Source: Macrostomum hystrix
Taxonomy: Eukaryota > Animalia > Platyhelminthes
Length of the DNA: 64,000 bases
Direction of reading: 5' to 3'
NCBI GenBank assembly: GCA_950097015.1
Contig: CATNEN010000004.1
Coordinates: 124,001-188,000 of the forward strand
Position numbers and translations under genes: made by a program. The notes beneath the pieces were generated by a model. The model was not told the DNA's origin and searched no databases. It was given only the letters and a program-made list of their open reading frames with translations. Of this stretch, positions 1 through 64,000 are shown one piece after another; the stretch's first letter is position 1; the number at the start of each line of letters is the position of its first letter.

Positions 1-717
1 GGCTATTAACTCTACCGGACAGGACACTACAGGACGTATCATCGCACCGAGTCTGTGAAGTTGCATTGCTTCAGCTTGGTTTCAGCGTAAGCCGTCAAGG
101 CTTACTGTATGCAGTATCCAGTATATTCTCAAGATTCTGTTTCTAATTATACTTTTTTTTGCATTTTGGCAGGTTTAGCAGTGCATGGTAGTTAATCAAT
201 TATTTGGTATTAAAAAGGAGGGGAGTGCGTTATGGTCCTTCTTAAGCTAGCTTACAGGTTAACTGAGAAGTATGGCAAAACAGAAAGAGGCGACCTGACA
301 CGGTACAAACCAGCCCACATGACGCGCCAATGACCTTTGTGACTTCCGCTAGCTGCTAATTAAGCCTCCAGCTCCCTCCGAGCTCGTGATGCGGTTTGAA
401 GATCCAATATCCCTGGCTCTAGCAGTGCAGAAGCTCGGGAAATGGGAAAGGCGCGATGCGTTGCCAATCAGCTTACTGCATGCTAACTGCGTAAATGTAT
501 CAAAGCTTTACTACGAGCTAACTAAGAGCGACATGAGTTGCTCTCTTCGATCTATGCCAATAATTTTCATACACGTCTAACACATTGGAACACATCTAAC
601 ATTACTCCAGCTGAACATTGCATTTAGCTTTTAGCATTTAGCAGAGACTTTGCGATGCATTTTTTGCAGAACATTTTCTGTATAGTAGGGATATTTTGAG
701 TATACATTAAATACAGT

Positions 718-741
718 ATACATTACATTAATGTAATGTAT
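718..741. other. Perfect 24-bp palindrome
   Basis: ATACATTACATTAATGTAATGTAT equals its own reverse complement; about 370 bp upstream of the Crypton-like ORF. Confidence 0.9.
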
Positions 742-1106
742 CTTAATCATTACGCGCCCTCAAAATTCTACATTGATGCCTGCAAAAAGCAATTATGTTT
801 ATATTGTCATTATGTAGGAAAATTCCGGGTATCAATGTCGAAAATTCCGGGCTCCATGTTGTATTATAGACGCTGTTTACCATAGACAACAAAAAGAAGG
901 AGCGTGGGTGAAATCTGGGGGTGTGAAGGCGAAGCCCACACAAGAAGGGGGCAAAGCCCCCACTCTGTATCATAGACAAAAATTTCTTTAAAAAAATTTA
1001 TTTACTTGCCCCGGCTTCCAGAGAAGCGCTGTAATTTTAACTCTGCCAGGATTTAGCAATTTTTTGACGGTCTAACCATGATCAACCATTTAATTAATTT
1101 TCCAAT

Positions 1107-2496
1107 ATGCCTGGAGAAGTTGTCTCCGGTATGTCAACCGAAGAGTTAGCTTGGATATCATCAGAATCGAACAGTCGGTATTTGGAAGAACTAAGCAAGG
1201 AATTCGCGCACAAGATGGAGTCTGAGGAGATTCAAGACGTTCCGGAGGACGTGATGCAGGAGTTGAATCAGCTTGAGCGAGATGGTCTGTCCGATTCTTC
1301 TGCACGGCAGATGAAGGAAAATGTGAACCGCTTCAAGAGATTTTTGGAAGCAAGCAAGCTGTCAACTGACCTGTTACAAAGTCTAAAGTCTATTTTGGCT
1401 GACTATTTACGCTTCTTCTATTTGAGACTGCGAACAAAGGACGAGCAGTACTATGCTCCAGCAAGTCTTATCTGCATTCGAGCCGGACGGCATCGCTTCT
1501 TCTGTCTGAACCGTCCGGATACGAGTATTAATATTATTGCGGACATTGCTTTCGCGAATGCCAATCGGATGTTGGTATCGATGGTTCACAAGTACAAGCT
1601 AGCCAATCAACCAAAATCCCGAAACAGATTTGCTGCAATTGATAATAATGACCTACAGAAAATCATGGGCTATTTTGATAGGTCAAATGGTGTCATACTA
1701 CAGCAGTAGGCCATTTTTCATCTAATTTATTATTTTGGACTGCGTGGACGAGAAACTCTACCAACGCTGACTAAGGAGAGTTTCGTGTTTTTAGAAGATT
1801 CTGAAGGCCGTGACTATGTCGCACTGAATCATGACCTTTTAAGTAAGAATTCGAAGGCATCTCTGAAGAAGACCGAATTCCATGATGCTAAGCAGGCACG
1901 CATGTATTCGGATTCCGAAAATCGAAATTGTCCCGTTGCTGCATTAAAGATGTACCTGCAGTGCCTAAACGACCTGCGCATCGAGTCGCTTTTCCCGAAG
2001 CCGTGTGTCAACGTTTCAAAAGGTACATCAGATAAGCGCTGGTACTGTGAATCCCGTACGATTGGCAAGAATACGATCGATCAACTCATGAGTCAACTTT
2101 CGAATAATCTTGGTCTTTCTAAGCGTTACACGAATTATTGTATTCGCGTAACCCACGTTACGATTTTGAAAGAGCACGGATTTTCGAATTCAGCGATTGC
2201 TAGTAACACGGGACACAAAAACCCAGAGTGTGGAACGTTACTCCAGGCCATGAGGAGAGACGCCGACTTTCGAGTAATATCAGAAGCATTTGTCCGTCGA
2301 CGCCAGTGTATCGACCGTGCGCGTTAAACGTGTGGGCCCTACTGGTGTGATGTCGATAAAGGAAACAATGTCTAACTGCAATGTTCATCAAGCCGAAGGA
2401 CAAGCTGAGTCGCCTTCGCAAGGTCCATCGATCAGTGTGAATTTTTCCGGAACATTTCAAAATTTTAAGTTCGAGATCCACGGCCTGAAGGACTAG
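1107..2496 (+). mobile_element. Decayed Crypton-like (DUF3504-type) tyrosine recombinase element, pseudogene
   Basis: ORFs 1107-1709 and 1785-2327 share a frame and are split by TAG at 1707-1709 (QQ*AIFHLIYYFGLRGRE). YR-type motifs: YAPASL..IRAG, FGLRGRE, CPVAALKMYL, IGKNTI..LM, YTNYCIRVT, GHKN. A QSVERYSR segment with the likely catalytic Tyr lies in a shifted frame (2224-2247). The tail (FSGTFQNF.FEI) is in ORF 2290-2496. Confidence 0.8.
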
Positions 2497-3344
2497 TTGA
2501 CCTGCAGTCTGATAGTTTCGATAATGAACTGCGAATAAGACAAACTTTTACTACGAGTAACTGCATGGTTGTTTGAATGTTTGAATGTTTGAATGCTTGA
2601 ATGCGTATGTTTCTATGTTTCATCGTTATTTCCTATTTAAAATTAAAATATACCATAGATATATTCAAGGCAAAAGTGTTCTCATTGACGCCCCGAAAAA
2701 TCATCGCTATGCCCGCAAAAGTTAATGACAATACATGAACTTTACTGAAAGTATATTCCGCAAAATTCGTAGGCTATATACATATGCAAATCAAGCAATG
2801 ATCTAAGATAAACCCGACAAAGACAGGTGTCTAAGAGTAAACACGTTCCTTTCCATTCTGAAAGTGAATTTAGGAAGAAAAAAAGTTCAGAAAATCATGT
2901 GGCACAAGCCAATAAGAATTAATTTCCTGACAGATTTTGCAACATTTTTCCTATATTGGCTTCTTTAGTATAAATTACGAATTATAGAAAATCGTGCAAT
3001 ATAAAGTCTAACTCGGATTGCCCACTGCGAAACTAGTGATTCGAAGTGGACTCTCGTTCATATATAAATCAATAAGTACGAGTATATTTTAGCAAGAAAT
3101 TCAAAGCAAGACCTGTGTAAATTATTAAGCGTGTCACGTGACAAGCGTACTTAGTTTTTAATGGTGCTAAATGCGCTCTGACTGCATTGATAACAGTATT
3201 TGCTTTCAATACTGTTATACTGTGATAAACAATAGGATTTGTATTTGCGGTGTTAGATCCAACTTATCTGTGCTGGTGGCGATGCTGGAAGAAGCACATT
3301 CGCATTGTTGGGGACGCCGTAGAGTGTTGATTGCGTCTCGGCGG

Positions 3345-4095
3345 TGTTGGAGGCGGTCATATCGATGTTAGAAGGGTCTTGGTGGTGTTGGACGCGGTCT
3401 TAGCGGTGATAGAAGGGTCTTGGTGGTGTTGGAGGCGGTCTTAGCGGTGATAGAAGGGTCTTGGTGGTGTTGGAGGCGGTCATATTGATGTTAGAAGGGT
3501 CTTGGTGGTGTTGGAGGCTGTCGTAGCGGTGTTAGAAGGGTCTTGGTGGTGTTGGAGGCGGTCTTAGCGGTGATAGAAGGGTCTTGGTGGTGTTGGAGGC
3601 GGTCTTAGCGGTGATAGAAGGGTCTTGGTGGTGCTGGAGGCTGTCTTAGCGGTGTTAGAAGGGTCTTGGTGGTGTTGGAGGCGGTCTTAGCGGTGATAGA
3701 AGGGTCTTGGTGGTGCTGGAGGCTGTCTTAGCGGTGATAGAAGGGTCTTGGTGGTGTTGGAGGCGGTCTTAGCGGTGATAGAAGGGTCTTGGTGGTGCTG
3801 GAGGCTGTCTTAGCGGTGTTAAAAGGGTCTTGGTGGTGTTGGAGGCGGTCTTAGCGGTGATAGAAGGGTCTTGGTGGTGCTGGAGGCTGTCGTAGCGGTG
3901 TTAGAAGGGTCTTGGTGGTGTTGGAGGCGGTCATATTGATGTTAGAAGGGTCTTAGTGGTGCTGGAGGCTGTCGTAGCGGTGTTAGAAGGGTCTTGGTGG
4001 TGTTGGAGGCTGTCGTAGCGGTGATAGAAGGGTCTTGGTGGTGTTGGAGGCGGTCTTAGCGGTGATAGAAGGGTCTTGGTGGTGTTGGAGGCGTC
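3345..4095. repeat. Minisatellite, 41-bp unit, about 18 copies
   Basis: Unit GTGATAGAAGGGTCTTGGTGGTGTTGGAGGCGGTCTTAGCG; period 41 (3401 to 3442). Confidence 0.95.
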
Positions 4096-5449
4096 GCGGT
4101 GGTATTGAGCGCATTGAAGCACTTAAGATGTCAAAGTGAAGTGTTAAAGCAGAGATAGTAAGTGTTCGCTGACAGTTGAATTTTCGTTCCGCTGTAGCCT
4201 GTGATGACAACAGCGAAGTGAACAGCAAAATGCATTGCGAACAACGCAATCGTAATCCGTAGCTCTAGATCGGCATATATGTAATATGAAATGCGTGCAG
4301 ATTTGTGCGAAAAAGAAAACCCGAAGTGGAACCCCGAAAAAGCATCAATAAAACGAGCCGATCTGAGGCTTGTTTGATCTGTATCAATCGGTTGGCCTAG
4401 TAGCGAATCGGTCATTCAGCTAGCAGTGGCAAGCACATTTGTTCCCACCGTCATTACTGGTATCGCGCCACGATAATGTAGAGGCTTTCAGAAGAAAAAC
4501 AGATGAGATACAGATGGCTGATAGGCTCGGAGTTTTAACAAAGAAATAAGAGTACTGTTTTACCATATGCTACTAGTACTCGAATACTCGTACATGACTC
4601 ACAAAGTAGTGTACATTGGTTGGGTCGGGTCGATTCGTCGATTCGGCGCGACTTTTGAAGACTTATAAGTTTTATGCTAAATTATTTTTATCTAAGAATT
4701 CAAGATTTGGGATGAGAAATAGAAAGGCAGGTTCGGACAACATAATCAAAAGAATCGAAAAAAAGTCGCGACAACTTAATTATTCAGATTATATTTCTCT
4801 TCAGCATGATACAAGCTCGCATTGCTGATTGCCCAGCGCCATCAAAGCTTGTATTAAAAACAACAGGTTTGTTTGCTTATATCTTTTGAGAACATTAGAT
4901 GCAAGTTAGCACAACCGTTTCAAGTGAGCTAAATCGAACCAGTTTTTATGCCAGCTTAAGGTAGCTTTGCTTATTTATATGACAAGTGCTCAGCTAATAA
5001 TGATTGAGCCTTAAAAAACGACAGTTTTTAGCAGCCTAGACAGTGACGAATCAATTTCCTTGATTCACTCTATAGCCAGTTCTACAAACTGCATTAAATG
5101 ATTGAATTAAGGAACCTGCGAACTTGCTTGCAGCTTCACTTCAACGCGATCCAGTCATCTAGAAAAACATTTCCCAAATTAAAAAAATCACCACTTCTTT
5201 AAAGTGACTGCAGCAGAATTCTTAACAAGCAGGCGATATAATGTCAATGATGCTGATGATAAATAGTAGAGGAAGTGACAAAGTATTTCAAAACAAAAGT
5301 AACGCTACTACAAATTACGGAGTAATGGATTGTGCGAACACGCTAGAGTTAGCTTCTAACTGAGGTACTCAGCTCAGAGTGAGCATGGGCTGCTGGCCCT
5401 CTCTCCAACTTGACCTAATCTCCCTTTACTCCTCCATCCCTCCCTTCAA

Positions 5450-5690
5450 TACCCTACACCATCCCTCCCTTCAATACCCTACATCATCTCTCTATGCAAT
5501 CCCCTACATCATCTCTCTATGCAATCCCCTACATCATCTCTCTATGCAATCCCCTACATCATCTCTCTATGCAATCCCCTACATCATCTCTCCCTGCAAT
5601 CCCCTACATCATCTCTCCCTGCAATCCCCTACATCATCTCTCCCTGCAATCCACTACATCATCTCTCCCTATGATCGATAATCCCCTACA
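5450..5690. repeat. Minisatellite, 25-bp unit, about 8-9 copies
   Basis: Unit ACATCATCTCTCTATGCAATCCCCT at 5481, 5506, 5531 and onward. Confidence 0.95.
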
Positions 5691-6483
5691 TTAATGACTG
5701 CAATACTCAGCAAATACTATAAGTACAGAACATCTAAGAACGTTTAGAATAAAGTGCATTTCATCAGATCCAAAACTGAAGTGGCAAATAAAAGTGCAAT
5801 CGCTAGTGATAAAAGCCTAGTTGGGATAAAATTTATTGTAGAGCAGGCGGTATTAATCTACATAAACTGCTTAAAACATTAAACAATACTACTTAGTACA
5901 AAGTCTATTCTAAATGATTCTAGAATGTTACTAAATAAAAGTACCTAACGCCTATTAAGCTGAACGATTCGCAAGATGTGAAAAGCTTGTTGAATTGTGA
6001 AAAGCTTATAGTGGACATCAATACTAGCCGAGAAATGACAAACCGTTGTTTTGATGCTTGAGACCAAAAGCGTCAAGAAAGAAAATGACACGTGGAAGAG
6101 AGATCGAGTAGATTGAAGCAGAAAGTCAGATGAAATCAAGTCCTAAGAAGCAGGAAAAAGAAAAAGAAAATTTAGTAATTTTGTGTAAGGACAAAGATGA
6201 TCTTGAGGTCATTTTCTCTTCCGTCAATCTTCTAATAGCAGCCCAGAAAACAAGCAAAACACCGCAAAAAATACGAGCGAAAAATGGAGAACAAAAATTC
6301 GCTACCGAAGAAAAAAATCTAAATATTATTTTGAGTGTGCCAGCAGCAGCAGCAGCAGCAGCAGTATAGGCAGCATCACGTGTTTGATTGAGGCAACCTA
6401 GCTAATTATGTCAACTGGGTCAATTATCAGTTATTATATCGGCGAGCTGGAATGCCGCCCAATTGGGATATCGACGAATCGGG

Positions 6484-6790
6484 ATAATAATAATAATAAT
6501 AAAAGGGCAATTCTGCCCATTTCGCTGACTCCTGAGCACACACGCACACAGATGCTGTACGAAAGCATACGCTCACACAGGTGTGTACATCTGCCCTGAT
6601 TTTCTCATCGTCAGGCAGTGTACACTCTCACTGTACCTTGGAGGTTGGCCCTCAAGGGTGAAAATTGCACGTCAAGCCCCAAAGCCTTCTCTCCGCGGCT
6701 GCGCCCCAATTTAATGTGGCCTCGCCGCGGAATCGAGCTCAGGGACCTTGGTGCGAGAGGCAGACGCGTTACCCGCTCTGCCACCAAGCC
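6484..6790 (-). mobile_element. tRNA-derived SINE-like element (family B), single copy
   Basis: Minus strand begins GGCTTGGTGGCAGAGCGG (A box) and has GCTCGATTCC (B-box-like) in a ~73-nt tRNA-like head with a degenerate anticodon arm, then a ~230-nt body and a (TTA)n tail at 6484-6501. Confidence 0.65.
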
Positions 6791-7126
6791 TAACATAACA
6801 TAAAAAACACCGATTTATTAATGAAATTTAAAATTACAACCAAAAAGCCATTCAGCTAGCTGAGTTAGAAACAGGAAAACTTTACGGGGACGAACAGCAT
6901 AGTTGATAATGGGCTACAACTGCGCTCAAATATACATCATGATAATCAGTAGGGCTAGACTATTCGAAAATAAAATTTTAATAAAAACGCTAAGAAAAAA
7001 ATCTTTGGAGTCTGTGTGCAGCAAAGCTGAAACACAATGAAAACAAAAACAATCAAATTAAAATTCGCTCCAGATTAATATTAGATTGAACAATAACTGC
7101 ACCAGAACTAAATCGGCCAATTTTAT

Positions 7127-15601
<8,475 letters not shown>

Positions 15602-18251
15602 GCTCCTTTGGAATTATAACGGCTGTCTTTTAGGAGGTGGGGGCGAGCAGCGGAGCTTTAGGAGCTGCCGCAAACTGAAGACAAGCGTCACACAAAAAGT
15701 CGGGCGTTGATTCTTTGTGCGTGCCCGCTATTGTGTTGCTGATAAGAGAATTAGAATATATATATACTTGGGAAGAGAGCCCTGCAGGAACGTATAAAGG
15801 ATGATAAGCTGTCAGGCGGCTCAGTGGGAGATTTGGGGATTTGAGAATAGTGCCGAAGGGAAGGCAATAGAGATAGAGTGAGGGACAGGCAGCCCGTATG
15901 ATGGGAAGGGATTAAGAAATTCTACTGGCCGGTGGTTGGATGGGAGCGCGCAGGGGCACTGGGTGGGGAAAAATTTACACCAAATTGCAGAGCGGCAAAG
16001 GACAGGGAACGGCTCAGAGACCTAAGTCTGTATTCCACTTTACTCAACAGACTCATAAGGCATTCTTGGCTCCTTTAGCGCTCCTTTCCGCTGCCTATTC
16101 ATAGAGTTGACCGGGCAGTAAAGCACAAGCAGTCAATGGAATTTGGACACAGCGCTCCACTCACAACATAATACTACGCAGTGCTATGCTGCTACATGTT
16201 AACTTCAAGATTAGGTCTGTCTTAGAGAACACGTTTTAGGAGATGCAGTACTTTTCAATCTATCTCTTTTAGGCAACGCATTTTTCATACGTTCTATCTA
16301 ATCTCTATCGGTCGATCAGACGGTAGCTTGCATACAGTTCATACCACTAGGAATAATAAATTTCGCTACTCTAGGTGCCATGCAGACGCTATGGAGCAAG
16401 TATAACACTGAACTGCCTCTGCCGGTTGATAAAGACAAGGAAAGAAATGAAAGCAGGAAACATATATGCTCATGGCAACTCATCTCCCAGAACAGTCGCG
16501 CACTCCCAGTGGACAATATGCATTATTTTATGCATAGCTAAATATGAAGTCGCAGTGGCGCCATGGCAGAGAGCACTTTACTCCACGGGACCACAGGCAC
16601 TTCGGTCGAGCATAACTACAGGCGTGCCACAGCTGTGTCAGGCTCTCTCCCTCCTTTCACAGTCGATCTCTGCCACTCTGCCTCCGCCACATCATCAACT
16701 CCAAGCTCCGTATAAGTGCGACTGGAAGCTGAAAAAAGCACAAAAATTCAATCAAGACGACCTCGCGAGGCGGCATTGGAGAAGAGAAAAAGCGGAGCCA
16801 GGAGTGTGTTGGTCTGGGCTAAAGTGCTTGCGACCAACACTTGTTGCTGAGGCAAGCAGGCGCCGTACGAATAAGAATGATAAGCGACGGGTGGGAAGCT
16901 GTCTTGAGGGCAGTGCATTGGCAGACCAGCGGTAACATGGCTCTTGATAGCTCGGCCTATCCAACTACTCTTTTAGTAAGAAAATTGTTCAGACAGACGG
17001 ACACGTCTGACAGGCTTCACATTTCCAACAGATCCAAGTCAACTGACTAGTCCAACACCTTCCATCAACAGATTGAAGAAGGACAAGTGAGTGCGTCCAA
17101 TTAAGCCGAAATATTGAGGCACTTGATAGCTATTAGGTCACGAATTGTAGGAATAGCTGCTATATGTGATGAAACTCATGTTTGCTAAATAAATATTAAG
17201 CTATCTGTAGATACCAACCAAAACTTTTTAATCTTTATAATACAAATAAAACGTAAGTATGCTTCACAATAATATGATTTTACTTATCTATGCCACATAG
17301 ACTCAAAGTTCAAGAAGCAAAGGAGAAATAGTAAATTAGAAGAAAATTTGCATAGAGACATTGAGTAAGTCTTGTACTTATTTGAGAATGAACTCATGAA
17401 TTTGAGTAGAAGGTCCGATTAGTTAGCCGCGTTAGTCAGGAAGGGATAAGAAAAGAATAGTTGGCCAGCACTAGTATGGGGGGGAAGTTGCCAGCCCAGA
17501 GATTTACTATCGATCCGAGAGAATCGAGGCCGGCCTAAAGAAGTAATAAGGACAGAAATGGGAAGAGATCGCAAATTTTCCGCGAAAAGAGAAATTCTAT
17601 AGGATGGGCTAGTTCGTATAGGGGCAGCGCTATAGAAGAGTTAGGCCTGGGGTTTTTTGGGCACTTAGGCTAACGAGACTTTTGACGGCTTTGGTCAAGT
17701 CGCTGACTGGATGCGGTCAAGTCGCTAAGTCAACTTGTTGGAGAACAAAAATTAGAAAGTTAAAGAGCGATTTGAACTAGCGGAAGGTCTTAGAGAAAGT
17801 CGTACACCGCGTACCTTCCCACCTAGCTGTGAAGCCGCAGCATTAGCCGGGGTAGAAATTAGGGTGGGTGTGCCTGTTAGGGTACGAAGCCGCGACTGCC
17901 AGTGAAGGCATAAAGTGTCTAGGGCCAAAGCCTATGTAAAGAAAGCCAGCGTTGCTAGCTGAAGGCTAAAGCGCTGGATTGCGATAAAGGTACGGATTGC
18001 GGGCACAAGAATCCTGGACCGAAATAATAAAAAGCACAGTTTTCCTTCCGCCTCCGTTTAAGTAGCTGACAACTATAAGAATGCTAAGAGTCCATGGACA
18101 GTTGCACGTAGCCTTCAGACACGGCTGTGCATACTAGCTGTACATCTGGCCCAACTAGTTGAAGTGTTATCTCCGTCTTCTATCTATCCGATTTGCTAAC
18201 GTTGCTAACTCCCCTCTATGAGTGGCACTGATTTATGAGGACAAATAGCAA

Positions 18252-18437
18252 AATTATTAATTACACCTGCCCTATCATTACTTACTGAGATTCTGTTACC
18301 AATTTAACAACTGGGTGAACTGAAACTATGTAGAGTTAAGTGTCTTGCTAAAGGACAAACATTGTTATAGTGGAGTCAGTAATCGAACCCCCGACCTTCA
18401 AGTTGTGAGCCCGACGCTCTAACCACTAGGGTAGTCC
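18252..18437 (-). mobile_element. tRNA-derived SINE family A, internally deleted copy
   Basis: Minus: CCCTAGTGGTTAGAGCGTCGG..GGGGGTTCGATT head, TAGCAAGACACTTAACTCT..CACCCAG core, then directly the GGCAGGTGTAATTAATAATT tail also seen at 54246. Confidence 0.85.
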
Positions 18438-20009
18438 AACCGTTGATAACAAAAGAACTGCACTCAGATACATGAGCAATGTGCTATTGTTTAATTGCAG
18501 CCCACCAACGTTCTTTAACAAGCAAGAAGTACGGCGCGTCATTTTAGGTTTTATTTAGAGAGCGGAAGATCAATATTCCTTTTTAGTGCAATGCCTAATA
18601 ATAATGAGCCTAGTTAATCAATACTGTGAGGGAAAAAATTGCCAATCGAACCAGAATAGCGTTCGCTCTACCTTTTGCTTATTATCCTTCTGTGCCTTAA
18701 GCTACAAAAAGACTCCAATGCAAGACTCCTTCTCAACCGATAAGATAATTTCTAGTTAAAGTAGTGCTTATAATTCTTGTAACTAAGCTCCTAGTTTACA
18801 ATGATATTTTGTACAAGTGTAGGAGCGTTTACCAAAATATCGATCCAATTATCAGCTAGCCTAGGCTCTGAAGAATGTTGTATCAAAGCTAGCGGGTAGA
18901 GATAAGCAAATATAGATTCTGACTGGCTGGAATCACACATTTTTTGATCTACTGAAAGTAATATAGAGCGAGTAAAACACAGACAGTAACCCAAATGTAC
19001 ACACAAAGCTACTAACCTTGCGAATCAATATGGATGACAACGGAGGAAAGTGATTTGAGTAGCTTAGTAGAATCCTGGGAGGACACGAACTCAGAACTTT
19101 GCAAAACGGCAAATCCAATATACTCAGTAGGGCGGCTCAAAGTTTATATCAAGCTGCGAATAGAGAGAGAGAGGAAGAGAGGCAAGGAACCGTTTTTACT
19201 TTGTTAACCAATCGAAGACCAGCAAATGCTGACACAGTTTAGGCACAGTGTAAGGAGCAGGGTGAAGTGCTTCAAAGCAGCAGTTGAAGCTTATTGATAA
19301 GATAAAATTTAGTCATGTAGGCATGGGAAAGAGCCATTGATACTGTAAAGCAGTGAAACAATTGGGACACCAAACAGCGTGTTAGCCTATATATGCAAGC
19401 TAAATCTATAGTTTGCATGCAAACAACTCATGTTCAAGCTGTTTATAACTCGCAGTAAAACCAACCCACCTGAAATTAAGACACAGTGAGGCCTGTATGC
19501 TCCGGATGCTCAGGTGTCAGCGGTCTACTGCTAATGCATCAATATCCGCAGCCCCTTACAGCCCCGTGAATATGAGTTAGCTTTAACCAGTCATATTTAA
19601 CTGTACACATAAAGCTTTCCTTCATTCAATTTGCTTGAATCACTAAACTAAAACTAAAGAGAAACTCAGAAAATCAGTCGGGATAAGGACAGAAAATGCT
19701 ATCTCGGACTGTAAATGTTCTAATTAGTGCTCTTGTGAAGTAGGAGAGGAGAGCAAAGTGATGGCCAAGTTATAGCACTTCATCTATTCCCAGAGAATAT
19801 GCAATTAGAGTACGATGAGGAGGGACGTTATATGAAGCTCAGAGAGATTTTAGAAGTAATTCAATTCTAAAAAATCCTAATCCATATCCTAGATTAATCT
19901 ACCTGGAAGCTTTAACCTTGCCTGAAAATCCTACTTTCTACATTGCTTCTATTTGTTAGAAGCTTGCGATGGTTTTAGAATCACTAGACAAAATGCAGGC
20001 AAAATGTGA

Positions 20010-22277
20010 CATGCTGCAATGCGGCTCTACTGCTGCGATTCTGGCTATGCGGTTCTACTGCTGCGATTCTGGCTATGCGGCTCCTGCTGCGATTCAGGCT
20101 ATGCAACTCTACTGCTGCGATTCCGGTTATGCGGCTCTAATGCTGCGATTCCGGCTATGCGGCTCCTGCGATTCCGGCTATGCGGCTCCTGCGATTCTGG
20201 CTATGCGGCTCCTGCGATTCTGGCTACGCGGCTCCTGCTGCGATTCTGTCTATGCTACTCCTGCTGCGATTCTGTCTATGCTACTCCTGCTGCGATTCTG
20301 TCTATGCTACTCCTGCTGCGATTCTGTCTATGCTACTCCTGCTGCGATTCTGTCTATGCTACTCCTGCTACGATTCTGGCTATGCTACTCCTGCTGCGAT
20401 TCTGGCTATGCTAGTCCTGCTGTGATTCTGGCTATGCTACTCCTGCTGCGATTCTGGCTATGCTACTCCTGCTGCGATTCTGTCTATGCTACTCCTGCTG
20501 CGATTCTGTCTATGCTACTCCTGCTGCGATTCTGGCTATGCTACTCCTGCTGTGATTCTGGCTATGCTACTCCTGCTGCGATTCTGTCTATGCTACTCCT
20601 GCTGCGATTCTGGCTATGCTACTCCTGCTGCGATTCTGGCTATGCTACTCCTGCTGCGATTCTGGCTATGCTAGTCCTGCTGTGATTCTGGCTATGCTAC
20701 TCCTGCTGTGATTCTGGCTATGCTACTCCTGCTGCGATTCTGGCTATGCTACTCCTGCTGCGATTCTGGCTATGCTACTCCTGCTGCGATTCTGGCTATG
20801 CTACTCCTGCTGCGATTCTGGCTATGCTAGTCCTGCTGTGATTCTGGCTATGCTACTCCTGCTGTGATTCTGTCTATGCTACTCCTGCTGCGATTCTGGC
20901 TATGCTACTCCTGCTGCGATTCTGGCTATGCTACTCCTGCTGCGATTCTGTCTATGCTACTCCTGCTGCGATTCTGGCTATGCTACTCCTGCTGCGATTC
21001 TAGCCATGCTGCTGCTGCTGTGATTCTGGCCATGCTACTCCTGCTGTGATTCTGGCTATGCTACTCCTGCTGCGATTCTGTCTATGCTACTCCTGCTGCG
21101 ATTCTGTCTATGCTACTCCTGCTGCGATTCTGTCTATGCTACTCCTGCTGCGATTCTGTCTATGCTACTCCTGCTGCGATTCTGGCTATGCTACTCCTGC
21201 TGCGATTCTGGCTATGCTAGTCCTGCTGTGATTCTGGCTATGCTACTCCTGCTGTGATTCTGTCTATGCTACTCCTGCTGCGATTCTGGCTATGCTACTC
21301 CTGCTGCGATTCTGGCTATGCTACTCCTGCTGCGATTCTGGCCATGCTACTCCTGCTGTGATTCTGGCTATGCTACTCCTGCTGCGATTCTGTCTATGCT
21401 ACTCCTGCTGCGATTCTGTCTTTGCTACTCCTGCTGCGATTCTGGCTATGCTACTCCTGCTGCGATTCTAGCCATGCTGCTGCTGCTGTGATTCTGGCCA
21501 TGCTACTCCTGCTGTGATTCTGGCTATGCTACTCCTGCTGCGATTCTGTCTATGCTACTCCTGCTGCGATTCTGGCTATGCTACTCCTGCTGCGATTCTG
21601 TCTATGCTACTCCTGCTGCGATTCTGGCTATGCTACTCCTGCTGCGATTCTGGCTATGCTACTCCTGCTGCGATTCTGTCTATGCTACTCCTGCTGCGAT
21701 TCTGGCTATGCTACTCCTGCTGCGATTCTGGCTATGCTACTCCTGCTGCGATTCTGTCTATGCTACTCCTGCTGCGATTCTGTCTATGCTACTCCTGCTG
21801 CGATTCTGGCTATGCTACTCCTGCTGCGATTCTAGCCATGCTGCTGCTGCTGTGATTCTGGCCATGCTACTCCTGCTGCGATTCTGGCTATGCTACTCCT
21901 GCTGCGATTCTGGCTAGGCTACTCCTGCTGTGATTCTGGCTATGCTACTCCTGCTGCGATTCTGTCTATGCTACTCCTGCTGCGATTCTGGCTATGCTAC
22001 TCCTGCTGCGATTCTGGCTATGCTACTCCTGCTGCGATTCTAGCCATGCTGCTGCTGCTGTGATTCTGGCTATGCTACTCCTGCTGCGATTCTAGCCATG
22101 CTGCTGCTGCTGCGATTCTGTCTATGCTACTCCTGCTGCGATTCTGGCTATGCTACTCCTGCTGCGATTCTGGCTATGCTACTCCTGCTGCGATTCTGGC
22201 TATGCTACTCCTGCTGCGATTCTGGCTATGCTACTCCTGCTGCGATTCTGGCCATGCTGCTGCTGCTGTGATTCTAG
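20010..22277. repeat. Minisatellite, 26-bp unit, about 85 copies
   Basis: Unit TGCTACTCCTGCTGCGATTCTGGCTA with recurring variants (TGTCTA, TAGCCATGCTGCTG). Confidence 0.97.
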
Positions 22278-23267
22278 TAGTTAAAGTGATAGCTTTACTT
22301 TAATTTGAATCGGGCTTTCCTACAAAAAACAAAAGTTCGTCAAGTTTTTTTCACTTTCATTCCGATGTCCAATAACGAGTTCTAACATTGATTCAATGAA
22401 AAAAACATAAAATTGGTCTCATTTTTCGAAAACATTTAAATCTTTAAAAAAGCGAATCGGAAATTCATATTTTTATCGAGAAACTCAATCACTGCGAACG
22501 GGTTAGAAGTTTCCACACAATCTATCCCTTTTCTAAGATAGTCATTACGAGAAATGGTCACTTAAACTGTAGTTCGTTCAAATTTTAAATTCTTCTCCAC
22601 CACCCTATAAACTAACTGCACAAGCCAGTTCCTAAATACCATGAAGCTTAACTAGTTTAAAGCAGAACATATATATAAAAATGCTGTTTATTAAGCAGAT
22701 TCAAAGATATTTTCAACAAGCTCACAGTTTTTTCTGATCTAGACATTTGCGCAGCTAACTGCCTGTGCTGCCGAACACTAACATATATATAATTTCATGC
22801 TTTTTGTCAAATGCAAATTAAATAAAACTTCTTGTTTCACACTTCAATCATATTTTGATATTTTTCTAGCGGTACAATGGCTACTAACATTAAGTGGAAT
22901 AGAAATTTGGGTTTATGTCAATGGACTAAACAGCTGTACGCTGCTTCAAACTTAACAAACGGGCTAAATAATTTGAAAGGAAAGAATCGAACCCTCGACC
23001 TCTCGGCCAGTTAAAGCTTAACATAGTTAAACAGATGCCACAAACTAATTTTTACGTTATTGTGCATCATATAAAAATGATGCAAATTAATTATAGAAGG
23101 TTCTTTGAACCACTAGGGATCAAAATAAATGAGTTATAATTATGCTCGTTAATTACACATAAACTAGTTACTAATCAGAGCTTTGAACGGCGATTGAGAG
23201 GACTTGATTGTACTGCGCTTAGCTGAAGAGAATTAGGCAGAATTTTAAAAGGCATTCTCCATTGGGT

Positions 23268-23515
23268 TAAAGGGATTTTCCATGAGGTCGAAGGGATTCT
23301 CTATGAAGTAGAAGGGATTTTCCATGAGGTTGAATGGATTTCTAATGAGGTGGAAAGGATTCTGCATGTGGCGGAACTGATATTACATGCGGCGGAACTG
23401 ATATTACATGTTACATATTAGATGGAAGGGATTTTCCATGACGTGGAAGGGATTTTCCATGAGGTGGAAGGGATTTTCTATGAGGTAAAAGGGATTTTTC
23501 ATGAGGTGGAAGGGA
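23268..23515. repeat. Degenerate 21-bp tandem repeat
   Basis: Unit approximately GAAGGGATTTTCCATGAGGTG, about 9 diverged copies. Confidence 0.8.
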
Positions 23516-25186
23516 ATGTTTAGTTATAACACCGTGCATGCCGCCCTATGAATTTGAGATAAACGATAAGGAGGGCTGATTCTTGGGAGTCGGGAGGCGG
23601 TTGAGAATGATTTTAGGCAGAAGAAATTTCAAAGGCGCCACTGCCGATGCTTTTACGTGCCGAATTCCGTAAAGTAATCAACGAGTCACTCTGTGATCAG
23701 GTGCCTTGCAAAAGATAATTATTTTTGTGCAGCTACGAGTATTAATCGTGAACTAACAGCTCAATTAAATAATTTTCTTAGATTTAACAACCGAAATGAG
23801 CATGACAATCAGGAAGCACGCATTTGGGCTAAGAAAATAGACGGCAATGCAAATCAGTTGCTGAGTGGACAGTTCAGTATATAGTATATATTGCGAAACA
23901 TCATCACACAAAAAGTTCCGAAAGATTCAGAATATACTACTGACAGTAACCAGCTTGAACATTGCATTAGAAAAAAAAGAATAAAAGCATCCTTATTAAA
24001 TCGGAAAAAACCTGACGCATTTGGCCTTTAAAACAAATAACTTACTCAGAAAAAAAGTTAATCTGTAAAAAGCAAATATATAAAGTTCAAACGATTTCAT
24101 GTTGTACAAGATAGCACTAATAAGTATCTGTTTAAACAACTCACCACCACTCGTGTAGCTCTCAGAGACCGATGGCTCACCAGCGCCAATATGGGCCTGC
24201 TTAACCTTTGCTGAGCTGTCCTGAGACTCCTGAAACATATCATTCAGGTTTGCTGATCTAGTTTAACAAAGCACATTCAGAATACAAAACTAAGTTAAAG
24301 CTAACAGTAGCCACTTTGTACATTCACTAAAGTATAATGTATAAAAATGAGAATTAAAGCTTAAGTATACATACTTCAACTGAAAAAATAAAGCCAGAAT
24401 GCTCAAAGAATATTGTAATATTAATGCTAACTAATTTTGCACTTTTCTATGAATAACAGCATTTTTCCAGTAGCTTTTGTGTTTGGTGTGTTTGTTTTTT
24501 TGCATATATTCAGTACAAAATAAAATGAACACTAGTTTAATGCTTGTTTTAGCTATCAAGATGATTTTGAATAATTGTTTACACTTGGTAATCCAGCTTA
24601 TTTCGTTTACAAAGAAATATAAAAATATATTTGCTTGCAGGATGTTTGCTTGCGACACAGCTTGCCGAATTAGCTTGATAAAAAATGTGTTTTCGTGTCT
24701 ACCTAATGTATTTCTTTCTTGCCACAGTCAGAGCCAATTTAGTCAATGGCAGAGTCTAGAGACTGGGAGAATGTATTGCTGTGCTTATTTAAAAAATTAC
24801 AAAAAATCCTAGAAACTAGGTATAGAGAGGTATAGCTTAGTGACTTGCTGAAGAAGCATAAGTCAATAATCTCATGGCAAAATGTACAGAAAACTGTTAT
24901 ATATCTATATCTTCATAGCTAATAGATCTAGATGATTCGTCTTGTAGTTAGCTCATAGCTCTGCCTGTTATTACCACCACTAGGTCTATGATCATATTTG
25001 TTAGGCCTATCTGTTCGATCGTGCTGAAATCAGAAACTGCTACAATTTATACTGCTATTATCCTTTTATTATACCGAATCCTTCGTGTACAAATCCCAAG
25101 ACTAGTTCGAAAGCTTACTGTGAGTGAGTTTATGACATTGCCGCTGATAAGCGCTTGCAAACATTCTGTACCAATAATTGACTGAC

Positions 25187-25435
25187 AAACTTCGCAAGCA
25201 GAGTCAGGAAGTTCAGCAAGCTAAGGTGCATGCGAAATTCGGCAAGAAAACTTCGGCAAGCAAACTTCCCGCAAGCAAAGTTCGGCAGTCAAAATTCCGC
25301 AAGCAAACTTCGGCAAGCAAACTTCGGCAAGCAAGCCTTGACAAGCAAACTTCCGCAAGCAAACTTCGGCATGCAAAGCTCGGCAAGCAAAATTCCTGCA
25401 AGCAAACTTCGGCAAGCAAACTTCCCGCAAGCAAA
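25187..25435. repeat. Degenerate GCAAGCAAACTTC(G/C) array of 14-15 bp units; inverted copies at 24630-24672
   Basis: Repeated GCAAGCAAACTTCG or GCAAGCAAACTTCCC; reverse-complement motif TTTGCTTGCAGGATGTTTGCTTGCG at 24630. Confidence 0.8.
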
Positions 25436-26971
25436 CGTCGTACTACCCCACAGGCCCCATAAAATATAAAATATGACTACACTGTCTAAACACAAATTAC
25501 AAATATAAGCTACAAATTTATAGTAAATCTAAACCTATATCCAAAGTCTGAGCTAAATGAAAAATTGATTTTATACAATTAAAATATTATTTCCTACTTC
25601 ATAAAACGGATAGATATAGTTATTCCAATTACCATTACACTATGATGTATCCAAAGTTTATTTCTAGAAATTCTAAGAAAACGTATTTCTCAGAAACTTT
25701 AATTTGTTACATACATATGTATAAGACATGTCTAAAATGTTGATTTTGTTTTAGCACTTGTCTTCTCTAGTGTCTTTACAGTGATTAGTACATATTAGTA
25801 TTGAAATTGTTACATTCATTATAACTACAGAAAATTGTTTCCGGAAGAATGGCGCGCACAGAACTGTTTTGGAAAGCCTGTAAAATCTAATAGAACTTTA
25901 ATCTTATTGGACTACTTGTGTCGTTTAAAATAGAACTGCTTGTATTCCCACTAGATAGTAGTCCACTTTCCTTTGCTTACTTACTTAACTTGAACTTATT
26001 AGTTTCATTTGCCATCATTATAAAAATTCCAATTAAAAATGCATTACTTGTGCAGCGCACACTGTTCGAATTTTTTACAAGTGGTTGAAAACACGAAAGT
26101 GCGACTTGGTTTTTAGGAAGAAAGAATTTTAGCGAATTTGCATATGCAGTTAAGCAGAAATTTGTGCGACAAATTTTAGAGTAAAGGTTTTACGATTCTA
26201 CAAAATTACGATAAGGAATCCACATATATTTATTATTCAAATACAACTCAGATTCGAATGCATTATAAAAAGAGACATAACATGGAGAAATTATCGATTG
26301 ATAGCATTACACGATAACATGTTAAACTAACTATCATTTACGAGAGTTATTTTAGTAAAATAGCTCTAAAAACAAATAAATAAAATTGTCCCTGTCAGAA
26401 CTGAGAAGATATCACCTCCTGGAAATAACGAATATCGTAGTTTCTGCTTTTGATAAATAAAATATATTGAAGTTGATATATGATTAGTTGATTCTTATTT
26501 AGATGTTAATTTAGTTCTTGTTAGCGTGTATGTCTCAAAAAGTACATGCATAAAAAAGAGTGGCATAAATAAGCTTAATTCTTAATACGATGAAGACAAA
26601 TTTGGAGCATCGTTAGCTCTTTCGGTCTCACCTTCATAAACATTTTTTTAAAGTTTAAGTATGTATATTATGATAAAACAAATAAGCGGAATTTCAAATG
26701 ATGGCATAAAAATGCGGATTAATAGAGAGAGAGAGAGCGTTCCAATAACAAAACACCCAAAGTATTTTCAGAAGTACCAGTTTTACCAACGGACATGCAT
26801 AAACTGCTGTTGTTAAAAACCTGAACGCAGTGCTTAGAAATGGAGGGGCATTGCTTTTAAATATTTGTGGTATCTTGTACGCAGGAAGCCATGCACCTCC
26901 CAAATGAAATCCCAGCTTATATTAGCACATATACCAATATACATCGATTTGGGATTTATCATCAAGGAGAG

Positions 26972-29900
26972 TCAGGGTGCGTTGCGCAAGTAGCCGTCGG
27001 CGCGATTTCCCATGTAGGCAGTCCAGCGCTGCTGACCGAATGGCAGGATTCTGCCGCACTGGCGACGACCTCCCGACTCCGACTCACAGTGGCACGTGAT
27101 GCGTCGCCTAATGAGTGCGATGTAAGTGTTGTATTACTACATGCATCTCCTCTCTGCACAAGTGACATTGTATACAAGTGATTAAACTGTGTCATTTTAT
27201 TAATGAAATTTTCTTGGTGGGGATGGCAATACGGCGCATTGATTTTATTGAGGCGCGGCTATCATACCTATAAACAACAAGCTGTTTAAATTGTCTGGCG
27301 AACCAAGCGGCTTTGAATCCACTTTTACTACTTCCGATGCGGCCGTCTGCAGTAGTAAATGCTGGCTCGGTTTTCCTCAAATTTTCTGCGCATCTTCGCA
27401 GGGCCAGATTTCTATACCGCCTCGCGCTCATGCCAAAGTATTTGCCTGAAAGTTGGAGTTTCAGGCAAATTTTCACGCAGCAACTGCTATTTTATGACAG
27501 ACATGGAGATAACAGGATATTGTGAGATGGAGTGACAAGAAGTCTGGGAACTGGAAGATAAAGTGACAAGAAGTCTGGGAACTGGAAGATAAAGTGACAA
27601 GAAGTCTGGGAACTGGAAGATAAAGTGACAAGAAGTCTGGGAACTGGAAGATAAAGTGACAAGAAGTCTGGGAACTGGTAGATGGAGTGACAAGAAGTCT
27701 GGGAACTGATAGATGGAGTGACAAGAAGTCTGGGAACTGGTAGATGGAGTGACAAGAAGTCTGGGAACTGGTAGATGGAGTGACAAGAAGTCTGGGAACT
27801 GGTAGATGGAGTGACAAGAAGTCTGGGAACTGGTAGATGGAGTGACAAGAAGTCTGGGAACTGCAGAAGAGAACTCTTGGACCAGATTAGAGTAGAGTGA
27901 CCAGACGCTAAGGAGATTGTCTAATACGTGAAGTACAAAAAGCTACTCACTCGTCGGCCGAAATCTTTCGGCCTGTCTACCCAAGAAGCTGTCCAAGCAG
28001 CGGAGCCCTGGCGAAGTAGATTTCGTCCAATCTCCATTGTCGTCTTCAATTGTAGAACCCACGGCAAACACCGCGTCAATGCTGTTGCTGTGGAAGCCAC
28101 GATGGACGCCTCCAGCCGGCGGAGACGGTGGCGCCAGAGTGCCGGTGACGGACCGCGGACGATCTGACGGGCTGTCCTTCTCAGCGCCTGGGGCGTAAAA
28201 GACATTGTGACTGTCTTGTCAAGACGGGATGGGAATGAAGGCACTCTGATTGGAACTGAAGACACTCTAACTGGAACTGAAGATACTCTGACTGGAAATG
28301 AAGACACTCTCTGACTGGAACTGAAGACACTCTGACTGGAACTGAAGACACTCTGAGTGGAACTGAAGACACTCTGACTGGAACTGAAGACACACTCTGA
28401 GTGGAACTGAAGACACTCTGACTGGAACTGAAGACACACTCTGACTGGAACTGAAGATACTCTGACTGGAAATGAAGACACTGTCTGACTGGAACTGAAG
28501 ACACACTCTGACTGGAACTGAAGACACTCTGACTGGAACTGAAGACACTCTGACTGGAACTGAAGACACACTCTGACTGGAACTGAAGATACTCTGACTG
28601 GAAATGAAGACACTGTCTGACTGGAACTGAAGACACACTCTGACTGGAACTGAAGACACACTCTGACTGGAACTGAAGACACTGTGACTGGAACTGAAGA
28701 CACACTCTGACTGGAACTGAAGACACTCTGACTGGAACTGAAGACACACTCTGACTGGAACTGAAGACACTCTGACTGGAACTGAAGACACACTCTGAGT
28801 GGAACTGAAGACACTCTGACTGGAACTGAAGACACACTCTGACTGGAACTGAAGATACTCTGACTGGAAATGAAGACACTGTCTGACTGGAACTGAAGAC
28901 ACACTCTGACTGGAACTGAAGACACTCTGACTGGAACTGAAGACACTCTGACTGGAACTGAAGACACACTCTGACTGGAACTGAAGATACTCTGACTGGA
29001 AATGAAGACACTGTCTGACTGGAACTGAAGACACACTCTGACTGGAACTGAAGACACACTCTGACTGGAACTGAAGACACTGTGACTGGAACTGAAGACA
29101 CACTCTGACTGGAACTGAAGACACTCTGACTGGAACTGAAGATACTCTGACTGGAAATGAAGACACACTCTGACTGAAACTGAAGACACTCTGACTGGAA
29201 AAGAAGACACTCTGACTGGAACTGAAGATACTCTGACTGGAAATGAAGATACTCTGACTGGAACTGAAGACACACTCTGACTGGAACTGAAGATACTCTG
29301 ACTGGAACTGAAGATACTCTGACTGGAACTGAAGATACTCTGACTGGAACTGAAGATACTCTGACTGGAACTGAAGATACTCTGACTGGAACTGAAGACA
29401 CACTCTGACTGGAACTGAAGATACTCTGACTGGAACTGAAGATACTCTGACTGGAACTGAAGATACTCTGACTGGAATTGAAGATACTCTGACTGGAACT
29501 GAAGATACTCTGACTGGAAATGAAGACACTCTCTGACTGGAACTGAAGACACTCTGACTGAAACTGAAGACACTCTGACTGGAACTGAAGACACTCTGAC
29601 TGGAACTGAAGATACTCTGACTGGAAATGAAGATACTCTGACTGGAACTGAAGACACACTCTGACTGGAACTGAAGATACTCTGACTGGAACTGAAGATA
29701 CTCTGACTGGAACTGAAGATACTCTGACTGGAACTGAAGATACTCTGACTGGAACTGAAGACACTCTGACTGGAACTGAAGACACTCTGACTGGAACTGA
29801 AGACACTCTGACTGGAACTGAAGATACTCTGACTGGAAATGAAGACACTGTCTGACTGGAACTGAAGACACTCTGACTGGAACGTGAAATGAAAGTACAA

Positions 29901-32900
29901 AGAGCGTCACTCACCGCCATCATAGACAGTGATGCCAGGTCCTGGAATGTGCCTCCCAGCCAGCATTAGCCGAGCGTGCGAGCTGGCATTGAAGCTCCGC
30001 GAGCAGGGTAGCCAGCCATGGGAGTCTTGATCGGAATGGTGTATTTAGGTAGACAAAAGCTTCGTTTTGCTGTCAAATTAACACCTGTTCACTCACCTGC
30101 TGATTTTTGTCTGCCGCAGTCAAGCCGCCAGTGCAGGAAGAGGTCGTGCCCCTGACCTTCGAATGCCACCGTCAGCGGGGAGCCCAGTGTTCCGGAGATG
30201 CCGACGGCCGCCTCCGCTCGAGGCAACTCGTCGATCACTCGGCCGGTGGTTCCGTCCAGAACGACAAACTGCACAATAAGACGACGGAAGGAGTGACATT
30301 TTAGTTGATAGAGTGACAGTCTAGTCCATAGCAGAGTGACAGTCTAAATCTAGTCAAAGTGACAGTCTAGAACTAGGCAGAGTGACAGTCTAGAACTAGG
30401 CAGAGTGACAGTCTAGTCCATAGCAGAGTGACAGTCTAAATCTAGTCAAAGTGACAGTCTAGAATTAGGCAGAGTGACAGTCTAGAACTAGGCAGAGTGA
30501 CAGTCTAGAACTAGGCAGAGTGACAGTCTAGAATTAGGCAGAGTGACAGTCTAGAACTAGGCAGAGTGACAGTCTAGAACTAGGCAGAGTGACAGTCTAG
30601 AACTAGGCAGAGTGACAGTCTAGAACTAGGCAGAGTGACAGTCTAGAATTAGGCAGAGTGACAGTCTAGAACTAGGCAGAGTGACAGTCTAGAACTAGGC
30701 AAAGTGACAGTCTAGAACTAGGCAGAGTGACAGTCTAGAATTAGGCAGAGTGACAGTCTAGAACTAGGCAGAGTGACAGTCTAGAATTAGGCAGAGTGAC
30801 AGTCTAGAACTAGGCAGAGTGACAGTCTAGAACTAGGCAGAGTGACAGTCTAGAACTAGGCAGAGTGACAGTCTAGAACTAGGCAGAGTGACAGTCTAGA
30901 ACTAGGCAGAGTGACAGTCTAGAACTAGGCAGAGTGACATCAGTTGGATCAGCAGGCCCACCCTCTGCTGGCTGTAGACCGGGTATCCTTCCCCGACGCT
31001 GTACTGTACAAAGAAGTCTGGCACTCGGTCGGCATTGTAAAATCCAGGCACCGGCGCCCAGCGGATCTCGGAGGTGCCAACTGGCGGTAGGTCGGCGCGC
31101 CAGACCGGACTTCCGCGCCCGAGAAGGTAGGCGACGCCAGCGGCTGCCACTGAGCCGTTGAGCAACGGCAGGATGAGCTCCGGCCGGCCGTCCGAGTCTA
31201 AGTCGGCCAGAGTGGCCGGGCCTCCTAGCGAGCCTTTGTGCAAGCCGCCGTAGAGCACTGGAACAGCCTGGTGTGTTAAAAAGTGTTTAAAATGTTAATT
31301 GGGCTACTTTAAGTAGGATAATCAGGAATATATGCCGAATTCTGAGCAATTATTGGGCAACAGACAAAATCTTCTGCTCCTGCTCAGAAATCAGCACAGT
31401 TTAAAAAAGAATTCTGAGATGCTGAGCATGACAGATTGTTGAGCAGACCTGATGAAAAATCTGAGTCAGAGACGGCAGTTGCTGAATCAGTCAACTAAAA
31501 TCATTATTCAAGTCACGCAAAGAGTACTTTTTACTTTTTACGTATCTACCTAGATTAGCAATCCATTCTAATCCTGTTCTATTGGCTAGATTAGCAATCC
31601 ATTCTATTCCTGTTCTATTGGCTAGATTAGCAATCCATTCTATTCCTGTTCTATTGGCTAGATTAGCAATCCATTCTATTCCTGTTCTATTGGCTAGATT
31701 AGCAATCCATTCTATTCCTGTTCTATTGACTAGATTAGCAATCCATTCTATTCCTGTTCTATTGGCTAGATTAGCAATCCATTCTATTCCTGTTCTATTG
31801 GCTAGATTAGCAATCCATTCTATTCCTGTTCTATTGGCTAGATTAGCAATCCATTCTATTCCTGTTCTATTGGCTAGATTAGCAATCCATTCTTTTCCTG
31901 TTCTATTGACTAGATTAGCAATCCATTCTATTCCTGTTCTATTGGCTAGATTAGCAATCCAGTCTATTCCTGTTCTATTGTTGATTTACATTGTTCGCAT
32001 GACAAACCAGTCCATCGAGTTATCTGAACCCAATGAAAGCCTTATTGCAATATCGGGTAGCGATTCTAAAGTACAATGTCAGGTAAGCGGTTTGCATCAG
32101 AGATCAATCGACTGAGTGAGTGATGATTAATTCAGACAATGCACTCGGCTAAAGTACAAAAACAGCCCGGGAACTATACAGTCGACGGGATCTAGGAAAT
32201 TCTAGGAGGAAGTGTACGAAGGCACATGAGTCGGAAGGATGTTTGTCGGGAATTTTTTGGGGCACTAAGACAGTCTTCTTAAGTTGGCTTTGGCTTCCAA
32301 TCTGTTTGGCAGGCTGGTAGGGAGGGGGTGGGCGTACAGGAGCTAAAAAAAGCACACCGCCGGCGTACCGCTGGGAGTATGAGTCTTCTAGTCTCTCCCT
32401 GTTTAAACCTGATAATCTTCGTCTTTACATCTCTCTCCCTTCTCACCATCTCGCCAGTTGGCTTCCGTGTAAATGCTCTCAGAATGTCAAAATGGTGTGA
32501 AGTACCTCGCATTTAGTTTATTAAGAGTTCGAACTGAAATCCCATCTCATCAGTCACTGAAATCCCATCTCATCAGTAACAAAATCCCATCTCATCAGTC
32601 ACTGAAATCCCATCTCATCAGTCACTGAAATTCCATCTCATCAGTCACTGAAATCCCATCTCATCAGTAACAAAATCCCATCTCATCAGTCACTGAAATC
32701 CCATCTCATCAGTCACTGAAATTCCATCTCATCAGTCACTGAAATCCCATCTCATCAGTCACTGAAATCCCATTTCATCAGTCACTGAAATCCCATCTCA
32801 TCAGTCACTGAAATCCCATCTCATCAGTCACTGAAATCCCATCTCATCAGTCACTGAATCCCATCTCATCAGTCACTGAAATCCCATCTCATCAGTCACT

Positions 32901-35893
32901 GAAATCCCATCTCATCAGTCACTGAAATCCCATCTCATCAGTCACTGAAATCCCTCACTTTGGCCGTCTCGCCGGACATCAGGAAAGTCTTCAGCCGCAG
33001 CAGGAAGGCAGCTCCGCCCTGAGAACTCGCTTCGTCAAAGTCGCCGCCAGTTGAAAACAGAATCCGCCTGGAGTCGCCGCCACCGCCACCACCGTTCCCG
33101 AAGGCCGGCCCATCCGGCAGTGTCACAATCTGCGGCGACAGTTGAAGAGGCCGCCTGTCAGGGACATACTGCCAGGCGGTCTCTGCTCCAGTAGCGCCAG
33201 ACACAAGCAGCAGCTCCCCCTTCGGCGGCAGGTCCTTCAATTCGGCGTCATCGAAGCCGTAGTCGGCCTCTTCGCTACCGCCGCCGCCGCCGCGGGTCTG
33301 CACAAAATCAGGAACGCCGTCGTCGTCCACATCGCCGATTGGTTGACCGGTAAAGTAGGTCTTGCGGCCGCGAGTCACTTCACTTCGCCACAGACGAGCA
33401 CCAGTGACGCCGTTGTGGGCGGACATCAGCTGAATAGAGGCGATGATGTCTGGTGATTCTCGAGGTAGGATTCTCGACAGGTTAATGAGGCGCATCACAT
33501 TTTCTAGCTAACAGTTAGCATAATAGTGTTTGCATGAAAATCTAATATAGCATAGGATATGCGACAGGGTTTCCAGGAAATTCCTGGAAGCCCAGGAGCT
33601 TTAGGGGCGCAGAAGTATGTGACTAATACTCATCAGAGAAAATGGGACCAGAGATAACTGGGTGAGTGCTAGTAGTGTATTTGATGCTCTTCGCTTGAGA
33701 CACAAAATGAGTTCGACTGTTGCCGACGACGAAAAATTAAGTGTTGAAGCCTGAGATCATCAGTCACTTTTTTGCTGTTCTATTGACTAGAACATTTATC
33801 ATTCAGTACTCGAATTGTGACCATTGAAGCAATCCCAAAACTCGAGATCGCGTTCCCAACCTAGTTAAATGGGATTCTTATCCTAGTCTACGGGGATTCT
33901 TATCCTAGTCTATAGGGATTATTATCCTAGTCTATAGGGATTCTTATCCTAGTCTACGGGGATTCTTATCCTAGTCTACGGGGATTCTTATCCTAGTCTA
34001 TAGGGATTATTATCCTAGTCTATAGGGATTCTTATCCTAGTCTATAGTGATTCTTATCCTGGTCTATAGGGATTCTTATCCTAGTCTATAGGGATTCTTA
34101 TCCTAGTCTATAGGGATTCTTATCCTAGTCTATAGGGATTCTTATCCTAGTCTACGGGGATTCTTATCCTAGTCTATAGGGATTCTTATCCTAGTCTACG
34201 GGGATTCTTATCCTAGTCTATTGGGATTCTTATCCTGGTCTACGGGGATTCTTATCCTAGTCTATTGGGATTCTTATCCTAGTCTACGGGGATTCTTATC
34301 CTAGTCTATTGGGATTCTTATCCTAGTCTACGGGGATTCTTATCCTAGTCTATAGGGATTCTTATCCTAGTCTATAGGGATTCTTATCCTAGTCTATAGG
34401 GATTCTTATCCTAGTCTATAGGGATTCTTATCCTAGTCTATAGGGATTCTTATCCTAGTCTATGGGGATTCTTATCCTGGTCTATGGGGATTCTTATCCT
34501 AGTCTATGGGGATTCTTATCCTAGTCTATAGGGATTCTTATCCTGGTCTATAGGGATTCTTATCCTAGTCTATGGGGATTCTTATCCTAGTCTAATGGGA
34601 TTCTTATCCTAGTCTAATGGGATTCTTATCCTAGTCTAATGGGATTCTTATCCTAGTCTAATGGGATTCTTATCCTAGTCTACGGGGATTCTTATCCTAG
34701 TCTATAGGGATTCTTATCCTAGTCTACGGGGATTCTTATACTAGTCTATAGGGATTCTTATCCTAGTCCTTGGGGATTCTTATCCTAGTCTAATGGGATT
34801 CTTATCCTAGTCTAATGGGATTCTTATCCTAGTCTAATGGGATTCTTATCCTAGTCTAATGGGACTCTTATCCCAGACTATTGGGACTCTCTCTCATCAG
34901 CTGACGATTCTCACCCCGCCGCGGCCGCCAACTACGCAGTCGGGCCTGCCATCCTTGTTAAGGTCGGCCTCGCAGCCGATGGCCAGCGGCCGCTGCTCCA
35001 ACCGGCTTCGCCAAACGATTCGACCCGTGGCGCCGTCCAGAGCGGCGATGCCGCCTGCGCAGGCGGACGCTGGCGTCGACTCTACCGAGCAGTCCGCGCC
35101 CATCGGTGTCAGCCTGTCCGAGTCTTAACGGGAATCGAGACAGTTGGGACATTGGAGGCATGCTTGGGTTGTATTAAAAAAATCCCATCAACGGTTCGGG
35201 TCCAGCAGCTTACCCTGACCAAAGGTGAGGATTATGTCGGGCACTCCGTCAAGATTAACGTCCAGCAGCCGAAGCGGCCCCCCGATGCCCAGCCGCGGCA
35301 GCGCCCGACGCCAGACGTTCCGCACGCTGATTCTGGAGCAGGCGGCTCCAGCAGGCAGCCGCTGCTGCTCAGCTGGTCTTGGCGGCGGCGGCTGCGGCTG
35401 CGGCGACAACTCTAGGACCTGCCGGCGCATGGCCAAGGCGGCGACGCCGGCGATAATGATGACAGCGGCGATCAGTCCAGCGGCCAAGGCTACTGTCCAA
35501 GGGCATCGCCGACGGTGACGCCGATTGCGCACTGGCGGTGGACGCCGACGTCTTCGACTGCCTCGATGACCTCCGCGTAGCTCAACAGCGTCATCCTTTT
35601 CATCGACGTCGTTGTCTTCCATGCTGTGAATCAGGCCATGGGTGGAGACCAGTGGCATCTCGTCAGTGTCGGGTGAGTCGTCGAAATTCTCATTGTCATG
35701 AGCTTCGATAACAGCCGTTGACGCCGACACTGTGGTTTCGCCATTTCCGCCAATCGGCCTGTCGCCATTGTCGGTTATGTCGATCAGGGACCCGGTGGCG
35801 GCGCCCTGCGAGACGGTCTCCTTTCCCTTCTGAATGTTTTGCGGATCAATAAAGTAAAAATACTCTGTCGCAGCCTTCCTCCATTTCCTTCAT
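26972..35893 (-). CDS. FAM234: FAM234A/B (ITFG3)-like type II membrane protein with FG-GAP-type repeats, 9 exons
   Basis: Exons (minus): start (35893 or 35658)-35214, 35123-34915, 33429-32959, 31267-30962, 30268-30097, 30025-29915, 28214-27951, 27445-27268, 27107-26972. GT-AG and phase consistent. TM helix VALAAGLIAAVIIIAGVAALAM; Ca-loop motifs DVNLDGVPD, DLNKDGRPD, DVDDDGVPD, DLDSDGRPE, YNADRVPD; C-terminal WTAYMGNRADG. Start codon uncertain. Confidence 0.8.
27527..27863. repeat. Minisatellite, 31-bp unit, about 11 copies, FAM234 intron 7
   Basis: Unit AGTGACAAGAAGTCTGGGAACTGG(AAGATAA/TAGATGG). Confidence 0.95.
28245..29882. repeat. Minisatellite, 21/23-bp unit, about 75 copies, fills FAM234 intron 6
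   Basis: Unit ACTGGAACTGAAGAC(AC)ACTCTG. Confidence 0.97.
30297..30940. repeat. Minisatellite, 23-bp unit, about 28 copies, fills FAM234 intron 4
   Basis: Unit CAGAGTGACAGTCTAGAACTAGG. Confidence 0.97.
31549..31982. repeat. Minisatellite, 36-bp unit, 12 copies, FAM234 intron 3
   Basis: Unit TAGATTAGCAATCCATTCTATTCCTGTTCTATTGGC. Confidence 0.97.
32533..32954. repeat. Minisatellite, 23-bp unit, about 18 copies, abutting the FAM234 intron 3 donor
   Basis: Unit TCAGTCACTGAAATCCCATCTCA with internal palindrome TCAGT-C-ACTGA. Confidence 0.97.
33871..34886. repeat. Minisatellite, 22-bp unit, about 46 copies, FAM234 intron 2
   Basis: Unit GGGATTCTTATCCTAGTCTATA. Confidence 0.97.
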
Positions 35894-37610
35894 AGCTTAG
35901 CTTAGCCTAGTCATAGCTAATAGAATTATGAGATAAAAGCTAATAATGCTTATTTCCATTTTTATTTTATGTTAACATGATAACCAACTAATACACGATG
36001 TCTTAAAAATAGTCAGTTATTTTTTTAAACCTTTGAACTTACACATGTTACATAACTTAACAGTAACATATTTTCTTAATATTTTCTATTAAACTATTTC
36101 ATATTATAAAAACTTATGAATTTCAAATTTCACGTTTACAAAAAAATATAATTCTTTGTTATGCATATATATATAGCTATGACCAAAAAGAATTTCATTT
36201 AAAATGATTTTATTTAAATCTTGAATATTCTAAATTAAAACCAAAGGCTATTTCCAATACTGAATAAATTGAATCTGATCAAAAATACGACTGTAATCTG
36301 CCTCATTGAATGAGAGGTTAAATACTTTTTTATCAAAGTTGTCGTCTGCTTGTTACAATTATAGTTATTTTGTCCAAAAAAACATACAATCAATGGTAGC
36401 TTTTATAAGGTACAGCTGATTTGGTTCTCCAGAACTTCCCAAGGACTGCTAAATGTTTGCTACTTGATAATGCGATTATATAATATAGATTTTTTTAAAT
36501 GGTATTATTTAATAATCCATTAAAAGTTTACTAGCAAGTTAATCTAAGAATCCTGAAATTTGAACTAAATCGTATTTATTTATCCCGCTACATTCGACTA
36601 TAAAAATCGTCAATAAACACACTTGGTTTTTTCATTTTTTATGAATGCTATTCCTAGCTGTTACAGAACTTTTGTTATTATAACATCTCTGAAATTATTA
36701 ATTAAATTTGTTTTAACTTAAATATCCTTTTCACACCGTTCGATTGGTCAATTGACCGATCGATCGCGTCAACTTAACTAATGTAACATCGTTTCTAGTA
36801 TTCTAAGTGATCATATGACATGAAAATTTATATATTACGAATTACGTGTTCTTGTTCCTGCATCAGAGTTTCATTTTCATCAAGGAATTATAATTTTCAG
36901 TCTGTCATATTTTCTCGAACCATATTTTGTATTAAATTTACGCAAAAATACATATTAAAACCGAAATATTACCTTGAATTTTTTGATTCAGTCATATCGC
37001 TATTAAAGGTAGTCAAGAGAATATCAGAATATCAATGATATATTCTAATGCTCTGTATACTCATTAAACAGTTTGATTTCAATAACTATGAGTACAAAAC
37101 TAGAACAAGTAATACTATGCATGGGTAATTGTTGCATCTTTGCTTACTTTCACTCAAGATTTTTATCATTCATTCGATCTTAAATTTAACAGAATCCCAA
37201 TCGGTGTCTAGCCAATCAGGAATGACGCTGCGCAAAAAAAATTATGTGAGAAAGGCATCACAACACATGGTGCATATCACATCGACCAGAAAGCCACTGA
37301 CAGACAGCTGATTGACTTCCATTGCCGGCAAACAAGAAGAAGCTATTTGGCTGAGGGAATCGGCTTGCCTAAGCCTGACTTGATTTGATGAAAGATTCTC
37401 TGCTCTAAATCGCATCCTTATTTCAAAGTGTGTGCTTGAAAAAATTGCTCCACATGCATGAGTTGGAGATTTAAACGGTGATTTTGTCTCGCTTCTTCTG
37501 GTGGAGTGACTAATCTAGCGAGGCCTACTTTCTCTTGTTAGCAAACAAAGGCTGCATTACTATTTTTTTTTGGTTCGATTCCGTTTTAATGAGTTTCGCT
37601 ATAATTGGTA

Positions 37611-37870
37611 GGTTGTAGCCCTAGTGGTTAGAGCGTAGGACTCATGACTTGAAGGTCGGGGGTTCGATTCCCGACTCCACTGGAACTATTTGTGTCCTTT
37701 AGCAAGGCACTTATGTCTGCATGGCTTCATTTCACCCAGCTGGTAATGTACCAGCATCAGCTGGGGTAACTGAGGGTGGGTCTGTATGCGTCCCCCCAGT
37801 CCATGGACTGAACAGTTGTATGCATGCAGCCTTCAGATGCGCTGTGCAATAGCTGCGGTTGTGCATTACA
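37611..37870 (+). mobile_element. tRNA-derived SINE family A, 3'-truncated copy
   Basis: GGTTGTAGCCCTAGTGGTTAGAGCG (A box), GGTTCGATTCC (B box), core TGTGTCCTTTAGCAAGGCACTT..CACCCAGCTG, body CCCCCAGTCCATGGACTGAACAG..GCAGCCTTCAGATG shared with the 53968 copy. Confidence 0.88.
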
Positions 37871-38659
37871 GTTTGTTTAGTGGAGGCTACTACAGATTTT
37901 TAAGAGGCTGTTTAGCATAGGCTTTTTAGCTTGCTACTAATGCTACTAAGCTACCATTTTTACCCATTTTAGAACTGCAATCAGTTTTACTGAGAATTAC
38001 AACTTTTTAATGTGAACTTGTATTCTACTATAAGTAGACAACGTAAGTTTTTACGAGGAATTTTGAGCTGAGTGGGTGAATACATTGCTGACTAAAAGTT
38101 ACTAACAACGCATAACCGTAGGCCGCGTCCAGAAATCTATTTTTTCTAGAGAGTGGTATAAGAGAGAGGCGGTGTTGCAGTGACGCAATTTTGTTTGACA
38201 AGTTGGGGGAAAACTAACAGAACATAAGAGTGCGGGATTCGAGGGATTTCAATTTTTAATCCCAATTGATTGTAGAATCTCGCACATACGCTCGCAGAAA
38301 GTGAAGTCACCATCAACTTACTGTAAGCAAATCTATCTGTGCTCTGTCTTTGAGCTTATCATTTCTGTTAACAATAGAGAAAACATAGAAATAGTACACA
38401 TGTACACTGTATCTAAGTGTGTCTAACTGTCCTCAGCAACCAGCAAACCCAGTCCAACCTCATGCTTACCGCTTGCTGCGTGCACGGCTTATCAGACCAG
38501 ATAGCGAATATAAGATTTATAGATCGAGTATGAAGCATTGCAGTGACTGCCGCCTGTTCTCCAGATATTATAGACACGCCCAAGAGAAGACAGCCCCCCC
38601 TCATTTTCTGTCTAGCTTTAGTTGACTTTAGTTGACGGTCAGTCCAACAAAATCAAAGC

Positions 38660-41495
<2,836 letters not shown>

Positions 41496-41579
41496 CCGGT
41501 TTATGAAAAAACCTTAAGGACCTTTTGTACTTTAGAGCAGACTTTTAGAGTAATCTTCTAGAGAGAACTCATTGATCAA

Positions 41580-41850
41580 CATCTGAGAGTGACCTTTAGT
41601 GACCTTTAGTGACCTTTTTGTACTTTAGAGCGGACTTTTAGAGTGACATCTGAAAGTGACATTTAGAGTGACATCTGAGAGTGACCTTCAGAGTGACATC
41701 TGAGGGTGACCTTCAGAGCGACATCTGAGAGTGACTTCAGAGAGTGACATCTGAGAGTGACCTTCAGAGTGACATCTGAGAGTGACTTCAGAGAGTGACA
41801 TCTGAGAGTGACCTTCAGACTGACATCTGAGAGTGACTTCAGAGAGTGAC
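41580..41850. repeat. Tandem repeat of about 25 bp just 3' of tubulin
   Basis: Unit approximately CAGAGTGACATCTGAGAGTGACCTT. Confidence 0.85.
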
Positions 41851-42229
41851 AATTAGTTAGCATCAAAGAATGGCCTTTACTCTCGTGAAGAAATCTATTT
41901 GTGTGTACTTGCTGAATGAAAAGTTTCTGATGTGCTTATTTTGAAACGATTGTTTTCTATTCCGAGACCAAACTTATAAGGTGTCTCAGGCACTCACTTA
42001 TTCAATGCCATGAATTTTTAATTAAAAACACAGAATAACGATTCGAAATTCGAGTACATACAGTGTACTTTTTTATAAGAGGTACTCTTTATCACTGAAT
42101 TTCAAGCTGACTAATTTTATTTAAACTAAATACTATTACGCTAGAAATCACAATATGCTACTCACAGTAGGCAGACTGGCCCTCTTTAGCGAAAATTACA
42201 CAAAATTATCCATAATACTTTTGATGAGA

Positions 42230-43215
42230 TCCTCACCCTTACTTCAGCTTGATCCTCACCTTCAGTGTGATCCTCACCTGCAGTGTGATCCTCACCTTCA
42301 GTGTGATCCTCACCCATACTTCAGCTTGATCCTCACCTTCAGTGTGATCCTCACTCCACCTTCAGTGTGATCCTCACTCCACCTTCAGTGTGATCCTCAC
42401 TCTACCTTCAGTGTGATCCTCACTCTACCTTCAGTGTGATCCTCACTCTACCTTCAGTGTGATCCTCACTCTACCTTCAGTGCGATCCTCACTCTACCTT
42501 CAGTGTGATCCTCACTCTACCTTCAGTGTGATCCTCACTCTACCTTCAGTGTGATCCTCACTCTACCTTCAGTGTGATTCTCACTCTACCTTCAGTGTGA
42601 TTCTCACTCTACCTTCAGTGTGATCCTCACTCAACCTTCAGTGTGATCCTCACTCTACCTTCAGTGCGATCCTCACTCTACCTTCAGTGTGATCCTCACT
42701 CTACCTTCAGTGTGATCCTCACTCTACCTTCAGTGCGATCCTCACTCTACCTTCAGTGTGATTCTCACTCTACCTTCAGTGTGATTCTCACTCTACCTTC
42801 AGTGTGATCCTCACTCTACCTTCAGTGTGATCCTCACTCTACCTTCAGTGTGATCCTCACTCTACCTTCAGTGTGATCCTCACTCTACCTTCAGTGTGAT
42901 CCTCACTCTACCTTCAGTGTGATCCTCACTCCACCTTCAGTGTGATCCTCACTCTACCTTCAGTGTGATCCTCACTCTACCTTCAGTGTGATCCTCACTC
43001 CACCTTCAGTGTGATCCTCACTCTACCTTCAGTGTGATCCTCACTCCACCTTCAGTGTGATCCTCACTCTACCTTCAGTGTGATCCTCACTCCACCTTCA
43101 GTGTGATCCTCACTCTACCTTCAGTGTGATCCTCACTCTACCTTCAGTGTGATCCTCGCCTGCAGTTTGATCTTCACTCTACCTTCAGTGTGATCCTCGC
43201 CTGCAGTTTGATCTT
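42230..43215. repeat. Minisatellite, 23-bp unit, about 40 copies
   Basis: Unit CCTTCAGTGTGATCCTCACTCTA; an 18-bp precursor-like unit CCTTCAGTGTGATCCTCA at the left edge. Confidence 0.96.
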
Positions 43216-43794
43216 CACCCCACCCTACCTATTGCGGTTGACCTTACAACCTTATAAAGCTAGTCTCGAAGAAAATTGAGTCTTCAAAGTACACAGCGTT
43301 ATAAGGACTTGTCTTCCTAAAGCACAGAGACATATTTTTAGTAAATGAAACTTTAACGTGTACTAAATAAGGCGTTGTCCTATAGATGATTAGAGTGCTT
43401 CCGAGAGTGATTGAGAAGCTCAGCTCAGGGCTGTCTGGTTACAGAAGTGCGTGCTCTGATTAGTGTGAGCTGTGCCGCACTGGCCCTTTTAACTCCTCTG
43501 CTATACTCACCATATCATTCCATTTCGGCCCTCCTCAGAACGCCCTGTCACGTAGCGAAAGCGTGCTCCCACACTCGGATGGACTTTAATTAAAGCCTCA
43601 AAGAGGTAAACCCTGGCACTTGCTGCTCTCCAAATTAAAACTTGTATTTTCCTCCTAATCCAACCTAAAGCAGCAGCAAAGGTCAAGCATGACCTATTAT
43701 TGCTCCTGAGTCACTATAATGCTCATATAAAAAATCTATATACCTGCTCTAATTCAATCCCTAAATACCCCAAAGCTACTCTTATCCTACACGA

Positions 43795-46020
43795 TTCTAC
43801 AGCCTAATCTACTCACTGGTCCTACAGCCTAATCTACTCACTGGTCCTGCAGCCTAATCTACTCACTGGTCCTGCAGCCTAATCTACTCACTGGTCCTGC
43901 AGCCTAATCTACTCCCTGGTCCTGCAGCCTAATCTACTCCCTGGTCCTGCAGCCTAATCTACTCACTGGTCCTGCAGCCTAATCTACTCACTGGCTGGTC
44001 CTGTAGCCTAATCTACTCACTGGCTGGTCCTGTAGCCTAATCTACTCTCTGGCTGGTCCTACAGCATAAAATACTCGCTTGTCCTAAATCCACTGCCTTC
44101 TATGAACGCGTCACGAATTAAAATGGGATCACGCCGAGTTAGGGAAAAAGCTTTTAGAAATTGCTAATGACAGTTTCTATCGGAGGGATAAGTGTGTTAG
44201 CAGCAAAGGCCTTTGTTTTGGGAGAATGTGTAGGCTTTTAGCGACAATAGGCTGACGTATTGGTACATGTGCGAGTACAGGTTGGTTCAATGTTTCAGTT
44301 CTGACGCATTCCCGATGATGTTAGTCGCAATTTTATGTCGCCCAATCAGCCAGCTGCAGCAGCTGCTCCATGCCTACTCATTCTTTAATTGTTTCAATGC
44401 AATCTCGTCTTCAATTTCAATTATGTTTCTGGTCCTAAATCTACCCACTCGTCCTACAGCTCACTCTACTCTTGGGTCTTACTGTCTTATATACTCTCTG
44501 ATCATACAGCTTAACTATTCAATGGTCCAACAGTTAATCTAATTTAGTAATATACTCCCTGGTCCTACCGCCTAATCTACTCCCTGGACCTACAGCCTAA
44601 TCTACCCTGGTCCTACAGCCTAACCTACTCCCTGGTCCTACAGCCTAATCTACCCTGGTCCTACAGCCTAACCTACTCCCTCCCTGGTCCTACAGCCTAA
44701 TCTACTCCCTGGTCCTACAGCCTAATCTACCCTGGTCCTACAGCCTAACCTACTCCCTCCCTGGTCCTACAGCCTAATCTACTCCCTGGTCCTACAGCCT
44801 AATCTACGCTGGTCCTACAGCCCAACCTACTCCCTGGTCCTACAGCCTAATCTACTCCCTGGTCCTACAGCCTAACCTACTCCCTGGTCCTACAGCCTAA
44901 TCTACCCTGGTCCTACAGCCTAACCTACTCCCTTCCTGGTCCTACAGCCTAATCTACTCCCTGGTCCTACAGCCTAATCTACGCTGGTCCTACAGCCCAA
45001 CCTACTCCCTGGTCCTACAGCCTAATCTACTCCCTGGTCCTACAGCCTAACCTACTCCCTGGTCCTACAGCCTAATCTACTCCCTGGTCCTACAGCCTAA
45101 TCTACTCCCTGGTCCTACAGCCTAATCTACTCCCTGGTCCTACAGCCTAATCTACTCCCTGGTCCTACAGCCTAATCTACTCCCTGGTCCTACAGCCTAA
45201 TCTACTCCCTGGTCCTACAGCCTAACCTACTCCCTGGTCCTACAGCCTAATCTACTCACTGGTCCTACAGCCTAACCTACTCCCTGGTCCTACAGCCTAA
45301 TCTACCCTGGACCTACAGCCTAACCTACTCCCTGGTCCTACAGCCTAATCTACCCTGGTCCTAAGCCTAATCTACTCCCTGGTCCTACAGCCTAATCTAC
45401 TCCCTGGTCCTACAGCCTAACCTACTCCCTGGTCCTACAGCCTAATCTACTCACTGGTCCTACAGCCTAATCTACTCCCTGGTCCTACAGCCTAATCTAC
45501 TCCCTGGTCCTACAGCCTAACCTACTCCCTGGTCCTACAGCCTAATCTACCCTGGACCTACAGCCTAACCTACTCCCTGGTCCTACAGCCTAATCTACTC
45601 CCTGGTCCTACAGCCTAACCTACTCCCTGGTCCTACAGCCTAATCTACCCTGGACCTACAGCCTAACCTACTCCCTGGTCCTACAGCCTAATCTACCCTG
45701 GACCTACAGCCTAACCTACTCCCTGGTCCTACAGCCTAATCTACCCTGGACCTACAGCCTAACCTACTCCCTGGTCCTACAGCCTAATCTACCCTGGTCC
45801 TACAGCCTAATCTACTCCCTGGTCCTACAGCCTAATCTAATCCCTGGTCCTACAGCCTAATCTACCCTGGTCCTACAGCCTAACCTACTCCCTGGTCCTA
45901 CAGCCTAACCTACTCCCTGGTCCTACAGCCTGCAGCCTAATCCTAAAACTAAAATCCTAAAAAGTACAGCCTAATCTACCCTGGTCCTAAAGCCTAATCT
46001 ACCCTGGTCCCAGAGCCTAA
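43795..46020. repeat. Two blocks (43795-44065, 44555-46020) of a 25/22-bp minisatellite
   Basis: Unit CAGCCTAATCTAC(TC)CCTGGTCCTA; blocks separated by about 500 bp of non-repeat sequence. Confidence 0.95.
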
Positions 46021-46611
46021 TCTATGGTCCAGTGGTCCATTTGGCCATCTTAACTCCCATCTTGAAGCCGAAATTCCCTATGCTTTGACCTGAAAATATA
46101 AAACTGTCAATAAAAGGTAATTTGTCACAAATAAATGGCTTTACTAAGGATCCTATTGTTCCATTGTTCCATTTGTCACCATTATAATCACTTCTCGTAT
46201 TTTCGCTTCATCAGTGTTCATAGTACCTTACAAGAGCTTTGAAAATGCTACACTTAAAAGAAAGAATCTGTTTTAAAAGACATTACCCTAGTATCGAAGC
46301 AATGGGTGATGCAGTACCTTATCAATAACTGATTGGAGCGACTAAGATCTCCGGAAGCCTAACAGAACTAGTCCCATTCCGTGCTTTCTGTACAAAAGAG
46401 ATTAGAAGCCTTTTACAGTTTGAAATGCCTGTTGCTGAAATTGCATCTGTGAACGCTTTGAGTGCACAAATGGTTGCGAGACACTAAGGACCAGGTGTTT
46501 AACAATCACGGTGATTTGCGTCACGATTCACTTGCTTGTAGGATTTCAAATGTGCACTTAAAGGGCTGAGCAGAGCCCGATAAAAACAATGCGGGCGTTT
46601 GAGTCGATAGA

Positions 46612-47140
46612 AAGGTATTTGAGTCATTAGAGAAATATTTGAGTCGTTAGAAAGGTATTTGAGTCATTAGAGAAATATTTGAGGCGTTAGAAAGGTATTT
46701 GAGTCATTAGAGAAATATTTGAGTCGTTAGAAAGGTATTTGAGTCATTAGAGAAATATTTGAGCCGTTAGAAAGGTATTTGAGTCATTAGAGAAATATTT
46801 GAGTCGTTAGAAAGGCATTTGAGTAATTAGAGAGGCATTTGAGTAATTAGAGAGGCATTTGAGTAATTAGAGAGGCATTTGAGTCATTAGAGAGGCATTT
46901 GAGTCATTAGAGAGGCATTTGAGTCAATAGAGAGGCATTTGAGTCATTAGAGAGGCATTTGAGTCATTAGAGAGGCATTTGAGTCATTAGAGAGGCATTT
47001 GAGTCATTATAGAGGCATTTGAGTCATTAGAGAGGCATTTGAGTCATTATAGAGGCATTTGAGTCATTAGAGAGGCATTTGAGTCATTAGAGAGGCATTT
47101 GAGTCAATAGAGAGGCATTTGAGTCATTAGAGAGGCATCT
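46612..47140. repeat. Minisatellite, 20-bp unit, 26 copies; left half is a 40-bp dimer
   Basis: Unit GAGTCATTAGAGAGGCATTT; alternating GAGTCATTAGAGAAATATTT and GAGTCGTTAGAAAGGTATTT at 46620-46800. Confidence 0.96.
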
Positions 47141-47859
47141 GAAATGAGTCTATAACGGAAATATTTACAATGGCATCAATAACTTGCTTGTCAGAAAAAT
47201 GTAAAAGCTTTTGAAATACTTACTACAAATTCGTAAATTATTATCTGTTTTAATAGTATTGGGATTCAGGTTTAGAGGTTAGAGGACTGGAGGCTAGAGG
47301 ACCCGGTTAAAAGATAAATAGCTGCTGTCACAGAATAAAGTAAAGTAATAATAGAACAAAGACCGATTTCATTTGTCCGAATTATTAGTAGTGCAGACAA
47401 AACTATTAAATAAATAGTTCTTCTCTTGTTTTTTAAAACTTAACTGCAAGTTTACCAAGCAAAGAACTCGGAACAGATAAAAGAAAATTTAATTCTTTCA
47501 ATCTACCAAAAACTAGCAAATGAAAAAATCTTTTTGAGTACAATATATACTCGTACTAATAGTAAAATAGATCAACAATATGTTTCTCTAATTGTTCACA
47601 GACGCTCGCCAGAGTGGTATGGAAGTGACGCAACTCTATGAAAATAACTTTCGTTTCCTTGCCGATTCCTAATGAAAAATAGAATACTATCTTTACTAAA
47701 ACATCTAATAAAAAGACAAAATATATTTTCTTTGTTTCGTTAAAATGAACACAGGCTCGCTCGCTCGAATCCTAGGTTAGGAAAAACAGAAGAGCGAAAA
47801 ATGTATAATAACTTGCCACCTGTATATAGCTGTCTTGTCTAATAGGGATTAGTGATTAC

Positions 47860-48200
47860 AGTTGTGGGGATTACGAATCTGGGAAACAGGGATGAATTGG
47901 GATATTTATATTTGGGGATTTAAGGGATTCGGGATGGGAGATAATGAAAATTAAGCATTAGGGATTAGGAGCAGATGACTATGGATTTGGGATTAAGGGT
48001 GGAGGATTAGGAATTAGGGATTGGGAATTAGGAGTAAAGGATTGGGGATTTAGGATTGGGGGTTGAGGCTTAGGGATTTGGGATTTGGGGTAGAGGATTA
48101 GGGATTCAGGATTATGGGTAGAGGATTGGGGATTTGGGATTAAGGATAGAGGCTAAGGTATTTGGGATTTGGGGTAGAATATTGGGGAATAGAGTTTGGA
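47860..48200. repeat. Degenerate G-rich GGGATT/TTAGGGA low-complexity tract
   Basis: Many GGGATT, TTAGGGA and TTGGGA motifs without a fixed period. Confidence 0.8.
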
Positions 48201-48689
48201 TTGGATATTTTTTAATGGAACTGGACGCACTAACCTAGTTTCGATGATAAGGATATTAAATATTACTTTCTAAGGGCAACAGTACAAAGCAAGAAACAGT
48301 TCTTTGGGTACACTGTTATTAAAGGCGCAGAGGAAAGCACAGATCCTAATGATCATTTGATAGATTCGCAAATAAAGCAGGCGTTGATAAGCGAAAAAAG
48401 CCAGAATTAAGCTAAATCTAAAGAGGCAGATGTGTAAATGGCAATCGATTAACGGAGACAGTAATGCGCATGGATTACACTGACAGACGGAGACAGAGAG
48501 GGGGATAGGAGAGGCCCGACGAGGCCCTGGCTGGACTGGAAAGGGCAGCCTGACAAGGTTGGATCAGACAAGTAGCCGATATGTACCGAAACAACTGTAA
48601 CTTTATTATTCTCTCAAAGTTAAGAGACCCATATCTTTTTGTGAAAAAAGAGCCAAAATTGATAACAAAAGATCCAATGCTTTAAGGAG

Positions 48690-49199
48690 AGTGAGACAGG
48701 GAGGAGACAGACAGAAGGAGACAGACAGGGAGGAGACAGACAGAAGGAGACAGACAGGGAGGAGACAGACAGAAGGAGACAGACAGGGAGGAGACAGACA
48801 GAAGGAGACAGACAGACAGACAGACAGACAGAAGGAGACAGACAGACAGACAGACAGACAGAAGGAGACAGACAGACAGAAAGAGACAAACAGAAGGAGA
48901 CAGACAGAAGGAGACAGACAGACAGACAGACAGAAAGAGACAAACAGAAAGAGACAGACAGAAGGAGACAAACAGAAGGAGACAGACAGAAGGAGACAGA
49001 CAGACAGACAGACAGAAAGAGACAAACAGAAAGAGACAGACAGAAGGAGACAGACAGACAGACAGACAGACAGAAGGAGACAGACAGACAGACAGACAGA
49101 CAGAAGGAGACAGACAGACAGAAAGAGACAAACAGAAGGAGACAGACAGAAGGAGACAGACAGACAGACAGAGACAAACAGAAGGAGACAGACAGAAGG

Positions 49200-49230
<31 letters not shown>

Positions 49231-49378
49231 AAGAGACAAACAGAAGGAGACAGACAGAAGGAGACAGACAGACAGACAGACAGACAGAAGGAGACAGACA
49301 GACAGAAAGAGACAAACAGAAGGAGACAGACAGAAGGAGACAGACAGGGAGGAGACAGACAGAAGGAGACAGAGACAG
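48690..49378. repeat. Compound (GACA)n/GAAGGA microsatellite
   Basis: GACAGACAGAAGGAGACAGACA modules. Confidence 0.96.
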
Positions 49379-50068
49379 AAATAAAATATACTTTGGAGAT
49401 AATTAGGGAGAGGTTTTAGATCGAGCCGGGGACAATAAGGATGCAGTAACAATAGCCATCTTGTGGCAGCAAAGCCTAGAAGCAGAAACAGTAACAGTCG
49501 AGATTCGTTGCGGAAGCGAAACAAACATTTCTCTCCTATAATAAACAAATCAACAAGTAAAACATCTAAATAGACTTGATCTGTGGGGCTTCAGTTTGAA
49601 ATTACAACAACTGGCAATAATAATTGGCATGGGAATGACACTATTGAAGGGACAACAACAAGGGTTGCACTTTGTTTCCTTTACCTTCCAAACAGACACA
49701 AACACAAACCCGCATTTACACAATTTGCAGTTGTTCATTCACTTGTTCTCTGATACTATTTTGACTAGTTGCTTCGTCTGAGTGACGCAGATGAACTGAA
49801 TCTCGCAGTTTAGACCTAGACCTACTGCGAGGCCGTTGGCGTAAGACCAAACCAGAACTCTCGGCACTTTGTGAATGCAAGTCGGAGGGTAAACGGCGGG
49901 AGCAAACTAAACATTTAAGAATAGTAAGATTCCTCGTCATCTAATGAGTACTAACAAAGCTAGACAAACGCAGATAGCATCGAAGGGCAACATCTAAACA
50001 AACATGAACTGCTGCCACTAGAGGTAACAATTATTTGCGAAGTTTAGCAAAGCAAAATCGAAACCAGT

Positions 50069-53000
50069 TCAGGCTAGCTCCTCCATTAGAAAGTCGAATT
50101 GTGGTTGCAGTTGCGATGAAGTTGATACAAACTGCCGCTGTTGCTGATGCTGAAGCGGTGGCTCATTGCTGCTGCTGTTGCTGTTAGCTGCGGTCGGCTG
50201 CTGCTCGACTGCCTCCTGAATATCTGGCAGGACCAGATCGCCGATGAACCAGCTGGCGGAGGACGGACCGCTCTGCTGACGAAACAGCTGCTGCTGCTGC
50301 TGCTGCTGTTGATGATGAAACAAAGAAGCCGGTGAGTCGGGTACGACGGACGGCCCAACGCTGAGCTGCTGACCGCATGACAACTGATTCAATTGCTGAG
50401 ACAAGTCATGCACCATTGGCTGCTGTAGCTGAGGAGGCAGTGACGGCGGCGGCGGCGGCGCTGGCTGCGGCGGCGCTAGCCGCGACTGTGACTCCTCGCA
50501 GGCCTGCTGCAGCAGAGCATCAGTCAGCGATTCCAGCAGCAGGTCCTCGGTGGTGCGCGAGTCGTCTAATAGCTGCTCCGGCGGCACCAGATCCCGGATG
50601 ATTTCAGTGACGCTGAGGGTGCGCGGCATGCAGCCGCCAGACCGGGCCTGCTGCAGCGGAGTGGCCGGCGCAGACGCCGGCGTCACAGACGATGGCCTCG
50701 GCGGCGACGCTTCGCTGAAGGCGGCCGCAGCTGCGGCAGCTCTGGCGCGCTGCTTGGCCAGCACAGCCTGGCGTTTTTGCGCCAGCTCGCCGCTGCGCAT
50801 GTCGGCCGTGGCCGCACGCCGGCGGTAGCTGGCCCGGTCCCGCACCTCGTAGTTGATGGTCCAGTAGGACGACTTGCCAGATTGGTCGTTTTGAACGCGC
50901 ACAAATTTATTGTGCAGCGACAGATTGTGCCGGACCGAGTTCTGCGGGTGTTCGGGTTGCATACAAAACTTAAAACTTCTCAACTAGGAATGAGGTGGCA
51001 TGGAGAGGCGATGAGAGATCAGCGAGTGGGTCAGCGGCTAGCGTCGCTGCCTCGCACTCCAATGGACGCTAGTTCGATTCTCCCTTCAAGTCACGATTAA
51101 TTTCGGGACTTGTTAGTGGGTTTGGACAGTAGCGACCGGCGGAGGTGCACCATATTTCGTGCAATCAAAGCTTGAAATAATAGCTTCGCTCCTACCTTCT
51201 GTGTGCCTGTTCTGCGTTGTGTGAGTTGTGTGCGTTGGCGCTGGGGCGTGAGGCCTTGGGGGGTGGCTGGGGGGCGTGTGTACACCGCCGCGCGCTTTCT
51301 GGATTTCCGTCAGCGCGATTGGATAAGTGTAAGTGGATAAGTACCCGGCCCCCCCTGAGGACTGATTTCTTATCAGCCTTCCGGCTTGGTCTGCTCTGTG
51401 CGTGTGGGGCTGGGGTGGGGGACACTGCTGCCTATTCTGGGTGCCTCCTGCCCTCCCCGGCTGGTCTGTGCTGCTGTGTGTGGTGCCTGTTCAGGGGAGG
51501 CGGCGCGATGGGCGCTAAGCGCCTAGTTCGCCCCCCTGCAAGTAGATAGATAGAGGCGATGAGATAAGCGAGCGAAACTCCCGGATCCTAAGAACCAATG
51601 GGATAGGCTAAACTTCCGCTCCTTAAAATGTAATCATAGTCCCTTGTTTTGTATTTCGCCATTGCTTCGTCCCGTCTGAAGTGGGCTGTGCCCTCCAGAC
51701 CCTCTGGCCCAACCCCAATCCGGTTCTCTGGCCGGGCTTGCTCTCGGTTAATACGGAGTTCTCTGATTGGTTGAAGCTTCTCTCTCGCCCCACCCAATCA
51801 GTATTAGCCCTGATCACAACCCCCGCCCCAATCCTGTGCGGCTGACGCAAACCGGTTTTGCGTGGCCGGGTCGGCGCGTGATTGGTCAGCCCCGCCTATG
51901 CCTTGGTCTACCGCCACCTCTGAAATCAGCAAAGATCACAGCCTCCTTATTAATAGGGCGAAAACGTCCGAATTGTTACAAAAAAATATATTTCCAGTTC
52001 GCTTGAGCTCGAATCTAGGGATGGATACTACAGATGCTGCTTCAAAAGAAGATTTCGAATCTCTGAAGGCTTGACTAAAATAATTATCACAATCAATTCT
52101 GCGGCCTAGACCAGCTGCTCGGCACTGCAAGCTGGCTGGTTTTGGACAGACAGAAGGACAAGGCGGAGGCAGAGGCTGTAGGGAACAGAATTCGCTACAA
52201 TCGAACAAAATTGCTACAGAACGCGCAGCCGCTCCAGGGCGGCATAGATGCTGATGTGTATATTCCCAGGCTAAAATCTAAACTGCAAAAGCTGGGAAAA
52301 ATCTAGCGAAATAGGCTGCATCTAGCGCAGAGTGAACAGCTGATGCGGAGAATCGGTGACTTCAATTTGTAGACCGAAATTGTAACGGGTCATTTTGCAC
52401 TAGACCCTCAGCAGATGAGTGAGCAGATGATCTCATGACTGAGGACAAAGGGGTTAGCAGATGATCTCATGACTGGGGAGCAAACGGGTCAGCAGATGAT
52501 CTCATGACTGGGACAAAGGGGTCAGCAGATGATCTCATGACTGAGTCAAAGGGGTGAGCAGATGATCTCATGACTGAGTCAAAGGGGTCAGCAGATGATC
52601 TCATGACTGAGTCAAAGGGGTCAGCAGATGATCTCATGACTGGGACAAAGGGGTCAGCAGATGATCTCATGACTGGGACAAAGGGATCAACAGATGATCT
52701 CATGACTGGGACAAAGGGGTCAGCAGATGATCTCATGACTGGGACAAAGGGGTCAGCAGATGATCTCATGACTGGGTCAAAGGGGTCAGTAGATGATCTC
52801 ATGGCTGGGGACAAAGGGGTCAGGAGACGATCTTATGACTGGGACAAAGGGGTCAGCAGATGATCTCATGACTGGGGGGCAATGGGGTCAGCAGATGATC
52901 TCATGACTGGGTCAAAGGGGTCAGCAGACATTCTCATGACTGGGTCAAAGGGGTCAGCAGATAATCTCATGACTGGGGACAAAGGGGTCAGCAGATGATC

Positions 53001-56000
53001 TCATGACTGGGTCAAAGGGGTCAGCAGATAATCTCATGACTGGGGACAAAGGGGTCAGCAGATGATCTCATGACTGGGACAAAGGGGTCAGCAGATGATC
53101 TCATGACTGAGTCAAAGGGGTGAGCAGATGATCTCATGACTGAGTCAAAGGGGTCAGCAGATGATCTCATGACTGAGTCAAAGGGGTCAGCAGATGATCT
53201 CATGACTGGGACAAAGGGGTCAGCAGATGATCTCATGACTGGGACAAAGGGATCAACAGATGATCTCATGACTGGGACAAAGGGGTCAGCAGATGATCTC
53301 ATGACTGGGACAAAGGGGTCAGCAGATGATCTCATGACTGGGTCAAAGGGGTCAGTAGATGATCTCATGGCTGGGGACAAAGGGGTCAGGAGACGATCTT
53401 ATGACTGGGACAAAGGGGTCAGCAGATGATCTCATGACTGGGGGGCAATGGGGTCAGCAGATGATCTCATGACTGGGTCAAAGGGGTCAGCAGACATTCT
53501 CATGACTGGGTCAAAGGGGTCAGCAGACATTCTCATGACTGGGTCAAAGGGGTCAGCAGATAATCTCATGACTGGGGACAAAGGGGTCAGCAGATGATCT
53601 CATGACTGGGTCAAAGGGGTCAGCAGATAATCTCATGACTGGGGACAAAGGGGTCAGCAGATGATCTCATGACTGGGTCAAAGGGGTCAGCAGATAATCT
53701 CATGACTGGGGACAAAGGGGTCAGCAGATAATCTCATGACTGGGTCAAAGGGGTCAGCTGTTAGGGTCAGTGAAAGAACTAAAATGAAGAACAAATATTG
53801 CCTGAAGCTGCATACGCTTTAGCAATGTAAAATTTCTTTTCTGAATACTCAATTTAAATTTCCAAGAATCAGAACTCGTGAAACTGGAAAATTTCTAATC
53901 TAGGAATCTAAATTTCTATGAACCGAATAGGAAATTTCAAAGAATCTATACTTTCTAGGAAACGATAGGTTTTAGCCTAGTGGTTAGGGCGTCGGACTCA
54001 CGACTTGAAGGTCGGGGGTTCGATTCCCGTCTCCACTGGAACAATTTGTGTGCTTTAGCAAGACACTTATAACTCTGCATTGCTTCAGTTCACCCAGCTG
54101 TTAAATGGGTACCAGCATTAGCTGGGATAATTGAAGGTGGGTGTGGCGTCCCCCCAGTCCATGGACTGAACAGCTGTACGCAGCCTTCAGATGTGCCGCG
54201 CAATAGCTACGGCTGTGCTGTCGGCTGCACATCTGACCGAATTCAGGCAGGTGTAATCAATAATTAATTATTCTTATTATTAGGAAACGAAAAAATGAAG
54301 CGAGTTTCTATGAATCCACATTTCCAGGAAGTTAGCTAGAAGCTTCTAAGAATCTAAATATGTCGAAGCTTCAACCAAGTTTACTAGACATTTCAAGCGA
54401 ATTTGCATTTTAAAGGAATCTACATTTCCAAAAAGCGAATTATAATTTCATACTAGAAACGAAAAATAGCTTTCTAATAAGTGAATAAAAATTGAAAATC
54501 TATTTTTTGGAAGTGAATCTAGAATCTTTTTTTCAAAGGATTCTAGAGCAGCAGTCTTGGAAACTCAGAAAAAAACATCACAAACTAAATAAAAAGCCGT
54601 TAGGTCGTAGATTCTGGGATTGGATTCTTATTGTTAGGGATTAGGATTCTTACAGTTTGCGATTGGGATTGGGATTCTTACAGTTTGGGATTGGGATTCT
54701 TACAGCTTGGGATTGGGATTGGGATTCTTATTGTTAGGGATTAGGATTCTTACAGTTAGGGATTAGGATTCCTACAGTTTGGGATTGGGATTCTTACAGC
54801 TTGGGATTGGGATTGGGATTCTTACAGTTAGGGATTAGGATTCTTACAGTTTGCGATTGGGATTGGGATTCTTACAGTTTGGGATTGGGATTCTTACAGT
54901 TTGCGATTGGGATTGGGATTCTTACAGTTTGGGATTGGGATTCTTACAGCTTGGGATTGGGATTGGGATTCTTACAGTTAGGGATTAGGATTCTTACAGT
55001 TTGCGATTGGGATTCTTACAGCTTGGGATTGGGATTCTTACAGCTTGGGATTAGGATTATTACAGCTTGGGATTGGGATTATTACAGTTAGGGATTGGGA
55101 TTCTTACAGTTTGGGATTGGGATTCTTACAGTTTGGGATTGGGATTATTACAGTTAGGGAATGGGATTATTACATTTAGGGATTGAGATTCTTACAGTTT
55201 GGGATTGGGATTCTTACAGTTAGGGAATGGGATTATTACAGTTAGGGATTGAGATTCTTACAGTTTGGGATTAGGATTCTTACAGTTTGGGAATGGGATT
55301 ATTACAGCTTAGGATTGGGATTATTACAGTTTGGGATTGGGATTATTAAAGTTTGGGATTGGGATTCTTAGAGCTTGGTGTGACTTTTACAGTATTGGGA
55401 CTTTTACAGTTTGGGATTGGGATTTTTGCAGTTTGAGATTTGGATTTTTACAGTTGGGATTTGGATTCTTACAGCTTGGTATTGGGATTCCTACAGTTTG
55501 GTATTGGGATTCCTACAGTTTGGGATTGAGATTCTTACAGTTTGGGATTGAGATTCCTACAGTTTGGGATTGAGATTCTTACAGTTTGGGATTGAGATTC
55601 CTACAGTTTGGGATTGAGATTCTTACAGTTTGGGATTGAGATTCTTACAGTTTGGGATTGAGATTCCTTAAGCTTAGGGCTTGAATTAATACACTTTGGG
55701 ATTGGCATTCTAACAGTTAGGGATTAGGATTCCCACAGTAAAGGATTGGGATTCAGAGAATTTTGTGATTGGGATTCCTTCAGCTTGATATTTGGATTGT
55801 TACAAACTGGGTCATTTATTCTTTATGTGTAGGGCTTGGATTCTAGCAATGTAATTGGGATTATTATTGTCGCAACCCATCTACTGATGTTAAGATGGAC
55901 ACTGGGATTACTGGGATTAGCATTTGGTATCCCAGCATTATCGATTCCCAACTAACCTTCCAACCGGCCGAGCTGGTCGGGTCGCTTTTTATGTTGAAGT

Positions 56001-56499
56001 AGGGCACGTGCCGCACCATCCAATCGTAGATCTCGGCCAAGGTCAGCCGGCCGTGCGGGCTGGCCTGAATAGCCTGGGTGATGAGCTCCGCGTAGCTCTG
56101 GTTGCCCCAGGCATTGCGGCGCTTCTGCGCTGCGACCGCAGCAGCCGAGGCGCTGGCTTGATGATGACTGAAGCGGGGAGAGTTCAACGGCCCGACAGCG
56201 GCCCGCCCCAACTGATTATGATTGGCACCGGCTGCCAGCGAGTCTTCGAAGCCCGAAGCTGCGTCGGTGTTGGTAGACGACGAGGAAGGACTCGCGGCTG
56301 TTGTTGCCGCCGCCGCCGCCGCCGCTGCAGCCTGACCCCGCTTAAACGACGGATCCCAAGTGGAGGCGCGGCTGCGAAAGCTGGCCTCATCCGCAGCGTC
56401 CTCAGGCGGCTGATGAGGATAGAAGGCGGCGCCGCTGGCATCCGCCGTCAGGAACGAGCTGGACAGAAACTCGTCCATGTCCACCTCGTCTAATTCCAT
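50069..56499 (-). CDS. FOXO: Forkhead box O transcription factor, 2 exons, 471 aa
   Basis: Exon 1 56499-55957, exon 2 50941-50069; phase-0 intron at AGWK|[10 protein letters not shown]. Forkhead domain [54 protein letters not shown]; Akt-type motifs RSRASTW and RRRAAT. Confidence 0.95.
51590..51960. promoter_or_regulatory. Promoter-like CCAAT/GC-box cluster inside the FoxO intron
   Basis: CCAAT or ATTGG near 51595, 51716, 51766, 51794, 51828, 51881; GC boxes CCCGCCCC (51822) and CCCCGCC (51890); AACCGGTT at 51850. Confidence 0.4.
52425..53760. repeat. Minisatellite, 33-bp unit, about 40 copies, with a 566-bp higher-order duplication; FoxO intron
   Basis: Unit GATGATCTCATGACTGGGACAAAGGGGTCAGCA; identical variant strings offset by 566 bp (52570 vs 53136). 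Confidence 0.96.
53968..54280 (+). mobile_element. tRNA-derived SINE family A, near full-length, FoxO intron
   Basis: TAGCCTAGTGGTTAGGGCG (A box), GGTTCGATTCC (B box), core TAGCAAGACACTTATAACTCTGC..CACCCAGCTGTTAAATGGGTACC, tail GGCAGGTGTAATCAATAATT followed by an AT-rich end. Confidence 0.9.
54610..55920. repeat. GGGATT-rich array with ~22-28 bp units, FoxO intron next to the donor
   Basis: Unit approximately GGGATTCTTACAGTTTGGGATT, decaying toward 55920. Confidence 0.92.
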
Positions 56500-57147
56500 T
56501 TTGATTGAACTTGGCTGGATGGCGCAAGCCCGCGCGCAGAAGCGCTGAAAGTCAGGAGTTCGAATATTGCCTGGATGAGTTAATGGCTGTTGCTACAAAA
56601 TTCAAGCCAATAAATAAAGGGATGCGTATCAAAGGAAAGTCAATACGGCTTAATTTGTCATTAAAATTATGTCTAATATTTATGCATCCCGCTCTAGGCC
56701 TGCCTCAACTTGTTTTCACCTGTGCTCAACTAAAAAGCACGTGGACTTCTCCCCCTGTGCTCACGTGAGAGGCTGGACGACTATTTTTAGACTATTTCCG
56801 ACACTGCCGCCCACCGCCTCGCGCCAACTTCTCTACCCGCGCGCAACACTAGGGGGGTCATATCGAAGTCATCAAGTGCGCAGACGGGCAAGTCCCGATT
56901 TGAAATGTGAAATGCCAGACAAAAACTACTCATTTGTTGGACTTTTTACTGAAAAAAACACTCACTTTGTAACAGTGTTTTATTTTTAGAACAGGAAGCC
57001 AAAAAATGTGAAATTATGTACTTTTTTCATTAGCAATTAGCATGGAACTAGCATGTTTTGCCCCCCTTCGGGGAGCAGAAATATTTTTAATTCGTCTTGT
57101 ATATACTGTTTAGCAGCTGAATTTACAGCTTTTTAAAGCTAAAATAA

Positions 57148-58623
57148 ACCCCCAGTTGACAATGATCCCCCAGTTGACAATGATCCCCCAGTTGATGATG
57201 ATCCCCCAGTTGACAATGATCCCCCAGTTGACAATGAACCCCCAGTTGACAATGATCCCCAGTTGACAATGATCCCCCAGTTGATGATGATCCCCCAGTT
57301 GACAATGATCCCCCAGTTGACAATGAACCCCCAGTTGACAATGATCCCCAGTTGACAATGATCCCCCAGTTCACAATGATCCCCTTGTTGACAATGATCC
57401 CCCAGTTGACAATGATCCCACAGTTGACAATGATCCCCCAGTTGATGATGATCCCCCAGTTGACAATGATCCCCCAGTTGACAATGATCCCCCAGTTGAC
57501 AATGATCCCCCAGTTGACAATGATCTCACAGTTGACAATGATCCCCCAGTTTACAATGATCCCCCAGTTGACAATGATCCCCCAGTTGACAATGATCACC
57601 CAGTTGACAATGATCTCACAGTTGACAATGATCCCCCAGTTGACAATGATCCCCCAGTTGACAATGATCCCCCAGTTGACAATGATCCCCAGTTGACAAT
57701 GATCCCCCAGTTCACAATGATCCCCTTGTTGACAATGATCCCCCAGTTGACAATGATCCCACAGTTGACAATGATCCCCCAGTTGACAATGATCTCCCAG
57801 TTGACAATGATCCCCCAGTTGACAATGAACACCCATTTGACAATCATTCCCCAGTTGACAATGATCCCCCAGTTGATAATGATACCCCAGTTGACAATGA
57901 TCCCTCAGATGACAATGATCCCCCAGTTGACAATGATCACCCAGTTGATGATGATCCCCCAGTTGATAATGATACCCCAGTTGACAATGATCCCCCAGTT
58001 GACAATGATCCCCCAGTTGACAATGATCTCCCAGTTGACAATGATCCCCCAGTTGACAATGAACACCCATTTGACAATCATTCCCAAGTTGACAATGATC
58101 CCCCAGTTGATAATGATACCCCAGTTGACAATGATCCCTCAGTTGACAATGATCCCCCAGTTGACAATGATCACCCAGTTGACAATGATCCCCCAGTTGA
58201 CAATGATCCCCCAGTTGACAATGTTCCCCCAGTTGACAATGATCCCCAGTTGACAATGATCCCCCAGTTCACAATGATCCCCTTGTTGACAATGATCCCC
58301 CAGTTGACAATGATCCCACAGTTGACAATGATCCCCCAGTTTACAATGATCCCCCAGTTGATGATGATCCCCCAGTTGACAATGATCCCCCAGTTGACAA
58401 TGATCCCCCAGTTGACAATGATCCCCCAGTTGACAATGATCTCACAGTTGACAATGATCCCCCAGTTGACAATGATCCCCAGTTGACAATGATCCCCCAG
58501 TTGACAATGATCACCCAGTTGACAATGATCCCCCAGTTGACAATGATCCCCCAGTTGACAATGATCCCCCATTTGATGAGGACTCCTTATTGATGATGAT
58601 GCCCAGTTGACAATGTTGCCCAG
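57148..58623. repeat. Minisatellite, 18-bp unit, about 80 copies, inside Helitron A
   Basis: Unit CCCCCAGTTGACAATGAT. Confidence 0.97.
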
Positions 58624-58772
58624 TTAATTTTTATATTAGCTTCTTTTGTAGAAAATTGAGAAGAACAACAATGAAATGATTATTAGGCAAAATATTTATC
58701 ATACAAATTATATCATTATGACGTTATGAGATAACAAACTTAAAATTCAATTCAATGACAAAAGAAAAATTT

Positions 58773-60770
58773 TGCCATGATTCAAACGCTGGTTTAGCCA
58801 TGATTCAGACTCTGGTTTAGCCATGATTCATACTATGGTTTAGCCATGATTCAGACGCTGGTTTAGCCATGATTCAGACTCTGGTTTAGCCATGATTCAG
58901 ACTCTGGTTTAGCCATGATGCAAACTCTGGTTTAGCCATGATTCAAACTCTGGTTTAGCCATGATTCGGACTCTGGTTTAGCCATGATTCAGTCTCTGGT
59001 TTAGCCATGATTCAGACTCTGGTTTAGCCATGATTCAGACTCTGGTTTAGCCATGATTCATACTATGGTTTAGCCATGATTCAGACGCTGGTTTAGCCAT
59101 GATTCAGACTCTGGTTTAGCCATGATTCAGACTCTGGTTTAGCCATGATGCAAACTCTGGTTTAGCCATGATTCAAACTCTGGTTTAGCCATGATTCGGA
59201 CTCTGGTTTAGCCATGATTCAGTCTCTGGTTTAGCCATGATTCAGACGCTGGTTTAGCTATGATTTAAACTCTGTTTTAGCCATGATTCAGACTCTGGTT
59301 TTGCCATGATTCAGACTCTGGTTTAGCCATGATTCAGACTATGGTTTAGCCATGATTCAGACTCTGGTTTAGCCATGATTCAGACCCTGGTTTAGCCATG
59401 ATTCAAACTCTGGTTTAGCCATGATTCAGACTCTGGTTTAGCCATGATTTAAACTCTGTTTTAGCCATGATTCAGACCCTGGTTTAGCCATGATTCAAAC
59501 TCTGGTTTAGCCATGATTCAGACTCTGGTTTTGCCATGATTCAAACTCTGGTTTAGCCATGATTCAGACTCTGGTTTAGCCATGATTCAGATTCAGACTC
59601 TGGTTTAGCCATGATTCAAACTCTGGGTTAGCCATGATTCAAAATCTGGTTTAGCCATGATTCAGACCCTGGTTTAGCCATGATTCAAACTCTGGTTTAG
59701 CCATGATTCAGACTCTGGTTTAGCCATGATTTAAACTCTGTTTTAGCCATGATTCAGACCCTGGTTTAGCCATGATTCAAACTCTGGTTTAGCCATGATT
59801 CAGACTCTGGTTTTGCCATGATTCAAACTCTGGTTTAGCCATGATTCAGACTCTGGTTTAGCCATGATTCAGATTCAGACTCTGGTTTAGCCATGATTCA
59901 AACTCTGGGTTAGCCATGATTCAAAATCTGGTTTAGCCATGATTCAAACTCTGGTTTAGCCATGATTCAGACTCTGGTTTAGCCATGATTCAAACTCTGG
60001 TTTAGCCATGATTCAGACGCTGGTTTAGCCATGATTCAGACTCTGGTTTAGCCATGATTCAAAGTCTGGGTTAGCCATGATTCAAACTCTGGTTTAGCCA
60101 TGATTCAAACTCTGGTTTAGCCATGATTCAGACTCTGGTTTAGCCATGATTCAGACTCTGGTTTAGCCATGATTCAGACTCTGGTTTAGCCATGATTCAG
60201 ACTCTGGTTTAGCCATGATTCAGACTCTGGTTTAGCCATGATTCAAACTCTGGTTTAGCCATGATTCAGACGCTGGTTTAGCCATGATTCAGACTCTGGT
60301 TTAGCCATGATTCAAAGTCTGGGTTAGCCATGATTCAAACTCTGGTTTAGCCATGATTCAAACTCTGGGTTAGCCATGATTCAAACTCTGGTTTAGCCAT
60401 GATTCAGACTCTGGTTTAGCCATGATTCAGACTCTGGTTTAGCCATGATTCAAACTCTGGTTTAGCCATGATTCAGACCCTGGTTTAGCCATGATTCAAA
60501 CTCTGGTTTAGCCATGATTCAGACTCTGGTTTAGCCATGATTCAGACTCTGGTTTAGCCATGATTCAGACTCCAGTTTAGCCATGATTCAGACTCTGGTT
60601 TAGCCATGATTCAAGCTCTGGTTTAGCCATGATTCAGACGCTGGTTTAGCCATGATTCAAGCTCTATTTTTGCCATGATTCAAACTCTGGTTTAGCCATG
60701 ATTCAGACGCTGGTTTAGCCATGATTCAAGCTCTATTTTTGCCATGATTCAAACTCAGGTTTGCTATGAT
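58773..60770. repeat. Minisatellite, 23-bp unit, about 87 copies, inside Helitron A
   Basis: Unit GCCATGATTCAGACTCTGGTTTA. Confidence 0.97.
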
Positions 60771-61457
60771 TTATGATATTTTATTTACGAAATGAAAAAA
60801 AAAATCAAAATAATCTTCAATCACTACTGGCTGAAAATTAGTCTAAATGATTTGACGCAGTGCAGAATCGAACCCTAGCCTAGCCTATAACCTATTCCTA
60901 GTGCCTACACATCGGCTATTCCGACTGTTGGTTGGTGGGTGCAAAAATCAGCCTTATAAAATGAATTCTCAAAGTTCTGGCTTTGTACAATGAAGTGAGA
61001 AAATAGAGTACACTCAGTCTCGCGGTTGGTTGTGTACATTTATTTCAAATTTGTCTCCAGAGTGCAGGCTTCTAACTCAGTCAGCGAGGGGGTGTTGCGC
61101 AATTTGACGATGCAATTCCAATTCAGCGGCAGTGAGTAAAATTCTCAATAGGCCAAGATGGTTTGACCTTTAAAAAATCATGTTTTTCGAATATTTAATC
61201 CCTTTAGCAATAAAGTTAGGCTTAATAAAAATACGTGTAAAATTGTCCCCATATTTGGCATCTTTTGGTGAAGAAATGGTGAAAATCGGTTGAGCCGTTC
61301 GGAAGAAAATCAATTACAACCAACCAACCAAGCAACCAACCATTTCATTTTTAGTATAGTGGACTAGCAAGTTTTGCCCCCCTTCGGGGAGCAGAAATAC
61401 TTTTAATTCGTCTAGTATATACTTTTTAGCAGCTGAATTTACAGACTTTTATAGCAA

Positions 61458-63230
61458 CAATGATCCCCTAGTTGATGATGATCCCCTAGTTGACAATTAT
61501 CCCCCAGTTGACAATGAACCCCCAGTTGACAATGAACCCCCAGTTGACAATGATCCCCCAGTTGACAATGATCCCCCAGTTGACAATGATCCCACAGTTG
61601 ACAATGATCCCCCAGTTGACAAAGATCCCCAGTTCACAATGATCCCCCAGTTGATGATGATCCCCCAGTTGATGATGATCCCCCAGTTGAAAATGATCCC
61701 CCATGCAGTTGACAATGATCCCCCAGTTGACAATGATCCCCCAGTTGACAATGATCCCCAAGTTAACAAAGATCCCCCAGTTCACAATGATCCCCCAGTT
61801 GATGATGACTCCCCATTGATGATGATCCCCAGTTAACAATGTTCCTCCAGTTGACAATGTTCCCCCAGTTGACAATGATCCCCCAGTTGATGATGATCCC
61901 CCAGTTGACAATGATCCCCCAGTTGACAATGATCCCCCAGTTGACAATGATCCCCCAGTTGACAATGATCCCGCCCGTTGACAATGATCCCCCAGTTGAT
62001 GATGATCACCCAGTTGACAATGATCCCCCAGTTGACAATGATCCCCCAGTTGACAATGATTCCCGAGTTGACAATGATCCCGCCTGTTGACAATGATCCC
62101 CCAGTTGACAATGATCCCCCACTTGAAAATGATCCCCCAGTTGACAATGATCCCCCAGTTGACAACGATCCCCCAGTTGACAATGATCCCCCAGTTGACA
62201 ATGATCCCGCCCGTTGACAATGATCCCACAGTTGACAATGAACCCCCAGTTGACAATGAACCCCCAGTTGACAATGAACCCCCAGTTGACAATGATCCCC
62301 CAGTTGACAATGATCCCCCAGTTGACAATGATCCCCCAGTTGACAATGAACCCCCAGTTGACAATGATCCCCCAGTTGACAATGATCCCCCAGTTGACAA
62401 TGATCCCCCAGTTGACAATGAACCCCAGTTGACAACGATCCCCAAGTTGACAATGATCCCCCAGTTGACAATGATCCCGCCCGTTGACAATGATCCCACA
62501 GTTGACAATGAACCCCCAGTTGGCAATGAACCCCCAGTTGACAATGAACCCCCAGTTGACAATGATCCCCCAGTTGACAATGATCCCCCAGTTGACAATG
62601 AACCCCCAGTTGACAATGATCCCCCAGTTGACAATGATCCCCCAGTTGACAATGATCCCCCAGTTGACAATGAACCCCAGTTGACAACGATACCCCAGTT
62701 GACAATGATCCCCCAGTTGACAATGATCCCGCCCGTTGACAATGATCCCACAGTTGACAATGAACCCCCAGTTGACAATGAACCCCCAGTTGACAATGAT
62801 CCCCCAGTTGACAATGATCCCCCAGTTGACAATGATCCCCCAGTTGACAATGATCCCCCAGTTGACAATGATCCCCCAGTTGACAATGATCCCCCAGTTG
62901 ACAATGATCCCCCAGTTGACAATGATCCCACAGTTGACAATGATCCCCCAGTTGACAATGATCCCCCAGTTCACAATGATCCCCCAGTTCACAATGATCC
63001 CCCAGTTGACAATGATCCCCCAGTTGACAATTATCCCCCAGTTGACAATTATCCCCCAGTTTACCATGATCCCCCAGTTGACGATTATCCCCCAGTTGAC
63101 CATTACCCCCTCGCAGTTGACAATGATCCCCCAGTTGACAATTATCCCCCAGTTTACCATGATCCCCCAGTTGACGATTATCCCCCAGTTCACCATGATC
63201 CCCATTTTGATGATGACTCCCCAGTTGACG
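61458..63230. repeat. Minisatellite, 18-bp unit, inside Helitron B
   Basis: Unit CCCCCAGTTGACAATGAT with variants CCCGCCCGTTGAC and CCCGAGTTGAC. Confidence 0.97.
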
Positions 63231-63239
63231 TTGATTTTT

Positions 63240-64000
63240 CAAACGCTGGGTTAGCCAAGATTCAATTTCAGGTTTCGCCATGTTTTAAACCCTGGTGGGC
63301 TATGATTCAAACTCTGGTTTAGCCATGATTCAAACTCTGGTTTAGCCATGATTCAAACTCTGGTTTAGCCATGATTCAAACGCTGGGTTAGCCATTATTG
63401 AAACTCGGTTTTTGCCATGATTCAAACTCTGGTTTAGCCATGATTCAAACGCTGGGTTAGCCATGATTGAAACTCTGGTTTAGCCAAGATTCAAACTCTG
63501 GTTGGCTATGATTTCAAACTCTGGTTTAGCCATGATTCAAACTCTGGTTTAGCCATGATTCAGACGCTGGTTTAGCCATGCTGATGATGATGGTTTAGCC
63601 ATGATTCAGACTCTGGTTTAGCCATGATTCAAACTCTGGTTGGCTAGGATTTCAAACTCTGGTTTAGCCATGATTCAAACTCTGGTTTAGCCATGATTCA
63701 AACTCTGGTTTAGCCATGATTCAAGCTCTGGTTTAGCCATGATTCAAACTCTGGTTTAGCCATGATTCAAACTCTGGTTTAGCCATGATTCAAACTCTGG
63801 TTTAGCCATGATTCAAACTCTGGTTTAGCCATGATTCAAACTCTGGTTTAGCCATGATTCAGACTCTGGTTTAGCCATGATTCAAACTCTGGTTTAGCCA
63901 TGATTGAAACTCTGGTTTAGCGATGATTTAAACTCTGGTTTAGCCACGATTCAAACTCTGGTTTAGCCATGATTCAAACTCTGGTTTAGCCATGATTCAA
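63240..64000. repeat. Minisatellite, 23-bp unit, inside Helitron B, runs off the window
   Basis: Unit GCCATGATTCAAACTCTGGTTTA. Confidence 0.97.

Follow-up and report, generated by a model that had tools for sequence, protein, structure and literature searches.

The window, i.e. the whole stretch of 64,000 nucleotides that was analysed, contains a FoxO gene and, directly upstream of it, a pair of Helitrons (copies A and B), all on the minus strand. FoxO was recovered as two exons, given here by the limits of their open reading frames: exon 1 (55864-56499) starts with the ATG at 56499 and holds the first half of the Forkhead domain, and exon 2 (50069-50983) holds the second half together with the C-terminal part. 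The best solved relatives of the protein were FOXO4/3/1 (E 1e-23 to 1e-17), and the other named Fox classes matched at 6.5e-6 or weaker. The 548 bp between the 3' end of copy A and the FoxO ATG (56500-57047) were single-copy DNA in a genome search. The initial annotation had placed the pair upstream of FoxO, and this position was borne out: the ATG lies 549 bp from the last base of A, on the same strand, and the Forkhead domain best matches the O class. Such a same-orientation position could matter for FoxO regulation.

Copy A (57048-61363, minus strand) is a complete non-autonomous Helitron that starts with 5'-TC at 61363/61362 and ends in CTAG-3' at 57051-57048, with a T at 57047 as the next base. 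Following it from 5' to 3', we identified a head of about 590 bp of unique sequence (60772-61363) with a (TTGG/TTGC)n microsatellite at 61316-61340, a 23-bp array of 86.6 units (58770-60771), an AT-rich spacer (58577-58769), an 18-bp array of 79.6 units (57149-58576) and a tail (57048-57148), in which a hairpin (57076-57060) is followed by 8 nt and the CTAG. Higher-order duplications were observed within the 23-bp array of A. Two thirds of copy B, the 3' part, lie in the window (61364-64000, minus strand), and the element continues to the equivalent of position 65370, where its 5'-TC is found (L061:1370, 1,370 bp past the window edge), for a total of 4,007 bp. Its tail (61364-61456) has the hairpin at 61392-61376, again 8 nt and the CTAG at 61367-61364, and is preceded by an 18-bp array of 98.1 units (61457-63229) and by a 23-bp array (63238-64000) that leaves the window and reaches L061:775. 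The two arrays of A and the 18-bp array of B were delimited with Tandem Repeats Finder. Just before the 3' end there is a base variant, with the commoner T in B and an A in A.

The tail of B meets the head of A with zero spacer in a CTAG-TC joint (61361-61367, the junction falling between 61364 and 61363), as read directly from the sequence. This exact joint had been claimed in the initial annotation, as had the 4,316 bp length of A and its end at 57048 in the same hairpin and CTAG, followed by T, and all of these were recovered as described. The arrays follow the same order in both copies, and the AT-rich spacer, a subfamily marker, is present in A and not in B; the earlier description was right on both counts, but the spacer measures 193-205 bp and not about 150 bp. 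A search for further Helitron ends across the window yielded nothing beyond the two tails and the one head already described, and the remaining tandem arrays of the window were not assignable to Helitrons of the A/B type. A coding role of the 18-bp repeat was considered and rejected, as its several open frames are explained by the repeat itself; since, in addition, the 23-bp repeat cannot hold a frame, both arrays were treated as non-coding.

A and B are canonical (Helitron1 type) non-autonomous Helitrons and belong to a single young family whose copies number in the hundreds. We found at least 234 genome matches to the exact 23-nt head and at least 392 to the exact 28-nt tail, and none to the reversed control patterns, which is far more than chance would give, and the TC and CTAG boundaries were sharp in all 78 sampled ends (39 heads and 39 tails). 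The 3' hairpin has a 7-bp stem with one G-T wobble and a GAA loop, stands 8 nt before the CTAG and, when folded as DNA, reaches -6.6 kcal/mol (z = -2.35). Among the sampled ends, an A preceded 14 of 17 solo heads and a T followed 37 of 39 tails, which answers the question of A/T insertion sites raised earlier; genome-wide, the base before the exact heads was A in 55/234 cases, and CTAG stood there in 115/234. At the locus itself A is followed by T, and B is preceded by a C, instead of an A, which belongs to the adjoining fragment X (see below) and not to the host. No duplicated flanks indicative of a target duplication were seen, and when the 600-bp head was compared with the 110-bp tail for inverted repeats, the longest match was 9 nt, a length that 60 of 200 shuffles reached or exceeded. 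The Helitron assignment made from the first reading was therefore upheld, with 5'-TC, hairpin and CTAG-3', family-wide A/T flanks, and neither terminal inverted repeats nor target duplication. Membership in the Helentron/HINE/DINE-1 group was also considered and rejected, given the A and T flanks, the TC and CTAG ends and the lack of subterminal inverted repeats.

The last 100 bp of copy A are identical in 21 other copies, and its first 200 bp show 98% identity to copies on other contigs. This youth of the family (copies 98-100% identical) is indirect support for its mobility, as judged by sequence comparison. A second allele or empty site was sought in the assembly, where only the locus itself matched.

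A and B are built alike, from a head of about 600 bp through the 23-bp and then the 18-bp array to a tail of 95 bp, and every one of the 30 heads and 30 tails sampled for cargo carried the arrays. In 29 of 31 sampled heads the distance from the 5' end to the first unit of the 23-bp array was 613-658 bp (the rearranged L003 locus accounted for the remaining two), and in 29 of 30 sampled tails 95 bp separated the 18-bp array from the 3' end. Array length differed from copy to copy. The proposal that these elements act as a vehicle for satellites is consequently well founded, with the family carrying and dispersing both arrays (60 of 60 sampled ends).

A coding partner was identified by matching the coordinates of Rep matches to those of the exact heads; in nine cases a Rep match followed an exact head on its strand at a distance of 2.8-7.3 kb. 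One of the loci, L076, codes for Rep and PIF1 (exons with Helitron_like_N, E 8e-45, and PIF1, E 1e-32) and shares 798 bp at 91.6% with the family head, including 5-8 units of the 23-mer. At the tail end L076 has 36 nt in common with the family, and near its own 3' end (L076:7762) 67 nt of the tail of A were matched at 87%. Its coding frames come in eight pieces, which may reflect introns or damage. The check for a RepHel partner with the same ends thus gave a positive result, L076 having both head and tail end in common with the family, and an L076-type relative very probably is, or was in the past, the source of the transposase for the A/B family. In one copy of the partner the terminator is damaged, and the element continues to the following terminator. 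The strongest Rep matches (L063-L074) and a tandem autonomous pair (L075) were rejected as partners: their heads and tails are not those of the A/B family, and they belong to other Helitron families.

Outside the window, directly upstream of B, lies X, a head fragment of about 1.2 kb from a transposase-coding Helitron, a third member of the chain that the initial annotation had missed. The 730 bp upstream of B recurred with about 100% identity at seven other sites; at four of these a correctly oriented Rep domain followed 3.0-3.5 kb downstream. The joint between X and B was found again on contig C31. The minus strand reads as a one-way chain of X head, B, A and host T, located between a SNF8/EAP30-like gene and FoxO, all of them on the minus strand. 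Sequence of the A/B family was sought within 8.6 kb upstream of B and none was found, so that elements of this family form a chain of two units and no more. The FoxO-side flank is single copy and the 3' part of X is hence missing, which indicates that X head and B moved in together.

A and B come from different subfamilies, each with closer relatives on other contigs. Over the 590 bp of the head, 23 positions and a further 10 gap columns separate them (about 4%), and in the tail 12 of 112 positions do (11%); the spacer and the proportions of the repeat variants set them apart as well. In the tree, A falls in a derived clade (support 98/97) with copies from C14, C35, C29 and C7, and B falls outside it. 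The spacer of A (193-205 bp) is 97-100% shared with copies on other contigs; the best relative of B was located on C31 (98%), and A did not appear among the top 40 matches of B. Divergence from the nearest relative was 2% for B and less than 0.5% for A.

Joints like that between B and A are common in this genome. Of the 234 exact heads, 115 directly adjoin a CTAG end, at a minimum of 60 separate places, so the further CTAG-TC junctions that the initial annotation proposed to look for do exist; genome-wide searches for head-to-head and tail-to-tail joints gave 0 and 0. The joint partner was a different mini-Helitron family in 10 of 21 sampled joints. Equal spacings between joints occurred on C9, C14, C30 and C1 (on C30 a spacing of 3,136 bp was found three times), many of the 115 joints being later duplicates of one another, and hence the independent events number fewer than 115. 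Near-identical neighbours were found in some chains (L054-L057), which indicates that concatemer formation or unequal exchange also occurs in the genome. Half of the heads standing in joints, with zero cases of opposite polarity, would favour either integration at resident termini or the movement of composites.

We consider the locus a chain of three Helitron pieces, in which the joint between B and A probably arose when one element, or a composite that extends from the X head to the B tail, was integrated precisely at the terminus of a resident copy. It would be most economical if the incoming element had landed on an A-T target whose A belonged to the host and whose T was the first base of copy A, then already resident. 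The transposase may have been drawn to a Helitron end, which it already recognises and nicks, and any head of such a chain, with any tail downstream of it, could later move jointly as a composite. As to the order in which A and B arrived, the apparently greater age of B (2% against less than 0.5%) would favour A having landed at the 3' end of B, on a non-canonical G-T target; against an older B, the adjoining X is almost identical to other copies, and the B lineage may simply be rare.

The usual explanation of published Helitron arrays (PMC9248874) would make B and A two units of one rolling-circle concatemer, in which the terminator was overrun on a circular or tandem template and the dimer was integrated once. 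A base-exact CTAG-TC joint, as PMC5876387 describes in its account of Helraiser circles, is what this process would leave, and the genome has chains whose neighbouring units are nearly identical or whose period recurs exactly (on C30, a period of 3,136 bp occurs three times). Two units copied from a single template should begin identical, however, and A and B are about 4% apart in the head and 11% in the tail, differ in the spacer of about 200 bp and in repeat composition, and each has closer relatives on other contigs. Because they belong to different subfamilies, the pair did not come from one rolling-circle round or from local duplication, and the one-round concatemer that had been read into the locus did not hold up against the tree, the head and tail differences and the spacer; we regard it as quite improbable here. 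If the pair had arisen by tandem duplication in place, or by unequal crossing-over within its arrays, and had diverged later, the long arrays, prone to unequal exchange, would have offered suitable substrates, and there are higher-order duplications in the 23-bp array of A and in chains elsewhere. Yet exchange inside the arrays cannot make an exact tail-to-head joint, and A and B diverge more from each other than A does from copies on other contigs in the tree, which leaves this origin very improbable.

A further explanation is that X head, B and A were built elsewhere and moved to the FoxO site as a single composite Helitron that began at the 5' end of X, bypassed the terminator of B and ended at that of A. 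The absent 3' part of X and the unique FoxO flank indicate that at least X head and B came as a composite, the X-B joint recurs on C31, and terminator bypass is, according to PMC4778049, established for Helitrons; the partner copy with a damaged terminator that reads on to the next is an instance in this genome. On C31, though, the copy that follows the B-like unit is itself B-like (97%) and not A-like, and the three-part chain was not seen twice. Transport of the whole chain, which we think unlikely, would moreover merely shift the origin of the B-A joint elsewhere. As for a misjoin of repeat-rich reads, the region is 85% tandem repeat and its contig C4 is small (339 kb), but the same exact joint occurs at 60 or more places, on many contigs and always in one polarity, and A and B are each distinct and internally consistent in sequence, so that an assembly artefact is extremely unlikely.

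Beyond integration at the end of a resident copy at this one locus, we tentatively suggest that the Helitron transposases of this genome may prefer resident Helitron termini, those of other families included ('end homing'), which would give rise to one-way chains in which each pairing of a head with a tail could be mobilised again as a composite. The suggestion fits the presence of half of the heads in exact joints, the lack of any joint of opposite polarity and the fact that neighbours need not be sisters. To our knowledge, site-specific 'end homing' is not part of the accepted Helitron model, which explains arrays as concatemers.

Tandem arrays of Helitrons have been described before in other species, as has satellite cargo, and the pair described here is real but ordinary, with more than 100 such joints in the genome. 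The locus is nevertheless a clean, fully resolved case that combines satellite-spreading Helitrons with exact tail-to-head joining. The family, with its hundreds of young copies, a coding partner and half of its heads in polar joints, often between unrelated copies, offers a good test of concatemer formation against landing at resident ends, and it also suits the study of how transposon cargo turns into satellite DNA.

Helitron tandem arrays with exact tail-to-head joints are known in bats, flies, rice and maize (reports include PMC5876387, PMC9248874 and PMC5148889). Canonical animal Helitrons such as Helibat of Myotis lucifugus and Helitron-1_DPe of the Drosophila pseudoobscura Y, as well as the centromeric Helitrons of maize and rice, are like A and B in the TC, the hairpin with CTAG, the A-T target and the absence of target duplication. 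The published arrays have mostly been read as concatemers of one element, whereas here half of the heads stand in joints, many of which link different subfamilies or families. The Cg_HINE / Cg170 elements of the Pacific oyster (PMC7492417) have a similar plan, with a left module ending in a microsatellite, a satellite-like array (two in some) and a right module with the terminator, and like the A/B family they disperse short arrays, in the oyster through gene-rich DNA; they are Helentrons, however, with T-rich/TT targets and subterminal inverted repeats, and the elements described here are canonical, use A-T targets and have no such repeats. DINE-1 / DINE-TR1 of Drosophila, to which the initial annotation had pointed, are likewise very abundant non-autonomous rolling-circle elements with internal tandem repeats able to seed satellites. 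DINE-1 elements are Helentrons, however (reference list of PMC7492417), a different branch with other termini and another target, and the likeness is thus an analogy of function and not a sign of membership. Finally, fungal Helitrons have been found at the 5' end of another copy (FoHeli4, and a triple in Metarhizium acridum; PMC5148889), for which the authors weigh insertion at the 5' end against rolling-circle replication of a circle; those are single cases, whereas here more than 100 joints occur in one family.

We located both Helitron copies, A and B, on the minus strand, with the tail of B (its 3' end with hairpin and CTAG) joined to the head of A (its 5'-TC end). Copy A spans 61363–57048 (4,316 bp) and comprises a head of about 590 bp starting at 61363 and containing a (TTGG/TTGC)n microsatellite, a 23-bp array (60771–58770), an AT-rich spacer of 193 bp, an 18-bp array (58576–57149) and a tail of 101 bp, in which the same hairpin as in B (57076–57060) precedes CTAG (57051–57048) and then T. 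In copy B, the 23-bp array crosses the window end (Tandem Repeats Finder), and the 18-bp array (61457–63229) is followed by a 93-bp tail with a 7-bp-stem hairpin (61392–61376), 8 nt and CTAG (61367–61364). The T of A's 5'-TC, at 61363, comes directly after this CTAG. In the 10 kb continuing beyond the window end (L061), the 5'-TC of B was found at L061:1370, equivalent to window position 65370, so that B has a total length of 4,007 bp. The initial annotation had described a CTAG|TC pair with two arrays in each copy; the sequence agrees with this layout and with the length given for A, but the spacer length is corrected to 193 bp and B is incomplete inside the window.

The pair was also said to lie about 550 bp upstream of FoxO, and indeed the last base of A is 549 bp upstream of the FoxO ATG, with A, B and FoxO in the same orientation. 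The gene was assigned by two minus-strand open frames holding the first (56499–55864) and second (50983–50069) halves of the Forkhead domain, both of which match FOXO4/3/1 far better than other named Fox classes. FoxO intron 1 itself contains a 33-bp array (40 units; 52422–53758) and a 22-bp array (53 units; 54615–55804), beside which no Helitron ends of the A/B type were found, and about twenty more arrays (18–51-bp units, 0.2–2.2 kb each) occupy positions 1–50000. The next host gene beyond the Helitron chain is a SNF8-like open frame of 247 aa on the plus strand (L061:7390–8133; E 6e-51) with a full EAP30/Vps36 domain, followed by a 16-bp array of 69 units (L061:8897–10000).

We searched the 220-Mb assembly with the ends of A, and obtained more than 1,000 candidate places for its first 200 bp and nearly 600 for its last 100 bp. 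The scored matches had 93–100% identity, and the tail was matched perfectly at 22 places, A itself counted; the family is large and young. Genome-wide there are 234 occurrences of the exact 23-nt head and 392 of the exact 28-nt tail, against 0 for the reversed control patterns of both. The TC start and CTAG end were identical in every copy of the 60 fetched loci. In the sampled loci, the base A preceded 14 of the 17 solo heads (those without an adjoining Helitron), and T directly followed 37 of the 39 tails; over the whole genome, the base A stands before 55 of the 234 exact heads. The terminal hairpin folds as expected for a Helitron, and comparison of head with tail gave no shared inverted repeat beyond chance. 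Every defining feature tested was present, and the A/B family are canonical Helitrons, as proposed from the TC/CTAG ends and hairpin. The initial annotation also named DINE-1; for this family that likeness is analogy, not membership, because the traits of Helentrons, a TT target and subterminal inverted repeats, were not found in it.

Both satellites belong to the element itself. The 23-bp array was present in 30/30 sampled head loci. These loci contain 31 heads, and in 29 of them the array began at a distance of 613–658 bp from the 5' terminus (the other two sit in the rearranged L003 locus). In 30/30 sampled tails, the 18-bp array stopped short of the 3' terminus by 95 bp, or in one case by 113 bp. 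These counts support the suggestion that the family carries and disperses both arrays. Paired heads and tails on contig C1 were 1.8–6.6 kb apart; therefore, array length differs between copies.

A RepHel partner with the same ends had been suggested, and a coding relative was found. The strongest Rep matches of the genome were ruled out, as they belong to other Helitron families with different ends. In a second group, nine Rep-domain matches each share the strand of an exact head and lie 2.8–7.3 kb downstream of it; we read one of them in detail (L076/L077). This partner shares 798 bp of head with the family at 91.6%, including five to eight 23-mer units, and contains the family tail. Its coding region consists of eight separate frames, which were searched piece by piece, unjoined, and gave Helitron_like_N (E 8e-45), PIF1 (E 1e-32) and an STPR-like repeat region. 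The 18-bp motif was not found in the partner, but its 23-mer units are probably the sequence from which the family's 23-bp array expanded. Its first open frame also includes 6.4 units of a 69-bp coding repeat (L076:1488–1929), which matches STPR repeats weakly (E 0.003, below Pfam's cut-off). The partner's own terminator is damaged, with final bases CTG-A, not CTAG, and an intact tail duplicate lies 6.6 kb beyond it, after 31-bp and 22/44-bp arrays; the arrangement (L076:7600–7765 and L077:4160–4344) looks like terminator bypass capturing downstream DNA.

We then compared A and B with each other. The 590-bp heads show 23 differing positions and a further 10 gap columns, and the tails are unlike at 12 of 112 positions; the dominant 23-mer variant of A has GTCTG and that of B has GTTTG. 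The AT-rich spacer is absent from B and was found at 97–100% in copies on C14, C39 and C38. We built a maximum-likelihood tree from 42 heads. A, whose terminal branch measures 0.002, grouped with copies from C14, C35, C29 and C7 in a nested clade (support 98/97, then 99/86), and B was placed outside this clade. The loci of this tree were chosen by likeness to A, hence a separate search with B's own head: its best relative was a 98% copy on C31, and copy A was absent among its 40 best matches. A and B are not closest relatives, and therefore did not come from one template in one event, nor from local duplication. Concatemer formation, the origin first proposed for the pair, is contradicted by the differences in heads, tails, repeats and spacer and by the tree. 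Concatemer formation or unequal exchange clearly occurs elsewhere in the genome, where near-identical neighbours were found (L054–L057), but does not explain this non-sister pair.

A third Helitron piece precedes B. The 730 bp that adjoin B's head on its upstream side match seven other places at ~100% and are not host DNA; at four of the seven, a Rep domain follows 3.0–3.5 kb further on in matching orientation, and this piece, X, is therefore the head part of another transposase-coding Helitron. X covers about 1.2 kb on the minus strand (L061:1371–2535, window-equivalent 65371–66535); near L061:2535 there are a run of tetranucleotides and, following a base A, the TC with which X probably starts. 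X is interrupted by B's head roughly 150 bp inside the first of its open frames. Beyond A's tail comes single-copy DNA that continues into FoxO, so the 3' part of X is missing. Judging from this arrangement, the head of X must have entered the locus together with B, as a composite that begins at X's 5' end and stops at a family tail. The B|A joint would have formed by integration of one unit precisely at the terminus of another already in place; the composite of X head and B may have landed between a host adenine and the first T of resident copy A. Such a landing obeys the known A|T rule, and the X fragment is nearly identical to other copies of X, which fits a recent arrival. In the opposite order, A would have landed between B's last G and a host T; B's greater distance from its nearest relative favours it, but may only mean a rare lineage. 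Alternatively, the complete chain (X head, B and A) may have moved as one composite. The X|B joint recurs at C31:1961119, and the unit that follows there is B-like, not A-like, so the full three-part chain was not found twice.

Such joints are frequent. CTAG stands directly before 115 of the 234 exact heads genome-wide, and joints occur at at least 60 separate places, counted among 100 listed positions. Some have equal or alternating spacings: 3,136 bp on C30 (4729435–4738843), 5,020 bp on C9 (332137–352413), alternating 3,689/5,021 bp on C14 (695493–720859) and a 14,753-bp repeat on C1 (25816474–25844657). These equally spaced clusters show later duplication, with whole chains amplified as higher-order units. 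We found 0 head-to-head and 0 tail-to-tail joints with 0–6 nt between them genome-wide. By our own estimate (a few thousand ends, 2.2e8 bases), a random insertion would strike an end in about 1 in 1e5 events, and because this is so rare the joints are strongly directed. Of the sampled joints, 11 involve a tail of the family itself and 10 the tail of a different family, a mini-Helitron of 330–370 bp whose own chains resemble a satellite. An unrelated autonomous Helitron also forms an exact CTAG|TC pair (L075, C38:19326001–19336000, minus strand), with a 6,424-bp period, a 1,840-aa open frame, a leading head preceded by A and a 5' end followed by a (TCTG)n run. Genome-wide, new copies may home to resident ends.

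In the mini-Helitron (L018:1–1500; also L003, L004, L007, L008, L026, L029, L036, L041 and L046), the 5' end is related, whereas the hairpin plus CTAG is of another kind. Its head-to-tail chains look like a 340-bp satellite and often abut heads of the satellite-carrying family, and some joints have small 5' scars (for example an extra TCT or a partial head duplication).

No publication on Helitron chains in Macrostomum came up in our literature search. The pair is real, was correctly called Helitron and belongs to known kinds. Oyster Helentrons have internal satellite arrays, occasionally two in one element, and a left module with a microsatellite at its end (PMC7492417), and rolling-circle elements with internal satellite arrays have been reviewed (PMC10048060). 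Head-to-tail Helitron junctions and tandem arrays are described from bats, plants, flies and fungi and usually ascribed to rolling-circle replication (PMC5876387; PMC9248874; PMC5148889). For a tandem triple in Fusarium, insertion into a resident 5' end was weighed against circle replication (PMC5148889).
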